This document shows positions 1 through 64,000 of a DNA stretch of 64,000 nucleotides, piece after piece. The notes under the pieces were generated by a model. It saw only the letters and a list, made by a program, of their open reading frames with translations. It was not told the DNA's origin and ran no database searches. How positions within the stretch are numbered: position 1 is the first letter of the stretch; each line of letters opens with the position of its first letter. The stretch spans positions 110,655 through 174,654 of the forward strand of contig CAVULL010000022.1 of NCBI GenBank assembly GCA_963742335.1. Reading direction: 5' to 3'. This stretch comes from an uncultured Verrucomicrobiae bacterium. GTDB taxonomy: Bacteria > Verrucomicrobiota > Verrucomicrobiia > Chthoniobacterales > JAFAMB01. A program made the translations under genes and the position numbers.

Positions 1-2927
1 TGCCCGCGCCGCGCGACAAGGCGGCGGACAGATTCCGCCCCTGACCCGGGAGATCGAATTGCGAAGTTGCGTCGCCGAACTGACCGCCTTGCTGGTACAG
101 ATGAATGAAAGCGAGGATGATTTGCTCCGGGCAGAATCGGCCACCGCTCGAGAAAGCGGCGCCAGAACAATTTCCATCGTTGTGCTTGGAGGCGGCTTTT
201 CAACTCTCGTCGTTCTGCTGGCCATCGTGATTTTGCGCCGCGACCTCGCCGAAACGAAGGCGAGCGGAGGAGGCGTTGCGCAGGCGAGAAGCTGAGCTCC
301 GAGACGCGCAACGGGTGGCCAGCGTCGGCAGCTGGGAATGGATCGTCGAAACGGGCACATTCACCTGGTCCGAGGAGCTTTACCATATCGCCGGCGGCAA
401 GCCCGAAGAAGCTCCGCCCAATTACGAGGAATTGCCACAGACGCTGACCCCGCAGAGTTGGTCGCATCTCAGAGCCGGCGATGGATCGTCGCTTTGAAAA
501 CCGGACTATCCCTACGAACTTGACCTTGAGATGATTCGTCCGGATGGAACGACCGATGGATCGCCGCGCGAGGCGAAGCGGTGCGCGATCCAGACGATCA
601 GATCACAAAGATTCGCGGCACCGTTCAAGACATCACCGAACGCAAGCGAGCCGCCGAAGAGATCCAGGATCTCTACGATCACGCCCCCTGCGGCTATGAC
701 TCGATTGACGAGAACGGTCAATCTTCCTTCGCATCAACGAGACGGAACTCTCCTGGCTCGGCTATACCCATGCCGAACTGGTCGGCAGGAAAAGGTTCCA
801 GGATCTTCTGACTGATGAAAGCAAGAGGATCTTTGAACAAGAGCTTCCCGCAGGCAAAGACAGAAGGGCACCTCAAGGATCTGGAACTTGAAATGGTTCG
901 CAAGGACGGGACGATCCTGCAGGTGTTACTGAGCTCCACGGTCGTCAAGGATAAGAACAGCGATTCATTCGTGACCCGAACAACCCTCTATGATGTTACG
1001 GAAAGGAAACAAGTCGCTGAGCAACTGAGGCTCTTTAGCGAGCGTCTGACTCTGGCCACCAGGGCTGCTTCGATCGGCGTATGGGACTGGGACTTGAGGA
1101 CGAATCAGGTTTATTGGGACGAAAAAATGTTCGAAATCTACGGATTGCCCGAGCTCGAACTCCGATGCCATACGAAGACATGGCTGCAAACCGTCCATCC
1201 GGACGACTTGGCCCGGGTGATGGAATTTCGCAAGTCGATCGTGGCGAACAAGAGGCCACGGAGCGATTGATTTCCGGATCGCCAGGCAAGAATGGCTCGC
1301 TGCGCTACATCCAGGGCGCCGAATGCGTGGTGCTCAATGAAAAGCAGGAAGTGATCCGGGTTCTGGGCGTCGAACATCGACGTCACGGAACGCAAGAAGA
1401 TGGAGCACAAGATTCAAGAGCAGGCCAATCTGCTCGGTCTCGCCAGCGACGCGATCATCGTTCGCGGACTGGACGAGGAGATCCAATACTGGAACAAGAG
1501 CGCAGAACGGCTTTATGGCTGGACGGCAGAGGAAGCCATTGGCGTTGATTTCACGAAAATTGCCGCCGAAGACCCCGCGTTGTTCGAGGCGGCAAAGGAG
1601 ATTCTGCTGGAAAAGAGGTGAATGGTCTGGAGAGGTCCGTAAAACCACCAAAGCGGGGAACGAGTCGTCATCGTGGAAAGCCGATGGACTCTTGCTGCTG
1701 GATGATCTGCGCAATCCGAGATCGATCTTGGCGATCGACACGGATATCACCGAGAAAAAACAGATGGAAGCGCTCTTTCTGCGCAACCAGCGCCTCGAAA
1801 GTATCGGTCAACTGGCCGGCGGCATCGCGCACGATCTCAACAACATTCTCGCCCCGATCTTAATGGGCGCCCAGATGCTTCGCCAAAACGCGGATGAACC
1901 GGACAGTCCCTTCATCCTCGCGCACCATCGAGACAAATGCGCAGCGCGGAGCCGAAATCGTCAAGCAAGTCGTCGCGTTTGCCAGAGGAGTCGACGGGAA
2001 ACGCGTTCTCTTGCAGGCCCGCTATGTGCTCGCGGAGATCTGCGGCATCATTCGTGAGACCTTTCCCAGATCCATCGCTCTGAAGATCGAGCAACAACAA
2101 AATCTCTGGACAATCATGGGCGACGCCACGCAACTGCATCAAATCCTGCTCAATCTGGCCGTCAACGCCCGGGACGCGATGCCTCACGGAGGAACCTTGA
2201 CCGTGGCAGCCGAAAACCTGTTGCTCGATCAGGCTGGTGCCTCACTGAGACCCGGACTCGAACCGGGGCCGCATGTGCTGTTCAAAATCTCGGACACCGG
2301 AACAGGTATAGCGCCTGATATCGCCGATAAGATCTTCGATCCCTTTTTTACCAATAAGGGACCGGACAAAGGATCGGGATTGGGCTTATCGACCGTGATG
2401 GGCATCGTGAAAAGCCACAAAGGACACGTCGAGTTCGATAGCAAAGTCGGGGCCGGAACGGAATTCCGGGTTTACCTCCCGGCTGAGCCGGGATTGCCCC
2501 GGTTGACGCCGGTCCAGGCAGGGAACGAGCGATTGAGCCTCCTCCGAAAGGGCATGGTGAACTAATTCTCATCGTCGACGATGAAGAGGCGGTACGATCA
2601 GTGACGAAGCGAATTCTTGAATCAAATGGATATCGGACTCTCCTTGCCAGCCAGGGAACCGAAGCAGTTGCGTGTTACGTAGAGAAAGGATACGAGATTA
2701 GCGTGGTCCTGACAGATTTGCATATGCCGGATATGGGCGGAGTGGAGGCCATCGCCGTGCTTCGGCAAATGAATCCCAGCGTCAAAATCATCGTCGTCAC
2801 CGGCGCCGGTTCCGCTCTTGGGGCGCCCAGCCCGGAGGAAATGGGCGTTCAAGCCTACATTAAGAAGCCTTTCGATGTGGCTCACTTGCTGGTGACGTTG
2901 AACAATGTATTGCAAGGGAAAAACTCT
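1..2927 (+). pseudogene. Hybrid PAS/PAC sensor histidine kinase with C-terminal receiver domain. The reading frame is broken about 11 times and the 5' end lies off-window.
   Basis: ORF-track pieces 59-295 (TM segment), 276-497, 581-811, 815-1270 and 1400-1621 carry PAS/PAC-type repeats ending in '..D(I/V)TERK..'. Piece 1515-2057 has the H-box 'GGIAHDLNNIL'. Piece 1894-2565 has HATPase_c boxes 'LNLAVNARDAM', 'DTGTGI' and 'GSGLGLS'. The frame of 2601 gives a receiver domain 'LILIVDDEE..TDLHMPDMGG..KKPF'. The pieces are collinear in protein order but lie in different frames. Confidence 0.8.
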
Positions 2928-2930
2928 TCG

Positions 2931-3552
2931 ATGAAATCTTATATCGCGCTTGGCGCAATTTTACTCGTGATCCTCAATGCCTTGCTCCTGCTTCCGGCGA
3001 CAGGGAGCTCACACTGTTCCGATTTCCGTTCTGGCATCTTCCTGGCGATCCTCGTTCTGGTGTTTTCCCTCATCGGCGGAAAAGGCGATACGCCCGTAAC
3101 AATCCGTCCAGACGGCGATCCCGGCGCCCGTCCCGGTTGCCGTTCAGCCTCCAGCGCCGGTCGGTAACCAAGCCGAGGCGGAGGTAGTGGCATTCTTCGG
3201 CCTGCTCCAGGAAAAGGGTCGACTGGTGGATTTTCTGATGGAGGATGTGACCCTCTACGAGGACGCAGAAGTGGGCGCCGCCGCGCGGGTGATCCATCAG
3301 GGATGTCGGCAAGTTCTTCAGGAATATTTCAAAATTTCTGCCATCTCCGACGCCCAGGAAGGCACCCAAGTTACTGTACCGACAGGTTATTCCACGGACG
3401 AGTACCGACTGGTCGGAAAACTCACTGGGGAACCACCCTTCACAGGAACGCTTCTCCACAAAGGTTGGAAGACCGAATCCGTAAAACTCCCGCGAATCGT
3501 GGCCAGGGAACGATTGCCCTCCATCGCGCCCGCCGAAGTCGAACTCAAGTGA
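2931..3552 (+). pseudogene. DUF2760-family protein (TM helix, Pro/Ala linker, DUF2760 core) with one frameshift at about 3100-3165
   Basis: 'MKSYIALGAILLVILNALLLL' lies in the frame of 2601. In the frame of 3187 the sequence reads 'PAPVPVAVQPPAPV..EAEVVAFFGLLQEKGRLVDFLMEDV..HQGCRQVL', which I recognise as the DUF2760 pattern. This family typically neighbours atypical Hsp70 genes. Confidence 0.6.
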
Positions 3553-3598
3553 CTTGCGTGGTATTCCTCGATTCTCACGACAACTTCAATCCCATCAA

Positions 3599-5446
3599 AT
3601 GAGTACACGTTTTAGCCTGGGGATTGACCTGGGCACCAGCAACAGCGCAATTGCCATCGAGGATTTCGTCAGCGGCCGGAACGATATTATCCAGATCACT
3701 CAGGTCCTCGGCCCAAACCAGATCGGCGAAAAATCAACGCTTCCGTCTGCTCTCTATATTCCGCACCCGGACGAGTTTTCAAAGGATGGGATGCGATTGC
3801 CATGGTCAAAAGGTACCGGCGAACCGATCGTTGGCCATTTTGCCCGGGATCACGGCGCACTGGTTCCTGACCGGTTGATCACTTCGGCCAAGTCGTGGCT
3901 TTCGAATTTTCACATCGATCCAAAGAAACCGGTTCTACCGTGGAAATCCGATATCAAAGAGCAGAAGCTTTCTGCGTTCGACTGTTCGCGTCGCTATCTC
4001 GAACACATGAAGGAAGGCTTCCTTTATACGGAATCCAACCAGGGCCACGCCTGGGATCTCGCAGAAGGTCAGATCGTGGTAACCGTTCCGGCTTCCTTTG
4101 ACGAAATCGCGCGGAATCTGACCGCCGCCGCCGCTGAAGAGGCCGGCTTCGGCAAGGTCGTCTTGCTCGAAGAACCGCAGGCCGCATTTTACGCCTGGAC
4201 AGCTCAAGCCGGTAGCAGTTGGCGAACCCAGGTCAGCCGCGGCGATATCGTTCTGGTCTGCGACGTTGGAGGCGGCACCGCCGATTTCAGTCTGATTGCC
4301 GTAACCGAAAAGGATGGCAATCTCGAGGTGGAACGCATCAGCGTCGGTGAGCACATCCTTCTCGGAGGCGACAACATGGATCTGGCGCTCGCTTACACAC
4401 TGCAAGCGCAATTGGAAGCCGCCGGAAAGTCGATCGATTCGTGGCAGTTTCTCGCCCTGATGCACGCCGCCGGCATCGCCAAAGTTCAAGCTTTTCACCG
4501 ACCTGTCACTTGAGCAGTGCCCGCTCGCGGTTCCCTCTCGCGGGTCGAGTTTGCTTGCCAAGACCCTTTCCACAAAACTGAGCCGCGCGACCCTCGAGGA
4601 GGTCATCCTGGACGGGCTTTTTCCCGCTGACCAAAGTGACCGATCTGCCGCAGGAATCCAGAAGCGCCGGCCTCCAGGAGTTCGGTCTCCCCTATGCGTC
4701 AGAACCGGTCGTCAGCAAGCATCTCGCCCGCTTCTTGACCCGAAGCCTGATCAATGTCAAAGCCAGCGAAACACTGACCGCGCTCGTTCGGATCACGTCC
4801 CGAGGCACTGGAAGGCGACTACCTCAAACCGACGGCCGTCCTTTTCAACGGCGGGGTTTTCAACGCGGCTCCAATCCGGAAGCGCGTGCTCGGATCTTCT
4901 CATTTCGTGGGGCAAAGGGGCTCCAGTTCGCGAACTTGCAGGATTTCAACCGGATTTGGCCGTCGCCAAAGGAGCAGCGCTATACGGTCACAATCGCGCG
5001 ACGGGACAAGGTATCCGGATCAAAGCAGGTACCGCCCGTTCGTATTACATCGGACTTGAATCTTCGGCACCGGCGATCCCGGGATTTAAGCCACCGATAA
5101 AGGCCCTTTGCGTGGTGCCGCAGGGCATGGAGGAAGGCAGCGAACTACTGATCGATGAACGAGAATTCGGACTGATCACCGGACAACCGGCTGATTTCCG
5201 CTTCTTCGCTTCCGAAGTCCGCAGCGGAGATGCGCCCGGTGCAATCATCGCAAACCCGGAACGCGAACTCGAAGAAACCGGCAAAATCGAAGTTACGTTG
5301 CCCGCAGTAGAGGGATTTCCGGAAGGTCAGGCGATCCCGGTGGTCATCAATCCGATCGTTACCGAGCTAGGAAATCTCGAGCTCTGGATGAAGCACACTG
5401 GTCAGATCGTCGTTGGAAGGTCGAATACCAGGTCCGGATGGAATAA
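3599..5446 (+). pseudogene. Atypical Hsp70-family ATPase, about 615 aa if repaired, with at least 5 frame changes
   Basis: Actin-fold ATPase motifs are present: 'FSLGIDLGTSNSAIA', 'VVTVPASFDE', 'LLEEPQAAFYAW', 'VLVCDVGGGTADFSL' and 'LLGGDNMDLALA'. The protein continues through track pieces 4551- and 4636- plus a third frame ('PTAVLFNGGVFNAAPIRKRVL'). It ends 'DRRWKVEYQVRME*' with the stop at 5444-5446. Confidence 0.75.
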
Positions 5447-5467
5447 GGTGCGTGCCGGTCCCGTTTG

Positions 5468-8270
5468 ATGGCTCATAATCGCAATTCAGCATTGGCATCG
5501 ATCTTGGCACGACGAATTGTGCCATGGCATTCGAGGAACTCGGCTCCGCCGTCGCGCCAGCGCGAGGTGCTCCTCATCTCGCAATGGGAGAACACTGCGC
5601 GATTTTCTGAAGCGTCTACTTTGCCTTCATTTCTTTACCTCCTGTCGCAGGACGAAGCCGCGCAAATGTCGGACCAAACCACCTTGCGCGCGGAATGGGT
5701 TCCCGGCCGCTTCGCCAGAACACGGGCGGCGGAATCGCCTGGTCGCGTCGTGCATTCCGCAAAATCGTGGCTGTGCCATCACAGCGTCGATCGAAACGCT
5801 TCGTTCTTGCCCTGGCGTTCAGATGAAATCCCGTCGAAAAACGAATATCGCCCATCCGCGCTTCCGCTTTGCTACTTGCATACCTGCGCGCGGCATGGGA
5901 CGCCAGGTTTGCCGGCGAAAGACTGCGGTTCGACGAACAGGAAATTACGATTACCGTTCCGGCCTCTTTTGACGCAGCGGCCCAAAGGCTCACTCTGGAC
6001 GCCGCGCGAGAGGCCGGTTTTCCTGACAGGTGTCCGTTTGCTGGAGGAACCACAGGCAGCATTTTACTGGTGGCTGGAACGGACCATCGGAAGAAAGTGC
6101 CGTCTCGAAACGAGCTCTCCAGCACCGAGGTGCAACATGTCCTGGTCATCGACATTGGCGGGGGCACGACCGACTTCACTCTCTTTGAGATTACTCCCGG
6201 ATCGAACCCTCCGCTGCCGCAGATCAAGCGGGTCGCCGTAAGTGATCACCTCCTTCTCGGAGGCGACAATATCGATCTGGCCATTGCCCATCGGATCGAA
6301 TCGCGCCTGCCGGCGCACGAGCCGCTTTCCGAGGTTCAGTGGAATTTCCTGGTCGCCCGCTGCCGTGACATCAAAGAACGCTGCCTCTCAGATTCCTCTA
6401 GTCACTCATTTACGGTGTCAGTACCCGGACGCGGATCGAGCCTGCTCGGGCGGACACTCGGCGCTCAGATCGAGCGAGCAGAGATCGAGTCGATTGTGCT
6501 CGACGGATTTTTCCCCGAATGTCATTTGCGATGACCAACCTGCCAGGACTCAGGCGGGATTGAGAGAGTGGGCGCTGCCTTATGCAGCGGACAGCGCGGT
6601 CACTCGATACCTGGCAGACTTTCTGCGAGATCGGCCGGTTGTCGATGCCATCCTGTTTAACGGGGGATCGCTCTATCCAGAGGCACTGCGCCGCCGTTTG
6701 CAAAAGCAGATCGCTCGATGGCAACATGGCTCCGAGCCGCAGCTCCTAGAGAATCCGGAGCCAAGTCTCGCCGTTGCCCGAGGGGCCGCTCATTTCGGCA
6801 GTATCGTTCATCGCCGCGCTCAGCGGATCGAAGCAGGCGCGGCGCGCGCAATCTATTTGGAAGTCCACCAAACAGAGACTCGAAAACAGACGTTCGCGGT
6901 CCTCTCCTGATTTGTATCCTGCCCGCGGGCGCCCCATCAGAGGAAGAATTCCAGGTTTCTCCAGATGGTCTCGAACTCCGTCTCAATCGTCCAGTCCGGT
7001 TTCAGGCCTACTATTCGACCCGGCGCACCAGGGATCAAGCAGGTTCCGTCGTACCCTGGAATGATCGCGATTTCCACCGCTCTCCCGCCATTCCAGACGA
7101 CCGCCAGACTTGGTCGAGACCTGATCGAGAGAGTGACCGGCTTCCGGTGACTCTCACTGCTCGCATCAACGAACTCGGCTTGCTCCGCGTTGCCTGCGTC
7201 AGCACAGATCTCGATGCTCAAGGAATCTGGCCACTCGAATTTGATCTTCGTCCGCACGAATCGGGCCTCACGAAAAATTCCGGTCGGGATGCCTACCGAA
7301 ACCGTCCAGATGGACGCCGGAGTTGATCCCGACCGACTGCAGCGCAGCAGATGCCCGGATCACGACCCTGTTTGCCCGACCTCTCGAGAGACGGGACAAA
7401 ATCTCAGCGGCCAACCTTCTTAAGAGCCTTGAACAAATCCTCGGCAAACCAAAAGCCGATTGGAATTATCTGCTGATCCGCTCGCTCTGGCAGTTCGCTC
7501 GAAGACATGCTTCTCCGAGTCGGCAAAGAGTCTGTCGACCACGAAGAAACCTGGCTGATTCTCGCCGGGTTATTTTCTGCGACCTGGATTCGGAGCAGTG
7601 GGCGACGAAACGCGGATCGACAAACTCTGGAGGATTCATACGGAGGGTCTCGCCTACCCTGGCAAACGGAACCAGCTGCAAACTTATATCCTCTGGCGAC
7701 GGGTCTCCGGCGGTCTGACCAGCGAAAGACAGGAGGCAATTCTAGCCCCAGAGTTGTCCAGAGTTGCGCGCGCGAAGCAATCCGTCCGCAGAGCTTGTCC
7801 GACTCGCCGGATCGCTCGAAAGAATTAACGTGGTCACCAAGTCCGACCTCCTCGACGAGTTCCTCCAGGCCGCTCGTGAGCTCGCCCTAAAGAAACAACA
7901 TGCCACGCCACACCTCGCCGCTCTCGGACTTCTGCTCAATCGCAGCCTTTTCTACGCCGAACCCCAGTTCGTTCTTCCGCCGATTCACGTTGAAAAGGCG
8001 TACGAAGCGCTTTCCGATCTCGACTGGTCGGATTCGCTGCTGGTCGAAATCCAGACCCTTTTTCTCCGCGCCGGACGCCTCGTAAACGACCCGAAAATCG
8101 ATTTACCAAAGTCTTTACGCGAAAAAATCGTTTCGAAACTGCAAAAAACGAGCGTCTCTCCTTCCAAAGTCGCCAGATTAAGAACGTTCGTCCCCGTCGC
8201 TCTGTCCGATCGAGCCAGTCTCTTTGGCGAATCGCTGCCTCCCGGTCTGGTGATCGCCGGGGAAACCTAG
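5468..8270 (+). pseudogene. Second, long atypical Hsp70-family protein, about 930 aa if repaired, with at least 10 frame changes
   Basis: Motifs 'FSIGIDLGTTNCAMAF', 'ITITVPASFDAAAQ', 'VRLLEEPQAAFYWW', 'VLVIDIGGGTTDFTLFEI' and 'LLLGGDNIDLAIA' are spread over frames of track ORFs 5465-, 5869-, 6242-, 6718-, 7323-, 7507-, 7598- and 7764-. A long non-Hsp70 C-terminal extension ends at 8270. Confidence 0.7.
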
Positions 8271-8381
8271 TGCACCGTCTCCCTGTCACGACGAATTTTA
8301 TCGGGAACCAAATTTATCAGCCCGCTGATGGTTGCACGCCCGGTCCCCAGCGGCGAAGAGTTTATCTCGGAGAATAGAACG

Positions 8382-9362
8382 ATGGATTACCTACCTCTTG
8401 GAAATACCGGCTTGAAAGTTTCACGCATTTGTCTGGGCTGCATGAGCTACGGATCGAAAAAATGGCGAGATTGGATTTTGGAAGAATCGGATGCGCTGCC
8501 GTTTTTCAGGCAGGCTCTCGATGCAGGAATCAACTTTTTTGATACCGCTGACATTTATTCCTCGGGTGCAAGTGAGGAGGTCACTGGGCGGGCTTTGAAA
8601 AAGCTCGGCGTCAAGCGCGAGCAGGCGGTGATCGCTACGAAGGTTTATAATCCGATGGGCGACACTCAAAACGAACGGGGTACTTCGAAAAAGCACATCA
8701 AGCACGCGATCGATGCCAGCTTGAAACGCTTAGGCGTCGACTACGTGGACCTTTATCAAATTCATCGCTACGACGAGACTACGCCGATGGAGGAGACTCT
8801 GGAAGCGTTGACCGATGTGATCAACCAGGGAAAGGCTCTTTATATTGGTGCTTCCAGTATGTACGCCTGGCAATTTGCCAAGTTTTTGTATCTAGCCGAT
8901 CGGCACGGTTACGCCCGGTTTGTTTCCATGCAAAACCACTACAATCTGGTCTACCGGGAAGAAGAGCGTGAAATGAATCCACTTTGTCGGGCCGAAGGAA
9001 TTGGATTAATTCCCTGGAGTCCCCTCGCTCGCGGGTTCCTGGCGGGCAATCGGCGATCAGAAGATAAAGGCGAAACGGTCCGCGCAAAATCAGATCAATT
9101 TGCCCATGGTCTTTATTACAAAGAGGACGACTTCCAGGTAGTCGACCATGTGACCGAAATAGCAAAAAAACGCGGCGTCTCAAACGCCCAGGTTGCATTG
9201 GCTTGGATCCTTCATCAACCCGGGGTGACCTCCCCGATCATCGGTGCGACAAAAACCCATCATATCGAGGATGCAATAAAAGGCGCCGACCTCAAGTTGA
9301 CCGAGGAAGAACTCGCGTATCTGGGGGCTCCCTACAAACCGCATCCGATCCTGGGTCACTGA
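8382..9362 (+). CDS. Aldo/keto reductase
   Basis: 'MDYLPLGNTGLKVSRICLGCMSYG..INFFDTADIYS..VDLYQIHRYD' is a typical AKR signature. The ORF is intact and the ATG lies at 8382. Confidence 0.85.
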   Translation: MDYLPLGNTGLKVSRICLGCMSYGSKKWRDWILEESDALPFFRQALDAGINFFDTADIYSSGASEEVTGRALKKLGVKREQAVIATKVYNPMGDTQNERGTSKKHIKHAIDASLKRLGVDYVDLYQIHRYDETTPMEETLEALTDVINQGKALYIGASSMYAWQFAKFLYLADRHGYARFVSMQNHYNLVYREEEREMNPLCRAEGIGLIPWSPLARGFLAGNRRSEDKGETVRAKSDQFAHGLYYKEDDFQVVDHVTEIAKKRGVSNAQVALAWILHQPGVTSPIIGATKTHHIEDAIKGADLKLTEEELAYLGAPYKPHPILGH

Positions 9363-9381
9363 AGCATCCCTCCTGAATCCC

Positions 9382-9795
9382 TCAGCCTTCGCCTCGAGCC
9401 GGAACGACTTTGCAGCCAGGAATTTCACGAAGCAATCGTTCCGGTCCGGCAGGAGAATAAACGACGATCAGATTGAGCGGTCCCGCTCCGGTGTTGAGTG
9501 TCGAATGGTAAACGTCTGCCGGAATATAGATGCTTGAACCAGGGCCAACGGCAATAGGGGGTCGATCGTCCACCATTTGTTCACCTTGTCCTGAGACGAC
9601 GTAAATAATTTCCTCCGAGCCTGGGTGATTGTGTCTGGCGTGCCCTTTGCCTTCGGCTAGTTCAACAAGACCAAAGCTGAAACGACTTGCTCCCGTAACC
9701 GCAGGCTCGCTCAGGAATTGAATCTTGCCCCAGTCGAACTCCAGACTATCGACATCTTGTGTGGTAGTGATAACGCCAGAACCAGATTTTTGCAT
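9382..9795 (-). CDS. Cupin domain protein
   Basis: 'GHARHNHPGSEEIIYVVSGQG..IYIPADVYH' is the cupin two-motif pattern. The ORF is 137 aa and intact. Confidence 0.75.
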   Translation of the reverse strand: MQKSGSGVITTTQDVDSLEFDWGKIQFLSEPAVTGASRFSFGLVELAEGKGHARHNHPGSEEIIYVVSGQGEQMVDDRPPIAVGPGSSIYIPADVYHSTLNTGAGPLNLIVVYSPAGPERLLREIPGCKVVPARGEG

Positions 9796-9870
9796 AGGGG
9801 TGTTCTCTTCGTTTACCTGGAATATCAGCTGGAATCAAACCAATAACATCCCTGAAGCGGGCCGTCGTCG

Positions 9871-9931
9871 TAAGCGAAGCGGCTCGCTTTGCTTCTTTCC
9901 AGGACGGGAGCAAACCGGGACGGTTCGCTTA
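9871..9931. repeat. REP-like palindromic element, copy 1 (arm A, 17-nt spacer, arm B)
   Basis: TAAGCGAAGCGGCTCGCTTTGC (9871-9892) and GCAAACCGGGACGGTTCGCTTA (9910-9931) are near-perfect inverted repeats. The same element recurs at 44168-44224 and 62401-62458, and a half copy lies at 27266-27287. Confidence 0.85.
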
Positions 9932-10485
9932 CTTTGCTAATTAAGACCAGTTCGAACACAGTTGCTCTGGCGCTGAACCTGGTGCCCTTCGCAGGCATAG
10001 CCTTCTTGTGGTTCATCGGCGTGCTGCGCGACCGCCTGGGAGAACTTGAAGACCGCTTCTTTGCCACCATCTTTCTCGGCAGCGGGCTTTTGTTCCTCGC
10101 CATGCTGTTCGCCTCAGCCGCCGTGGTGGGCGGAATCATCATAGCCTATGCTGCTAGGCCCGAAGGGCTGCTCAACTCGTCGACGTTTACCTTCGCCCGC
10201 GCCGTAACCTACGAGATCATGAACCTCTACGCGGTCAAGATGGCGGCGGTGTTCATGATCTCTACGTCCACGCTCGCGATCCGAACCGGTATCACCCCGC
10301 GCTGGATTGCGTTCCTCGGCTTTGCTTGCGCGCTGCTTCTCCTGCTCAGCGGGCGCTATACTGAGTGGATTTTACTGGTCTTCCCGCTGTGGGTGCTCTT
10401 GATCAGCATCTATATCCTGATTGATAATAATCTCCGGCGGCCGTCTCAACCCACGGCGACAAGCCCGGGACAAACAAATTCTTAG
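9889..10485 (+). CDS. Multi-pass membrane protein of unknown function. The 5' end overlaps the palindromic repeat, so the gene may be N-terminally truncated.
   Basis: The protein has 5-6 hydrophobic helices ('LVPFAGIAFLWFIGVL', 'LLFLAMLFASAAVVGGIIIA', 'WIAFLGFACALLLLLSG', 'LLVFPLWVLLISIYILI'). Its first ~15 codons are repeat sequence. Confidence 0.5.
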   Translation: MLLSRTGANRDGSLTLLIKTSSNTVALALNLVPFAGIAFLWFIGVLRDRLGELEDRFFATIFLGSGLLFLAMLFASAAVVGGIIIAYAARPEGLLNSSTFTFARAVTYEIMNLYAVKMAAVFMISTSTLAIRTGITPRWIAFLGFACALLLLLSGRYTEWILLVFPLWVLLISIYILIDNNLRRPSQPTATSPGQTNS

Positions 10486-10548
10486 AAGATGGAGCGAGCC
10501 ATTCTCTCACAAAATAGACGTCTTCTGACGCAAACACCCCCAAAAAAT

Positions 10549-11340
10549 CTAATGAAATATAAACCCATGGATGCGCTCTGGCCGAAACACATGAGCTTTC
10601 ACGTTAAGCGCCTTTTTGGCCATTTCCAATGGGTTCGACAGCAGGTCGCGGGCGTCGTCTCCACAAATAACACACCGGAAACCTGTATGGGACGATCCGG
10701 TATCGGGCGGCGTCCCGCGACGCGCGCTAGGGCGATAACTCTCGCAGTAGTCGGGGTTGCAAAGGAATGAACCGCCTTTGACAACGCGCTTGGGGGAGCA
10801 CGGATCGCCTGGATCATAACTTTCAGCCGGTCCCCCGGGATTGCGACAAACGTTTTTGCTGGCGGCCTCGAGGTTGGTATCGACCCGATACCAGTCGCTG
10901 CACCATTGCCAGACGTTGCCAGCCATGTCGTACAAGCCGTAGCCATTCGCTGGGAAGGAGCCCACGGGCGAAGTGCCTATAAATCCATCTTCGCCAGTGT
11001 TGTGAACCGGGAATAATCCCTGCCAGGTGTTCGCCATGTGTTTGCCCCCCGGCTTGAATTCCTCACCAGACATAACGCTTTGATTCCAAGCCGCCACGGG
11101 CAGCGAATTCCCATTCGGCTTCCGTGGGTAGGCGTTTACGCGCCCATTGGGCATAGGCTACCGCATCGTTCCACGAGACCTGAACAACTGGATGATTTTC
11201 TCTTCCCTGGATACAACTTTCAGGGCCTTCGGGATGCCGCCAATTTGCTCCGTGCAACCCAACGCCACCAAGCCGACAAGTCGTTGAGCGGGACTGGTCC
11301 AGCGCTAGGAGTAAAGACCAGCGATCCAGGCGCTGGATGT
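10549..11340 (-). pseudogene. Formylglycine-generating enzyme (FGE-sulfatase/SUMF1) family, frameshifted at least twice and probably 5'-truncated
   Basis: Three frames carry '[25 protein letters not shown]', then '[49 protein letters not shown]', then '[45 protein letters not shown]'. The frame breaks lie at about 11245 and about 11068. Confidence 0.75.
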
Positions 11341-11492
11341 CCCACGGCAATTCAGCGACTTCATCCAGCACGGCTTCCATTGGCCACTTGTCCAACCAGC
11401 GGGTGCGAACCCGGGGGGCAAAGCGTTCCAGGACCTGGCGCGCTTCATTGTTCCAGCGTTGTTCCTGGGGTCCTGCGCCGCCGACGCAAACG

Positions 11493-11714
11493 ATGCTGGA
11501 GAAACTCGATGAGTATCTCGCCGCGGCCGAGATCGCTGCTGACACTGAAGCTCCGCTATTCCGCGCGACCGGTATCACCGCCTACCTCAAGAATAAGGGT
11601 TTGTTAGAACACGCGCAGACGCTTGCCAACCGCTCCTCGCCCCGCGCGACCAAGCTCTATGACCGACGGACGGACGAGATTTCACTGGACGAGGTAGAGA
11701 AGATTGCGATCTGA
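11493..11714 (+). pseudogene. Tyrosine recombinase/integrase C-terminal remnant with an internal deletion
   Basis: '[23 protein letters not shown]|[49 protein letters not shown]' contains the conserved C-terminal H..R..Y block of this integrase family. The segment normally found between 'PLFR' and 'FRATGIT' and the entire N-terminal half are missing. Confidence 0.65.
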
Positions 11715-12986
11715 CGTTTCGCCTCAATAGGGTAGACCCCAACGGTTGGAAGTGGGGCCCCATCGCACGCCCAATTCGCCTACGTCGCGAATATCAACGA
11801 CAATACCGTTTCTGGCTACAGGATCACCTCGCCCACTTGGGGGCGCTCACGGCGGTGGCGGTCGGCGCTCAACCGCTCAACGTCGCGATCTCGAGAGGAT
11901 TTTCCGTGGGATGGAGCAAAAGAATTGAGTCGGGAAGGGTGAAATTCGACTTGCGCAGGTCTAAATTTTGGCTTTTTTTATACTGGCTAGAACTCACCAG
12001 TAACCATGATCAAAGAGTCCAAGCGGCTTTATTTGCCGATTTCCCCAGGTAGGCAGAGAAGCCGGAGGGTCAAAGCGTTCCGTGTGAGTTCTAGCCCTCC
12101 TTTAATTTAACGGTATGGACGGCATAGATGGACTCACGGATCTCAGTTTCTAGCTTTCGGTGAAACTGACGCAGCAAGAGGTGAACTTGCTGCGGCTGGC
12201 AGTTTCGCAGGCTGCTTCGGCGGAGGAGGCAAAGGAAGCCGGTAAGTTGTTTTTCAAAAGTTTACGAACGCGAGGGTCGAAGTACGCAGTTCGCGATCAG
12301 GATGCCCCGTAATCGCGCCGGAATGCCCAGGATTGATCGGAAGGCCGGGAAGCGCGTGGGCTAACTAACCGACCGAAAACCTCCGTTAAGGGGCTGCACA
12401 AGGCACGCTGCGATACGACCCAATAAGCACCAACAGACCGGAATCGATCGACAGCATTTCCGCGTGAGAATACGAGGACCGGAGCTGCGGATATGCCTTG
12501 TCACGGGCCAACCTCCTGGCCTTACTCCCCGCGCAATTTCCCAAAATAGGCAGAACCGGAAGTTTCCGGCCTGGTAAGGATTGGAAAGAGCGGCTGGGTA
12601 GTCGCTTCTACCAGGAAAATGCCAGGGCCAAAACTAAAAACGGAAATACCCTTTTCGGGAAATGGCGATAATAGCAGTGAACTGGGGAGGCCTGGGGTTG
12701 CCCGAGGTCGGCTAGCTCAAAAAGCATTGCATAGTGCATGCATCACTGTCATGCTCAACGTCTTTAGGACAGGCTAATCGCCTTCTCTCCTTCGCTACGA
12801 GGAGAGGCATCCAATATCCTCAGCGAAGAGTCTGAGGCGACAGCTTTCAGCCTGAAGGTCACTTCTACTCCAGTCGCATGGTCTTTTGCGCACGCCTGCA
12901 TTTTAAGTGGTCGCCGTTCGCAGCGTTTAAGGAAGGCCGGCGCGGAGTGGGCGTAACTCCAGTCTATCTCAACAAAAGAAACAGAT

Positions 12987-14087
12987 ATGGAAACAACAAC
13001 TCAAAGTGGAACGCCGGCTGGCGCCGGCAAATCTTCATTGAACCCCGACACCCTTAATCAGCTTCTTGGGCAGATGGTCAACGATCTTGGAGCAGCCGTA
13101 AATGGGGCACTCATTGTACTTGGTGACGGACTCGGAATTTACACAGCGCTTGCTGATATTGGCCCGGCGACCTCGCAGAAACTCGCCGAAAAGACCAACC
13201 TCAATGAGCGACAGCTTCGCGAATGGCTTAGTGCCCAGGCCGCTTCGGGATACATCAGCTATGACGCGGCGAGCGACTCCTTTTTTCTCACTCCTGAACA
13301 GACCGCGGTGTTTGCTGATCCGGACAGTCCAGCGGCAATGATAGGTGGATTCTACAGTGTCTCGGCCGTTTACCACGATGAGCCGCTCGTTGCGGAGAGT
13401 TTTAGGACTGGACGAGGCCTACCTTGGGGAGGGCATCACAATTGCCTTTTTTGCGGAACGGAGAGGTTTTTCAGACCCGGTTATCAGGCTAACATAAGCG
13501 AAAACTGGATTCCAGCGCTTGACGGCGTTCAGCAGAAGTTGGGCACCGGAACTCGCGTCGCAGACATCGGATGCGGTTATGGCGCTTCCACCCTCATTAT
13601 GGCGAAGGCGTTCCCGAAATCTGAATTCTATGGATTCGATTTGCATCCGGCTTCCATCGAGGCAGCGAATCACCACGCCCGGGAGCAGCATATTCCAAAT
13701 GTCCGTTTTAGCATTGCTACAGCGAAAGACTTCCCGGGCAACGACTACGGATTTGTGACGGTATTCGATGCCCTTCACGACATGGGCGATCCGGTTGGTG
13801 CAGCGTCACATGTCAAACAGTCCCTTCAACCCGATGGCACATTCATGATTGTAGAGCCTTTTGCGGGAGACTCGCTCACTGAGAACCTCAATCCGGTGGG
13901 CCGAGCGTATTACGGGTTTTCCACCATGGTGTGCACTCCTAATTCGCTCAGTCAGGAAGTTGGCCTTGCCCTTGGAGCGCAAGCCGGCGAGCGGCGCTTG
14001 AGAGACGTTCTCTCGAAGGGCGGGTTTACCCGAGTCCGCCGTGCCGCGGAAACGCCGTTCAACATGATCCTGGAAGCGCGGCCATAG
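12987..14087 (+). CDS. Class I SAM-dependent methyltransferase with an N-terminal winged-helix-like domain
   Basis: 'VADIGCGYGASTLIMAK' is SAM motif I, followed by 'FDALHDMGDP' and 'LQPDGTFMIVEP'. The 366-aa ORF is intact. Confidence 0.8.
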   Translation: METTTQSGTPAGAGKSSLNPDTLNQLLGQMVNDLGAAVNGALIVLGDGLGIYTALADIGPATSQKLAEKTNLNERQLREWLSAQAASGYISYDAASDSFFLTPEQTAVFADPDSPAAMIGGFYSVSAVYHDEPLVAESFRTGRGLPWGGHHNCLFCGTERFFRPGYQANISENWIPALDGVQQKLGTGTRVADIGCGYGASTLIMAKAFPKSEFYGFDLHPASIEAANHHAREQHIPNVRFSIATAKDFPGNDYGFVTVFDALHDMGDPVGAASHVKQSLQPDGTFMIVEPFAGDSLTENLNPVGRAYYGFSTMVCTPNSLSQEVGLALGAQAGERRLRDVLSKGGFTRVRRAAETPFNMILEARP

Positions 14088-14628
14088 GAGATCTGTCGGG
14101 AGTCGAACGTGTGCACTGGAAATCAGCGGTAGAGAGCTAAAAGCGCCTTTAGTTGAGAGTTGGCCAAGCCATTTTTGCGCCAAGGGAGTAGGGCTACGTA
14201 GCATCAAGCAGCCAAATTTTTGGAATTTAATTCTCACCGAATCCCGCAGATTCTCATCGGAGATCGCACTCGCCAAGCGGTTGGCGGGGGCCTGCCGGAG
14301 CGGTGAGGCTTATTGGGTCATATCGCAGCTCGCCTTGTGTAGCCCCGTTAAGGCGTTCCGATGCAAGCACCAAAACATCGTTGAGCTTCTCTTCTGCTAT
14401 CGAAGCCTCCCGGTTCTAGTCTGTCACCGCGTGGATCAGGATGCTATAGGTTACTCGGGGTGATCGTTGTGGACGGTGCAGGTGGCCACTTCTGCCGTTA
14501 TAGGCCGAAACTGGTAAAACCGAAACGCACCGGGGTGGCCACAGACGCGTTTTGATTCAAGTCTACTTCGTCTAATAAGACCTGGACTCTTCATGGGAGT
14601 CATCCCTGCGATCTCCCAAGTTTCGCCC

Positions 14629-14880
14629 TCACGGACTATAAGCGATGAATTGTGGGGCATCGCTATTGGTCAACAGGCGGATCTTCCAAGCGTCACCGTC
14701 ACGAACATAAATCGCTGACCAGAAGCCGCTCTCGAACTTCGGACCGGTCTGGCCTTGACGGGTACTCCACCATTTTCCGGTCGACCAAATCGCGTTGTCG
14801 ATTGCATTCAAACACGAACCCTGACCGCTAGAGATGGTAATAGGCCACCGCTGGAACGTGTCTGCGTACCATTTGCCCAC
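14629..14880 (-). pseudogene. NTF2-like (SnoaL/DUF4440-type) C-terminal fragment. A second similar fragment may lie at 14451-14660.
   Basis: 'KWYADTFQ..GFWSAIYVRDGDAWKIRLLT' resembles the end of NTF2-fold proteins. No matching N-terminal half lies upstream, because a stop occurs immediately 5' of the fragment. The next ORF repeats '..VREGETWEIAGMT'. Confidence 0.35.
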
Positions 14881-15688
14881 TCATTTTTGCCATGAGCCAT
14901 CTGCCACCGAGATCGACTAGAGCAGTAGGAGAATTTCGATTTTAGATGAAGAAATTAAGGACGTCGAGCTTCGATAATATTCTTGGCCTCTCGAAATGTT
15001 CTCTGGCCCTTTGACCTCATCCTTCGTAAGTCCAACTCCCCCCCGATTCCATCTCCTGCAGTCGTACTCGCTAATCGTTGTACTTAGCCTGCATCGTAAC
15101 AATCTGTTCTTCGGCCTTCTTGACGGCTGCCCGACCGGAAGAGTAACCGCTGTTACGTGGTCAAATAGATGCGGCATTAGGACCCAAAATTCCACTAACT
15201 CTCGACAAAATGACCCAAATGTACACTGTTTTGGAGGAGTTCTTTTCGGGCCAGCTTTGGAATGTTTCCTTGGCGTTGCTCCCCCTCCGGCGCCGCACGC
15301 GGGAAGGCCTGGCCGGCGCCCCCCAGCCGCCGCCAATCTATTCGGCCAAAGCCAAAACGCGCCCCCACCTGGTCACAGGCCCAGATTAAGTGAGAATGAG
15401 ACCACATTGTTTGAGAACAGCCCAACATCGGTCGGAAACCACGATGATCGAGAATGACGACTGGTGCTCATACTCGATCACCCAGTTCACAGACCCTGAC
15501 CAAAGGCGTTCCCTCTGGCGCAAACAGTCGGGCGCTCTCCCGGACGTCGAGCAGCCGCGCCGACGGCACTTCGCGTGAGATTCGGTTCCAACCGAGGGAG
15601 TCTGTCGGAGATTCTTCTTGCGGCGGACGCGCGACAATGAAAAAATTCGGGCTTCTCCAATTTCTTAATCACCCAGCGAGAACTAAAC

Positions 15689-16825
15689 ATGCTGAAACGG
15701 ATGATTGGCTGCAGAATCGTCTTAGCCAGTGTGTTTGCCATGCTCATCTGTTTCGGGCGCGCCGCAGAGCCGCTCAAAATCGGCATGGTAGTTTCGGTCA
15801 CGGGACCGCTGGCCGAATCCGGCCTTTACCGGATTCAGGGTGCCAAGCTCGCTGTCGAGGAGATAAACAAGGCAGGTGGTTTGCTTGGCCGACAAATCGA
15901 GCTTGTCATAGAGGATGACCAAACGACCAATCCCGGGGCTGTGCTCGCCTTCAGCAAGCTTGCCGGGGACAAGGATATTCCCGGGTTCATCGGACCGACC
16001 CTTAGCACCCAGGTCCACGCCGTGGCACCAGACATCCAGAGGACCGGCAGACCGGTAATGATAGGAGCCACTGACCCACAGCTTACCCATATGGGCTATA
16101 CATGGCTGTTCCGCTGCCGTCCGAACGACATCTATTCGGCGCGCGTGATCGCCGACTACGGCGTCAATACGCTAGGTAAAAAAAAGTGGGCGATCGTCCA
16201 CTCGACTGATGCCTTCGGCACCAACGGCATGAAGAATCTGGTCGAAGTGCTAAAGCGCACAGGGGTCGAACCCGTGCTGATTCAGGGCTACACCAACAAC
16301 TCGCAGGATTTTACCGCGGTGGCGCTCGCCGTTAAACAGTCAGGTGCCGATGTCATGAGCACCTATATGACCTTTCCGCCTGACCTAGGTATTTTTGCCA
16401 GGCAGTTGCGTCAGCTGGGCATCAATATTGTCTGGGTCGGCTCTCCCACGACGGTGGTGACGACCGCCCTGAAGCTCGCTGGACCGGCGCTGTACGGCTC
16501 CTATGCTGTCTCCGATTTCGCCGCCAACTCAAGCCCGACAGCCAAAGAGTTCGCGACCAAATACGAGGCGACCTACAAGTCTGCGCCCGACTTCAATGGG
16601 GCATCGACCTACGACGCGGTTCACGTTCTAGCGCTCGCGATCGACAACGCTAAGAGTCTTGAGCCTGAGAAGATCCGCGAGGCGATCTTGAGCGTCAAGG
16701 GCTACGCGGGCGCCGAGGGCACTTACAATTTCGATCAGAACGGCGATGGGCTCCACGGCTACAACATCGTCAAAAACGATAACGGCAAGATCGTGTTCAT
16801 CAAGCATATCGACTTCAGCGAATAG
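15689..16825 (+). CDS. ABC transporter substrate-binding protein of the branched-chain amino acid (LivJ/Peripla_BP_6) type, orphan
   Basis: A signal peptide is followed by 'PLKIGMVVSVTGPLAESG..GAKLAVEEINKAGGLLGRQIELVIEDDQ'. No permease or ATPase genes are adjacent. Confidence 0.8.
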   Translation: MLKRMIGCRIVLASVFAMLICFGRAAEPLKIGMVVSVTGPLAESGLYRIQGAKLAVEEINKAGGLLGRQIELVIEDDQTTNPGAVLAFSKLAGDKDIPGFIGPTLSTQVHAVAPDIQRTGRPVMIGATDPQLTHMGYTWLFRCRPNDIYSARVIADYGVNTLGKKKWAIVHSTDAFGTNGMKNLVEVLKRTGVEPVLIQGYTNNSQDFTAVALAVKQSGADVMSTYMTFPPDLGIFARQLRQLGINIVWVGSPTTVVTTALKLAGPALYGSYAVSDFAANSSPTAKEFATKYEATYKSAPDFNGASTYDAVHVLALAIDNAKSLEPEKIREAILSVKGYAGAEGTYNFDQNGDGLHGYNIVKNDNGKIVFIKHIDFSE

Positions 16826-17152
16826 AGAATCTGCGCGGAGCGCGGCATGCCCTGACCCGCTGCACGCGCAAAAGCCTATGGGCATAGCCTCCAGCTTCTC
16901 TTCACCGCGCAAGCTGGCCGATGCATTCGACGATCGGGCCATCGCACATTCGCGATATCGTCCAACATTAAACAGAGTGCCCACTTTGTTTCATGTTTTC
17001 CCGCTGTGGCAACGCGCAACAGGCGCGGGGGGGGCGGTCTGCCGGCGGCGCCCAGCTCCCTTCGGTCATGCCCAATGGCCGTAAAGGAAAGCTTTAGAAA
17101 ACTGTACGAGCTTTCGGTACAAAACTTGACTTTTCTGTGCAAATTGCATGTC

Positions 17153-17402
17153 CTAAAAAGATGAATCCTCCCTCCTTTCACACCCGCACTCGTAACGCCC
17201 CTGCTTGTTAAGATCGGTCATCACCGTAAGGTGGTTCACGAGAAGCGCTGGCGCCCTCGCCTCCCGAAGCCTTTCGCTCCACTCAACGAGCGGCACGTTG
17301 CAATAGCGGATCGTCCGACCGAGTGGCTCGGAAAAGACGCACGCGTGGTGGCCTAGATCGGCCGACTCAGATCCGGTCAGATTGTAAACATGACCGTGTC
17401 TG
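17153..17402 (-). pseudogene. NmrA-like/atypical SDR C-terminal remnant
   Basis: 'HVYNLTGSESADLGHHACVFSEPLGRTIRYCNVPLVEWSERLREARAPALLVNHLTVMTDLNKQGRYE' matches the C-terminal third of NmrA-family proteins. The Rossmann-fold N-terminus is absent, and the upstream part of the ORF overlaps the ABC ATPase gene. Confidence 0.55.
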
Positions 17403-18383
17403 CTAAATCTCTCCAACCCGGATACAAGCCGCAATCCGGTTGGGCTCTTTTTCTTCGAGCTCAGGGCGCCGTGTTTTGCAGGCATCGATTACGAAAGGAC
17501 AACGAGGATGAAATGGGCACCCAGGGGGAGGATTCGAAGGCGACGGTGGGTCTCCTTCCAGAATGATCCGTCGTCGCGCCCGCTCCAACCATGGATCGGG
17601 TACCGGAACCGCCGAAATAAGCGCTCTGGTGTAGGGATGCAACGGCCTCTCAACGACATCCGTGGCCGGCCCCAATTCGACCAGCCGTCCCAGGTACATC
17701 ACCGCGATGCGGTCGGAAATATATTTCACCACTGAAATATCGTGTGAGATGAAAATCATTGTCAGCTGCCGCTCTCGGCACAATCTCAAGATCAGATTCA
17801 AAATCTGCGACTGGATCGAAACGTCCAAGGCCGAGACAGGTTCATCTGCGATAATCAGTTTGGGCTCCGGGGCCAGAGCTCGCGCGATGGCAATACGCTG
17901 GCGTTGACCACCGGAAAATTCGTGAGGATACCGTCGCATTTGATTCGGCGGCAACCCGACAGTCGTCATGAGTTGAGCCACCTTTGCAACCAGGATCTTG
18001 CCGCTGACTTTAAGCCGCGTGCGAATCGCTTCCGAGAGCGCGTCGTAAACTGTCATCCGTGGATTGAGCGAGGCGTACGGATCCTGAAAGATCATCTGAA
18101 AGTTCACCCGTTCCGCTCGAATAGCTCGTTTGCTGATTTTCGAAAGATCCCGTCCTTCCAAAACGACCGCTCCATCGGTCATCGGCATCAGCTGCATGAT
18201 AGTGCGAGCCAGAGTCGATTTGCCGCAGCCCGATTCTCCAACGAGACCTAAGATCTCCCCGGTTTTCAGCTGGAGGCTAACTCCGTCGACCGCTTTGACC
18301 GAACCAACCTCTCGCCGAAAGACCATGCCCCTGTAGATAGGGAAATGCTTTTTGAGGTTGCCGATCTCAAGGAACGTATTCAT
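17403..18383 (-). CDS. Peptide ABC transporter ATP-binding protein (OppF/DppF type)
   Basis: Walker A 'GESGCGKST', signature 'FSGGQRQRIAIARAL', Walker B 'LIIADEPVSALD' and a C-terminal oligopeptide/dipeptide ABC domain are present. The gene overlaps the upstream ATPase gene by 4 nt. Confidence 0.9.
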   Translation of the reverse strand: MNTFLEIGNLKKHFPIYRGMVFRREVGSVKAVDGVSLQLKTGEILGLVGESGCGKSTLARTIMQLMPMTDGAVVLEGRDLSKISKRAIRAERVNFQMIFQDPYASLNPRMTVYDALSEAIRTRLKVSGKILVAKVAQLMTTVGLPPNQMRRYPHEFSGGQRQRIAIARALAPEPKLIIADEPVSALDVSIQSQILNLILRLCRERQLTMIFISHDISVVKYISDRIAVMYLGRLVELGPATDVVERPLHPYTRALISAVPVPDPWLERARRRIILEGDPPSPSNPPPGCPFHPRCPFVIDACKTRRPELEEKEPNRIAACIRVGEI

Positions 18384-19390
18384 GCGGCTGGAACGACTTC
18401 TTTGACGCGGACATCAGAGATCTCGCCTCGCTGGAACCGAGCGCAAGCGGTTCTATGATTCGGGATCATTTCTTTGAGCGAAGGCGCTTGCTCTTTGCAG
18501 GTCTCGATCGCATAGGCGCAGCGTGGCGCAAACGAGCATCCGGGAAAATCGATCGTCAGATCGGGCGGTGCTCCGGGAATAGTGAATAACAACTCCCCTT
18601 TCTTGTGCAATGCCGGAATCGATTGTTGAAGCGCAGCGTTATACGGATGCATCGGCTGTGCGAATATTTCATCCGTTGAGGCCGACTCAACAATGCGTCC
18701 AGCGTACATAACGTTGACGTCCTGACAAAATGACGCAACGACGCCAAGGTCGTGAGTGATGAATATCACCGCAGTTCCCAGGTCTTTCTGGCGTAGTTTG
18801 ATCAGCTCAAGAATTTGCGCCTGAACGGTGACATCGAGTGCGGTAGTCGGCTCATCAGCGATTAGAATCTCCGGCCGACTGATTAATGCCATCGCAATCA
18901 TGACCCTCTGACGCATACCACCCGAGAACTGGTGAGGATAAAGATCGATCCGGCTTGCCGCGTCCTGAATACCGACTTCCTCCAAGCTGGTGATCGCTTT
19001 GGCTAAGGCGTGCGATCGACTCACTTTTTCATGCACCAGCAACGGCTCGACAAGCTGATCCGAGACACGCATGTAGGGATTCAGCGAGGTCATTGGATCC
19101 TGGAAAATCATCGAAATCCTTTTGCCACGAATTTGCCGCAACTGTTTTTCCGAACAATTGAGCATGTCGACGCCCGCGAAGTTGGCCCGACCGGAGACTA
19201 TTTTTCCCGGAGGCTTAGGAATGAGGCCGAGGATCGAATAACATGTCACCGATTTCCCGGAGCCCGATTCGCCGACGATTCCCAGCGTCTTCCCCCGGCT
19301 GAGCGAAAAGGAAACATCGTTGACCGCGCGAATCACGCCTCCCCGCGTATAAAAATAGGTCCTTAGATTTTCGACTTCGAGCAGCGCCAT
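18380..19390 (-). CDS. Peptide ABC transporter ATP-binding protein (OppD/DppD type)
   Basis: Contains '[10 protein letters not shown]', '[15 protein letters not shown]' and '[11 protein letters not shown]'. Confidence 0.9.
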
Positions 19391-19398
19391 TTGGTAGA

Positions 19399-19558
19399 TT
19401 CAGGAGTTCAGGAGTTCAGGAGATGAAGGCCCATGGACTATGAACACCTGGCTCATAGATCCTGTCTTTAGGAAACCGGCAGTGCGATACTCGAAAATAT
19501 GGTGCTCCATTCTGCAACTCCTGACTCCTGAATTCTGACTCCTGACTCCTGACTCCTG
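19399..19558. repeat. Inverted short-tandem-repeat element in the oppC-oppD-type intergenic spacer
   Basis: Three TTCAGGAG units (19399-22) lie at the left. A ~95-bp unique core follows. The right side reads CTCCTGACTCCTGAATTCTGACTCCTGACTCCTGACTCCTGCA (19518-58), which is the reverse complement of TCAGGAG-type units. Confidence 0.85.
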
Positions 19559-19563
19559 CAGTA

Positions 19564-20658
19564 CTAATCTTTCGATGATTTCGGATCGAGCGCATCCCTG
19601 AGACCGTCTCCGAGGAAGTTCAAGGAAAAGAGGGTTAACGAGAAAAAGAATGCAGGACAGATCAGCAACCAGATCGATGTTTCCATCGTGCGGGATCCTT
19701 CATCGATCAACACGCCCCAGGAACTAAGTGGGGGTTGCACTCCGAGACCAAGGAAGCTTAGAATCGCCTCCAGAAGCATGACCTCCGGAAAAGTCAGTGT
19801 CGCATAGATGATGATGGGTCCCAAGACGTTTGGGATCAGATGGCGAAACAGAATCCGATGATCGGGAAGCCCCAGTGAAATTGCCGCTTCAATAAACTCC
19901 TGGTGCTTCAGCGAGATGATTTGACCCCGCACAATTCGAGCCATGGTCAGCCATTCGACCGCCCCGATTGCGACGAAGAGCAGGATAAAATTCCGGCCAA
20001 ACATCACCATCAGGAGTATAACGATCACTGTAAATGGCAGGGCGTAAAGAATATCCGCAAAACGCATCATCACCGTGTCAGTCTTCCCCCCCACGAAACC
20101 CGCGATCGCTCCCCACAAAACTCCGATGCAGACGGAGACGAGCGTGGCCGCAAAACCGACCGCCAGAGAGATCCGCCCTCCGATTAAGACTCGCGTCAAC
20201 AAATCACGACCCAGAGGATCGGTACCGAAAAGGTATCGCCGAGTGGACGGTTCATAGGTGAACTTGCCCTCTCGATAGGTGTCGCCCCTGGCAACTTTCT
20301 CCACGATTTCCTGGCGATCCAATTTCGCCCGATCCAGGAATTCGTCTTCCAGGTTCGAGCGCGCGATGAAGCTTTTTTTGGGTTCTCCATTTTTGATAGC
20401 TTCGGAGCGCAAAAAGATCGGCTCCAGTGGCGCACTTGCTTTCAAGCTAATCTCCGTCTGCTCGTAAGTCCGGCCGGTGAAATACGGTCCGACCATACAG
20501 AGGATCGTAACGACGCAAAACGCACAGAGTCCGAACAGAGCGATGCGATTCTTTCTCAGCCGATACCACGCATCCTTCCAAAGCGAAGTCCCTTGCTCCA
20601 GATTTTCTACCAGGATCGGCGCGGGTTCAACCGATGTGGGCGCGGCCGAGGAGCTCAT
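19564..20658 (-). CDS. Peptide ABC transporter permease (OppC/DppC type) with an extended periplasmic loop
   Basis: BPD_transp_1 core 'LLTRVLIGGRISLAVGF..' is present, and the gene sits in operon context. Confidence 0.85.
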   Translation of the reverse strand: MSSSAAPTSVEPAPILVENLEQGTSLWKDAWYRLRKNRIALFGLCAFCVVTILCMVGPYFTGRTYEQTEISLKASAPLEPIFLRSEAIKNGEPKKSFIARSNLEDEFLDRAKLDRQEIVEKVARGDTYREGKFTYEPSTRRYLFGTDPLGRDLLTRVLIGGRISLAVGFAATLVSVCIGVLWGAIAGFVGGKTDTVMMRFADILYALPFTVIVILLMVMFGRNFILLFVAIGAVEWLTMARIVRGQIISLKHQEFIEAAISLGLPDHRILFRHLIPNVLGPIIIYATLTFPEVMLLEAILSFLGLGVQPPLSSWGVLIDEGSRTMETSIWLLICPAFFFSLTLFSLNFLGDGLRDALDPKSSKD

Positions 20659-20662
20659 CTTC

Positions 20663-21592
20663 TTAGCCTCGCGATTTGGGATCCATGAGCGCCTGGACGA
20701 TGTCCGAGATCAGGTTGAAAATTACAATCAAGACTCCGAAAAAAGCCACCGTTCCCAAAACAAGCGGATAGTCACGATTGAAGACAGACTTAATAAATTC
20801 CTGGCCGATACCAGGGACGTTAAAAACCTTTTCCACAACGAAGGAACCACTGAGAAGTCCTGCAAACGCAGGACCGAGGAATGCCACGACCGGGAGTAAT
20901 CCGCCGCGGAGTGCGTGTTTGAGAATAATTTCATGGTCAGGAACCCCCTTTGCGCGAGCTGTTCGGATAAAATCTTGATTCAAAATATCCAGCATCCCCC
21001 CGCGGGTTAAGCGCGCTATGTAGGCGGAGTAAAACAGCCCAAGGGTTAGTGCCGGCATGATCATAGGATGGAAGGGGACATAGTTCAGTCCATGCCAACC
21101 ACTGACCGGCGCGAGTCTCAGGACCAGGCCGAAGAGCAAGGCGAGTATAGGTCCCAAGACAAATGTTGGAAGACAGATACCAAGCATCGACAATGACATC
21201 GGAAAATAGTCCCATAGCTGGTTCTTGTTTGCGGCGGCGATAACTCCCGCGGTGATGCCAATCACGGAGGCAATACAAAAAGCCAAGCTCCCGACTTGTA
21301 ACGAGATAGGAAAAGAACGAGCAATCACCTCGTTGACCGACTCACTTTGATAAGTGTAGGAAGGGCCCAAATCGAATCGGACAAATTTTCCCAGATAGCC
21401 GAGATATTGCTCCCAGAGCGGCTTATCAAGTCCATAGTAGGCGTTCAGTCTGGCAATAACTTCCGGCGTTGCCTGACGTTCCGCGCTGAATGGTCCACCC
21501 GGCACCTCCTTTGACATGAAGAAAGTCAGGGTCAGAATGATCCAAAGGACCGGGATCAGCTGAAGTAAACGCCCGACGATGATCTTTATCAT
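20663..21592 (-). CDS. Peptide ABC transporter permease (OppB/DppB type)
   Basis: 'MIKIIVGRLLQLIPVLWIILTLTFFM..' and 'FIRTARAKGV' (EAA-like loop). Confidence 0.9.
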   Translation of the reverse strand: MIKIIVGRLLQLIPVLWIILTLTFFMSKEVPGGPFSAERQATPEVIARLNAYYGLDKPLWEQYLGYLGKFVRFDLGPSYTYQSESVNEVIARSFPISLQVGSLAFCIASVIGITAGVIAAANKNQLWDYFPMSLSMLGICLPTFVLGPILALLFGLVLRLAPVSGWHGLNYVPFHPMIMPALTLGLFYSAYIARLTRGGMLDILNQDFIRTARAKGVPDHEIILKHALRGGLLPVVAFLGPAFAGLLSGSFVVEKVFNVPGIGQEFIKSVFNRDYPLVLGTVAFFGVLIVIFNLISDIVQALMDPKSRG

Positions 21593-23247
21593 TTGGCCAA
21601 ATCGCGGTCAGCCTTCAGATCGATATACTTGTAGTTGTGGTTGCCCAGCACGAGCGGATTCCAATTCTGGACGGACGGCTGTAATAAATACGCGTTGGTG
21701 TACCAATACACCACCACGACCGGCAGGTCGCTCAGAAACAATTCTTCGGCTTCATGCAGAATTCGCAAACGAGACGTCGGATCACCTGTCCTTGCCGCCT
21801 GCTCGATGAGCGCGTCGAATTTCGGATTTCCCCAATTGGTATTATTATTGCCGTTACCGGTCGTCCACATACTAAGGAAAGTGACCGGATCCATGAAGTC
21901 TCCAATCCAGGCAGAGCGCGAGAGGTCATAGTTCTTATTGTTCTGGGTATCCAGGTAAACCTTCCATTCCTGATTCTCGAGGGCCACATCGATATTCAAC
22001 TCTTCCTTCCACATCTGTTGAATCGCTTCTGCAATCGCCCGATGTGATTCCAGCGTGTTGAAATGAATAGTGAACTTAGGGAATCCTTTTCCGTTTGGAT
22101 AACCCGCTTCGGCAAGCAACTGACGTGCGCGCGCCGGGTCGTAGGTTAACCGGTTCAACGGTTCGTAGTCGCCCATGCCGGGCGGTGTGTATCCGGTGGC
22201 GGATTTTTGGCCTTCCCGCAAAATATTCTTCACGATTGCCTCGCGGTCCACCGCAAGGTTGAGCGCCAGTCGTACCTTTGGATTGTCGAGCGGTTTTCGG
22301 GCAATATTGATCCGATAAAAATAAACTCCTTCGCACGGATCGATCCGCATGAGTTCCGGATGCGTTCGCCGGTAATAAGGCACTTTATCCAAGGGGATTT
22401 GATCGGTCCTGTGCAGTTGTCCGGCCTGGAACGCGCGTTCCTGCGTATTCAAATTCTCAATCGAATAGAAATTGATGCCGTTGAGTTTAACGTTGGCCGC
22501 GTCCCAATAGAGCGGATTCCGGACAACCTCGATCACATCGTTGGGATACCAACTTTTCATCTTGAAGGGACCGTTCGCGACATAGTTCTCTGCCCGCGTC
22601 CACTTGCTGTCGCGTGTATCGATAGTCCCGTATTTCAAGATGGCCGTCGGACAAACCGGAAGCCAGGAATCATGCTGCACCAGTGAGAGTAAATAAGGAG
22701 TGGGACCCACCAACTCGATTCGCAAGGTCTGATCATCAAGAGCCTTTACTCCGACCTTCTCAAAATCGGTGATTTTCCCGCTGTAATAATCCTCCGCCCC
22801 TTTCAAGATGAACAGATTTTCTGCGTACTGTGCACCGAACGAAGCCGTCAGCATTCTCTTGTAAGAAAAAACAAAATCCCCGGCCTTGACCGGCTCGCCA
22901 TTGGACCATTTTCGATCCTCTCCAATGTGGAAAGTCCAAACAGAATGGTCCTCGTTGTGTTCCCAGCGATCCGCCATACCCGGGACGATCTTTGATTGAT
23001 CGTCAATGCTCGGCGCAACCAATCCCTCAATCATCGCCATGATGATGTGATGCTCCGTCACCCCTTGTGCCTCCTGAGGGTCCAGGGTTCGCGGTTCGCT
23101 TCCGACGTTGAGCAAGAGAATTTTGTGGGCATTCGCCTCCTGGAGAGTGAGGCTGTACGCTTCGTTCCTCGCTGCTGCACGCCCTGCGCAGAACCAGCCA
23201 AGCCCGCCGCACGATAGTAGTACGAGCATCAGAACCAGCTTTTTCAT
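21589..23247 (-). CDS. Peptide ABC transporter substrate-binding protein (SBP family 5)
   Basis: The signal peptide 'MKKLVLMLVLLSCGG' starts at the ATG at 23247. The protein is a ~550-aa SBP_bac_5-type sequence and is the first gene of the five-gene operon. Confidence 0.85.
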   Translation of the reverse strand: MKKLVLMLVLLSCGGLGWFCAGRAAARNEAYSLTLQEANAHKILLLNVGSEPRTLDPQEAQGVTEHHIIMAMIEGLVAPSIDDQSKIVPGMADRWEHNEDHSVWTFHIGEDRKWSNGEPVKAGDFVFSYKRMLTASFGAQYAENLFILKGAEDYYSGKITDFEKVGVKALDDQTLRIELVGPTPYLLSLVQHDSWLPVCPTAILKYGTIDTRDSKWTRAENYVANGPFKMKSWYPNDVIEVVRNPLYWDAANVKLNGINFYSIENLNTQERAFQAGQLHRTDQIPLDKVPYYRRTHPELMRIDPCEGVYFYRINIARKPLDNPKVRLALNLAVDREAIVKNILREGQKSATGYTPPGMGDYEPLNRLTYDPARARQLLAEAGYPNGKGFPKFTIHFNTLESHRAIAEAIQQMWKEELNIDVALENQEWKVYLDTQNNKNYDLSRSAWIGDFMDPVTFLSMWTTGNGNNNTNWGNPKFDALIEQAARTGDPTSRLRILHEAEELFLSDLPVVVVYWYTNAYLLQPSVQNWNPLVLGNHNYKYIDLKADRDLAK

Positions 23248-23492
23248 AGTTCGTCTCCGCTCAACACCCGCGGCATCTTCCCGACGGACAACCTCTTGGA
23301 ACCGACGCATTCTGTTAACGAGAAAAAGCTTCCGGACATATTCAAATAAACCTGCAATCTTGCCATGGCGCTGGCTGCCGGCAAACCGGGAATATGGATC
23401 ATCGCCAGCGCAATGGCAATGGCCGCCGCAGATCGATGGCTCGCATCCTTTCAGGCGGCAGAAAAATGAGGCGGCTCGCTTCCCCAGAGCCT

Positions 23493-24272
23493 TTAACGAT
23501 CGATCGATTCCCCTGGCATTCTCTTGGAGGTCCGGAGGGTACGGATCGCATCACGCAGTTCCGCCGCGCGCTCGTACGCTTCATCCGCAATGGCACGCTT
23601 CAAATCTCGTTCCATGAGTTCTAAAGGGGTCAAAGGCACTGCATCGCGGACCTCTTTCAGCCAGTCGCTCAAGAAGGCAAGCTCGTTACTTGATTCGATC
23701 CATTCAGGTTGACCGATCGTTCGATAAAAAGTCTCTATTTTTGCTTTACCGGACTCAATCAGCTTTACGGCTTCGGCCGTATTGCCCTCCTTCAGCTCCA
23801 GCGACGCTCTGGCCCTTGTGTTCATCATGATGACGTAGGGTCGAAACTGTTCTAAAGTCCACTTGGAATCCTCGTCGGCGGCATGCTCGCTGACAAAGTC
23901 CAACATCTCCAGATTCCGTTCGGTATCACGAATGACGTTTTGAAAATCCCGGAGTTGAAACAAGCTCAAGTAACGGTGGTAATATTGAGCTCCCTCCTGT
24001 TGCAGTGCCGCGATGTCTGCCTCCGAAAGCGCGTACGGCTGATCGCCAGACTTAACCATCGCTGATTTCGCCTGGTGATAATGTAGTAACGATTCGAAGC
24101 CGTGCGGGCGAATCCCATCCGGACGTCCGTTCAGCTCCATTTGGATCAGGCCAAGATCAATCCTCAGCTGGATTTTTTCGCAGCCATCGCGTCCCACGAT
24201 CTTTCGGGCCTTTACCTGCCCCGGCTCGTGGGGCCAGCCTTCGAGTAAGTCGTTCAGATCCAGATTGCTCAC
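23493..24272 (-). CDS. UVR (UvrB/UvrC motif) domain-containing protein
   Basis: The C-terminal 'LERDLKRAIADEAYERAAELRDAIRTLR' is a UVR motif. The remainder is uncharacterised. Confidence 0.6.
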   Translation of the reverse strand: MSNLDLNDLLEGWPHEPGQVKARKIVGRDGCEKIQLRIDLGLIQMELNGRPDGIRPHGFESLLHYHQAKSAMVKSGDQPYALSEADIAALQQEGAQYYHRYLSLFQLRDFQNVIRDTERNLEMLDFVSEHAADEDSKWTLEQFRPYVIMMNTRARASLELKEGNTAEAVKLIESGKAKIETFYRTIGQPEWIESSNELAFLSDWLKEVRDAVPLTPLELMERDLKRAIADEAYERAAELRDAIRTLRTSKRMPGESIDR

Positions 24273-24372
24273 TGGCCGAAATATCCGAACGGCTTGTTAA
24301 CTTGTCAAAAGCAACTGCTCATCTCTCAATAATAGTTGTTTTTACCTAAAACTCTCTGGGAGAGAAAACAGT

Positions 24373-25335
24373 TCATCCCACTGAGGCTTGCCGGGCGGGT
24401 TCGTTCCGTCCCTTCCCCGGCAGAATGCTTTTCTCCGATCCGAGTGCAATCCGACACTGGCGCAGGAAGAGGGCGAGACCCTGGCTGACCGAACGCTCAC
24501 TTGCACTGACTAGGTGGACACTTATCTGTCGCTTTTCCCAGAACTTTTCTAACGAGACTATCCGAAGGCGACGTGTCAAGTGCTCGGCAAATCTCCGAGG
24601 AACGATGGCAATTCCAAGACCTTGCTCGACAAAGCCAAGGACGCCTTCGAGCGTACCCGCCTCCACCAGCCGCGGCGACCGCTTGCCGTCGCGTGAAAGA
24701 TAGGAAACAAACCTTTCTGTGTAGGAGCAGCCAAGGCGTTGGATCAACAATGGAAAACGGTCCCAGAGAGCCAAATCATTCTTGGCCAGCACGTCACTCG
24801 CCAGAGGAACCAGCAAAACAAGCTCGTCCTGGAATTCAAGCTCGGTCTTCAGACGATCCGAACGGGCGGGGTAGGAAACAAAGGCCGCGTCCAACCGTCC
24901 TTCCTGCAACATTTTAATGAGCGTAACGGAACTTCCCGATGTAACTGCGAACTGAAGCCACCGGCTTTTCGCGCGGCAGGCCTCAAGCAAGGAGGGCAAA
25001 AGCGCGGCGACAACTGTTTCGATCGCGCCAAGACGAAGCAATTCCGCAGTTCGATAGTCGGATTTTTGGAAGACCAGATCGACCTCGTCGATTAGCGCAG
25101 CAAGCCGCGCGACGAGCGGTTCGAGCGCCTCTCCAGCCGGCGTGAGGCTGCTCCCTCGAGCACCGCGGTCCAACAAGCGGACGCCCAGCGCATCTTCAAG
25201 CTTCCGGATGCGCACAGTCACGTTAGTCTGGACCATGTGAAGCCGGCGCGCAGCCTCTGAGATGCTGCCAACACGAGCTACCTCGAAGAATATTAAAAGG
25301 TCAGGGAGCAGTTTGGGATCCAAGTCAGCCATCAT
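24373..25335 (-). CDS. LysR-family transcriptional regulator
   Basis: wHTH 'LLIFFEVARVGSISEAARRLHMVQTNVTVRIRKLEDALGVRLLDR' is followed by a LysR substrate-binding domain. The start is taken at MMADLD (25335). Confidence 0.85.
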   Translation of the reverse strand: MMADLDPKLLPDLLIFFEVARVGSISEAARRLHMVQTNVTVRIRKLEDALGVRLLDRGARGSSLTPAGEALEPLVARLAALIDEVDLVFQKSDYRTAELLRLGAIETVVAALLPSLLEACRAKSRWLQFAVTSGSSVTLIKMLQEGRLDAAFVSYPARSDRLKTELEFQDELVLLVPLASDVLAKNDLALWDRFPLLIQRLGCSYTERFVSYLSRDGKRSPRLVEAGTLEGVLGFVEQGLGIAIVPRRFAEHLTRRLRIVSLEKFWEKRQISVHLVSASERSVSQGLALFLRQCRIALGSEKSILPGKGRNEPARQASVG

Positions 25336-25430
25336 CTCAGGTGATGACTCCCATAGCAACAAATCGTTATCCGCTGCTGGCGGACCGACTGTAAGATCTA
25401 ACATTCTGAATTTTGCCGCCCACCATAAAT

Positions 25431-25820
25431 ATGACTGAACGCACTCATCGCCCCTTGCTGATTCTGGTCGCCGGGCCGTACCGGTCTTACACCAACGACG
25501 ACTTATCCAAAATCGCCGAAAACTATCGTCGCATGAATGAAGCATCGTTAGAACTTTTTCGTCGCGGGCACACCCCTTTGACGGGAGAGGCGATCGCCTT
25601 GCCTTTGATAGAGCTTGCCGGATCCAAACGCCTGGGCGACACGGCCTGGAATGAAATATTTCATCCTGTCGGACGGCGTCTGATCGCGCACATCGATGCG
25701 GTCTTGCGCATCGAAGGTCGCTCGGCAGGGGCCGACGAGATGGTGCAACTCGCGCGCGCGGCTGGGAAGCCGGTCTTTTTCGATTTGACCGAGGTGCCCG
25801 GCGTTCCCGAACCGTCCTGA
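25431..25820 (+). CDS. Small DUF4406/nucleoside deoxyribosyltransferase-like protein
   Basis: 'LILVAGPYRS..' at the N-terminus and the ~130-aa size suggest this family. The gene is divergent from the LysR gene. The family assignment is tentative. Confidence 0.4.
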   Translation: MTERTHRPLLILVAGPYRSYTNDDLSKIAENYRRMNEASLELFRRGHTPLTGEAIALPLIELAGSKRLGDTAWNEIFHPVGRRLIAHIDAVLRIEGRSAGADEMVQLARAAGKPVFFDLTEVPGVPEPS

Positions 25821-25898
25821 CAATCGAAGCAGTCGGCTAGGAAGGTTTTCGGACGAAAGGTTACTGGAAAGAGGTAGGCAGCCTCGATTAGGTTCGAT

Positions 25899-27203
25899 TT
25901 GCCGACGAGGTCGCAAAACTTTCCATTGGCTCCATCACCTATACAACCGGAACGATTGCTACAGCATCCGAGCTTTGCACTCTTCTGGGTTTCGCGCATT
26001 TTTTCAGCACTCGGCTTTCAGATGGCTTCCGTTGCGGTTGGTTGGCTCGTTTACGCAAAGACCGGAAGCGCTTATGCCCTTGGGTTAGTCGGTCTGTTTC
26101 AATTTCTTCCGATGGTCGCCCTGACATTTCTGGTCGGGCATGTTGCTGATCGATTTGACAGGCGTCGGATCGTCGCAACCTGCCAATGCATTGAATGCAT
26201 CGTCCTGGCCCTGCTGACGTTTGGAGATCGGGACGGAAAGCTGGATGTGGCAGTCCTGTTTGCTGCCGTGGCACTCCTGGGCGCAGCGCGAGCTTTTGAA
26301 ACGCCCACCATGTCGGCATTATTGCCGGCGCTCGTTCCAGACACTCTTCTTCGGAAGGCGATCGCCGTCTCTTCTTCCGCGATGCAAACGGCTACCATTG
26401 TCGGCCCATCGCTAGGCGGTTTACTTTACGCGGCGGGCGCAAGCGTGCCGCTCGGGGTATCAGCGCTCTGTCTATCAGCCGCCTCGATTTCAATGGCGTT
26501 TATAAAAATGGAACGCTCCGAATTGGTACGAGAGCCAATTTCGTTTGAATCGATCTTTTCCGGCGTCTCATTCATTCGCAGCCGACCGATCATTCTCGGT
26601 GCCATCTCCCTCGATCTCTTTGCTGTCTTACTGGGGGGCGTAACCGCGTTGTTGCCTATTTTCGCTCGGGACATTCTTCATACCGGACCCTGGGGTCTTG
26701 GTTTTTTGCGCTCGGCTCCTGCCGCGGGCGCACTCGCGATGTCCGTTCTACTCGTGCATCTTCCCATGAACCGGCGTGTTGGTATCAAGATGTTCGCCGC
26801 AGTGATCGTGTTTGGAGTCACAACTGTCATTTTTTCTATTTCAACGAGTTTCGTTCTCTCGCTCATTGCCTTGGTCATCATGGGAGCAGCAGATAATGTC
26901 AGTGTGGTGATTCGGATTTCCCTCGTCCAACTTTCGACTCCTGATGCAATGCGGGGCCGGGTAAGCGCTTTTAATTCCTTGTTTGTCGGAACGTCGAATC
27001 AGCTTGGCGAGTTTGAGTCCGGCATGCTGGCCGGACTTCTCGGTGTCATCCCCTCAGGAGTCGTCGGAGGGATCGGCACGATTTTGATCGCCCTTCTTTG
27101 GATGCGCTTATTTCCCGCGCTGCGCAAAATCAATGCACTGCCCAATATGGCTAACCCTCGTGCGGCAAGTTTTGGAGCCGCTGCTCCAAAAGACGTATTG
27201 TAA
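25899..27203 (+). CDS. MFS transporter
   Basis: A 12-TM profile is present, with 'FLVGHVADRFDRRRIV' as the MFS loop 2-3 motif. Confidence 0.85.
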   Translation: MPTRSQNFPLAPSPIQPERLLQHPSFALFWVSRIFSALGFQMASVAVGWLVYAKTGSAYALGLVGLFQFLPMVALTFLVGHVADRFDRRRIVATCQCIECIVLALLTFGDRDGKLDVAVLFAAVALLGAARAFETPTMSALLPALVPDTLLRKAIAVSSSAMQTATIVGPSLGGLLYAAGASVPLGVSALCLSAASISMAFIKMERSELVREPISFESIFSGVSFIRSRPIILGAISLDLFAVLLGGVTALLPIFARDILHTGPWGLGFLRSAPAAGALAMSVLLVHLPMNRRVGIKMFAAVIVFGVTTVIFSISTSFVLSLIALVIMGAADNVSVVIRISLVQLSTPDAMRGRVSAFNSLFVGTSNQLGEFESGMLAGLLGVIPSGVVGGIGTILIALLWMRLFPALRKINALPNMANPRAASFGAAAPKDVL

Positions 27204-27265
27204 AGGTAAAGGCCGAGAGGGGCGTTTGTTCAGCCGGCTTCAGCACCACCGTGCATCCGAACGGA

Positions 27266-27287
27266 GCAAACCGGGACGGTTCGCCTA
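27266..27287. repeat. Half copy (arm B only) of the REP-like palindrome
   Basis: GCAAACCGGGACGGTTCGCCTA is followed by CTTTG, the same flank as copy 1. No arm A lies upstream. Confidence 0.7.
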
Positions 27288-27410
27288 CTTTGTTCATTTT
27301 TGAGGCTCTGAGACAAAACTTACCAATGGCTGCAGTTCCGCTTGCACTCAGTTTCGGTCATCGGGAGACTTGAGGGACTCCTCAGTAAAACCTAACAATC
27401 AAACGTCTCA

Positions 27411-28937
27411 ATGCCGCAACACGACCTGGTTCTTGGCCTCGATGTCGGAACCACCAACCTGAAGTGCCTCGCCCTCGATGCTTGGGGAGCCATCGTCGCT
27501 CAAGGATCCGAGCCGACCCCCCGATCCCATCCTCGGCCAGAGTGGACGGACTTTGAACCTGAACCTATTTGGGAGGCGGTCTGTCGGGCCATTCGTTCGG
27601 TAATCTCCCAGATTCAGAGTCCCTCAGCCATTCGAGGGATAGCCGTTTCGAGCCTAGCGGAGTCCGTCGTCCCGATCGATTCACAGGGCCGACCTCTGGC
27701 GCCGGCAATTGCCTGGTTCGATCTGCGAACAATCGCGGAATACGAATGGCTTCGAGAAAAAGTTGGTTACGAAACGCTGTTCAGGATTTCGGGACTCAAC
27801 CCGGATCCCATGTTCGGGCTCTGTAAAATCCTCTGGGCGAAAAATCACGATCCCCTCACTTTTGAGAAAACGGCGCTCTGGCTTCATTTTGCAGATTATG
27901 TAGCCTTTCGTCTTTGCGGGATTCCCGCGACAGATCCCAGTCTGGCCTGTCGTTCTCTTGCCTACGATTTAGGCCGAGGGAACTGGTCAGCCGAAATTCT
28001 GGAGGCTGTGGGAGTACCGGTTTCCTCCTTTCCGCCTGTCTGTAAAAGCGGTACCCCGCTGGGCCTGGTCACTCCATCCAGTGCAACGGCAACGAACCTA
28101 CCAAAGACCACGGTGGTGAGCGTTGGCATCCATGACCATCTCAGCGGTGCATTTGCCGCGGGGGGGATCGGCGCTGGAATACTACTCGACAGCATCGGCA
28201 CTTCTGAATCCCTGAACTCGGTTTTCCCTAAACCGGTTTTCGATCAGCGGATTGCCAAGCACGGGCTTGCGCAAGGAGCTCTTTGGATCGAGGAACCGAC
28301 CTGCTACCTTACTGGCGGACTTCAGACCGCCGGCGCCGCGATGGAATGGTTCAGGCGAGAATTTGGAGGAAAGTCAAGCATCGCGGACCTGGTGGAAGAA
28401 GCAGCAACCGTCGAAGGGGCCGTACCGGTGTTTTTGCCTCATCTGGTCCGCAGTCTGACGCCCCATCCAGATCCTCTGGCTTCCGGAGCCTTCGTCGGCG
28501 TCAGGTCGACGACAACACGTGGAGGAATGTTCAGAGCGGTATTAGAAGGCCTTGCTTTCGAGGCGCGTGCGATTGCGGACGCCATGGGCACTGTCGCCGG
28601 GCTGCCCCCATTTGCCAAGATCCTCACCATCGGAGGTACACTCCAAAATTCTCTCCTCACGCAAATCAAGGCGGATGTATACGCCTTCCCCATCAAGGTC
28701 AATCCGGTTCGCGAAGCGGTTAGTTTGGGAGCGGCCCTTTTGGCGGGACTCGGCTGCGGCCTCTTTCCAGATCCTTCAGCAGCCGTACGAGTTGCGCGCC
28801 GAGAAGAGATCGGCATCGAACCGAACTCGGAACATTCCAGGCGGTTACAGTCACTCTATCAAGAAGTTTACCAAGATCTGTATGGGCAACTTCGGACCGC
28901 GCATCATCGCCTGCACGCTCTGGCCGCTCGGGAGTAA
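27411..28937 (+). CDS. FGGY-family carbohydrate kinase (xylulokinase-like)
   Basis: 'LVLGLDVGTTNLKCLALD' begins the FGGY N-terminal domain, and a C-terminal domain follows. The protein is 508 aa. Confidence 0.8.
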   Translation: MPQHDLVLGLDVGTTNLKCLALDAWGAIVAQGSEPTPRSHPRPEWTDFEPEPIWEAVCRAIRSVISQIQSPSAIRGIAVSSLAESVVPIDSQGRPLAPAIAWFDLRTIAEYEWLREKVGYETLFRISGLNPDPMFGLCKILWAKNHDPLTFEKTALWLHFADYVAFRLCGIPATDPSLACRSLAYDLGRGNWSAEILEAVGVPVSSFPPVCKSGTPLGLVTPSSATATNLPKTTVVSVGIHDHLSGAFAAGGIGAGILLDSIGTSESLNSVFPKPVFDQRIAKHGLAQGALWIEEPTCYLTGGLQTAGAAMEWFRREFGGKSSIADLVEEAATVEGAVPVFLPHLVRSLTPHPDPLASGAFVGVRSTTTRGGMFRAVLEGLAFEARAIADAMGTVAGLPPFAKILTIGGTLQNSLLTQIKADVYAFPIKVNPVREAVSLGAALLAGLGCGLFPDPSAAVRVARREEIGIEPNSEHSRRLQSLYQEVYQDLYGQLRTAHHRLHALAARE

Positions 28938-29048
28938 GAAGGACACCTGCAGCGGCGAGGGCCATTATAGCGGTCGCCGCCGATCGAAGAGACAGCAATA
29001 ACACCATATCAGAGTGTAATTTCCGCTCGCTCTCTGGTCTCCTTTCGA

Positions 29049-29516
29049 TCAGCTGTTTATCTTTGGAGCGTCAATTCCCAACGCGTCGGCCAAGTCAAGC
29101 AGATGATCTTGCTCCTGCTCGATGATTTTTCGCAAAACCTCTCCGAGCGCGAATTCGCCCATCGCATCAGCTTGGCGAATCCGTTTCTGGTAATTCTGAA
29201 TCGTCTGCTTTTCATTTTCCAAGTCGAACCGGAGCATCTCTTCAGCCTTGTCGGACATCTTGACCTCTTTTGGGACGCTGGTCGGGGTACCGCTCAAATA
29301 GTCGATCTGTCGGGCGATCAGAATTGCATGGCTAAGTTCTTCCGAAGCGTGCTCTTCGAGTTCAGCCGCGATATTGTTAAAGGCCGCGCCTTTGATCGTC
29401 TGACTGTAAACCGTGTAAGCAATGATGGCTTGGTACTCACGGGACAGATCCTCATTGAGGAGTTCGACCATGCGCTCCCGACTGATGTTAAAATCTTCAC
29501 TCATATATTCCTCCAT
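29049..29516 (-). CDS. Ferritin-like (bacterioferritin/Dps superfamily) protein
   Basis: Di-iron ligand-type pattern 'EYQAIIAY..ELEEHASEELSHA..LENEKQTIQNY..IIEQEQDHL'. Confidence 0.7.
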   Translation of the reverse strand: MEEYMSEDFNISRERMVELLNEDLSREYQAIIAYTVYSQTIKGAAFNNIAAELEEHASEELSHAILIARQIDYLSGTPTSVPKEVKMSDKAEEMLRFDLENEKQTIQNYQKRIRQADAMGEFALGEVLRKIIEQEQDHLLDLADALGIDAPKINS

Positions 29517-29570
29517 TCTCTAAACTCATTGAACAATAAACAAGTCCGTGGATCTCATTTTATGAAAAAA

Positions 29571-30023
29571 CTATAAAAGAGGGATCGTACGAGGGAGCTG
29601 CCGCTGCAGGGGAGAGACGGGAAGCTTCTTCGGCAGGGTCCGGGCAAATGACATTACTCTTTCGTACTTCGCCGCATCGCGGACCTCTCTCCAGTCCGGG
29701 TGATATTTGTACTGTTTGCGCCCTCTTGCATCGATACCAGTCGCCTGCAGGTGGCCGTTCGCCCGTGCGCAAATCCAAACGTTCTTCCAGGCGGGAGGGA
29801 TGGACAGTGACCGAATGCGTTGCAGTTCCTCTGTTTTCTTGATTACTCTTCCCTCGCTATCATAAAATTTGAATTCAGATCCCCTGCTCTTTCGAGAGAT
29901 TCCAGGAGAGTCATCGGACATATAGCGCAGGCCGGCCGCAATTGCCGACTGCTTCGGATCGTCCGTCACTGTAGCCGATCTGCTCTCTTCTCTTTTCACC
30001 TTCCTCAGAGATTCGTTTGGCAT
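29571..30023 (-). pseudogene. DNA topoisomerase IB, N-terminal domain only (catalytic domain deleted)
   Basis: 'IPPAWKNVWICARANGHLQATGIDARGRKQYKYHPDWREVRDAAKYERVMSFARTLPK' is the conserved bacterial TopIB N-terminal region. Only 55 nt separate the stop from the next gene, so the ~200-aa catalytic domain is absent. Confidence 0.7.
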
Positions 30024-30112
30024 CGCCGTCCTGGTCTCTGCCTTTTCAAAAACAGGTCCTCCGAGGCCATCCGCAGGAGGTATCGGCCGACGAACGTTAC
30101 CGGAGATGAATT

Positions 30113-30409
30113 ATGGCTGTGAATGAAAAATTGACCCACATTGTTAAAGAGCGTGTCGTCAAAACCTTTCAATTGAGTGCCTCGGAACTCCTGATCACTT
30201 TCTTGGATGGCTCGACGATGAAAGTGAACATCCTGGAATCTAATAGCCCACCGCTCCGTGAGGGCGTACGGATTCGTCAGATCTCGGAAGACCAGGCGAA
30301 GCTCTTATTCGAGTGCGAAGATTCCAGTACCTTCGACGTAACCCTCACCAATCCCGGCTCCTCGGTGGCAGTTCGCGATAAAGCCTATCAAGTTGAATAT
30401 CTAGGCTGA
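30113..30409 (+). CDS. Hypothetical small protein (98 aa)
   Basis: The ORF does not overlap other calls and has plausible composition. No family was recognised. Confidence 0.35.
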   Translation: MAVNEKLTHIVKERVVKTFQLSASELLITFLDGSTMKVNILESNSPPLREGVRIRQISEDQAKLLFECEDSSTFDVTLTNPGSSVAVRDKAYQVEYLG

Positions 30410-30452
30410 AGTGCACCTTTGAATCTCGATTTCGGTCTCTTTTCCGATTGCC

Positions 30453-32507
30453 TCAGCTCCACATTTTGCGCATCCGTGCAGCGACATCGGCCCGTGGAAA
30501 TCCTCCAGGCTCTTCGTTAGTGTTCTGGCCTCCCGCAGGCCAAACTCGACATTCAAAAAGCTCGAGCATGGCCTCCGGAATGAAACGACTGCGCGGGGCA
30601 AACATGTAAGAGTCTCCGAAGCGATGCTGTTGATTCCGGAAAAACCGAAGGGGCTGAATTAAATGGAGATGCAACTTGGCACGCGTCATCGCGACAGCTA
30701 AAATGCGGCGCTCTTCTTCTATCCTTGCCGGACTACCCGCCGCCATGTCCGAAGGTATGCAACCGTCAGCGATATTAAGAATGAAGACCACGTCCCACTC
30801 CTGTCCCTTAGCGGAATGGATGGTCGATAAAATCAGGTAATCTTCGTCAAGCAACGGTGCCCCGGCTTCGGCACCGGTGGCTTCCGGGGGATCCAGCGTA
30901 AGCTCTGTCAGAAAACGCTCGCGCGTCGCAAACCCTGCCGAGATCTGTTCCAATTTTTCCAGGTCACCCGCACGAGCCGCAGGGTGGTCGTAAATCCTCT
31001 CTAGATGTGGCTCATACCACCGCCGAACAAGCGCAAGTTGTCCCAACCATTCGGTCGCAGAGTCGCGAAGCCGGATCATCGTTAGGCAGAACGAATCCCA
31101 ATGCGGTACCGATGCGCTCGGCACGATGACAGTTTTCAGCGCCGGGAATAAGAACTCGCTTTCCGACAGGCGAAATAGCACGCGCCTGGCCGCGGCAGGT
31201 CCGAAACCGGGCAAAAGCTGAAGCACCCGGAATCCTGCCACCGTGTCTCTCGGGTTCTCGGCCCAACGAAGCATACACAAAACGTCTTTGACGTGCGCAG
31301 CCTCGAGGAATTTCAGGCCGCCATATTTCACAAAAGGGATGTTCCGTCGGGCCAGCTCGACCTCCAGGGCAGCGCTATGGTGCGCGGTGCGAAACAAAAC
31401 GGCCTGGCGCTTGAGGTCGATGCCGGCTTCGCGGTGTTCCAGGATGCGTTCTACCACGTACTGGACCTGTGCCGTCTCATCGGCGGCGCTGATAAATTGG
31501 GGCTTCTCGCCCATTAGCTTCGCCGAGAAGAGGCGCTTCGAATAGCATTCCGTCGCCTGTGCGATGACTGCATTGCTCGCATCGAGTATCGGCTGCGTGG
31601 AGCGGTAGTTTTGTTCCAACGTCACGACCGTTGCCGGCGGCGAGAATTGCTTCGGAAAATCCAGGATATTGCGCACGCTCGCAGAACGAAATGAATAGAT
31701 CGATTGCGCATCGTCGCCAACCACAGCCACGCCGCGACCGTCGGGCTTCATGCGAAGAAGGATCGCTGCCTGGAGCGCATTGGTGTCCTGATATTCGTCG
31801 ACCAGGACGTGGTCGAATCTCGCTCCCACAGCTGCCGCGAGATCAGGCTCCTCCATCATATGCCGCCAATAAAGGAGGAGATCGTCATAGTCGAGCACGT
31901 TGTTCCGTTGCTTCAAAAGGACGTACTCTCGAAATAGCTCCTTGAGTTCCTCGGTCCATTCAGCGCACCAGGGAAACGCGACCTCGAGCGTTCCCGCTAT
32001 CTCACAGCATGCATTCACCGTATGGGAATAGATCGCCAGACAGGTCTCCTTTTTCGGGAAACGCGACGCCTTCCTAGACAAGCCCAAATCGGTCCGGACA
32101 AAATTCATCAGGTCACCCGCATCGGAGCGGTCCAAAACAGTGAAAGAGGGATCCAGTCCAATCGACACTGCATGAAGGCGGAGCAGTCTGTTCGAAATAC
32201 CGTGAAATGTTCCGGACCACGGGATGTCAACGGCCCGAACGCATGTCGCATACGTGCCAGACGTGCCACGTGTCTCGCCAAGGACCCTCGCAGCGCGCCG
32301 TGTCATTTCCGCTGCTGCCCGACGCGTAAATGTCAGCAAAAGAATACGATGAGGATCCGCTCCGTTGAGAACGAGGTGAGCCATGCGATGGGTAAGCGTT
32401 TTTGTCTTACCCGTTCCGGCGCCGGCGATGATCAGCAGCGGCGGCGGCAACCCTTGACCACAAATGCCGTACTCAACCGCCGCCCTTTGGCTTTCGTTCA
32501 GGTCCAT
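30453..32507 (-). CDS. UvrD/PcrA/Rep-type superfamily 1 DNA helicase
   Basis: Helicase motifs 'AGAGTGKT', 'VDEYQDTN', 'VGDDAQSIYSFR', 'QNYRST' and 'TIHSAKGQEWD'. The 684-aa ORF is intact. Confidence 0.9.
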   Translation of the reverse strand: MDLNESQRAAVEYGICGQGLPPPLLIIAGAGTGKTKTLTHRMAHLVLNGADPHRILLLTFTRRAAAEMTRRAARVLGETRGTSGTYATCVRAVDIPWSGTFHGISNRLLRLHAVSIGLDPSFTVLDRSDAGDLMNFVRTDLGLSRKASRFPKKETCLAIYSHTVNACCEIAGTLEVAFPWCAEWTEELKELFREYVLLKQRNNVLDYDDLLLYWRHMMEEPDLAAAVGARFDHVLVDEYQDTNALQAAILLRMKPDGRGVAVVGDDAQSIYSFRSASVRNILDFPKQFSPPATVVTLEQNYRSTQPILDASNAVIAQATECYSKRLFSAKLMGEKPQFISAADETAQVQYVVERILEHREAGIDLKRQAVLFRTAHHSAALEVELARRNIPFVKYGGLKFLEAAHVKDVLCMLRWAENPRDTVAGFRVLQLLPGFGPAAARRVLFRLSESEFLFPALKTVIVPSASVPHWDSFCLTMIRLRDSATEWLGQLALVRRWYEPHLERIYDHPAARAGDLEKLEQISAGFATRERFLTELTLDPPEATGAEAGAPLLDEDYLILSTIHSAKGQEWDVVFILNIADGCIPSDMAAGSPARIEEERRILAVAMTRAKLHLHLIQPLRFFRNQQHRFGDSYMFAPRSRFIPEAMLELFECRVWPAGGQNTNEEPGGFPRADVAARMRKMWS

Positions 32508-32763
32508 AGAGTCGCCGCGTCAGACTCAAGCCTCCTCAATTGCGTTGAAAGTCAGAATCGGGCCAAATCCCCCACCCACTTACAAATGAATTTCCGCTGA
32601 GTGAGAATGGCGGTCTCGGTCATACCCGTATATTGTATTGGCCGCTTTTTAAAACACAAGATGATGTTATGTAAAAGTCTAAGTTGCGAACCCCTCCAGC
32701 GCAAATTCCGTTGCAAGCTGTTGTAGACGGATCTTCCGTTGCGGTTTACACTCCTGATTCGCA

Positions 32764-33555
32764 ATGAAATCGATCTGGAAAGGCTCGATTGCCTTCGGCC
32801 TGGTAAACATTCCCGTCCGGTTATACTCAGCCACTGAAAGCCAGAGTTTAGCCTCCCACATGCTCTACAAGAAGGATCTCTCGAGAATCCGCTTCCAGCG
32901 TGTCGCTGAGTCAACCGGGAAAGAAGTTCCCGCCGAAGAAATCGTCCGAGGCTACGAAGTCGAAAAAGGTCAATATGTGATTCTTTCCGACGAAGAGCTC
33001 AACGAGGTAGCTCCCGAAAAATCTGCGGTTATCGAGATTCAGGAGTTTGTCAGTGAGTCCGAGATTTCCACTCTTTATTTTGAAAAACCCTACTATCTTG
33101 AACCCGACAAGAGCGCTGGAAAGGCCTATGCTCTGCTTCGCGAAGCATTGGTCAAGACCGGGAAAGTCGGCGTTGCCCAGTTTGTTTTACGCAACAGAGA
33201 AAGTCTCTGCGTTCTCAAATCTCAAGGCGAAGGACTGGTCCTCAACGCTCTTCGGTACGTCGGCGAAATTCGGACCATGGAGGAACTCTCACTTCCCTCA
33301 AAAGAAAAGATTTCCGCCAGCGAGGTTTCTCTGGCCACGAAGCTGATTGAAGGGATGGCCGATAAATTCGATCCGTCAAAATACCGCGACACTTATACGG
33401 AAGAGGTTCAGAAGTTGATCGAAGCCAAGGCAAAAGGTCAGAAACGCCGTGCCGCCCCTCCTAAGCCCGCCAAGAGCAACGTCATCGACTTGGTCGCCGC
33501 TCTCCAGGAAAGCCTCGGAACAGTAAAAAAAGGTAAGAAGCGGACAGCCGCCTAA
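32764..33555 (+). CDS. ku: Ku protein (bacterial non-homologous end joining)
   Basis: 'MKSIWKGSIAFGLVNIPVRLYSAT' is the canonical bacterial Ku N-terminus. A Lys-rich C-terminal tail is present. Confidence 0.9.
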   Translation: MKSIWKGSIAFGLVNIPVRLYSATESQSLASHMLYKKDLSRIRFQRVAESTGKEVPAEEIVRGYEVEKGQYVILSDEELNEVAPEKSAVIEIQEFVSESEISTLYFEKPYYLEPDKSAGKAYALLREALVKTGKVGVAQFVLRNRESLCVLKSQGEGLVLNALRYVGEIRTMEELSLPSKEKISASEVSLATKLIEGMADKFDPSKYRDTYTEEVQKLIEAKAKGQKRRAAPPKPAKSNVIDLVAALQESLGTVKKGKKRTAA

Positions 33556-34072
33556 GCACCTGTTCGTCGAGGTCCCTGGCGCTTTCTGCCGTTAGGACCA
33601 CCTTACGGTGAATCGCTGAGGGCTATAGTACATCGTCTCATAGAGACATACCGCCGTCGGCGCTTTGGCCGATTTTCAAGGCGCCGAGCGACATGTATCG
33701 AATCGGGATATCTTTCGTGGGTCAGGCGGATTTGAGGGCGAACGGCGGGTTCGCGGAAAACCGGAATCCAATCTTTTATGCGAGCCGTAAGCGCAAATTA
33801 CCGGCCAGCCCCTTATGATAACCGTTCTCGCAATTACCCAGTTTGTATTTCTCTTCTTAGGGACAATTTTTTTAAAGGGCATGGTGAATGCAAACGGAGA
33901 TATTACGTCGTCACCTTACTTTCAGTTTCTCAATAAAAATTGGCCATGGTTGTTTCTGATTCCCGTTGTCGGCATTGGGTATGCTCAACTCTCCTATTAC
34001 TCAAAGCATCGAAGTCTTCCAGCCTGGCCGGCCTATGTCCTCGTTCATTGGGCGAGTCGTCAAGGAGAACCA

Positions 34073-34636
34073 TTAGTGAGATGGACGGCCGTGGTACGCG
34101 TTCCAGTAGTGATTCACGGCCCACAGCTCCTGATGAAGACCCCAAGTAAATTTGCGACGATAAAAGCCGTCGGGATCGTCAACATCGGATAGCCGGTTAT
34201 ACCCACGGTGCCCTATCATCCTATCTTCTACAACAATGCTGTCGTGATGTGCTATCGAGTAAAGAAAGAGATCCATCACACGCTGATTCTCGAATCCAAC
34301 TTTGTAGGAAGGTAAGCGTATCTTAGGGCTCTCAGGATAAATCTCGCGATCCTCGACCCTTTGCCATTGGCCAACGCCTTCTAACTCGAAGGAATAACTC
34401 TGGTATAATCTGGCTGTATGATCCGGTAGAAAAACCAAGAAATATCCCAACATCTTATTGATCCAAATATCCACGATCGGATCGGACCTGCTCACTGGGA
34501 GCGGGCTCTCCGGAAGGGATTTATCTAAATTGCAAAAGCACCTCGCCAAAACCAGGCAACAGCCGACGACGAACAGGAAAGCCAGAGAGAACTTTGGGCG
34601 GGTGTTCTTGGGGCCGGCAGTGCTTGACGGGTCCAT
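34073..34636 (-). CDS. Hypothetical membrane-anchored protein
   Basis: An N-terminal hydrophobic segment 'FSLAFLFVVGCCLVLA' is followed by a ~150-aa soluble part. No family was recognised. Confidence 0.4.
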   Translation of the reverse strand: MDPSSTAGPKNTRPKFSLAFLFVVGCCLVLARCFCNLDKSLPESPLPVSRSDPIVDIWINKMLGYFLVFLPDHTARLYQSYSFELEGVGQWQRVEDREIYPESPKIRLPSYKVGFENQRVMDLFLYSIAHHDSIVVEDRMIGHRGYNRLSDVDDPDGFYRRKFTWGLHQELWAVNHYWNAYHGRPSH

Positions 34637-34773
34637 CGTCTGGTAGATCCTTCGCGTTCGTCAAGTTCACTGTACCGCTTGAAAAGCTGCGCTGCCAGCG
34701 TACAATCTGAGCCTCGGAAGGAAGATTTTCGTCGCGATAGTCAGCCCCCTCTTCGACCTAACTTTGTAACCTT

Positions 34774-35952
34774 ATGTTATGTATCCATAACGCAAGTCTG
34801 GTTTTGACCGATCGGATTGTAGATCGCGGCTGGATACTGTTAAAGGGTGACTTAATCATGGCGATTGGACAGGGTCTCCCTCCGGAAAACCACCAGCACG
34901 TGGACGCTGAGGGCCTTTATCTTGCTCCTGGATTCATAGATCTCCACGTTCACGGAGGGCGGGGGGCCGATTTTTTGGATGCCACTCCTGAAGCGTTTCA
35001 AACAGTGGCGGATTTTCATCTTTCTGGAGGAACAACCGGAATCTGTCCCACGGCGGCCACGGCTACTTACAACGATTACCTAGCTTTCCTGGATGCCTGG
35101 GAATCGGCTAAGAGTAAGTCAAGAGTCCGTCTTTTGCCTGTCCATCTTGAGGGACCACATCTTGCCCCATCAAAAGCCGGCGCCCAGAATGCTAAGCTGA
35201 TGATCGCACCGGAAGCCAAACAGAAGGATTGGATTTTATCGCGCGCGCGAAGCATCTCCCAGGTGACAATAGCTCCGGAATTGCCAGGCGCTTTACAACT
35301 CATAGAGGCTGTCACCCAGGCTGGTGTAGTAATAAGCGCCGGACACACAGAAGCGTCCGACGAAGATATGCGGGCCTCCGTTGTGGCCGGCCTGACGAAA
35401 GTCACCCATCTGTTCAATGCCATGTCCACCGCATCGAAACGAGGATTATTCCGACAGGCCGGTGCTATGGAATTCGCCTTATCTGACGAAAATATCTTCT
35501 GTGAGCTGGTGGCTGACGGATTTCATGTCTCGCCAACGCTATTAAAACTAGCCTATCGAGCGAAAGGTCCGGAACGGATTGCTCTCGTCTCAGATTCCTT
35601 GGCAGGAGCCGGCTTGCCAGAGGGTGCCAAATTCCAACTCGGCAGCGTACCTTGCAAAGTCGGCCCAGGGTACGGCGTGCTCGAGGATGGATCAGCCCTG
35701 GCGGGGAGTTTGGCCCGGACGATTGATTTGGTCCGGGTAATGACTCAGCAAGGGGAAGTACCGCTGTTCAACTCTGTGCGGATGGCCTCTCTTACTCCAG
35801 CGACGATTTTAGGGATCGACGCTCGATTTGGATCCATTCAGCCAAACAAAATCGCGGATCTGGTACTCTTTGATGACCGCTTTATGGTCCGGGATGTCTG
35901 GATTGGCGGAAAGCTTGTTTTCGATCAACTCGATCCTATGAAGGAGAGATAA
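34774..35952 (+). CDS. nagA: N-acetylglucosamine-6-phosphate deacetylase
   Basis: 'GFIDLHVHGG', 'VHLEGPHL', 'SAGHTEA' and 'THLFNAM' are amidohydrolase/NagA motifs in the canonical order. Confidence 0.85.
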   Translation: MLCIHNASLVLTDRIVDRGWILLKGDLIMAIGQGLPPENHQHVDAEGLYLAPGFIDLHVHGGRGADFLDATPEAFQTVADFHLSGGTTGICPTAATATYNDYLAFLDAWESAKSKSRVRLLPVHLEGPHLAPSKAGAQNAKLMIAPEAKQKDWILSRARSISQVTIAPELPGALQLIEAVTQAGVVISAGHTEASDEDMRASVVAGLTKVTHLFNAMSTASKRGLFRQAGAMEFALSDENIFCELVADGFHVSPTLLKLAYRAKGPERIALVSDSLAGAGLPEGAKFQLGSVPCKVGPGYGVLEDGSALAGSLARTIDLVRVMTQQGEVPLFNSVRMASLTPATILGIDARFGSIQPNKIADLVLFDDRFMVRDVWIGGKLVFDQLDPMKER

Positions 35953-36103
35953 TCAGAATGAGTCTAACATTTGCCCACACACCGCAAACAGTACCGAAGC
36001 TCCCACTACTGACGCCCGCCATGACCGCCCCCGCCGCCGTGACCGCCACCCCCGCCGCAAGGGGATCTGGGGCTGACATAGCATAGGTTTCCAGTCTTTT
36101 CGT

Positions 36104-39100
36104 CTACTTCCGGCTAACGAACTTCATCACCAGTGAGAAAAAGACGGGCGTCAAGAAGATTCCGAAAAAGGTGACTCCAATCATTCCCGCAAAAACGGCG
36201 GTGCCCAACGCTTGATCCATCTCGGCGCCCGCTCCTCGGGCAATGACGAGCGGTAGCACGCCAAGAATAAACGCGAACGAGGTCATCAAAATCGGTCTCA
36301 ACCGGAGCCGAGATGCTTCGGCTGCAGCCTCGATTCGGTTCTTTCCCGCCTCGGTTTGTTGTTTGGCAAATTCCACGATCAGAATGGCGTTCTTACAGGC
36401 CAATCCGACCAGAACGATGAATCCGATCTGCGTAAAAATGTTGTTGTCCTGCCCCCTGAAATAAACGCCCCCCAGGGCAGACAAGAGACACATTGGAACA
36501 ATCAAAATGACCGCCAAAGGCAAGGACCAACTTTCGTATTGGGCTGCCAGCGTCAAAAAGACGAAAAGGACGCAGAGCGGGAAAATGAAGAGCGCGGTAT
36601 TGCCAGCAGTAACCTGTTGGAAAGTCAGCTGAGTCCATTCGAATGCAAACTGGCTTGGTAAATCGGCCCGGCAGATTCTTTCCATGGCAGCGATCGCCTG
36701 GCCGGAACTGACTCCAGGAAGAGTGGCTCCTTGGATTTGCGCCGCGGGATAAACGTTGTAGTGGCCCACGGTATCCGGTCCATTGATTCGCCGAACCCGC
36801 ATCAGGCTTCCCAAGGGGACCATTCCTCCAGAATTGTTGCGGGCATACATGCTTAAAATCTGTTCTGCCTTCGAGCGGAAAGCTGCCTCGCCTTGCAGAT
36901 TCACTTGGTAAGTACGTCCTATGAAATTGAAATCATCAACGTAGTTCGATCCGAGATAGCTTTGCAGAGTGTTGAAGACGGAGCTGATTGGCACATTGAG
37001 GGTCTGCACCTTCTCTCGGTCAATATCCAAGAATAACTGAGGCACCTGAGACCGATAGGTAGTGAAAACGCCGGCCATCCCAGGCTCTGCATTTGCCGCG
37101 GCGACCACGGCATCGGTGGCCTCCTGCAAGCGGGCCAAGCCAGCGTTTCGCCGATCCTCAACTTCTAGTTGGAAGCCACCCGCATTACCCATCCCGCGGA
37201 CGGAAGGAGGCTGGATGGCAATCACGAACGCATCCTGAATAGAGGAGACTTCCGCTTGCAATTTCTTGATCATCACGTTGGCGGCTTGTTCGGGGTGACC
37301 AATGCGCTCGCTAAAAGGCTTAAGTGGGAAAAAGACTGTTAAGGCATTCGATTTGGTCGTTGAATCCAAAATTGATAAGCCTTCGATCGCGAAGGTGATC
37401 GCCACCCCAGGCATCTTTTTTCCTAGCTCCCCAACCTGCCGCCGAATGTCATCGGTTCTTTGCAGCGACGCGCCATCAGGTAATTGCGCAAAAACGATCA
37501 AATAACCCTGGTCCATCTCTGGAATGAATCCGCTGGGCACGATCTTGAACATGGTGCCGGTTAAAACAAGGAGCCCTAGATAGACAACCACAACCAACGC
37601 GCTAAACCGCAAGAGCCGGTGAACGACAGATCCGTATCTGGCGATCCCAAAATCGAATGTCCGATTGAACAGCCTGAAAAACCAACCTGCCAGTCCATCG
37701 ATCAACCGTGTCAGGAGATCTTTCTTCGCGTCCTTCGGCTTGATCAACAATGCGGCTAGAGCCGGACTTAAGGTCAGCGAGTTAAACGCCGAAATCAGGG
37801 TTGCGCTGGCAATCGTTAAAGCGAATTGACGATAAAACTGACCACTGATGCCACTCACCAGAGCGGTCGGAACGAACACCGCTGTCAGCACGACCGCGAT
37901 CGAGACGACCGCGCCTCCCACCTCGTCCATCGCTTTGCGCGTCGCTGCTTTCGGACTTAAGCCGCGTTCGACCCACCGCTCGACATTCTCAACAACCACA
38001 ATTGCGTCGTCGACGACGATCCCGATAGCGAGCACCAGCCCAAACAATGAAAGTGAGTTCAATGAGAACCCTAGAAGTGCCATCACGACAAACGTGCCGA
38101 TCAAAGAAACCGGCACCGCAATCAACGGGATCAGAGCAATTCTCCAGGATTGCAGGAACACCATGACCACAATAACGACCAGGATAATCGCGGTCCGGAG
38201 CGTCTCGTAGACCGCATCAATCGATTGCTGCGTAAAAAGCGTCGGATCATACGGAATGAGATATTCCATTCCTGGCGGAAAAGATTTAGCCAATTCAGCC
38301 ATCTCTTGTTTCACCAGGGCGGCTGTCTTTAACTCGTTCGATCCAGGCAATTGAAAGACGCCGATCGCCACAGCAGGCACGGTACCATCCTGGTAACTAC
38401 TGCTGGTGTAGCTTTCACCGCCAAGTTCCAGTCGTGCTACATCTTTCAGATAAACCAATTGCCCGTTGGCTCCACGTTTCAGGATGATCTTTTCGAAATC
38501 CTCCGGTGTGACGAGTCGACCTTTGGTGCTGAGGATTAATTGGAATTCCGTTTTCGGACGAGCGGGCTCTGATCCAATGCTGCCCGCAGCGACCTGAACA
38601 TTCTGCGCCTGAACAGCGTTTACGACGTCGTCCGCGGTCAATCCCCGGGCGAAAAGCAAATCTGGGTTTAACCAGACACGCATACTATACGGCTGCGCTC
38701 CGAATACTTGAACGTTCCCGACCCCGTCGATGCGCTTGAGCGAATCCTCTATCTGCGTGTAGGCATAGTTACTTAAATAGAGCGGACTATAGGCATTGTT
38801 CTTGGAGGTCAGTCCGATCGCCAGCATAATATCAGGCGACTGTTTTTGCGTGGTTACCCCTATGTTTCTAACTTCTAACGGTAACTGCGGCTGGGCAATC
38901 GCCACGCGGTTCTGGACCAGGACCTGCGCAATATTCGGATCGGTTCCAAGCTTGAAGGTAATTGTCAACTGCATCGTCCCGTCCATGGCCGATTCCGAAG
39001 ACATGTAGAGCATGTTCTCCACGCCGTTGACCTGCTGTTCGATCGGCTCGGCCACGGTCTCCGCAACTGTTTTAGGATCTGCCCCGGGATATTGCGCTTG

Positions 39101-39241
39101 AACCACGACCGTCGGTGGCGCGATCTCCGGGTATTGAGCCACCGGCAATGAGGTATACCCGATCAGTCCCAAGAGCACCGTCGTGACTGCCACCACGATC
39201 GCAAAGATAGGGCGATCAATGAAAAAATGAGATAATTTCAC
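36104..39241 (-). CDS. RND efflux transporter permease (AcrB/HAE1 type)
   Basis: The 1045-aa protein starts 'MKLSHFFIDRPIFAIVVAV' and has a duplicated 6-TM plus large-loop architecture. Confidence 0.9.
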   Translation of the reverse strand: MKLSHFFIDRPIFAIVVAVTTVLLGLIGYTSLPVAQYPEIAPPTVVVQAQYPGADPKTVAETVAEPIEQQVNGVENMLYMSSESAMDGTMQLTITFKLGTDPNIAQVLVQNRVAIAQPQLPLEVRNIGVTTQKQSPDIMLAIGLTSKNNAYSPLYLSNYAYTQIEDSLKRIDGVGNVQVFGAQPYSMRVWLNPDLLFARGLTADDVVNAVQAQNVQVAAGSIGSEPARPKTEFQLILSTKGRLVTPEDFEKIILKRGANGQLVYLKDVARLELGGESYTSSSYQDGTVPAVAIGVFQLPGSNELKTAALVKQEMAELAKSFPPGMEYLIPYDPTLFTQQSIDAVYETLRTAIILVVIVVMVFLQSWRIALIPLIAVPVSLIGTFVVMALLGFSLNSLSLFGLVLAIGIVVDDAIVVVENVERWVERGLSPKAATRKAMDEVGGAVVSIAVVLTAVFVPTALVSGISGQFYRQFALTIASATLISAFNSLTLSPALAALLIKPKDAKKDLLTRLIDGLAGWFFRLFNRTFDFGIARYGSVVHRLLRFSALVVVVYLGLLVLTGTMFKIVPSGFIPEMDQGYLIVFAQLPDGASLQRTDDIRRQVGELGKKMPGVAITFAIEGLSILDSTTKSNALTVFFPLKPFSERIGHPEQAANVMIKKLQAEVSSIQDAFVIAIQPPSVRGMGNAGGFQLEVEDRRNAGLARLQEATDAVVAAANAEPGMAGVFTTYRSQVPQLFLDIDREKVQTLNVPISSVFNTLQSYLGSNYVDDFNFIGRTYQVNLQGEAAFRSKAEQILSMYARNNSGGMVPLGSLMRVRRINGPDTVGHYNVYPAAQIQGATLPGVSSGQAIAAMERICRADLPSQFAFEWTQLTFQQVTAGNTALFIFPLCVLFVFLTLAAQYESWSLPLAVILIVPMCLLSALGGVYFRGQDNNIFTQIGFIVLVGLACKNAILIVEFAKQQTEAGKNRIEAAAEASRLRLRPILMTSFAFILGVLPLVIARGAGAEMDQALGTAVFAGMIGVTFFGIFLTPVFFSLVMKFVSRK

Positions 39242-39256
39242 GATCGGACTTCCCTC

Positions 39257-40474
39257 TCAGCGACTACCCTTTGTTCCCTCCCGACTCCCTCCAGAAACGT
39301 TTCCCTTTGCTCCGTTGATCGGTAATGAATCCTCGTTCGAAAGAAACTGCTCCATTTCCCCGCGCTCCGGTTTGACCGGGCTGCCCGGGCGCACTTTGAT
39401 GATCCCATTAACGATCACCACATCCTCCGGTTTGAGCCCCGTCTTTACCACTCTGAGCCCGTCCGACAGTTGGCCGATCGTGATCTGCCGTAGGCGCGCG
39501 ATGTTCTGACCATCGACGACGTATAAAAAACTCTGTCCCTGATCGGAACCGATGGCCCGGTCTGCAACAAGAAGCGCTTGATATCTCGGGCTCGACGCCA
39601 TGCGGATTCGCACAAATGCCCCGGGAATCAAGGAACCGTCAGCAGCCGGAAATGAACCTCGAATCAGAATTGTCCCGGTCGACGAATCGAAGGTGTTATC
39701 GGAAAAATCGATCTTACCAACATGTGGAAACCCCGTCTCGTCCTGCAGCTGGAGATAAACGGCAACCTTTCCATCTCGCGAATTTGAAATCCTGCCCTCT
39801 TGAACGAGCCGCTGATATTGCAACTCCGCTAATTCGTCCACGCTGAAGTAGGCATAGATCGGATCGATGCTGACTACCGTTGTCAGTTGAGTCGAGTCAG
39901 CCTGAACAAGATTCCCAATATTGACTAGCTGCCGACTGACGCGCCCGTTGATCGGGGACGTGACGCGGGTAAACTCAAGGTTTAGCTGGGCAGCGTTGAC
40001 CGCAGCTTGTGCGGAAACGACCTGCGCGGCTCCCTGACTCTTGTTGGAAAACGCCGTGTCAAAATCTTCTCTCGCAATGACCCCCGTATCGCGCAGATGC
40101 TGCTGACGTGCAAAGGTCGCGTCTTGCAGCTGTTGATTTGCCTGCGCTTGTTTGAGCTGTCCGACAGATTGATCATAAACGTCCTGGTAGGGCCTGGGAT
40201 CAATTTGGAAGAGTAAATCTCCCTTCTGAACGATGTCGCCCTCCTTGAAAGGAATGTCGACAATGTACCCGCTCACTCTCGGCGTTACGTTGACCAGATT
40301 TACGGCAGCCGTTCGTCCGGTGTATTCACTCCAATCAACGATTTCCTTCTGGACTGGCCTGCTCGTAGTCACGACCGGCGGGGAAGGCGCCTGCGGAGGC
40401 GGCTGTTTACTGCACCCGGCTGCCCACATGGCAAACGCCACCAGCCATGGTCCAACGAAAATGCCCTTTCTCAT
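39257..40474 (-). CDS. RND efflux periplasmic adaptor (membrane fusion protein)
   Basis: Lipoprotein-type signal '..AFAMWAAGCSKQ' is followed by biotinyl-lipoyl-like 'GYIVDIPFKEGDIVQKGDLLFQIDPRPY', a coiled-coil hairpin and beta-barrel domains. Confidence 0.85.
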   Translation of the reverse strand: MRKGIFVGPWLVAFAMWAAGCSKQPPPQAPSPPVVTTSRPVQKEIVDWSEYTGRTAAVNLVNVTPRVSGYIVDIPFKEGDIVQKGDLLFQIDPRPYQDVYDQSVGQLKQAQANQQLQDATFARQQHLRDTGVIAREDFDTAFSNKSQGAAQVVSAQAAVNAAQLNLEFTRVTSPINGRVSRQLVNIGNLVQADSTQLTTVVSIDPIYAYFSVDELAELQYQRLVQEGRISNSRDGKVAVYLQLQDETGFPHVGKIDFSDNTFDSSTGTILIRGSFPAADGSLIPGAFVRIRMASSPRYQALLVADRAIGSDQGQSFLYVVDGQNIARLRQITIGQLSDGLRVVKTGLKPEDVVIVNGIIKVRPGSPVKPERGEMEQFLSNEDSLPINGAKGNVSGGSREGTKGSR

Positions 40475-40758
40475 TTGCTTTGGTTTGTAGAGTGCGGTTG
40501 TCAGGAAAAATCCCACCGCGACAACAGATTTCTTTTTGGTATAGTCGACCCTTGTTGTCCTGCCGCACCGATGGTCGCGGGCCACGCTCCGGCCCAAGCC
40601 AGAGCAGGCATTCCGCGCCCGGAATTACTTTCACGGTCTGCGCCGTTTAGTCAAAAATTATTTGTACCGTTTAGTCCATATCTCCCTTTAAAGGCTCTCC
40701 AGTTAGTTAAATTACCCTTCTTAAAACCATGCTCTCGCCACCGGGACGCAAGTCGACG

Positions 40759-41322
40759 CTACTTGCCGGCGTTGTCTTTTGTGGAATAGATCCTCTCCCT
40801 TTCCCCGATCGCGAATGCGAAGTTAGCTAAAGCTGTTCGGAGTTGGTCCGACAAGGCCAGATCGGATGTGATTCCTGCAGCATCCAGGCTTCGGCCCCAG
40901 AGGGGCAAGGTAACCGAAGCGGAATCGATCAACCGTGCCGACATGGTCGTCAAGACCTCACGCAGCTGCGCTTGCGCATGGACCGCACGCTGTGAAGTAT
41001 TGATTAGGGCGATTGGCTTCCCCGGGAATTCAAAGCTGCTGACCAGCCAGTCCAACGCATTCTTGAGGGAACCCGAAACTCCGTGTGCATATTCGGGCGA
41101 GCTGATCAAGAGCCCGTTGCCGAGGCCGACCTCCCGTCGTAACGCCCTGACCGCTTCCGGAGGATCATCCGTATCCAGATCTGGATTAAAGTGAGGAAGG
41201 TTCCCCAAGCCCCGATAGAGTATAATTTGAGTGCCGGCCGGCGCCAGAATTGCCGCTGCCTGCAAGGCAGCAGTGTTCGAAGAAGCAGACCTCAAGCTAC
41301 CCGAAATTGCCAGGATGCGCAT
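40759..41322 (-). CDS. NAD(P)H-dependent FMN reductase family oxidoreductase
   Basis: 'MRILAISGSLRSASSNT..ISSPEYAHGVSGSLKNALDW'. Confidence 0.8.
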   Translation of the reverse strand: MRILAISGSLRSASSNTAALQAAAILAPAGTQIILYRGLGNLPHFNPDLDTDDPPEAVRALRREVGLGNGLLISSPEYAHGVSGSLKNALDWLVSSFEFPGKPIALINTSQRAVHAQAQLREVLTTMSARLIDSASVTLPLWGRSLDAAGITSDLALSDQLRTALANFAFAIGERERIYSTKDNAGK

Positions 41323-41413
41323 AATCAGTTGCCATCTGACGGCCTGGCTTAGGTCGCCTGGAGCGAACTTTAAGATTGAAGGCGATTCAACGGTCCAACT
41401 ATTCTATGAGAAT

Positions 41414-41830
41414 TCAGCTTCGGCCTTCGCCTCCAGCGCCTCTCCCGCAGGCGAGTGGTAGACTGATTTCTTCCCGTCGATAGAGCTGAATGGCAACCCT
41501 CTCGACCAAATTCCGCTCTCCCCGATTGATCGCCAGACCCATCCCTGATAATCCGATAACGGCGCGATAGTATTTCCGGCAGGACTCCCGAAAATCTTCA
41601 TCATTCCAAGGCCCATCGTATCCGGTCACGTTTCCCACGTCCAACGGCTGGCTTTGAAAATCCGTTCCATTGAGTTGACGTACCTCAGCGTTAAGATCCA
41701 TTAAACGCTGCTCACCAATTTGAAGATCAAACTCGATAAGCGAATCGATCTGATTTTCGTCCGACTCGAAAGCGGAAGCTCGCTTCAAATTTATTCTGAT
41801 GCACTTAAATTCGATTGTTCCAATAGGCAT
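41414..41830 (-). CDS. Hypothetical protein
   Basis: A 138-aa ORF with no recognised family. Its C-terminal ~25 aa look low-complexity, so the true end is uncertain. Confidence 0.3.
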   Translation of the reverse strand: MPIGTIEFKCIRINLKRASAFESDENQIDSLIEFDLQIGEQRLMDLNAEVRQLNGTDFQSQPLDVGNVTGYDGPWNDEDFRESCRKYYRAVIGLSGMGLAINRGERNLVERVAIQLYRREEISLPLACGRGAGGEGRS

Positions 41831-42266
41831 TTCAGTATCGGACTGTCACAAGGTTAAACTCTCGGACCTCAAGAAGGTTTCTAATGGAAAACTTTATGAC
41901 GGCCCTTGATTTTGTTCGGCAAGCGAAAAAAGCTTCTCAATTTAGCTTAATGCTCGGCGTGCGCAAGCCGGGAACCGAGCATTCCGCTGCCGTCCCGCGC
42001 CGTGAAGGTCTCTTCAACTTGTCCTAACCGACCACCGCACAAGGATCGCAACTTCGATCGCGCCCTGAGCGACGAAGGTCGATGTTAAAGCGATGCAGCC
42101 GCGCGATACGCGGACCGACCACGACTTATCGAGCATCACGTTCGACGAGCTCGCAATAGTCAGGATTGGCATGCAGCGCGCCGCCGTGGAACAGAGACGC
42201 AAGCACCGCGCCAACAAGCTTAGAGAATGCGTGCGTCAGACGAACCTCGCAAGCACGTCGGCAGAG

Positions 42267-44167
42267 ATAGGGGTAGGGACGACGGATTAGGTCGCCCCTC
42301 CCTCCGAACTGGGCAGGCGGATTTCCCGCACCCAGCTCTCCAGTTGGTGGTTACTTGTCATGAAGATCGGCGTGCCGCAAGGTAGGCTTGTCTTAAGGAG
42401 TACAAGCCTACTGCGGAGAAGTAGGCGTTTGGCCAGCGCTGATTGTCTCTACCGCATCCGCGCCCGTGCTTGCCTACTCGCTTTCGTAGAATGCTTCGCA
42501 GTCTACCTCGCGTGTAGCCGTCGACGGACTCGAATACGTTGCCTTTGCTGTGTTTGAAGTATCCAAACCATCCTCGCAGGGTCCGGTTCAAGTCCTCGCA
42601 GATGGTTTTGAGGCTGCGTCCATCAGTGCGTCGGGTCTTATCTCGGATCGTGTCTTTAAGTTTACCCATGCTTTTCTTGCGTGGCCATTTCATACTCCGT
42701 TCAAAATGATAGCCTAGGAAGTCGAAGCCTCCGGCTTGACTGGCATCTACCAGTCGCGTTTTGCTCGGATGTAAGGTCAGACCGTTCTCTTCTACCCAGT
42801 GCCGGACTCGCTCTAAGGCCTCTTGGGCTTGTTCCTGGCTGCTGCACAGCACGATGAAATCATCGGCGTAGCGCACCATTTCGAAGCCCCCTTTGGCCAT
42901 CTGCCAGTCCAACCCATCTAAGTAGATATTTGATAACATTGGGCTTATCACCGCCCCTTGTGGGGTCCCTTGCTCAGTCGGTTGCCATCCTTTAGCGCTA
43001 TCCATTACTCCTGCCTGAAGCATCTGTTCTAGGAGCTTTAATACTCTTCCGTCCGCGATTTTCTCCCTGATGCGATCCATCAGTCTTTCTTGCGGAATGG
43101 TGTCAAAGTAGGATTTCAGGTCCGCATCTACCACCCAGTGGCTGCCACCCTTGAGCAGTTCGTCCACTCGGCGCAGAGCGTCCTTACATCCTTTCCCAGG
43201 TCGGAATCCATAGCTTTGGGGTGCAAAGTCGCGCTCGAAGATCGGTTCCATGACATGAAGCAGGGCTCCTTGCACAATTCGATCTCTCAGAGTCGGCACT
43301 CCTAAGGGTCGCTTTTCGTTGCTCCCCGGCTTGGGTATCCATACCCGCTTGACCGCCTGCGGTTCGTACTGGTTGACTCTTAGTTCCTGCTCCAGTTTCG
43401 CTATCGTTTGGTCTTTACGTTCTTCAATTTGTCGCGCGTTTTGATGGTCGATTCCGGCGCTTCCGCCTTTGGCGACTACCTTCTCGAGCGAGCGTCCAAG
43501 ATTCCTTGGACTCCAGACTTTGTCTATCAGTCTGAACCATTTTCCTCCTTCGATCCCCGTTTCCAGGGTTGCCAACATGCGCTCCGTCCAGACCTCAGCT
43601 TCCACCCATGCCCACCGGGCACGGATCTCTCCGTCTTGTGGAGCCCTCTGGGGCACTGCCGACGGTGTTTGTTCCTGTGGTCTGTCTTTCACGCTTCCAC
43701 CTTCCTGCCTCCCTTGGCTCCACGGGCATTACCCCGCTTCTGCGCTACTATGGAGGCTCTGTCACCTTTCGGGTACGGTTCTTCGGACCTTCTGCAGACC
43801 ATGAACGCCGTTCCTTTCCCGAATCGTGATCCCTGATTCATGTCGCTCCAACTTCCGACCATTCTGTCTCCACCCACCCCATGCACTCCTGGCCCTACGC
43901 TCACTGTCTCGCCGCAGGTCAGGTCGCGAAGTTGCCGTTCTCCCTTTCCGGATCGGCTTCCGTTCTGGGCTTCGCCTTCACTTAGCAGGCTCGCCAATGC
44001 ATCAGGCCGTATCGAGTTCATCATTTTCTTAATTATGGACTGGTCGTTCGCTTCCGGTTGCTCCCCACCCCGCCTCTCGGCGACGCAGTTTCCTTCAGCT
44101 ACGGACAGCCAGTGTTCTGTCCGATGGGGACTTCCACCCCACTGTTGGTGCGCACTTTCAGGCGCAC
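42267..44167 (-). mobile_element. Group II intron with RT/maturase ORF (1901 nt)
   Basis: The reverse complement begins GTGCGCC (G corresponds to 44167). The RT ORF lies in domain IV. Domain V is GAGCTGGGTGCGGGAAATCCGCCTGCCCAGTTC (42306-42338). A domain VI hairpin has a bulged A and ends ..CCCCTAT at 42267. The rejoined flanks recreate the uninterrupted repeat flank seen in other copies. Confidence 0.85.
42358..43692 (-). CDS. Group II intron reverse transcriptase/maturase, without an endonuclease domain
   Basis: RT domain 5 motif 'VRYADDFIVLC' is present, with RT0-7 order and a maturase X domain. The protein is 444 aa and has no C-terminal HNH/En extension. Confidence 0.9.
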   Translation of the reverse strand: MKDRPQEQTPSAVPQRAPQDGEIRARWAWVEAEVWTERMLATLETGIEGGKWFRLIDKVWSPRNLGRSLEKVVAKGGSAGIDHQNARQIEERKDQTIAKLEQELRVNQYEPQAVKRVWIPKPGSNEKRPLGVPTLRDRIVQGALLHVMEPIFERDFAPQSYGFRPGKGCKDALRRVDELLKGGSHWVVDADLKSYFDTIPQERLMDRIREKIADGRVLKLLEQMLQAGVMDSAKGWQPTEQGTPQGAVISPMLSNIYLDGLDWQMAKGGFEMVRYADDFIVLCSSQEQAQEALERVRHWVEENGLTLHPSKTRLVDASQAGGFDFLGYHFERSMKWPRKKSMGKLKDTIRDKTRRTDGRSLKTICEDLNRTLRGWFGYFKHSKGNVFESVDGYTRGRLRSILRKRVGKHGRGCGRDNQRWPNAYFSAVGLYSLRQAYLAARRSS

Positions 44168-44224
44168 TAAGCGAACCGTCCCGGTTTGCCAGTGATGAGG
44201 AGGCAAAGCGGGACGCTTCGCCTA
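44168..44224. repeat. REP-like palindromic element, inverted orientation, flanked on both sides by group II intron 5' ends
   Basis: TAAGCGAACCGTCCCGGTTTGC (44168-89), a 13-nt spacer, then GCAAAGCGGGACGCTTCGCCTA (44203-24). Confidence 0.85.
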
Positions 44225-44935
44225 GTGTGCCCGACATGGGTTCAATGTAGTCAAATGAAAGGAAGTGACCGGAAGCCGTGACAGCAACCGTAGCGAAAAG
44301 CAAGGCGCAGGGCCGCGAGGCCCTGAGCTGAAAGAAGCGATAAGCAAAGACACGATCGTAGGAACACGAACGGGCAGAGAGGCCGCTTGCGGGCGAAGAG
44401 TGTGCTAGGAGACACGAAATCCAACCGTCACCGAAAGACGCGAGAGGTAGAGCCCGACGACACGGGTCGAAACATTGAACACCTTACTCGGGGAGATCTG
44501 CCGGGCGAGAGTCCGCGCAGAAGTCAGCAGAGGCCGTAGTAGTGAAGAAAGCCGGTGAAAGCCGGAAGGAGCGAAGGGCCAAAGAACCAAGAGACAGACC
44601 AGCTGAAAGAACTCTGGAAAAGCGGAGCGAGAAGTTTCCCGAAACAGTCTAGGAGCGAGCCACGAGCACACTTCCGAGACAGCTCAGCGCGGGGAGAGTA
44701 AAGCAGTGGATCTGCTTGAAGGAACCGAGCGAGGGGAAGCAAGCCCGCACCAGACGAACTAAAGTGCAGAGGTGCTGAATGAAATGACCATGGCCGAAGT
44801 GCTATCGGCTTCGTCATACCATGGCAGGACGCAGTGGGCTACACCCATTGCCGGGTTCAACCGCCGGATGCGGAAAACCGCATGTCCGGTGGTGTGGGAG
44901 GGTCACGGCGCGCAATCACCGTGACCCGACCCGAT
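44225..44935 (+). mobile_element. ORF-less group II intron-like RNA element (711 nt)
   Basis: The element starts GTGTGCC. A 34-nt domain V-like hairpin ACCGCCGGATGCGGAAAACCGCATGTCCGGTGGT lies at 44860-44893. It is followed by a domain VI-like hairpin with a bulged A, ending ..CCCGAT at 44935. GA-rich, stem-loop-rich sequence lies upstream. Only short antisense ORFs are present. Confidence 0.65.
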
Positions 44936-45088
44936 CCGCTTACTGGTAAACGCCAGTACCGCAATCAATACGATTTTGGAACGAGAGCGTGGGAGGCACG
45001 CCGATCCCCGAGAAGAAAGGGCAGCTATTCGAAATTTTGCCGACCGTTCTGAACTTCCGAGTCGGTCTTCGGTCGGGGCCAGGTCAAT

Positions 45089-46009
45089 TTAACGCAGGCC
45101 TCGCCCCGCTCCATTGCCCCCGGCACAGATTTGAGCCAGGATGTCGACAAATCGAGAAACGACTGGAGCGGATACTGCGTCCGGCTTCCAGGCGGCTCCT
45201 ACAGGCACCCAGGCACTATCCTCGTGAGCAAGATCGCGGAAAATCACACCCTTGGCCGGCACTTTCTCCAATGGCTCACTGACAATCGCAACGCCAAATC
45301 CCGCCGCTACGAAAGCGAGCGCGCTCGCGGCGCCGTCCGCTTCCTTCACGATGCGAGGCTTGAAACCCACTCGGCGGCAAACTTTGAGGAGCCAATCGCC
45401 ATAGTTCGGATACATCCGACTCAGCCCGATAAAAGGTTCTTCTTTCAAAAGCGACAAAGGAATCTCTGCCTTGCCCGCGTGCGGGTGCGACTTCGGCAGC
45501 GCCAATCTCACCGGGTACTTAATCAAGAACCGGACGTGCAACAATTCCAATACGGGACGATCGCTTGGCACAAGGATACCTACGGAGATACGTCCCTCGA
45601 GCAACGCCCTCTCCTGGGATACCGAATCCATTTCGATGCAATCGACAATGATGCCTGGAGCAGTGAGCCGCCAGACTTCCAGTGCCTTGCCCAAGAAATC
45701 GTGCGTCAATGCGGACATATATCCTATGGCCAATTCACCGATCTCGCCCCGACTGATCCTCTGAGCCTTTTTAATCGACGCCTCGCAGTCTTCGAGGATC
45801 CGTCTGGCGTCGACCAGGAATGATTTACCTGCCGGCGTGAGGGCGACTCCTTTGCGCCGTCTCTCAAACAAATTTATTCCGAGTTCCCCTTCCAGGTCGT
45901 GGATCTGCTTGCTGAAAGGCGGCTGCGAAACATGCAAACGGTCGGCGGCATGAGTGAAATTTAATTCCTCGGCAGCAGCAACGAAGTATTCAAGATGGCG
46001 GAACTTCAT
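45089..46009 (-). CDS. LysR-family transcriptional regulator
   Basis: 'MKFRHLEYFVAAAEELNFTHAADRLHVSQPPFSKQIHDLEGELGINLFER'. The ATG lies at 46009. Confidence 0.9.
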   Translation of the reverse strand: MKFRHLEYFVAAAEELNFTHAADRLHVSQPPFSKQIHDLEGELGINLFERRRKGVALTPAGKSFLVDARRILEDCEASIKKAQRISRGEIGELAIGYMSALTHDFLGKALEVWRLTAPGIIVDCIEMDSVSQERALLEGRISVGILVPSDRPVLELLHVRFLIKYPVRLALPKSHPHAGKAEIPLSLLKEEPFIGLSRMYPNYGDWLLKVCRRVGFKPRIVKEADGAASALAFVAAGFGVAIVSEPLEKVPAKGVIFRDLAHEDSAWVPVGAAWKPDAVSAPVVSRFVDILAQICAGGNGAGRGLR

Positions 46010-46271
46010 GGCGGCCTTTGGTCTCTTTGCCCCATTATTGCCCGAACCTCGGTTTAGCTCACCTGGGAAAATGAGGATTATCCGCACCATAGCTCGCCCC
46101 CCCAAAAAACGCAATCTTTAAGGGAGTTACTGCAAAATCGCGGCCGGCCAGGAGACCGGCTGCAGGCGTAGGCCACTTTGCTTTTCAGAGGAATCAGCCT
46201 GGATCCTCTTCAAGTTAAATGGACCTTCTCGAAAAACTCACCGACACTTCGCTCTGAGTCCTTCCGGTTCG

Positions 46272-46517
46272 CTAATTCATCGCCTCTCGCCAACCAGGGA
46301 TTCCCGCGGTGACTGCAGCGACGTCACAATGGAGAGCGACACAGATCTGGCAAAGACTGGAAAACGTCAGATTACATTCGCCGCGTTCAACTCCACCAAA
46401 ATAACCTTTGTCCAAACCGCATTGGCTGGAAAACTCTTTTTGAGTCCAGCCTAGCTTTTGCCGGGAGGCTCTAATACGCCAGCCCAACTTTAGGAGTTCT
46501 ACATTCATGACGTACAT
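46272..46517 (-). CDS. XRE-family helix-turn-helix protein
   Basis: 'LGWRIRASRQKLGWTQKEFSSQCGLDKGYFGGVERGECNLTFSSLCQI'. Confidence 0.75.
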   Translation of the reverse strand: MYVMNVELLKLGWRIRASRQKLGWTQKEFSSQCGLDKGYFGGVERGECNLTFSSLCQICVALHCDVAAVTAGIPGWREAMN

Positions 46518-46569
46518 ATTTCGTAAGAAGGTCTCGCAGAACGGTTGCCGAAGCGATTAGCCCGGGACA

Positions 46570-46779
46570 CTACTTCACAGACCGCTTGCTGCTTAGCGTA
46601 AGTGTAAGAAGAACTCCAAGGGCGAACCCGGCGGCCGCAGTGATAAACAAAAGGATAGCGTGCGGCATAACGAGGGTCGCGAAAAGCACATGCGTGGCAA
46701 CCGGTTCCCGATTCTGGACGACGACGATAGCCACCAAGATGGCCAGAATCGAGGCGGCAATGAGTTTCAAATTGCGCAT
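46570..46779 (-). CDS. LapA/DUF1049-type small membrane protein
   Basis: 'MRNLKLIAASILAILVAIVVVQN..' contains two TM helices in ~69 aa. Confidence 0.55.
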   Translation of the reverse strand: MRNLKLIAASILAILVAIVVVQNREPVATHVLFATLVMPHAILLFITAAAGFALGVLLTLTLSSKRSVK

Positions 46780-46810
46780 AAGGAAGAGCGATGCTCCTGC
46801 AAAATTTGTC

Positions 46811-47281
46811 TTAAGCGAGACGCCAGCTCTGCAGCCCAGCAACAGCTGGCCCCTTGGAAATATCTGGTTCGATCACCAGTTGAAGTCTCCAGACCCCATG
46901 GAGTTCTACCTGGTAATCTTCCGTCTGGATTGTCGAGCCGCTAGGACTGAAATTCCATTGTTGGTGAAAAAGGAGCCGGGGCGGGTCCGTCTTATCTTTA
47001 GACCATAGCAAGGTGAACTGCTGTGTGCGCTCGACGTGCAGCTCTACAAACTGGAGGTAAATTCGACTGATCTTTTGCGGCTCGTCGAAAAGGAGGCCGA
47101 TCGTTTGTTTTCCTGGACCAGAAGCACGCCATCCACGTTTGTCTCCATCCCCAAAGGCCGATTCAACGGGGTACAGCGGGTTCTCAGAAGACACTTCGAC
47201 TTGCGCGATCGCGCTGATGTCCAACCATGGTCCTTTGTCCGGCCCCGATTCCGTCTCGTCCCTTTTGATAATTTTTCTCAT
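46811..47281 (-). CDS. Hypothetical protein
   Basis: A ~156-aa ORF. The start is taken at MRKIIKRD. No family was confidently recognised. Confidence 0.4.
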   Translation of the reverse strand: MRKIIKRDETESGPDKGPWLDISAIAQVEVSSENPLYPVESAFGDGDKRGWRASGPGKQTIGLLFDEPQKISRIYLQFVELHVERTQQFTLLWSKDKTDPPRLLFHQQWNFSPSGSTIQTEDYQVELHGVWRLQLVIEPDISKGPAVAGLQSWRLA

Positions 47282-47621
47282 ACTGAAAGATCCTCTCATT
47301 TTTCTCCTGGTAGTTTAGGCAGTTTGAGAGCTCCACTCTGCAAACGGGCGATCGGCTGACTTTCAGGTCTGACCTCTCCGACGGAGTTCGCTCTTTAGCC
47401 GGGACCGCAAGGAGAAAAATAAACGCGGTCTTGCCCAGTTACGGTGATCTAAAGAGGAGTATCGTTCGTTTTCTTTCCCCGCTCCCATACTGTTCTCGAT
47501 CAGTTGCAGTTACCTTTGGGTATGTCCAGGGGAAGTTTCCGGCCCTTTCCATTTCGCTAGAATCAAGTTAGTTCCGGCTTATGTTACCCAGCAAATCGGT
47601 TTTTGGCGAAGAAACTTCCAG

Positions 47622-48530
47622 ATGATCGGATCTCAGCCCCTGTGGTTACGGGCAACCCTTCTGTGCCGAAGGGCAATTGAATCTTTTCTGCGAATCATCA
47701 GTGAAGCATTTCAGAGATATGGCCGAATCGACGGGGAACAATGCGCAGCATCTTTCGCTTACTACGCGTTCTTCTCCTTGTTTCCATTGATCCTTTTGTT
47801 GGTGGTCGTGGGAACATTTTTTGTTCCGGACAGGCAGCAAGCTGCTCGTCAGGTCGTCAAACAAGTTGAAGAATACGTGCCGCTGCAGGCGAAGGATAAA
47901 ACGATGCTGGTCGACACCATAGTTCATGCCATTGAGAATGGTTGGCGGGCAGGAATACTCGGAGTTTTGGCCTTGATCTGGAGTGCCCTCCGATTTTTCC
48001 AGGCACTCGTTATCGGGGTCAACCGAGCCTGGGGATTCAAAGATTACAACTGGTGGAAGCTCCCACTGAAAAACCTTTTCATGATCGGGATTCTGATCAG
48101 TGCTCTCGTCCTCGGTCTCTTGGCGCCTCTGGTATTCAATCGCCTGAAAACAATTTTTTACCTGGATTTCAATCTAATCGTCACCTTGTTGCCGATGATC
48201 CTTCCGCCAGCCATTCTTTTCTACGGGCTTCTCATGTTTTATAAATTCGCCCCACGCAGGCCCGCTCGCTTCAGTCAGGTCTGGATTGCCGCCCTGCTGG
48301 CAACCTTGTTTCTTGAATTCGGCCAACACGTCTTTGAGTGGTATCTGGTCGCGTTCACCAGTTTTAATGCGCTTTACGGAGTTTTTGGAACCATTATGGG
48401 GCTGCTCCTGTGGATCTATTTTTCAGGAGTTATTCTTCTCTTGGGCGGCTGTATCGCGGCAACAATCCATGGCCCGCTGAGCACCGGGAACGCCATAGAT
48501 TCGCTGCTAGCCCGCACCGAACGCCGCTGA
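47622..48530 (+). CDS. YihY/BrkB-family membrane protein
   Basis: 'CAASFAYYAFFSLFPLILLLV' and a multi-TM profile are typical of the YihY family. Confidence 0.75.
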   Translation: MIGSQPLWLRATLLCRRAIESFLRIISEAFQRYGRIDGEQCAASFAYYAFFSLFPLILLLVVVGTFFVPDRQQAARQVVKQVEEYVPLQAKDKTMLVDTIVHAIENGWRAGILGVLALIWSALRFFQALVIGVNRAWGFKDYNWWKLPLKNLFMIGILISALVLGLLAPLVFNRLKTIFYLDFNLIVTLLPMILPPAILFYGLLMFYKFAPRRPARFSQVWIAALLATLFLEFGQHVFEWYLVAFTSFNALYGVFGTIMGLLLWIYFSGVILLLGGCIAATIHGPLSTGNAIDSLLARTERR

Positions 48531-48791
48531 ATTAATCTTAAGACTGGTGTGGTTCTCGACTTCTCTCCCAGCCACTTTCATCTGGCCCGGAGGCTGACGA
48601 CACAAACATGGTCATATGCAAAGGCAATGGTAACTGGTTGATAAAAGTATGGCGCAAGGCGGCCAGAGAGGACGAGATTTACCCTAGTAACTGCCGCACA
48701 CGACATCTTGCAACTCCGAGGTGAAACAGGGCCCGGGAACATCGCTGGTCGGGTTGTCCCACTTCCGGCGGCTCCAACCACCTAGCAAATT

Positions 48792-49892
48792 ATGTTCTCA
48801 CGAATTCCTTTCCAAAAAGTCAATTGGCTGACCAGCTCATTCCTCATCGGCACTTTATTTCTCTCGCTCACCGCGGTCCCTGCCTACCTCTATTTCTTTG
48901 GCATCGACTGGTTCCAGATCGTGCTCTTCTTTGTCATGTTTTGTGCCTGTGGATTTTCCATTACCGTTGGTTACCACCGGCTCTATTCGCACCGTACGTT
49001 TCAGGCACATTGGATTGTGCGGCTTTTAACCCTCATCTTCGGCGCAGGAGCCTTTGAAAACTCAGCATTGCTTTGGGCGTGCGACCACCGCACCCACCAC
49101 AAGCATGTCGACCACGATGAAGATCCTTACAGCATTTCAAAAGGCTTTTTTCACGCTCACATCGGTTGGCTAATGTTTAAGCTCAACCCGGTTCCGCCTT
49201 TCGACAACGTGGCCGACCTGCAGAAAGATCAGCTCGTCCTTTGGCAGCATCGATACATTCACTGGATCGGTACGTCGGTGGCCTTTTTGTTTCCGGCGGC
49301 ACTCGGTTTCGCACGAGGCGGTTGGATTTCGGCTCTCGGCGCATTCCTCATTGCGGGAGTGGCACGTGTCGTCGTCCTCCAGCATTGTACCTTTTGCATC
49401 AATTCTTTGTGTCACTACCTTGGCGATCGTCCGTATTCTTCCAGATGCAGCGCGCGGGATTCCTGGCTCATGGCGATCGTCACCTTCGGCGAAGGCTACC
49501 ATAACTATCATCACGAGTTTCAGCACGATTACCGGAACGGAGTGAAGCCGTGGCATTTCGATCCCACCAAGTGGCTCATCTGGACCCTCTCGAAGTTCGG
49601 TCTGGTCAGCAAACTGCGCCGTGTCTCCCGGGAAAAAATCCTTCTGGCCCAACTCGCCGAAACGCAGCGCCTGCTCCAGACGACGCTCGCCCGACCCGGC
49701 TTGACCGATGCGGCTTCCGCTTACATCGCAAACGCTTACCATCGCCTGCAGGCGACTGCGCAGCACTGGACACAACGCAGAGCCGAACAATTCGAAGTCA
49801 CTCGAGAGATGCTAGCCGATCTCCGCAGGGAGATTCGTGCCGCAACGAGCGCCCTCCATCTGTTCGGGTCCCGGGGAGGCGAGCTAGCTTAG
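48792..49892 (+). CDS. Acyl-CoA (delta-9 type) fatty acid desaturase
   Basis: The three histidine boxes are 'HRLYSH', 'HRTHHKH' and 'HNYHHEF'. The stop codon TAG (49890-92) lies inside a transposon-terminus-like sequence. Confidence 0.85.
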   Translation: MFSRIPFQKVNWLTSSFLIGTLFLSLTAVPAYLYFFGIDWFQIVLFFVMFCACGFSITVGYHRLYSHRTFQAHWIVRLLTLIFGAGAFENSALLWACDHRTHHKHVDHDEDPYSISKGFFHAHIGWLMFKLNPVPPFDNVADLQKDQLVLWQHRYIHWIGTSVAFLFPAALGFARGGWISALGAFLIAGVARVVVLQHCTFCINSLCHYLGDRPYSSRCSARDSWLMAIVTFGEGYHNYHHEFQHDYRNGVKPWHFDPTKWLIWTLSKFGLVSKLRRVSREKILLAQLAETQRLLQTTLARPGLTDAASAYIANAYHRLQATAQHWTQRRAEQFEVTREMLADLRREIRAATSALHLFGSRGGELA

Positions 49893-49917
49893 TGTCCTGT
49901 CCCAACCTCTGAGGTTA
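49890..49917. repeat. Solo terminal-inverted-repeat-like sequence related to the MITE at 50704
   Basis: TAGTGTCCTGTCCC is identical to the first 14 nt of the MITE terminus. It is followed by its own small palindrome AACCTCTGAGGTT. Confidence 0.6.
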
Positions 49918-49933
49918 AAGCCCCAGCGGCCCC

Positions 49934-50257
49934 TTACCGTCTTACACCGCCGTAGCCGAGTATTTTCTCTCCGGGTTCGTAGGCGTCGATCAGAATGCTT
50001 TCGCCGGCCGCTATCTCCGGGTCGGAAAGCATTTCAAATTCAACCAACCCATTTAACCCTACAGTGTGCTTTTTTGCAGCCCTGCTTTTGAGTGGTTCAC
50101 GAAGTTCCATCTCATAAATCGTCTGTGGGCCGCTATAGGCGACCCGCAATCGCCAGGAATGTATGCTGCCCTCCTTCCTTTGAGAGTCGGATTTGCCTCT
50201 GCTACGGCGGGCTTGCAATTTCAGAATGCTCAGTACGGTGGCCTTAAGAGTCTCCAT
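49934..50257 (-). CDS. Hypothetical protein (107 aa)
   Basis: ORF only. No family was recognised. Confidence 0.3.
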   Translation of the reverse strand: METLKATVLSILKLQARRSRGKSDSQRKEGSIHSWRLRVAYSGPQTIYEMELREPLKSRAAKKHTVGLNGLVEFEMLSDPEIAAGESILIDAYEPGEKILGYGGVRR

Positions 50258-50397
50258 GGAATGATTCTACCAATTTTAGAGCGGTCCTAGCCCGCAAAGA
50301 CCGGCTAAAAGCTAGTTTTAGCCTTCCTTTGTTAGAATCAACACGATTCTTCATTTCAGTCATAGCATTCAACCCACTTCGCATCGACAATAGTCAG

Positions 50398-50634
50398 ATG
50401 ACGCCAATTCACGCTAAAGTCGCATCAGCCGAGAAAGAGCGCGATCATTTCCGCCTGATTATTGACCTGATACCATCTGAGTTTTTGGGACCATTCGAAC
50501 GTCTCCGATTCAAGAAGGATCCTCATTGCGGCTCCTTTAGCACCTCCCTGACCGCGAATTGGCTCACGCTCACTTATCGGAAAAATCCCGGGTTCAAAGT
50601 TGGTGACATCTTTCCTCTCTCACGGATTGATTAA
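50398..50634 (+). CDS. Hypothetical protein (~78 aa)
   Basis: ORF only, with the ATG at 50398. No family was recognised. Confidence 0.25.
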   Translation: MTPIHAKVASAEKERDHFRLIIDLIPSEFLGPFERLRFKKDPHCGSFSTSLTANWLTLTYRKNPGFKVGDIFPLSRID

Positions 50635-50703
50635 AAAGGCGACTCGGGAGGGATCATAATCCTGGCTTCAACCGGATGAAGCCTGAACTGCTAGTGGTCA
50701 ATC

Positions 50704-51001
50704 TAGTGTCCTGTCCCCGAAATACGAGGTATTTTGCCGGAGGTCAGTTGGCTGTTTTTCAAGGCGCGAGCGAAGCGCCCATATCTGAGTCATACGGGTC
50801 GATCCGCCGCGGCGGAGGAAAAACAGCCAACTGGTCCCGGCCCAGAGGGTTGCGATGAAAATGGGCCGGCGGCTGCGTTGCTCGTCGGTCACGTATCGAT
50901 TCAGATATGCTCCCTCCTACCGCCAGTCCGGCTCGGACCGCCTTGCCGGCGGCCCATTTTGATCGCAACAAAATACCTCGTATTTCGGGGACAGGACACT
51001 A
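50704..51001. mobile_element. MITE (298 bp) with perfect 32-bp terminal inverted repeats
   Basis: TAGTGTCCTGTCCCCGAAATACGAGGTATTTT (50704-35) and its exact reverse complement (50970-51001). If the outer TA is treated as a duplication, the ends are GTGTCC.. flanked by TA/TA. An internal 15-bp inverted repeat CAGTTGGCTGTTTTT/AAAAACAGCCAACTG is present. No transposase is encoded. Confidence 0.85.
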
Positions 51002-51080
51002 AATTAGCGAAGGCGTCCCGGCGGTGTCCCGATGATTAGAGCGTGGTTGATGGAAGACCGAGGGCTTCAGGAGACGCTTC

Positions 51081-51386
51081 CTAGTAGTACCGATCGCCCT
51101 GAATGGTGCCAACGCCAACGATTTTGCCTTTCCCATTGACCAGATAAAACTTCCCGTAATCTTCGTCTTCGTCCTTGAAATCAATGGCCCAATAACCTTC
51201 TTCTGCCCGCCACGACACTCGGGTGACCTTCGACAGCGGGTACGGATACTGTTTATTCGCTTGCATGGCGATGGCAACCGCGGTCTCTTTCGGAATTCGC
51301 CCTGGAACATAGGTGTTGTCAGTCGATTCGCAGGCGGCCAGAATGAGAAAACTCAGGAAAAGAGCCCAGTAACGCATGGACCGCAT
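51081..51386 (-). CDS. Small lipoprotein of unknown function
   Basis: Lipobox-type signal 'LSFLILAAC|ES'. The protein is 101 aa. Confidence 0.5.
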   Translation of the reverse strand: MRSMRYWALFLSFLILAACESTDNTYVPGRIPKETAVAIAMQANKQYPYPLSKVTRVSWRAEEGYWAIDFKDEDEDYGKFYLVNGKGKIVGVGTIQGDRYY

Positions 51387-51454
51387 CGTAAGATGTTCAG
51401 CTCAGTTTTCCAGCTTGAAATCGACTCCCTCCCTCAAGAAAGTCCTACCACCCT

Positions 51455-52018
51455 ATGTCCGTCCAGGCATCCCTCAATGACTCCGTTGCCGCCATTCGAA
51501 CAATATTCGATCTCGAGGCTACAGTGGTCCTCGCGGCAGACCTGCTTCGCCAGACCTTGCTTTCCGGTCATAAGGTTCTCATTTGCGGCAACGGAGGCAG
51601 CGCGGCTGACGGCGCTCACCTCGCGGCTGAACTGGCGTGTCGTTTTATCGGTGATCGACGACCTTATCCGGCCCTCGCTCTAACCGGAGACGGTGGCTTA
51701 ATGACCGCCATCGCCAACGATTACTCGTTTGCGGAACTCTTCGCCAGACAGGTCAAGGCCTTGGGATCTCCAGGCGACCTGCTCATCACCCTGACCACCA
51801 GCGGCCAATCCGAGAATATCAGACGGGCCCTCGAACAAGGCAAAGAGATCGGACTTCGCTCGATCGCTCTTCTTGGCCGGGACGGCGGGTTTTGTCGCGG
51901 ATTGGCAGACGTAGAACTGTTAATACCCGGACAGGTCACTGCCCGAATCCAGGAAGCCCACAAGGTCATTATTCACCTGCTTTGTGAGCTTGTGGAACCT
52001 GATTTAGCGAAACAATAA
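51455..52018 (+). CDS. gmhA: D-sedoheptulose-7-phosphate isomerase (SIS domain)
   Basis: 'ICGNGGSAADGAHLAAEL..RRPYPALALTGDGGLMTAIANDYSF..LTTSGQSENI..LLGRDGG'. Confidence 0.8.
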   Translation: MSVQASLNDSVAAIRTIFDLEATVVLAADLLRQTLLSGHKVLICGNGGSAADGAHLAAELACRFIGDRRPYPALALTGDGGLMTAIANDYSFAELFARQVKALGSPGDLLITLTTSGQSENIRRALEQGKEIGLRSIALLGRDGGFCRGLADVELLIPGQVTARIQEAHKVIIHLLCELVEPDLAKQ

Positions 52019-52020
52019 AA

Positions 52021-53106
52021 GTGCCGTTCTTTCAAGTTGCCGCAGGTTTCGGTTTCGGTGCGCTCATCGGATCGTTCCTGAACGTTTGCATCTATCGCAT
52101 TCCGCGAGAGATTTCGATGGTTCGGCCGGCTCGGTCGTTTTGCCCAAATTGCAAATCCTCGATTCCCTGGTACCAGAATATCCCAATTCTCAGCTGGTTT
52201 CTCCTGCGCGGACGATGCGCTTATTGCGGCGCACCATTCACCGCGCGTTACCTGATCGTAGAAGTGCTCACTGCGATATTGTTTGCGGTCGCCACTCTCT
52301 TGGTGCCGGCTCCCAGCCTGTTTCCGGTCTTGGTAATCCTTTCCATCCTGGTAGTGACGACTTTTATCGATCTGGAGTTTTTTATCATCCCCGATGTGAT
52401 GAGCAAAGGCGGGATAGCTGCGGGCCTGGTGTTGAGCCTCCTGGTCCCCGGACTTCAGAAGACGGCCTCTCCTTGGATGGCCCTCCTTCTCTCCCTCTCA
52501 GGGGCGCTCCTCGGTGTGTCCATTCTCTTCCTGATCAGTGAACTTGGAAAACTCGCATTCGGCCGTTACAAGCTCACTCTCGACACCCCGGCTAAATTCA
52601 CCTTTGACAATCAGTCTCCAGACAATCGCCAAATCTTGATTGAGAAGGAGCCCTTTTTATGGAGCGAACATTTTTTCCGCAAGTCCGATCGAATCATCGT
52701 TCACGCGACCGAAGTTGAAATCAACGGAAGCTTGTCTCAGGACATTGATTTAATTTTTTTCCATGACCGCCTGGTCACGGTTCGGGAAACCATATCGCTC
52801 GATGAAATCGCACACCTCGAGGGACTTACCTCTTCCGCACAATTTCCCCGCGAAGCCATGGGTCTGGGCGACGTTAAACTGATCGGAACTATCGGCACAT
52901 TTGTCGGATGGCAAGGGATACTGTTCACAATTGCCGGGGCTTCATTTCTAGGTACAATCTTTGGTCTCACGGCGATCGCCTTGGGAAAAAGTGACCGCTC
53001 CACCAAAATCCCGTTTGGTCCTTATCTCGCCTTGGCCGCGGTTCTCTGGCTCTTTTGGGGCGACGCACTCGTCTCGTTCTACGAGTGGTTAATCTTCCGA
53101 ATTTAA
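52021..53106 (+). CDS. Prepilin (type IV leader) peptidase, A24 family, with a ~100-aa insertion between the catalytic Asp motifs
   Basis: The N-terminal Cys motif is 'CPNCKSSIPWYQNIPILSWFLLRGRCAYCG'. The first Asp box is 'FIDLEFFIIPD' and the second is 'GLGDVKL'. The region 'GRYKLTLDTPAKF..SSAQFPREA' between them is soluble-looking. Confidence 0.8.
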   Translation: MPFFQVAAGFGFGALIGSFLNVCIYRIPREISMVRPARSFCPNCKSSIPWYQNIPILSWFLLRGRCAYCGAPFTARYLIVEVLTAILFAVATLLVPAPSLFPVLVILSILVVTTFIDLEFFIIPDVMSKGGIAAGLVLSLLVPGLQKTASPWMALLLSLSGALLGVSILFLISELGKLAFGRYKLTLDTPAKFTFDNQSPDNRQILIEKEPFLWSEHFFRKSDRIIVHATEVEINGSLSQDIDLIFFHDRLVTVRETISLDEIAHLEGLTSSAQFPREAMGLGDVKLIGTIGTFVGWQGILFTIAGASFLGTIFGLTAIALGKSDRSTKIPFGPYLALAAVLWLFWGDALVSFYEWLIFRI

Positions 53107-53142
53107 CGGTCTGCATCGAGGCCAAATCCAAGCGATCCAGGC

Positions 53143-53883
53143 TCAGGCTTTATTTCCTGATCCGCAAGAGGCCAGCAGCCAGCCTGGCATCCAATGCCCT
53201 CCGTTGCGCAGCTGCCGATCTAATTGGCGATAATTGGGAAGACGGTACGCGACCAATCGCCAAAATCTTGGTGAGTGGTCCAAATGCACCGTGTGACACA
53301 ATTCGTGCACCATCACGTAAGTGACTAACTCTGGCGCCAAAAACAGTAGACGTGCGTTGAGACTGATTAAATGTCGCGAGGAACAACTTCCCCATCGAGA
53401 TCGTTGCTGCCTGATCGATACTGACGAGTAAGGAAGTGCGTTTTCCTCGCTCATTCTATTGAGCCAAGGAACTAAATGGTCTTTTCCTTTGCCGGTTAGC
53501 CAAACTTTTAAGGCGTTCTGGCAGGCCAGGGCATCATCGATCGCGCCCCGCAGAGTAAGGGTTGTCGCCGCTGTCTCTTTCACGACGACTTGTTTCATGC
53601 TTTCCTGGTTGGTCAACACTGCCCAATTCTGGCCAAGCGCTGGAAACGTAATCTGTTTCGGTATCTGCCATGCCGACAGTTGAGGGAAAAACCCTCGGGA
53701 AACTTTTGCTCTTTGGAGAGCCCGTTCGATCCAACGGCTGTTCTCCTCGACCAGCGAAGGCAAGCGGGACGCGCTGAAGCGCTTGGGAACGACGATGACT
53801 AAACCCTCTTCCGCGCTAACCTGAAAGCGTACATGTTTCGCCTTTTCACTGATCCGGAGCAGGTAAGTAAATTTCTGATGCAA
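53143..53883 (-). CDS. YgjP-like (DUF45/M48 superfamily) metal-dependent hydrolase
   Basis: 'YVMVHELCHTVHLDHSPRFW' contains the HExxH motif in DUF45 context. Confidence 0.75.
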   Translation of the reverse strand: MHQKFTYLLRISEKAKHVRFQVSAEEGLVIVVPKRFSASRLPSLVEENSRWIERALQRAKVSRGFFPQLSAWQIPKQITFPALGQNWAVLTNQESMKQVVVKETAATTLTLRGAIDDALACQNALKVWLTGKGKDHLVPWLNRMSEENALPYSSVSIRQQRSRWGSCSSRHLISLNARLLFLAPELVTYVMVHELCHTVHLDHSPRFWRLVAYRLPNYRQLDRQLRNGGHWMPGWLLASCGSGNKA

Positions 53884-53891
53884 AGGTCAGT

Positions 53892-54689
53892 TCAGGTGAT
53901 TGATAAAATCCACTCGTGGGCTGGATCGTTATGGAAATGCCAAACGCGCTTGGGACCCGCCATGACATTGAAGTAGTAAGATTCGTATCCGTGAGGAACG
54001 ACGACCGGATGGTAGCCTCGAGGCACAAGGACAACATTTCGATTCTCGATCGCCATCGCTTGATCAAGGTCCCGTGAGTCGGTGTACACCCGTTGGAAGA
54101 CAAAGCCTTGCGAGGGGTTGATGCGATGGTAGTAGGTTTCCTCCAGCTGGCTTTCGATCGGCACGTTGTCAACATCGTGTTTGTGGGGAGGATAACTCGA
54201 CGAATTTCCGCTTGGAGTCCTGACCTCGACGACCAGAACGGATTCGGCAGGTGCATCCTGGGGCAGGATGTCGCAGACGTAACGGATATTGGCCCCTTTT
54301 CCGCGAATGCTCCGGCGCATCGAAGCAGGCTCGATGAGCCGCGCAGGTAGCTCACCCTTTGCGGGAGCACGAGCCACCGCCAGCTCCGTACCGGTCTTGG
54401 CCATCACCGTGAGCTCGTCACGCGGGGGCAGGTAAACCGCATAGGGGGAAACGTCATCAAAAACGCTCATCCGTCCGCCGATCTCATTCCAAGTGAAGTT
54501 TCGGGTCTGTGCAGAGACGATCCCGCTCAGGACAACCAGGCAAAGCTCGTTGGCCTCGTCGGAAAAGCTCACAGTCTCTCCAGGAGCCAAGATAGAGGCT
54601 GAAAAACTGACATATCGCCAACCGGCTGATTTCGGCGTTACCGCGACGATTTCCCCCGAGTCTTTTTTGGGTTTAACAAGCAGATTCAT
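53892..54689 (-). CDS. iolB: 5-deoxy-glucuronate isomerase
   Basis: 'SSSYPPHKHD..EETYYHR..VPRGYHPVVVPHGYESYYFNVMAGP' is characteristic of IolB. No other iol genes are nearby. Confidence 0.8.
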   Translation of the reverse strand: MNLLVKPKKDSGEIVAVTPKSAGWRYVSFSASILAPGETVSFSDEANELCLVVLSGIVSAQTRNFTWNEIGGRMSVFDDVSPYAVYLPPRDELTVMAKTGTELAVARAPAKGELPARLIEPASMRRSIRGKGANIRYVCDILPQDAPAESVLVVEVRTPSGNSSSYPPHKHDVDNVPIESQLEETYYHRINPSQGFVFQRVYTDSRDLDQAMAIENRNVVLVPRGYHPVVVPHGYESYYFNVMAGPKRVWHFHNDPAHEWILSIT

Positions 54690-54798
54690 GCATTTTATCC
54701 TTAACTAGCGCTTCCGTCCGGCCCTCCTCTTCTGATCTCCGCGCTCGGCACGAACAACACTGAAAGCATATCTAGCGCGATTCGAGGTCTGTTGCCAT

Positions 54799-55218
54799 GG
54801 CGTTCGGCGTTCGCGTTCGCGTTCGGCGTTCAGCGTTCGGCGTCAGCGTTCAGCGTTCGGCGTTCAGCGTTCGGCGTTCACGGCGTTCGGCGTCACGTTC
54901 GGCGTTCGGCGTTCAGCGTTCAGCGTTCGGCGTTCGCGTTCAGCGTCGCGCACAGGGCGCAGTCAGGACACGGTAACACTTATGGGTCAGGGCATCGGTA
55001 ACACTGCTACTGTTGTAGTTGATGGTTTGATTGTGTCATCTGCGAAGTGATATCGGGCAACCAATTGGCGCCCAGACTTATCCATAATCGCTGTAAAAGC
55101 ATAGGAATACTGCCCGCGATTATGATTACGCGCACCATCCCCGGCTTGCTCCGCCGAACGGCGAACGCCAACTGCGCCCAGCAAACGGTGAACGCCGAAC
55201 GGTGAACGGTGAACGGTG
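54799..55218. repeat. Inverted heptamer-array element: ~150-bp GCGTTC(G/A) array, ~200-bp unique core, ~68-bp complementary array
   Basis: 54799-54947 holds about 20 tandem units of GCGTTCG/GCGTTCA with occasional 6-mers. 55151-55218 contains GAACGG(T/C)-type units, which is the reverse-complement sense. The core contains the direct repeat GTCAGGACACGGTAACACT / GTCAGGGCATCGGTAACACT. Confidence 0.85.
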
Positions 55219-55229
55219 GTGCAAGACCT

Positions 55230-55740
55230 CAAAAAGCCGTGTTTCAGTTCGATGCTGATGTTCTGTGAGCCAGGCCAGATTAGAATAAAGGTCATCCTCA
55301 TTGAAAGCATCCAACTTTAGCAAATCGCAGCAGGCATGGGTTTGAGCCAGGCGCACCGCACTGAGGCGCGAGCCCTGATCAATGACTCGGGCGATGACTT
55401 GCCAGAGAGCCAGCTTGCCTTCCCGGTCTGTTCCCAACGCCTGAACCAGGCCAAGTTCCCGGGCCAGGGCCTCCAGGACTGCGACCGCGCCGATGCTTAA
55501 GCCCTGTCGCAGAGTGAAATTGGGGTTGAGTTGAGCATTTTCCCGAAACGCGGCGAAGTCGTGTTTGTGCTGCAAGGCGAGTTTGATCGCCGCGATTTCC
55601 TGATCTGAACACTTGGAGAGATTGGCAATGGTGCGGTGCTTAACCTTGCCATCCTCGCGATAGGATTCGCGCAGCAGAACACGTATATAGACCTTATTGC
55701 CAGAGCGGATTTTACAGGTGTCGAGATACATTGTGTGCAC
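55230..55740 (-). pseudogene. IS1634-family transposase, N-terminal ~170 aa only
   Basis: 'VLLRESYREDGKVKHRTIANLSKCSDQEIAAIKLAL' is the conserved IS1634 N-terminal block. The ORF runs straight into the heptamer array, and the DDE domain is absent. Confidence 0.7.
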
Positions 55741-55836
55741 TCATAGTAATCGCCTATCATATTTAAATTGAATGACTTACATCATTTTGCTAAAGGAACA
55801 TCCGATGGAAAGAAGAAAAGAAAGAAATTCCGAAAT

Positions 55837-56892
55837 ATGAAAAAGGCTTTGGTAGCAGGAGCGCTGGGGGTCACGGGGCGAACACTGGTTAGTTATCTCG
55901 CCTCGCTCGGCAACTGGGAAGTAATTGGGCTGTCTCGGCGGAGCCCGGAATTTCAATCCACGGCTCAATATATTGCAATAGATCTCTTAAATCGATCGGA
56001 GGTGGAAACCCAGCTGGGCGGCATCAGCGACATTACTCACATTTTTTACGCCGCACTCCAACCGTCAGCCGATTTCTTCGGAGAGGTGGCGCCTAACTTG
56101 GCCATGCTTACTAACATTGTCGAAGTAGTGGAGCGGTCCTCAAAGACATTTCGAAAGGTCGTATTGATCGAAGGGGCCAAATTCTACGGCGCGCATCTGG
56201 GTCCGTACAAGACACCGGCAAAAGAGACGGATGCCCGCCATATGCCTCCAAATTTTTATTATGATCAAGAGGATTACCTGAAGGAACGCTCCTTGGGAAA
56301 GGCTTGGTCATGGACCGCACTGAGGCCATCGTCCATCTGCGGTTTTGCGGTTGGGAACCCCATGAACATGGCCACGGTCATCGCCGTTTACGCTACTCTT
56401 TGCCAGGAAATGGGCTTGCCGCTCCGTTTTCCTGGATCAATTGCTGCATATCACGCTTTGATGGAGATGACAGACGCTGAACTTCTGGCCAAAGCCATCG
56501 TTTGGGCGGGTGAAAATGACAGATGTGACGGGCACGCATTTAACATCACGAACGGAGACTTCAATCGTTGGGAGAACATCTGGCCGCGCTTGACCGAGTT
56601 TTTCAAGATGGAGTACGGGCCACCTCAACATTTTCCTCTCGCGCTGTTTATGTCAGACAAAGAACCCCTCTGGAATAAAATGGTGAAGAAATATAACCTT
56701 CTCGATTACTCATTTCGAGAGGCCGCCTCGTGGCCGTTTGGAGAAGCGATTTTTAATCTCGGATACGACGTCATGGCCGATACCACCAAATGCCGGCGTT
56801 TCGGGTTCTATGAGTGGGTTGACACGGAAGAAATGCTGCTCCGCCTCTGTGCTCAGTTTCAGAAAATGCGATTCATTCCGGTTCGAGACTGA
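55837..56892 (+). CDS. SDR-family NAD(P)-dependent oxidoreductase (extended/atypical SDR, enone-reductase-like)
   Basis: Rossmann motif 'ALVAGALGVTGRTLV'. The protein is ~350 aa and the ATG lies at 55837. Confidence 0.7.
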   Translation: MKKALVAGALGVTGRTLVSYLASLGNWEVIGLSRRSPEFQSTAQYIAIDLLNRSEVETQLGGISDITHIFYAALQPSADFFGEVAPNLAMLTNIVEVVERSSKTFRKVVLIEGAKFYGAHLGPYKTPAKETDARHMPPNFYYDQEDYLKERSLGKAWSWTALRPSSICGFAVGNPMNMATVIAVYATLCQEMGLPLRFPGSIAAYHALMEMTDAELLAKAIVWAGENDRCDGHAFNITNGDFNRWENIWPRLTEFFKMEYGPPQHFPLALFMSDKEPLWNKMVKKYNLLDYSFREAASWPFGEAIFNLGYDVMADTTKCRRFGFYEWVDTEEMLLRLCAQFQKMRFIPVRD

Positions 56893-56989
56893 TCTTGGCC
56901 GATGGATTTGACTAATTTCCGTAACAGCCATAACCTGTTCCACCCTGCCCCTGCGCTTCGCCGGTGAGGGTTTCCGATGAAATAATCAA

Positions 56990-57427
56990 ATGACAATTCA
57001 AACTGCCATTGGCGACCGCCGGCATCAGATTCTGAAACCAACTACTTTCCTCCTTGTTCTGATAGCGGCATTTTTTTCGATGGGTGCTCTCCGCAGCGCA
57101 CACGCTCAGGGTCGGGGTGAATATATCGAATCTTACACTGCCCGCCTGAGCCCTCGCGACCATTACAATAGCAACGGGGAACGCCTTGGGAGCGCCGCCG
57201 CGATTATTCGCCAGGACCGCGCCAACTACTACGTTTACGGACTTCGTGATAGCGAGGACCAACCCGACTCCTATTTCAGCAGCAAAAGAAATCGGGCTCG
57301 CCTTGAGGAAATGCTGGAGAATGGTCAAGCAACGCCAGGTGCTATCGAGATGATCGTTAACGGAACGCCGCTCATCCGAGTCGACATTTATTCCAATAGC
57401 ATCAGCATAGCGATCACCTCGGATTAG
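56990..57427 (+). CDS. Hypothetical secreted protein
   Basis: Signal-like 'FLLVLIAAFFSMGALRSAHAQ'. No family was recognised. Confidence 0.4.
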   Translation: MTIQTAIGDRRHQILKPTTFLLVLIAAFFSMGALRSAHAQGRGEYIESYTARLSPRDHYNSNGERLGSAAAIIRQDRANYYVYGLRDSEDQPDSYFSSKRNRARLEEMLENGQATPGAIEMIVNGTPLIRVDIYSNSISIAITSD

Positions 57428-57448
57428 AATTTCGACGGCTTTGCCTCG

Positions 57449-58243
57449 ATGCAAAAAGGTTCTCTACTCTGCTGTTTGCTTATCATTCTCTGTCTCGAGT
57501 TGGGCGTTCAACCTGCCGAGACCGGCAGCATCTCGTCCAAAGCGGAATCGTTCCTTCGAGCCTATCCCAGTTTCTTTTCTGGCTATAAGGACAATACACT
57601 TCTTTTCCGCGACGGCGGCGCGATTCTTTTTGACGACGGTCGGTCGAAGACACACGAAGAGCTCCTTTCCAGTCCGGATCCGGAGGACGAACTCAACCAA
57701 TACTATCCCACCGGTCCCCAATCTTATTCAGCGCCGGCGGTTAACTTTGACCCAGGTCGTTATCGGTGTGCCGCCTTGTTCAAGAAAATGTACGGCGAGA
57801 ACGCGAAACAGGTTGAGTCGCGGCTTACCTCGATTCCCTGGCTGCCTCATTCCACTCACACCGTTGTTCGCATCACCCGGGTCAATGGAGTCGACCGACA
57901 ACTTGAGGCAGTATCGGCAGAACTTGATCAACTCCCACCTGAGGATAAGAAGTACGTTCTCAAAACTGGGGGCACCTTTAACTGGCGGCCGATCGCCGGG
58001 TCCGAGCAGCTGAGCGCACATTCCTTTGGGATCGCTATTGATATAGATCCTGACTACTCCGACTATTGGCGTTGGAATGCCGCCGGCGATAACGAAAAAC
58101 TAATTCCTTACCGGAACCGGATTCCGCACCGGATCGTGGAGATCTTCGAACGTCACGGTTTCATCTGGGGCGGCAAATGGTATCACTACGACACGATGCA
58201 CTTTGAGTACCGTCCGGAGCTTTTGCCGCAGGTGCCAAAGTAA
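57449..58243 (+). CDS. M15-family D-Ala-D-Ala carboxypeptidase-like metallopeptidase
   Basis: A signal peptide is present. 'SAHSFGIAIDI' and 'GFIWGGKW..DTMHFEY' form the H-x-D...H zinc ligand pattern of the M15/VanY-like fold. Confidence 0.75.
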   Translation: MQKGSLLCCLLIILCLELGVQPAETGSISSKAESFLRAYPSFFSGYKDNTLLFRDGGAILFDDGRSKTHEELLSSPDPEDELNQYYPTGPQSYSAPAVNFDPGRYRCAALFKKMYGENAKQVESRLTSIPWLPHSTHTVVRITRVNGVDRQLEAVSAELDQLPPEDKKYVLKTGGTFNWRPIAGSEQLSAHSFGIAIDIDPDYSDYWRWNAAGDNEKLIPYRNRIPHRIVEIFERHGFIWGGKWYHYDTMHFEYRPELLPQVPK

Positions 58244-58262
58244 CGCACAATTAAGACGTGAG

Positions 58263-59138
58263 TTACGATGTCCGGATGATATGGCGGACATAGTCGGGCG
58301 ACGACCCCGAAAACGGCAACGAGGTGTTGCCGTCGTTTGGCAGGATCGGCGGAATTACCTGCAAATAGTGAACCGGCAAGTTGTGACGCATCCAGTGTGC
58401 GAATGTGTCGGGCGCGGCGGAGGACATAAAAAGCCTCAACCACTCCGCGACGGAGTCATTATTTTCGGCAACCATGTCGATGAAGCTGCCACCTTTGACC
58501 ACCATAATGCGGAACCCGACGCGGCCGCTGGGCACCGAGGCGACCACGGCGGTCGATGTAAATAGGCGCTGCCAGTGGTCGAATCGCGCGCTGCTCACGA
58601 TCTTGGGCGTCACCGCGCCAAAGGTCGACAGCACGTCCGGACCGCCAACTTCCACTGCGCCAAGGAAATCCTTCAAGGCCACCAAATTCTCCGACACGCG
58701 GCCGATCGTGCAGCCGCGGAATTCCGCCACACCAAGGCCGACGCCCCGCACCTGATTCATCTTATCGATGAGTGTGGTTGCCTGCGCCTCGGTCGTGAAG
58801 ATCTGCTTGGCGATCTGGGCTGTAGAGAGTGAAGTGTCCATCAAGGTCCTGAGCACCGCAGAGCGGGAATCCGTCCGGTGCCCCGGGAACAGGCGCATCG
58901 TCATGCCGCGCTCGTTTCCGTGGCTTACGATGACCAGATCGGGTCCCTGGAAATCGCGTTGCGCACCGAAGGCGTCAATGATGGCCTGCAGCATTGTGTC
59001 GAGGCTGGTGCGGGGAATATGGCTCGGACTGTCTACCGCAATGCCCATTCGCGCGCTGACTGGTTCGGTCCCAAAGCGATGGTAATAGGCTCGCGCAAGA
59101 CGGCCGTACGCGTCGTCGATGATCAGCCCCTTAGCCAT
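58263..59138 (-). CDS. Hypothetical protein (291 aa)
   Basis: A long ORF with balanced composition. No motif was recognised. Confidence 0.45.
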   Translation of the reverse strand: MAKGLIIDDAYGRLARAYYHRFGTEPVSARMGIAVDSPSHIPRTSLDTMLQAIIDAFGAQRDFQGPDLVIVSHGNERGMTMRLFPGHRTDSRSAVLRTLMDTSLSTAQIAKQIFTTEAQATTLIDKMNQVRGVGLGVAEFRGCTIGRVSENLVALKDFLGAVEVGGPDVLSTFGAVTPKIVSSARFDHWQRLFTSTAVVASVPSGRVGFRIMVVKGGSFIDMVAENNDSVAEWLRLFMSSAAPDTFAHWMRHNLPVHYLQVIPPILPNDGNTSLPFSGSSPDYVRHIIRTS

Positions 59139-59463
59139 GCCGGTAACCTCGGAAAATTTGGATGCGCCCGCTGTTCATCAGGACCCGACAGCAGCCGGCC
59201 ACCACTGTCTCATCCCATTTGTCGCGGGGCTTCGGTGATTCGAGAGGATCGGACATTTTTCGTTCCTTGGAATGCTTGGATGGGAAATGGTATTTCGGGG
59301 GTGTCAGGCGCGCATTCTGAGTCGTTTTCAGCGAGCGCTTTCGCGGCGGAAGAGTATTGAATCAGCTTATATCCGGTCCAAGTACCAATCACAATCACCC
59401 GAAGGGATTATTTCGATCGCGTCGGCCAACTGACATTGCTGACGACCTATACTACAGTCGAAA

Positions 59464-59871
59464 ATGGCTAGCGAAAGAGTTCTTGCATTGGCCTCCGATT
59501 TGACGCGCGTTGCTCCGCGCAGCGCCCGGACACCTCTGGGACCATACGGTGCGATTGCTGCGCGGGCGCTCGACAAGTGCCGTGCGGAAATTGCCGGTCA
59601 GGCCGGATCCTATCATTATAATTGCCCGCTCGACCGCGTGTTTTTCAATTTCAGCGGAATTGACGCCGGTGAATTTAAAATGTTCGTCGAAACGGGCGCA
59701 GACGATCAGGAAGTCGCAGATTGGATCACCAAAAAATCGCGGGTGCATGACTCCAAGCTGATCTCGCGTTGGAACCTACGGCTTCGACTAAATCCAATGA
59801 ACTGGCTGCTGGACTTCGACGACTGGCTGCATGTCCGCCGAAATGGCAAGGTGAAAAACCCAAATGGTTGA
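59464..59871 (+). CDS. DUF5069-family protein
   Basis: 'PRSARTPLGPYG..ARALDKCRAEIAGQAGSYHYNCPLDRVFFNFSGIDAGEF' matches the DUF5069 pattern as I recall it. Confidence 0.55.
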   Translation: MASERVLALASDLTRVAPRSARTPLGPYGAIAARALDKCRAEIAGQAGSYHYNCPLDRVFFNFSGIDAGEFKMFVETGADDQEVADWITKKSRVHDSKLISRWNLRLRLNPMNWLLDFDDWLHVRRNGKVKNPNG

Positions 59872-59916
59872 AAGAGTTTTTCAGGCAGGTTGGCAGCGCC
59901 GGTGTCCATGCGTCGA

Positions 59917-61329
59917 CTAACCCGATAAGCATGAAATTTCGCTGGCAAACCGCCTGGCCACTTCGGCTTGCTCATGCCCGATTCTCGCTGAAAGACCGGT
60001 GTGCCTGGCCGGATCGAGCAAAGAATCAATCGCGCTGCGGCTCAGGTGCGCCGTGACTCTCGGATCGGCGGCCAGGCGATCGGGAAAAGATATGTTCTGA
60101 GACGCCGCGGCTTGCGCCGCTTTATAAACCACGTCGTGGGCATGTTGCCGGCCGATGATTTTCCCAAGTGCCAACATTATGGCTTCGGCGCTGATCATGC
60201 CACCAGACAGGTCGAGATTGGCCCGCATACGTTGGGGATTGAGACGCAATCCGCCAACAATCAGATGGAGGCGCTCCAGCGCTTCGCCGATAAGGATCGA
60301 GCCTCGAGTGACCGTTTCAAAAGCGAGGCCGGGGCAATGGTCTGCTTCATGCTCGCTTTGCATAGCTTCCAGGGCTAACGGCACCAGCGCCCGGATTTCC
60401 GCGGCCATGCTGAGAACATCTTGGCAAAGCTGCGGATTGCGCTTTTGGGGCATCGTCGAACTGCCAACAGTGCCTACCGGTACGGGTTCTTCGACTTCTC
60501 CGTTTTCCGTTTTCATCAAGAGATAAATCTCGCGGCCAATCTTGCCGCATGTCGCACCGAGCAAGCCGAGCACGCATACGAATTCAGCAAAATGGTCGAC
60601 AATGCTGCGGGAAGGTACTGGCATCGGCGCCAAGCCCAGCCTCTTGGCAACCCCGTCCTGCACTTCGAGCGCGCGTTCGCCCAACGATGCAAAGCTCCCA
60701 GCCGCCCCACCGACAATGGCCACCAATAAGCGCGGCTTGATCTCGCGCATCCGGGTGATATGTCGGCCGATTTCGTCGATCCAAGAGGCGACCTTCAATC
60801 CGAAGGTGATTGGGACCGCATGCTGACCGTGTGTACGACCAGCCATCACCATCTCAGCGCTCCGCTCGGCAAGGTCGGCCAGGGCAGCCATGATGCGTCC
60901 GAGCAGGCCAACAATAAGCCCGTGAACCTTGCCCAAGATTATCACGTCGCCGGTTTGAGTGATGTTTTGGGTAGTGGCACCCCAATGGACCCAACCGCCG
61001 TGCGGTTCTCCGACAACTCGGCTGAGCTCGATGATCAACGGCATTAACGGATGGCTGGTCCGCGCAATTCCTTCCCTGATCAGTCCAAGATCCAAGCTCT
61101 CGATACGGCACGCCGCCGCAATCGCCTTCGCCGCCTCACGCGGAATTATTTCAAGATCCGCTTGAGTCAAGGCAAGCGCAGATTCAACGGCAAGCCATGC
61201 CTGCCATCGTTCCTCGGTGCCAAATAGCGCCTCGATACCGGAATCAGGCACCCGAGACGCTGTAAACCGCCTGCTCATATCGCCTCCCATTGCCATTGCT
61301 GGAGGCTGGGGTGTAGAACTTTTCTCCAT
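59917..61329 (-). CDS. Fumarate-lyase superfamily enzyme (adenylosuccinate lyase / 3-carboxymuconate cycloisomerase-like)
   Basis: The signature loop 'GSSTMPQKRNP' is present. The protein is ~470 aa. Confidence 0.8.
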   Translation of the reverse strand: MEKSSTPQPPAMAMGGDMSRRFTASRVPDSGIEALFGTEERWQAWLAVESALALTQADLEIIPREAAKAIAAACRIESLDLGLIREGIARTSHPLMPLIIELSRVVGEPHGGWVHWGATTQNITQTGDVIILGKVHGLIVGLLGRIMAALADLAERSAEMVMAGRTHGQHAVPITFGLKVASWIDEIGRHITRMREIKPRLLVAIVGGAAGSFASLGERALEVQDGVAKRLGLAPMPVPSRSIVDHFAEFVCVLGLLGATCGKIGREIYLLMKTENGEVEEPVPVGTVGSSTMPQKRNPQLCQDVLSMAAEIRALVPLALEAMQSEHEADHCPGLAFETVTRGSILIGEALERLHLIVGGLRLNPQRMRANLDLSGGMISAEAIMLALGKIIGRQHAHDVVYKAAQAAASQNISFPDRLAADPRVTAHLSRSAIDSLLDPARHTGLSARIGHEQAEVARRFASEISCLSG

Positions 61330-61507
61330 AGTGTTGGTACCGCTCTCTGGTTGGCTCGCTCGCCCGGGTACCGGGGAGATTAAACAAAAAGAAAAGCCAA
61401 GGACCCGAGGCCGCTTCTGGCATGTTTATATCTCGAAGTTATGAATATAACACACAGCTGTCTATCTCTTTAGGAGAGCTCTGATAAAGTGTGAATCTTT
61501 TCGCACC

Positions 61508-62255
61508 CTAACGTTTCCCAAGGTTTACACCAGCAGCGAACGCTTCGAAAACTTTCCGTATTTCGTCGCGCACCCGGCAAAAAACAGCAAAAACCTCTTC
61601 TTCACTTCCCCTGGCTTTGGCTGGATCGTCAAAGCCCCAGTGGTAGCGTTTCACCGTTCCGGGAAATATCGGGCAGACTTGGTCGACGTATCCGCAGAGC
61701 AGTGACCACCAGTGCACTTTCTGATCGAGAAATTCCTGGAGGTGTTTCGCGGAACCCCAAATGTCGATCCCAATCTTTTGCGATGCGGGATCGTCAAGGA
61801 TGAATTAAACCGGCGGGTCTCGAGCCCGCACTCTCAACTCGAATGAGATCGAGGTTTTTTGGCCGAAGAATGCCTCCACCATTGGATCGGCATGAATTCC
61901 CGGTGCAAAGGATGAAAATAAGGGCTTTTCCATAAGTCTTTAAGACCCTGGGTAGGCGCTTCAGATCGGACGTCAAAGCAGGATCGCTTTTCGCAGATTC
62001 AGCCACGCATCTGAGGCTGAGTTCCACCGCGCGAGATCTGGGCGATTGCCAGCGATAGACTTTCCAAGTTTGTACCCGGCTGAATTCGACGAGCCCAGCC
62101 TTTCGTAAATAGGCCAGATGCTGGGAGACGTTTACTTGCGGCAGATCGAGTAATTCCTGGAGGTGGCACACACAAAGCGGCTGTTGCAAAAGCAGGTGCA
62201 GTATCCGAAGACGGGATGGTTCCGCAAAGGCTCTGAAAGTCTCTACTAAATTCAT
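61508..62255 (-). pseudogene. arsRC: ArsR-type regulator read in frame into an LMW-PTP-type arsenate reductase. The arsC part is frameshifted.
   Basis: The ArsR wHTH is 'FAEPSRLRILHLLLQQPLCVCHLQELLDLPQVNVSQHLAYLRKAGLV'. With no stop or Met between, the ArsC P-loop 'LCTGNSCRS' follows. The ArsC C-terminus 'CPIFPG..HWGFDDPA' lies in another frame (ORF 61508-61717). Confidence 0.7.
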
Positions 62256-62400
62256 TTTCGGATTATGATCCAGACATTATATAATGCACCATTAATATTA
62301 TAAAATTATTGTGTAATACTCAGTCCGGGTTTCCAACGAACCGCGGACACGCCGAGACGCCCGCTCGCCGAACCGTTGCCCCTTCTGGCGTGTCTTGGCG

Positions 62401-62458
62401 TAAGCGAAGCGTCCCGCTTTGCCTCTGTAAATAAGGAGCAAACCCGACGGTTCGCACA
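62401..62458. repeat. REP-like palindromic element, copy 4 (arm B carries a 1-nt deletion)
   Basis: TAAGCGAAGCGTCCCGCTTTGC (62401-22), a 15-nt spacer, then GCAAACCCGACGGTTCGCACA (62438-58). Confidence 0.8.
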
Positions 62459-62707
62459 CCCTGACACGCTCCCCAATCCCACTGCTTTCTCAAAGCCCGG
62501 CACGTGTCCTTACCCCTGGAACCGCGTGCTTTGCGATTTTGGCGAACACGAATTTTTGGAAAAAAGACAGACCCACTCCGAAAGAGATGCTCGAGAGCCA
62601 ATTCGCTGCCTGAGAAAAATCGGTGAATGGTTTCAGGCTCATCAATTTCCGGCGCTCGGTTTTTTGTGTTGCGATAGAAATTTATCCCCCTAAGACTACT
62701 CATTTCC

Positions 62708-62842
62708 ATGACAGATCCCCGGTTCGGCGTTCTTGCAGAGGTGTTGATCGGTTTCTCAACGAAGGTTCAAAAGGGCGAGAGAGTCCTCATCGCCCCCTTC
62801 GACGCACCCTCGGAAATGGTAATCGCTTTGCTGCCGCTATGA
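62708..62842 (+). pseudogene. M29 (AmpS-type) aminopeptidase N-terminal remnant, 44 codons
   Basis: 'MTDPRFGVLAEVLIGFSTKVQKGERVLIAPFDAPSEMVIAL' resembles the start of thermophilic-metalloprotease-family aminopeptidases. It stops after 44 aa and overlaps the next gene's ATG. Confidence 0.4.
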
Positions 62843-64000
62843 ACTCTGAGCTGCTTCTGGTTATTGGTCTGCTGCTCGCCTGCGTTGGATTGTTTGTTGC
62901 CAATAAACCTCGCATGGACGTGGTCGCCCTTCTGGCAATTGTCGTCCTGCCGTTGTGCGGCATCATTAGCGTGCCGGAAGCGCTGGCCGGTTTCAGCGAT
63001 TCTAACATCATCCTTATCGCCGCCTTGTTCGTCATTGGAGAAGGGCTTGTTCGCACCGGTATTGCCACCAAGTTGGGCGACTTGCTAGTTGCCAAGGCTG
63101 GCGGGAGCGAGAACCGCCTCCTGGTTCTGCTGATGCTCGGGGCGGCTGGCCTCGGCTCCGTCATGAGTTCCACCGGAGTGGTGGCTATTTTCATTCCGGT
63201 CGTGCTCGGGATCGCCGTCCGCATGTCCATACCACCGGGCCGCTTGATGATGCCTCTAAGCTTCGCCGGCTTGATCAGCGGGATGCTCACCCTGGTCGCC
63301 ACTGCCCCAAATCTGGTAGTGGATAGCGCTCTAAGGCATGCCGGATTCGCCGGATTCGGCCTTTTCAGCCCTACGCCTTTCGGGCTGACGATCCTGGTGG
63401 CGGGAATTGGCTACATGCTGATTGCCCGCCGCTGGCTGAGTGTTAAGGCAGACACAGGCCCCTCAGAGAACGCTCCGCGCACTCTGCTCGACCTGATTCA
63501 GGAGTACCATCTGGCAGGGCGTGAACATCGCCTACGCATCCGGCCAGAATCTCCGCTTGTGGGACAGACCCTGGAGGAGTGGCAGCCGCGCCGCCAGCAC
63601 CGAGCGAATGTCGTGGCAGTCGAACGGCGAGCCAGATTACGCCGGGAAGTGCTCGCCCCTCGTGCCGATACCAAACTGATGGCGGATGATGTGTTGCTAG
63701 TCGATGCTCCTCCTTCCGCCAGCGGGAAAAAGGCGGACCTTCTTTCCAGCCCAGGATTTGAGCAATTACCTCTTGAGGGAAGCTACTTCACTGATCAGTC
63801 CCAGCAAGTTGGCATGGCTGAGGTGATCGTGCCGCCGGCCTCCAGTCTGATTGGCAAAAGTGTGGTGCAGTTGACCTTTCGCCGGAAATACCACCTGAAC
63901 CTGATCGGCCTACGTCGTGGCCAACGTGCGTTGGATAAGGAACTTCTGGAAGAGAAACTGCAGCCGGGCGACACGCTGCTACTGATCGGCCGATGGAAGG
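62839..64000 (+). CDS. SLC13/DASS-family permease with central TrkA-C (RCK_C) domains, partial (runs off the window)
   Basis: My translation from the ATG at 62839 reads 'MNSELLLVIGLLLACVGLFVANKPRMDVVALLAIVVLPLCGIISVPEALAGFSDSNIILIAALFVIGEGLVRTG..' and then 'HRLRIRPESPLVGQTLEE..VVAVERR..' (TrkA-C). The frame stays open to 64000, which is why the ORF track lacks it. Confidence 0.8.
   Translation, partial: MNSELLLVIGLLLACVGLFVANKPRMDVVALLAIVVLPLCGIISVPEALAGFSDSNIILIAALFVIGEGLVRTGIATKLGDLLVAKAGGSENRLLVLLMLGAAGLGSVMSSTGVVAIFIPVVLGIAVRMSIPPGRLMMPLSFAGLISGMLTLVATAPNLVVDSALRHAGFAGFGLFSPTPFGLTILVAGIGYMLIARRWLSVKADTGPSENAPRTLLDLIQEYHLAGREHRLRIRPESPLVGQTLEEWQPRRQHRANVVAVERRARLRREVLAPRADTKLMADDVLLVDAPPSASGKKADLLSSPGFEQLPLEGSYFTDQSQQVGMAEVIVPPASSLIGKSVVQLTFRRKYHLNLIGLRRGQRALDKELLEEKLQPGDTLLLIGRWK

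Follow-up and report, generated by a model that had tools for sequence, protein, structure and literature searches.

A block of conserved genes that loses its reading frame again and again raises the question of whether the damage belongs to the organism or to the assembly. Such a block lies at the left end of the window (the whole 64,000-nt stretch analysed, C22:110655-174654 of the 180,880-bp contig CAVULL010000022.1, here C22, with window position 1 at C22:110655), where four collinear genes encode a kinase, a DUF2760 protein and two Hsp70 paralogues. An earlier note on this DNA left a choice between a sequencing artefact, ascribed to homopolymer miscalls, for example at a low-coverage contig end, and pseudogenisation. 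The artefact side of that choice is retained here, whereas neither the homopolymer or contig-end mechanism nor the pseudogenisation held up. Judged from sequence comparisons, the frame breaks are very probably an assembly consensus artefact, in which a long-read-style metagenome-assembled genome (MAG) carries a collapsed consensus of mixed haplotypes. The MAG (G000) consists of 43 contigs, with 94% completeness and 6.8% contamination, and is the sole genome representing its own species in the genome collection used. It was compared with a conspecific contig that carries the intact locus (L015; ENA ERZ25039463 contig_24390) and with the congeners G010 and G005, among others.

All four genes lie on the forward strand. 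The first encodes a hybrid CHASE3-PAS-HisKA-HATPase-receiver kinase, as assigned by Pfam, frameshift-aware alignment and DNA alignment to G010, G005 and L015; its start lies some 0.5 kb before the window, which holds its 3' ~975 codons (1-2924), and its L015 orthologue is an intact protein of 1098 aa. The DUF2760 gene follows at 2925-3549 (206 aa, intact in L015), then Hsp70 paralogue 1 at 3599-5443 (614 aa, intact in L015) and Hsp70 paralogue 2, with a C-terminal DUF3731 domain, at 5470-8267; copies of the latter in relatives are intact, with 909-938 aa. Nucleotide alignment to L015 revealed 61 frame-breaking indels between window positions -1388 and 7761. Within 1-8270 there are 47, none of them a multiple of three: 19 in the kinase (18 insertions and one deletion), four in the DUF2760 gene (at 2925, 3002, 3035 and 3100), five in Hsp70-1 (at 4488, 4612, 4793, 4888 and 5400) and 19 in Hsp70-2 (the last at 7761). 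Frameshift-aware protein-to-DNA alignment with intact G010 and G005 orthologues gave 24-25, 3, 5 and 13-16 shifts, respectively. The two methods agree that the frame switching is real in the deposited sequence, and the earlier count of at least about 25 switches, right in that the breaks are many, was an undercount. The four genes to which the earlier note limited the storm are indeed broken, but it reaches a fifth, a GHL10-family gene upstream of the window with 6-7 shifts, and sets in 1.39 kb before the window (~C22:109,270). Its edges are intragenic, the left at about codon 99 of GHL10 and the right some 500 nt short of the stop codon of Hsp70-2. No in-frame stop was found in any of the five genes after frame repair, either by frameshift-aware alignment or by comparison with L015.

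The flanks are clean, as had been claimed. The upstream ParA and SNF2 helicase genes and the downstream aldo-keto reductase (AKR) and cupin genes show 0-1 indels each relative to L015. The AKR gene (8328-9362, forward strand) has no indels and two synonymous differences, and the four genes of the Opp operon that were compared are unbroken. The idea that the storm is a single local event fared less well, since another storm of this signature was found on the same contig at about 87.9-95.7 kb of C22, 13.5 kb upstream of the first. There, ileS is broken 13 times with no in-frame stop, and a 14.7-kb alignment of the surrounding sequence to the conspecific contig contains 66 indel events. The MAG has no ileS besides this broken copy of a single-copy, essential gene. 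In a genome-wide scan for frame switches, the locus ranked top, with 24 switches in 9 kb where the mean was 4.0; this rank, obtained from codon and dicodon models against a mononucleotide background, is crude, and the other windows with high scores are in part genuine short-gene operons (e.g., nuoK/J/I). The locus did not stand out when the whole genome was scanned for coverage by ORFs of ≥200 aa, a measure confounded by short-gene and non-coding regions, and a dicodon model run against a high-order background assigned the storm to the non-coding state.

The spectrum of the indels bears directly on the mechanism. Insertions account for 56 of the 61 events (92%) and deletions for five. Had homopolymers been at fault, as the earlier note proposed, the inserted bases should often repeat a neighbour; a tabulation of the junctions showed that only 2/50 one-base insertions do so, against 23.0±3.5 in the control, and 6/50 match a flanking base when scored by eye with the MAG's own neighbours. 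Two junctions had been reconstructed in the earlier note as losses of a homopolymer base. The one at 552-559 is a one-nucleotide deletion as proposed and may be a loss from CCC to CC, whereas a two-nucleotide insertion explains the junction at 716-726 better than the loss of a homopolymer base (L015 ggtcaa--tttctt, G000 ggtcaaTCttcctt). An origin in ordinary homopolymer miscalls of long reads, whether where coverage is low or at the end of a contig, can draw on the junction at 552-559 and on errors of the expected kind elsewhere in the MAG, namely a classic homopolymer frameshift in the SNF2 helicase (G6 to G5, window -3051) and lone, scattered frameshifts in nuoH and a treZ-like gene. As an account of the storm it is nevertheless highly improbable, given the excess of insertions and the avoidance of homopolymers. 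The locus also lies 110 kb inside its contig, which argues against a contig-end origin, and low coverage alone cannot yield the ~480 third-position-biased substitutions in the patch that match alleles of other species. The one-base insertions ignore the reading frame, with codon positions 1, 2 and 3 preceding 19, 15 and 16 of them. Programmed frameshifting or quadruplet decoding was considered and rejected: the junctions are uniform over codon positions, and no common motif was obvious by eye in the insertion contexts.

The same spectrum is difficult to reconcile with genuine decay. Real decay is characterised by deletion-biased indels that favour repeats, and the mutation spectra of bacteria are the opposite of the insertion bias (56:5) and homopolymer avoidance seen here. 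The alternative that the block was recently freed from selection and accumulated slippage indels does draw on several facts: the deposited sequence does contain about 60 frame breaks, the affected genes belong to a single functional neighbourhood, and the MAG has no second, intact copy of them. The comparison with relatives shows another picture. In L015, all five genes are intact and syntenic, and the orthologues are intact in most of the congeners searched. The dN/dS values against L015 (Nei-Gojobori) were 0.12 for GHL10, 0.13 for the kinase, 0.39 for DUF2760, 0.09 for Hsp70-1 and 0.26 for Hsp70-2, so that the near-neutral values which, according to the earlier note, would indicate decay were not observed. 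With dS in the patch at 0.06-0.35, some 60-75% of the differences fall at codon position 3, a codon-position profile like that of the real genome L016, and none of the ~550 patch mismatches to L015 creates a nonsense codon. Taken together, the low dN/dS, the bias towards position 3 and the absence of in-frame stops show that the substitutions are real alleles rather than products of decay or random error. Pseudogenisation also does not account for storm edges that fall inside GHL10 and Hsp70-2, for the same type of lesion in the single-copy, essential ileS, or for the blending of two lineages at fine scale and the near absence of private changes that are described below; it is extremely improbable.

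The substitutions themselves set the region apart. The flanks are ~99% identical to L015, with 1-7 mismatches per 500 nt and 0-1 indels per gene, whereas the patch reaches 81 mismatches per 500 nt in addition to its 56 insertions and five deletions. The patch extends from about -1690 to about 7890 (in-window part 1-7890, delimited by alignments and allele comparison) and measures about 9.3 kb; within it, divergence of G000 from the conspecific rises to as much as 16%, with next to no private substitutions. Hsp70-1 is 98% identical to the L015 protein P0011 after frame repair, and between 3100 and 4488 indels are absent and G000-specific differences almost nil. Over window positions 1-1000, the distances of G000 to G010, G005, L015 and L016 are 0.13-0.16, while G010, G005 and the L015/L016 pair are separated from one another by 0.21-0.25. 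A sequence that is nearer to each lineage than the lineages are to one another is not tree-like. Correspondingly few substitutions are private to G000: 10 in the kinase against 175, 218 and 150 in the other lineages, three in Hsp70-2 against 18-172, and three in ileS against 66-162. In Hsp70-2, 100 of the 113 G000 alleles that differ from L015 occur in another relative, compared with 98/193 for the real genome L016 used as a control. Over positions 1-2000, the split {G000+L015+L016} and the incompatible split {G000+G005} are each supported by 41 sites, and the two are randomly interleaved (40 runs, 42±4.5 expected). A runs test on all sites that differ between L015 and G005 was not used, because a genuine third lineage would produce such alternation as well; the counts of private substitutions and the incompatible splits serve as the evidence instead.

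This blend also bears on the possibility that a real, intact tract was imported from a divergent congener by recombination, with low-depth errors added on top. Recombination tracts of several kilobases are common in bacteria, and the sharp borders of the patch, its selection-shaped divergence and flanks 99% identical to the conspecific would all be expected of one. A real donor allele would, however, carry private substitutions of its own (3-10 in G000 as opposed to 18-218 in real lineages), and the parental signals alternate at random about every 25 nt, a pattern that recombination could produce only through some 40 crossovers within 2 kb. Noise from low depth would not place insertions at polymorphic sites, where they repeat the other allele (see below). 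Protein searches for a partner haplotype returned nothing closer than 89% for the kinase and 98% for Hsp70-1, the latter being L015 itself. A simple import is therefore very unlikely. For the second haplotype, G005 serves as a proxy, which is 13-15% different from G000 in the parts where the blending is strongest.

The link between the insertions and the blend comes from the identity of the inserted bases. Of the 36 testable insertions, 33 add a base equal to the alternative allele at the adjoining polymorphic site, which indicates that both alleles were written in tandem. The proportion was 13/14 in the kinase (control 3.1±1.6), 13/13 in Hsp70-2 (4.1±1.7) and 7/9 in ileS (2.1±1.3); none of 2000 shuffles reached the observed value for the kinase or Hsp70-2, and P was 0.0005 for ileS. 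Insertions were not in excess beside third positions with a synonymous alternative (22/48 vs. 21.7 in the control). That null test took for granted that all differences between L015 and the partner haplotype are synonymous, and the signal emerged only when the polymorphism observed among relatives was used.

The collapsed mixed-haplotype consensus can thus be pictured as follows. Reads or sequences of two diverged haplotypes, one L015-like (conspecific) and the other G005-like (congener), would have been piled together over about 9.3 kb, and a single consensus would have been called. At each variable site the consensus took one of the two alleles, giving a chimeric "average" gene, and at some 60 sites both alleles were written consecutively, leaving an extra base and a broken frame. 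The mixing of reads probably took place in a long-read assembler or polisher; at about 8-9 kb, the patches have a size compatible with one or several long reads or with a graph bubble that was collapsed. In the organism itself, all five genes are almost certainly intact, like those of the L015 contig and of most congeners searched. It is conceivable, though rather doubtful, that both haplotypes belong to one population, part of which carries tracts of ~8-9 kb imported from a G005-like congener at the kinase/DUF2760/Hsp70 and ileS loci, with flanks identical to the rest, and that the assembler collapsed this dimorphism.

Long-read metagenome assemblers have been documented to emit strain-collapsed consensus sequences (bioRxiv 10.1101/2023.01.31.526521). 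In such contigs, produced by metaFlye-type assemblers and targeted by Strainy and Strainberry, one consensus stands for at least two related haplotypes and matches no single strain, and collapsed tracts are interleaved with strain-resolved sequence, as is the case here (10.1101/2023.01.31.526521). The present partners differ by up to ~25%, a congener-level divergence, rather than by the <1% of strains, and the dense one-base insertions of tandem alleles are a signature of which no description was found in that work (10.1101/2023.01.31.526521). Nanopore-type homopolymer errors, the target of proovframe, likewise fragment and frameshift ORFs in conserved genes, but they differ from a storm that is made up largely of insertions (92%), avoids homopolymers, is confined to two patches of 8-9 kb and blends alleles. 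Pseudogene clusters in reductive genomes share with this locus many collinear genes that are multiply frame-broken with recognisable motifs; their near-neutral dN/dS, nonsense codons and spared essential single-copy genes are all absent here.

As far as data quality is concerned, at least two 8-9 kb patches of a species-representative genome belong to no real organism, with about 125 spurious indel events over the two loci relative to the conspecific contig (61 here and 66 around ileS). Gene calls, pseudogene counts, dN/dS and recombination scans and protein databases derived from this MAG inherit the fragments and chimeric alleles. Three features can flag such patches in long-read MAGs without recourse to reads: insertions that avoid homopolymers, repetition of the alternative allele of a neighbouring site, and a local collapse of private substitutions. 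For the organism, the apparent pseudogene cluster carries no biological weight, and an intact state should be assumed for all five genes and for ileS. If the doubtful reading of tracts imported within one population were true, the frameshifts would still be artefacts, and the borders of the patches would be those of real tracts, recombined between species, that segregate in a soil Chthoniobacterales population.

The plus-strand open reading frames of window positions 1-8270 are short and hop between frames, and Pfam matches to PAS, HisKA, HATPase, receiver, Hsp70 and DUF3731 pieces are scattered across consecutive fragments, up to an intact AKR gene (344 aa) directly after the block. The module is intact in most of the congeners searched. 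In one of these, G010, it encodes a kinase of 1122 aa, a DUF2760 protein of 207 aa, an Hsp70 of 614 aa (Hsp70-1) and an Hsp70/DUF3731 protein of 926 aa (Hsp70-2), and a second congener, G005, has the same arrangement. Using these proteins as references for a purpose-written frameshift-aware protein-to-DNA aligner, 24 shifts relative to G010 were placed in the kinase, three in DUF2760, five in Hsp70-1 and 16 in Hsp70-2; relative to G005, the kinase and the two Hsp70 genes gave 25, 5 and 13. The shift positions were concordant between the two references, and neither alignment contained an in-frame stop in these genes. The block extends upstream of the window (negative positions) into the remainder of the kinase and a GHL10-family gene, which has six shifts, the first at -1383. 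ParA, the next gene upstream, is clean.

The order GHL10, CHASE3-PAS hybrid kinase, DUF2760, Hsp70, Hsp70+DUF3731 is conserved and intact across the genus (loci L009, L012, L015, L016 and L017). In genome G002, a further Hsp70-1-like copy with 71% identity adjoins an Hsp70-2-like fragment. In two other low-contig-count MAGs of the genus, the module has one or two breaks: in G011 (L011) the kinase is split into 503+752 aa and Hsp70-2 into 860+143 aa, and G006 (L013) has a 264-aa Hsp70-2 fragment. These breaks are probably assembly errors too.

When the frame-repaired Hsp70-1 was searched against protein sequences, a protein of 614 aa with 98% identity turned up on a 259.5-kb ENA contig of the same species, where the locus (L015) is syntenic and all five genes are intact. 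Homologues that carry names in these searches point to Chthoniobacterales, Verrucomicrobiota. The nucleotide alignment with this conspecific falls into two regimes. In the flanks, mismatches number 1-7 per 500 nt and the only indel is one deletion in an SNF2-family helicase, whereas most bins of a patch from about -1500 to about 7900 show 17-81 mismatches per 500 nt. The patch contains 56 insertions (50 of 1 nt, six of 2 nt) and five deletions. Within 1-8270, 47 events were counted (kinase 19, DUF2760 4, Hsp70-1 5, Hsp70-2 19), so that the frame breaks reported in the earlier note are real and more extensive than it had stated. The helicase deletion (1042 aa; window -3051, C22:107,603 on the contig of the window) shortens G6 in the conspecific to G5 and shifts the frame; it is a classic homopolymer error, unlike the storm events in kind. 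Window 9851-17400 spans about 7.5 kb, against only about 1.1 kb in the conspecific (L015 16231-17349), and is a strain-specific insert. A break in the FGE gene at about 11068 falls within this insert, beyond the sequence comparable with L015.

Two explanations had been offered for the block: homopolymer miscalls, for example at a contig end, and genuine recent pseudogenisation. The contig-end idea fails, since the window occupies C22:110655-174654 and its position 1 sits 110 kb inside a contig of 180,880 bp (the assembly is a 6.72-Mb MAG of 43 contigs, with completeness 93.9% and contamination 6.8%). Homopolymer error as the cause is ruled out by tabulation of the junctions, as only 2 of the 50 one-base insertions are identical to a base beside them, where the control gave 23.0±3.5. 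G was inserted 21 times, C 17 times, A 10 times and T twice, and the junctions are spread evenly over the three codon positions (19/15/16). Of two junctions that had been repaired by restoring a lost base, the repair at 552-559 is acceptable; comparison with L015, G010 and G005 shows the junction at 716-726 to be an insertion of 2 nt.

Isolated frameshifts are present elsewhere in the MAG, as nuoH (C24:189,742-190,866) falls into three frame segments and a treZ-like gene of the alpha-amylase family (C4:207,754-209,205) into four; nuoK, nuoJ and nuoI beside nuoH are short but intact. In a gene fusing ArsR to an LMW-PTP-type ArsC (window 61794-61810, minus strand), the frame changes directly after ...SAGSRPAGLIHP, with no obvious homopolymer in the surrounding sequence catccttgacgat.

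Pseudogenisation was not borne out either. After frame repair, the storm genes show dS of 0.06-0.35 relative to L015 (0.004-0.037 in the flank genes) and dN/dS of 0.09-0.39 with no stops, and the near-neutral ratio expected of decay was not found. The differences from L015 cluster at third codon positions (46/36/203 in the kinase). In a three-way alignment, the divergence of L015 from a second relative, L016, is unremarkable across the patch; the excess is specific to the MAG, and by codon position it looks like real divergence. Taken together, these values indicate that the substitutions are real, selection-filtered alleles. Some 60 indels without accompanying neutral substitutions are inconsistent with pseudogene decay.

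The nature of the patch emerges when five sequences are aligned over window 1-2930: the MAG, G010, G005, L015 and L016. Over positions 1-1000, the MAG lies in the middle, at distances of 0.13-0.16 from each other sequence, whereas the distances among G010, G005 and the L015/L016 pair amount to 0.21-0.25. Over 1-2930 it has ten private substitutions, against 175 in G010, 218 in G005 and 150 in the L015+L016 clade. Within 1-2000, 41 sites join it with L015/L016 and 41 with G005, and these two incompatible kinds of site follow one another in random order (40 runs; 42±4.5 expected). In Hsp70-2, its private substitutions number three and those of the other sequences 18-172, and 100 of its 113 alleles differing from L015 are present in another relative (98 of 193 for L016, a real genome). 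A near-zero branch of its own together with a switch of parent every ~25 nt is impossible for a contemporary molecule; both are exactly what a consensus called site by site from two haplotypes shows.

Among insertions with a clean alignment, 13 of 14 in the kinase (control 3.1±1.6) and all 13 in Hsp70-2 (control 4.1±1.7) add the alternative allele of the adjacent polymorphic site. At 1371, for instance, L015 and G010 read GT-GA, G005 reads GT-CA and the MAG reads GTCGA. Both alleles are written in tandem, which is why the insertions avoid homopolymers. No indel falls within 3100-4488, a stretch over which the haplotypes are nearly alike, as fits this writing of alleles.

In a genome-wide frame-switch scan with a crude codon model, the kinase/Hsp70 locus ranked first (24 switches per 9 kb; mean 4.0) and C22:87-96 kb second. 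The latter includes ileS, an essential gene that is single-copy in the MAG, with 13 breaks and no stops. Alignment with the conspecific contig (L023) delimited a divergent, indel-rich patch at C22:87,900-95,700 (window about -22,750 to -14,950) with aldolase, isomerase and dehydrogenase genes, an M50 peptidase, ileS and lspA, between flanks that are 99.5% identical and free of indels. Here the private substitutions of the MAG number three and those of the other sequences 66-162; of 185 alleles unlike the conspecific, 179 are common to relatives, and seven of nine insertions repeat a neighbouring allele (P=0.0005). Once more, it is G005 to which the MAG is drawn nearest (0.149; conspecific 0.207). 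This patch has the same blended-consensus signature as the kinase/Hsp70 storm. Upstream of ileS in the conspecific (L023 5751-5851) lies a sequence of ~85-100 nt with 89-90% identical copies on contigs C14, C25, C31 and C36 of the MAG; it is a small dispersed repeat.

The blended sequence, tandem alleles, clean borders and recurrence are direct observations. Their probable cause is that a long-read assembler or polisher worked on a pile of mixed reads, and the patch lengths of 7.8 and 9.3 kb are in keeping with one long read, a few of them or a graph bubble that was collapsed. The name of the conspecific contig has the form 'contig_N', which metaFlye uses. Long-read assemblers have been documented to output a strain-collapsed consensus (10.1101/2023.01.31.526521). 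The minor haplotype may belong to a second species present in the sample or to a subpopulation with imported tracts. The storm is an artefact, as one option of the earlier note held, although of another kind than the miscalls proposed there, and not a biological feature. Its value is as a warning about the quality of this representative genome, and its signature can be used to diagnose chimeric consensus patches without reads.

Follow-up and report, generated by a model that had tools for sequence, protein, structure and literature searches.

The locus analysed here, within a 64,000-nucleotide stretch of DNA (the window), carries two group II introns that belong to different lineages and stand head-to-head, one on each strand, their 5' ends lying on either side of a 57-bp palindrome, which raises the question of what these elements are and how both arms of one small repeat came to be occupied. 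Both introns were recently inserted, back-to-back, next to two hairpins of one small genomic repeat; the locus is a clear natural case of known intron behaviour and not a new kind of element, and matches known IIC biology and the ORF-less precedent from Thermosynechococcus. Very probably, it records two independent retromobility events, in which IIC-type introns entered equivalent positions of two inverted REP-like units in one doublet.

The two elements comprise (i) an RT-encoding intron of 1901 nt on the minus strand (42267-44167; 5' GUGCG ... CCCCUAU 3'), with relatives of 1901-1905 nt that have identical ends, and (ii) an ORF-less intron of 711 nt on the plus strand (44225-44935; 5' GUGUG ... 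CCCGAU 3'), both 5' ends fitting GUGYG. The covariance-model scan of both strands proposed in the earlier note gave matches to Rfam Intron_gpII (RF00029), a model of domains V/VI with a gathering score of 40, at 51.7 bits for the minus intron (42267-42340, minus strand) and 44.5 bits for the plus intron (44859-44935, plus strand), each ending exactly at the 3' boundary that had been called. Two sister contigs (L006 and L007), 99.3% identical to the window over the surrounding 11.4 kb, align with it base for base over both junctions once 42267-44167 and 44225-44935 are deleted, confirming the called boundaries to the nucleotide and placing each intron 5' end directly against one arm of the palindrome, as had been read from the window alone. 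This empty orthologous site shows that both introns are recent insertions without target duplication, with the ORF-less intron polymorphic between strains of 99.3% identity, present in that of the window and missing from its sisters. Presence and absence alone cannot polarise such an event, and the sister contigs might instead have lost both introns by precise deletion; this would, however, demand that two separate deletions, each exact to the base, took place although the surroundings stayed 99.3% identical, both families are demonstrably found at many different sites, and excision of group II introns from DNA is not known, so that loss is judged very unlikely. The two RNAs show no similarity beyond chance at the level of primary sequence, in agreement with the first reading, blastn of one against the other returning chance-level 9-12-mers only, domain IV included.

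The plus-strand element has a canonical IIC ribozyme and derives from a class C retroelement, but is itself not autonomous. The IIC group is defined, together with its targeting, in PMC1702495, PMC10190682, and PMC4424553, the CGC catalytic triad and a shortened domain V distal stem being its hallmark (Toor 2006). In the plus intron, domain V (32 nt, 44861-44892) reads CCGCCGGAUGCGG-AAAA-CCGC-AU-GUCCGGUGG, with a 4-bp distal stem, an AU bulge, and the CGC triad at 44862-44864 including a G.U pair; the hairpin of the earlier note, with its G-U wobble, 2-nt bulge, and 4-nt loop, is thus the same, its 34 nt being reached only by counting the flanking A-U pair. In the stretch of domain VI and the 3' end (44893-44935) the basal helix is 3 bp long, one A is bulged, and the antepenultimate base is G. 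Upstream, the group-II-D1D4-3 model matches the domain I core at 89.4 bits (44309-44485, plus strand), so that, together with the domain V/VI match, intron domains are found where the earlier note would have abandoned its proposal had they been lacking. Within this region, CGUAGGAACACGAAC at 44357-44371 contains the AGGAA epsilon-prime motif of IIC introns (44360-44364). EBS1 (UAGG, 44406-44409) pairs with IBS1 CCUA at 44221-44224, the pairing covarying over 49 sites, and EBS3 (G, 44450) pairs with IBS3, the C at 44936. The element accordingly combines the CGC triad, short distal stem, AGGAA, and abbreviated domain I with a 4-bp EBS1-IBS1, a single-pair EBS3-IBS3, no EBS2/IBS2, and an upstream stem-loop; what this copy lacks among IIC features is an ORF for its own class C endonuclease-less RT.

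The missing ORF is explained by comparison with ORF-containing introns of about 1.89 kb, which are 93-97% identical to the plus intron outside a single deletion of 1181 nt, and from which the plus intron therefore descends. Their RT, of about 412 aa, scores 401 bits against the GsI-IIC RT and 112 bits against a IIB RT. At the domain IV deletion junction (44784-44841), set against the parents L010, L013, and L058, the remnant of the parental RT ORF reads ATGACCATGGCCGAAGTGCTA / TC / GGCTTCGTCATACCATGGCAGGACGCAGTGGGC, retaining about 7 N-terminal codons (MTMAEVL) and about 11 C-terminal codons (GFVIPWQDAVG) of the class C RT. The earlier statement that the element holds no credible ORF is correct for its present state and overlooked this history, the remnants being visible only by comparison with the true parent RT: tblastn of the 711-nt element with the RT of the minus intron gave no significant match (best E = 0.15). 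The ORF-containing parents have the very same domains V and VI, domain V showing one compensatory pair change in the family, and the catalytic core is intact in sequence.

The deletion was also not confined to one copy. The junction GAAGTGCTA-NN-GGCTTC is common to the window and to the loci L021, L030, L032, L044, and L046, L018 carrying a further deletion at the same breakpoint, and ORF-less copies occupy at least 25 distinct sites, 12 of them in one MAG, others in several MAGs and in soil metagenomes. Copies that share a breakpoint at so many sites point to a non-autonomous intron mobilised in trans.

The minus-strand intron, on the other hand, encodes an RT/maturase of 444 aa (42358-43692, minus strand) with RVT_1 and GIIM domains, a TIGR04416 match of 381 bits, and the YADD motif; a domain search of this ORF found no endonuclease domain, which upholds the first description of the protein. 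The identical RT is present on seven contigs of the cluster table. Domain V (33 nt, 42306-42338, minus strand) is one position shorter than the RF00029 consensus and shows a distal stem shortened to 4 bp as in IIC introns, with two compensatory pair changes relative to L002, but it begins GAGC, giving the triad AGC and not the canonical CGC. Domain VI (42267-42305) has the bulged A noted earlier, which Rfam alignment and direct reading both place 7 nt before the 3' end. The group-II-D1D4-3 model aligns over its full length, scoring 19.8 bits where the gathering score is 32, and in this weak alignment the epsilon-prime position reads AGAAA, not AGGAA; domains I-III span about 455 nt compared to about 357 nt in the plus intron. 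EBS1 (UAAG, 43981-43984, minus strand) sits in the homologous GC-NNNN loop of that alignment, pairs with IBS1 CUUA, and covaries with the 5' exon across relatives (UAAG/CUUA, UAGG/CCUA, and UAGU/GCUA). Another loop, AAUUAAGAAA, was considered as EBS1 and rejected, the covariance-model alignment assigning it to the epsilon-prime region and the GC-UAAG loop being the one that covaries.

The palindrome between the two intron 5' ends (44168-44224), which is uninterrupted in the sister contigs, consists of two inverted REP-like units, each arm forming a separate 8-bp hairpin, after which comes YTA^C. For the minus intron, the 5'-exon hairpin (44171-44189, minus strand) reads GCAAACCG-GGA-CGGTTCGC, followed by TTA and the intron; read on that strand it has an A.C mismatch between runs of 5 and 2 bp, and its stability is only moderate (dG -4.0). 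Its counterpart for the plus intron (44203-44221, plus strand) reads GCAAAGCG-GGA-CGCTTCGC, the last base being overlapped by IBS1 CCTA (44221-44224). A search of the window for the arms with up to 3 mismatches gave 5 matches against 0 expected, revealing (i) an unoccupied doublet of the same family as the occupied one, in the opposite orientation and with both TTA^C sites empty (9871-9931), (ii) an unoccupied single arm, CGCCTA^CTTTG (27265-27287), and (iii) a further unoccupied doublet of that family (62401-62456); the uninterrupted CGCTTA-CTTTG and CGCCTA-CTTTG copies cited before read as reported. The repeats follow the REP/REPIN pattern, that is, short imperfect extragenic palindromes at four window loci, three doublets and one singlet, and related families are abundant in the loci compared. 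Opposite to the intron strand, the heads read GTAA or GTAG.

How general this placement is can be judged from the relatives of both introns. In all 50 distinct sites tabulated a hairpin ends 1-6 nt before the insertion site, including a stem-loop directly upstream of each of the 44 plus-family sites, and a hairpin score of at least 6 is reached at 52% of sites compared to 1.2% of controls, a dG of -5 or lower at 72% compared to 7%. Sites of the RT-type (minus) family show a hairpin before the insertion point in about 19 of 20 cases, in an arrangement of hairpin, YTA, and intron, and 15 further RT-type sites beyond those tabulated obey the same rule. EBS1 and IBS1 covary in both families, their pairing being fully Watson-Crick (4/4 pairs) at 42 of 49 sites with five pair types, a level reached by none of 5000 shuffles, and in all 36 plus-family members compared the EBS3 position is complementary to the base that opens the 3' exon (G-C in 28, U-A in 6, A-U in 2). 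A conserved IBS2 was not found, the sequence from -5 to -12 differing among the near-identical introns L002, L003, and L004; in the plus family, the sequence upstream of IBS1 varies among hairpin families. Most likely, the recognised structure is the short REP hairpin of each arm together with the 4-nt IBS1, and not the 57-bp palindrome as a whole. The latter was set aside as the main recognised stem: relatives adjoin isolated short hairpins, which stand singly and come from several unrelated repeat families, and IBS1 would be paired within the long stem. The earlier proposal of IIC-type homing next to a stem-loop therefore holds as regards the hairpin upstream of the tabulated sites, and gives way as regards the long symmetric palindrome.

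This targeting rule bears on the class of the minus intron, which targets like IIC but has an atypical ribozyme, with an AGC triad, no AGGAA at the aligned epsilon-prime position, and a distant RT. Among RTs of solved structure its RT scores best with those of IIC introns (214 and 209 bits), followed by a IIB RT (160 bits), a narrower gap than that of the bona fide IIC parent RT (401 against 112 bits); with the triad, the epsilon-prime position, the length of domains I-III, and the low D1D4-3 score, this is what would be expected if the intron belonged not to class C/IIC but to a separate endonuclease-less lineage in which stem-loop targeting is either shared or convergent. That reading is somewhat unlikely, since the closest solved-structure RTs are still those of IIC introns, the distal stem of domain V has the short form typical of that group, EBS1 occupies the homologous loop, and the rule itself is one attributed only to class C (PMC4424553). 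The class is settled neither by Toro and Martinez-Abarca 2013 nor by Zimmerly and Semper 2015.

The arms also bear on whether the double occupancy is a coincidence. Roughly 7 window arms match, and only this doublet is occupied, on both arms; moreover, in L017 members of these two families again face each other head-to-head, there with one 34-nt hairpin between them. A first insertion, or the structure of the doublet, could thus make the second arm a preferred target, for example through favoured hairpin extrusion or replication-fork pausing. Two insertions among about 7 arms would nevertheless fall in the same doublet with an estimated chance of about 14%, most related copies lie at sites without a second intron, and each arm matches the EBS1 of its own intron, which is enough to explain the choice; a preferred second arm is accordingly improbable, and two independent insertions remain the favoured account.

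With regard to the helper of the plus intron, the earlier suggestion of trans-mobilisation is borne out in that an RT is needed in trans and copies exist at many sites, and is doubtful in naming the adjacent intron as its source. The plus intron derives from a class C parent, so that its probable helper is that cognate RT, encoded elsewhere, and not the RT of the neighbour, which is 33-35% identical to it. The 64-kb window holds no RT besides that of the minus intron, and the scan of the MAG with 12 ORF-less copies recovered no ORF-containing copy; ORF-containing parents were seen in other MAGs and in metagenomes. A role of the neighbouring RT as a cross-family driver that splices and mobilises the plus intron is unlikely given this low identity between the RTs, the lack of detectable similarity between the two RNAs, domain IV included, the occurrence, in related MAGs and metagenomes, of parents that match the ORF-less element at 93-97% identity, and the fact that the cross-mobilisation known so far involves introns that are closely related. 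Such a driver would fit the two head-to-head pairs (window and L017), the use of one target rule and the same REP families by both intron families, the 12-copy MAG without a cognate ORF-containing copy in the scan, and the relaxed-specificity driver IEPs documented in T. elongatus (PMC2882425). A wider and rather unlikely reading would make the minus family a previously unclassified endonuclease-less lineage with IIC-style targeting, whose RT may also drive ORF-less class C introns across families; if so, stem-loop targeting would not be exclusive to class C, and the driver role would concern genomes without a cognate RT.

Returning to two independent insertions with a cognate class C helper, a reverse-splicing, replication-primed mechanism can be proposed from the IIC literature. 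Each REP unit would present, on its own strand, the 8-bp hairpin with its GGA triloop and then YTA^C, and each intron RNP would recognise the hairpin, the 4-nt IBS1 (IBS1/EBS1 being CUUA/UAAG for the minus intron and CCUA/UAGG for the plus intron), and the 1-nt IBS3 (C), reverse-splicing immediately 3' of IBS1; the intron 5' ends would face each other across the palindrome because the doublet has one site per strand. The minus intron is predicted to be autonomous by means of its intact endonuclease-less RT/maturase. In the plus intron, the 1181 nt of RT ORF that were lost made up the terminal loop of a domain IV stem. The ribozyme is left intact, and domain IV otherwise persists, with the segment in which other IIC introns carry their RT-binding DIVa hairpin; this retained segment may still bind an RT, and the intron would be mobilised in trans by one from another locus, the cognate class C RT being the most likely candidate.

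Several known systems resemble the locus in part. The group IIC introns B.h.I1, O.i.I1, and E.r.I1, which insert after terminators or other DNA stem-loops, share with it the endonuclease-less RT, small ribozyme, 4-nt EBS1-IBS1, 1-nt EBS3-IBS3, absence of IBS2, upstream stem-loop, and intergenic location and, for the plus intron, the CGC triad, short domain V, and AGGAA, its parent RT scoring 401 bits against the GsI-IIC RT. Here, in contrast, the targets are REP-like hairpins (8 bp, GGA loop, no U/T tract) and not terminators or attC, there is essentially no spacer, IBS1 overlapping the last stem base, and AGC replaces CGC in the minus intron, whose RT is much more distant. The IIC-attC introns (S.ma.I2 lineage; PMC4424553) are likewise a IIC lineage on one family of repeated imperfect DNA hairpins, but a different hairpin family is used here, with no integron context. 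In Pseudomonas putida KT2440, 2 of 9 group II intron copies are REP-associated (Tobes and Pareja 2006, PMC1525189), the landing sites again being short extragenic imperfect palindromes, often in inverted doublets; in the present case the association is systematic and position-exact (hairpin-YTA^C or, on the other strand, G^TAR at the REP head) and involves two intron families, the likeness to REPs resting on palindrome form and repetition.

The closest parallel to the plus family is provided by the ORF-less TeI3 introns of Thermosynechococcus elongatus (Mohr, Ghanem and Lambowitz 2010, PMC2882425), with which it has in common a single ancestral ORF deletion with common breakpoints, N- and C-terminal ORF remnants, EBS diversification, the need for an RT in trans, and spread to many sites with good EBS/IBS pairing. 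TeI3 belongs, however, to IIB/CL, depends on endonuclease-containing IEPs and long sequence-specific targets, and is found in one cyanobacterium, whereas the plus family is IIC, targets hairpins, and occurs in several MAGs and soil metagenomes, a helper RT in the same genome being only putative.

The locus leaves the current picture of group II intron biology unchanged and adds to it in several respects: (i) two intron lineages follow one rule (hairpin, 4-nt IBS1, 1-nt IBS3), each on the arm that matches its own EBS1; (ii) it is a well-documented natural example of IIC target choice, with an empty-site control from a 99.3%-identical strain; (iii) a IIC derivative reduced to its ribozyme has proliferated to many sites, compared to the reviews' description of bacterial ORF-less introns as rare and mostly immobile; and (iv) roughly 65 natural target sites with EBS/IBS covariation constitute a data set on which the structural model of IIC DNA recognition can be tested.

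A minor observation concerns Acido-Lenti-1 elements, which serve as IIC insertion sites, the introns inserting inside them. Acido-Lenti-1 is an orphan Rfam motif for whose association with group II introns no explanation is known, and insertion of IIC introns inside it offers a simple explanation.

Both elements carry a group II intron domain V/VI according to the Rfam covariance models: RF00029 (gathering score, 40) matches the minus strand at 42267-42340 with 51.7 bits and the plus strand at 44859-44935 with 44.5 bits, and the exact ends of these matches are the 3' ends that the earlier note had claimed for the 1901-nt minus-strand intron (42267-44167) and the 711-nt ORF-less plus-strand element (44225-44935). 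In addition, the group-II-D1D4-3 model matches the plus-strand element at 44309-44485 with 89.4 bits. The YADD reverse transcriptase/maturase proposed for the minus-strand intron is a 444-residue protein (42358-43692, minus strand) comprising RVT_1 and GIIM domains (TIGR04416, 381 bits), in which the domain search found no endonuclease domain. The layout described in that note agrees with the sequence, including the plus-strand domain V, with its CGC triad containing a G.U pair, 2-nt bulge and 4-nt loop, and the lack of similarity between the two RNAs, which at the nucleotide level resemble each other no more than by chance.

The boundaries rest on an uninterrupted version of the locus. A neighbouring protein gave access to the metagenome contigs L006 and L007, which are syntenic with the window but have only 653 bp, instead of 3258 bp, separating the LysR gene from the 138-aa gene, and removal of 42267-44167 and 44225-44935 leaves a sequence that aligns base for base to both contigs over the two junctions (...GGCAGAG^TAAG(C/T)GAACCG...CGCCTA^CCGCTTAC..., with the insertion points marked ^). 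Because this empty site lies in surroundings that are 99.3% identical over the flanking 11.4 kb, the proposed boundaries of both introns are exact, neither insertion shows a target duplication in the alignment, and both introns are strain-level insertion polymorphisms. The sole alternative, the loss of both introns from the sister strains, would call for two base-perfect deletions and is very unlikely.

Between the two intron 5' ends lies the 57-bp palindrome (44168-44224), whose arms find five matches in the window versus none expected by chance, recurring as doublets at 9871-9931 and 62401-62456 and as a single arm at 27265-27287. Every arm forms its own 8-bp hairpin, GCGAAGCG-TCC-CGCTTTGC or GCGAACCG-TCC-CGGTTTGC, and what sets the two arm types apart is a compensatory exchange of G-C for C-G inside this hairpin. 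Since type 1 is always joined with type 2, at 44168-44224, 9871-9931 and 62401-62456, the long palindrome keeps C.C and G.G mismatches, which suggests that selection acts on the small arm hairpins rather than on the long stem. This anatomy would correspond to REP singlets and inverted, REPIN-like REP doublets. Unoccupied arms read ...CGC(T/C)TA^C, and TA^C is the insertion point of both introns.

Other repeats occur in the window. A 306-bp MITE-like element (50700-51005) displays 37-nt terminal inverted repeats, 97% complementary, holds a nested second inverted repeat of 25 nt, and is directly followed by a REP-like sequence (AGCGAAGGCGTCCCG). An array of ~20 tandem GCGTTCG/GCGTTCA heptamers and an inverted partner array ~200 bp downstream lie at 54796-54946 and 55152-55218; similar CGTTCG-type arrays adjoin REP hairpins in three other loci, L005 (5' flank), L008 and L068. 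Finally, 59-nt inverted repeats, 78% complementary (12383-12441 and 14295-14353), surround a 1.85-kb segment containing a 366-aa methyltransferase-like ORF (12987-14087).

The hairpin rule extends to the relatives of both introns. Relatives of the minus-strand intron, collected by RT (81-91% identity to the window RT), follow a short hairpin and then (C/G)YTA, with several unrelated hairpin families in use, including (i) GGTCGTTTC-GGA-GAAACGACC-CTA^, (ii) GGCGGCTG-AGC-CAGCCGCC-CTA^, (iii) GCAAAGCG-GGA-CGCTTCGC-CTA^, (iv) ACAGGCT-GGA-AGCCTAT-GCTA^ and (v) GGTCCGCTC-GGA-GATCGGACC-CTA^; the pattern holds at ~19 of 20 distinct sites. For the plus-strand element, relatives were sought with stop-free translated frames of its complementary strand as a pseudo-protein query; JGI metagenomes yielded 36 loci and GTDB genomes 19, and a hairpin precedes all copies found. 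Among the first 50 distinct sites, comprising both window introns, four RT-type relatives and 44 plus-family copies, a stem ends 1-6 nt upstream at every one, a strong hairpin score is reached by 52% (versus 1.2% of 2000 control positions), and at 72% the folding energy over 30 nt is no higher than -5 kcal/mol (versus 7% of controls).

In both families, the covariance-model alignments assign EBS1 to a loop of the form GC-NNNN. Each intron occupies the arm that fits its own EBS1, given that UAGG of the plus-strand intron (44406-44409) lies opposite the 5' exon CCUA, and UAAG of the minus-strand intron (43981-43984, minus strand) opposite CUUA. All four EBS1-IBS1 pairs are Watson-Crick at 42 of 49 sites, distributed over five pair types (CCUA/UAGG, CUUA/UAAG, ACCA/UGGU, UCCA/UGGA and GCUA/UAGC), and the observed mean pairing over the 49 sites was reached by none of 5000 shuffles. 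An unbiased column scan singled out intron nt 226 (window 44450), which can pair with the base that opens the 3' exon in 36/36 plus-family members (G-C, 28; U-A, 6; A-U, 2) and is thus the EBS3 of this family. There is no IBS2, because the sequence at -5 to -12 differs among near-identical introns. Published work defines exon and target recognition by IIC introns through this very combination, in which a stem-loop goes together with an IBS1 of 3-4 bp and an IBS3 of 1 bp, and IBS2 is absent (PMC1702495; PMC10190682; PMC4424553).

The minus-strand intron is IIC-like in its targeting behaviour, the short distal stem of domain V and the homologous position of the EBS1 loop, but several traits are non-canonical: the catalytic triad is AGC, the AGGAA epsilon-prime motif appears to be lacking, its aligned position reading AGAAA, domains I-III span ~455 nt versus ~357 nt in the plus-strand intron, and the D1D4-3 model yields just 19.8 bits (gathering score, 32). 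A further departure lies in the RT, which reaches 214 and 209 bits with IIC RTs but also 160 with a IIB RT. The intron is thus best described as one with IIC-type targeting, a label that covers targeting and not class.

The plus-strand element derives its two blocks, nt 1-580 and 582-711, from a recognizable parental type, being 93-97% identical to the 1885-1892-nt introns of L010, L013, L015 and L058-L060, which carry 1181 extra nt between them. This insert is an RT ORF of ~412 aa, starting MTMDEVLSRENLN; in comparison with IIC RTs it reaches 401 bits (GsI-IIC) and 342 bits (E. rectale), but with IIB and IIA RTs just 112-132 bits. The lost ORF forms the terminal loop of the domain IV stem in the parents, so that its deletion left a tidy hairpin; ~7 first and ~11 last codons remain in the window element, whose domains V and VI do not differ from the parental ones. 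The deletion junction GAAGTGCTA-NN-GGCTTC is common to copies at many different sites, including a Ca. Sulfotelmatobacter MAG and 12 loci in a single MAG. Within this IIC family, a more distant branch (~80% identical) that targets GCGGC-GNA-GCCGC-AACCA with EBS1 UGGU has undergone independent ORF deletions, which left elements of 765 nt in L042 (1744-2508) and 1583 nt in L023 (32-1614), both numbered on the reverse complement of the locus. The ORF-less TeI3 introns of Thermosynechococcus elongatus, mobilised in trans by IEPs, exhibit the same pattern of deletion, remnants and multiple sites (PMC2882425).

The MAG MFD01213.bin.2.98 holds twelve ORF-less copies (704-705 nt) at twelve different loci (L046-L057), following GTAAGGCG-GGA-CGCCTTAC-CTA, GCAAGCCG-GGA-CGGCTGGC-CTA or (G)ACAGGCT-GGA-AGCCTAT-CCTA; a TPP riboswitch (L053 2695-2798, 61.6 bits) lies ~90 nt from one of them, probably incidentally. 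The family scan recovered no ORF-containing copy from this MAG, which leaves room for mobilisation of the plus-strand element by the RT of its minus-strand neighbour. We consider such cross-family help improbable, as that RT is just 33-35% identical to the parental RT and nucleotide comparison found no domain IV similarity between the two window RNAs. On the same two grounds, the simplest helper would be a cognate class C RT whose gene lies at another place in the genome.

As for the double occupancy, the window contains ~7 arms with a matching TA^C, of which two are occupied, both in one doublet; by our own rough estimate from ~7 arms, two insertions would share a doublet by chance in ~14% of cases. 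In our view, a head-to-head arrangement is to be expected where a symmetric target offers two sites in a genome with many copies, and reflects no separate mechanism; a hotspot effect may exist but is less likely. The two families also meet head to head in the locus L017 (112-1606), where an ORF-less intron of the plus family (112-819, minus strand) faces an intron of the minus family that has itself lost its ORF (854-1606, 753 nt). The 34-nt spacer (820-853) is a hairpin with the same sequence as domain VI of the adjacent 753-nt intron, its final 34 nt.

Insertion behind terminators or "other inverted repeats" is established for IIC introns (PMC1702495), two of nine group II intron copies in a P. 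putida KT2440 survey were REP-associated (PMC1525189), and proliferating ORF-less derivatives are known from a cyanobacterium (PMC2882425). All components of the locus are therefore of known kinds, and what is new lies at the level of examples: (i) a non-autonomous IIC-type lineage spread over several MAGs, (ii) REP-like hairpins used systematically and position-exactly by two intron lineages, and (iii) an atypical AGC-triad lineage with IIC behaviour.

The Acido-Lenti-1 motif (RF01687) is associated with group II introns, an association that is not known to have been explained; IIC insertion could explain the link, and the present loci suggest that the motif is a REP-like DNA repeat. Elements of this type serve IIC introns as insertion sites, as seen at L037 (3566-3591, minus strand, and 3860-3904), L002 (2442-2491) and L060 (3848-3902). 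In L037, an ORF-containing plus-family intron, whose EBS1 (UAGC) and EBS3 (A) fit the motif, interrupts one copy precisely behind position 23 of the model (hairpin-CUA^UCCUGAAUCGC...), and 290 nt from the split copy there is an intact one, which scores 40.8 bits.
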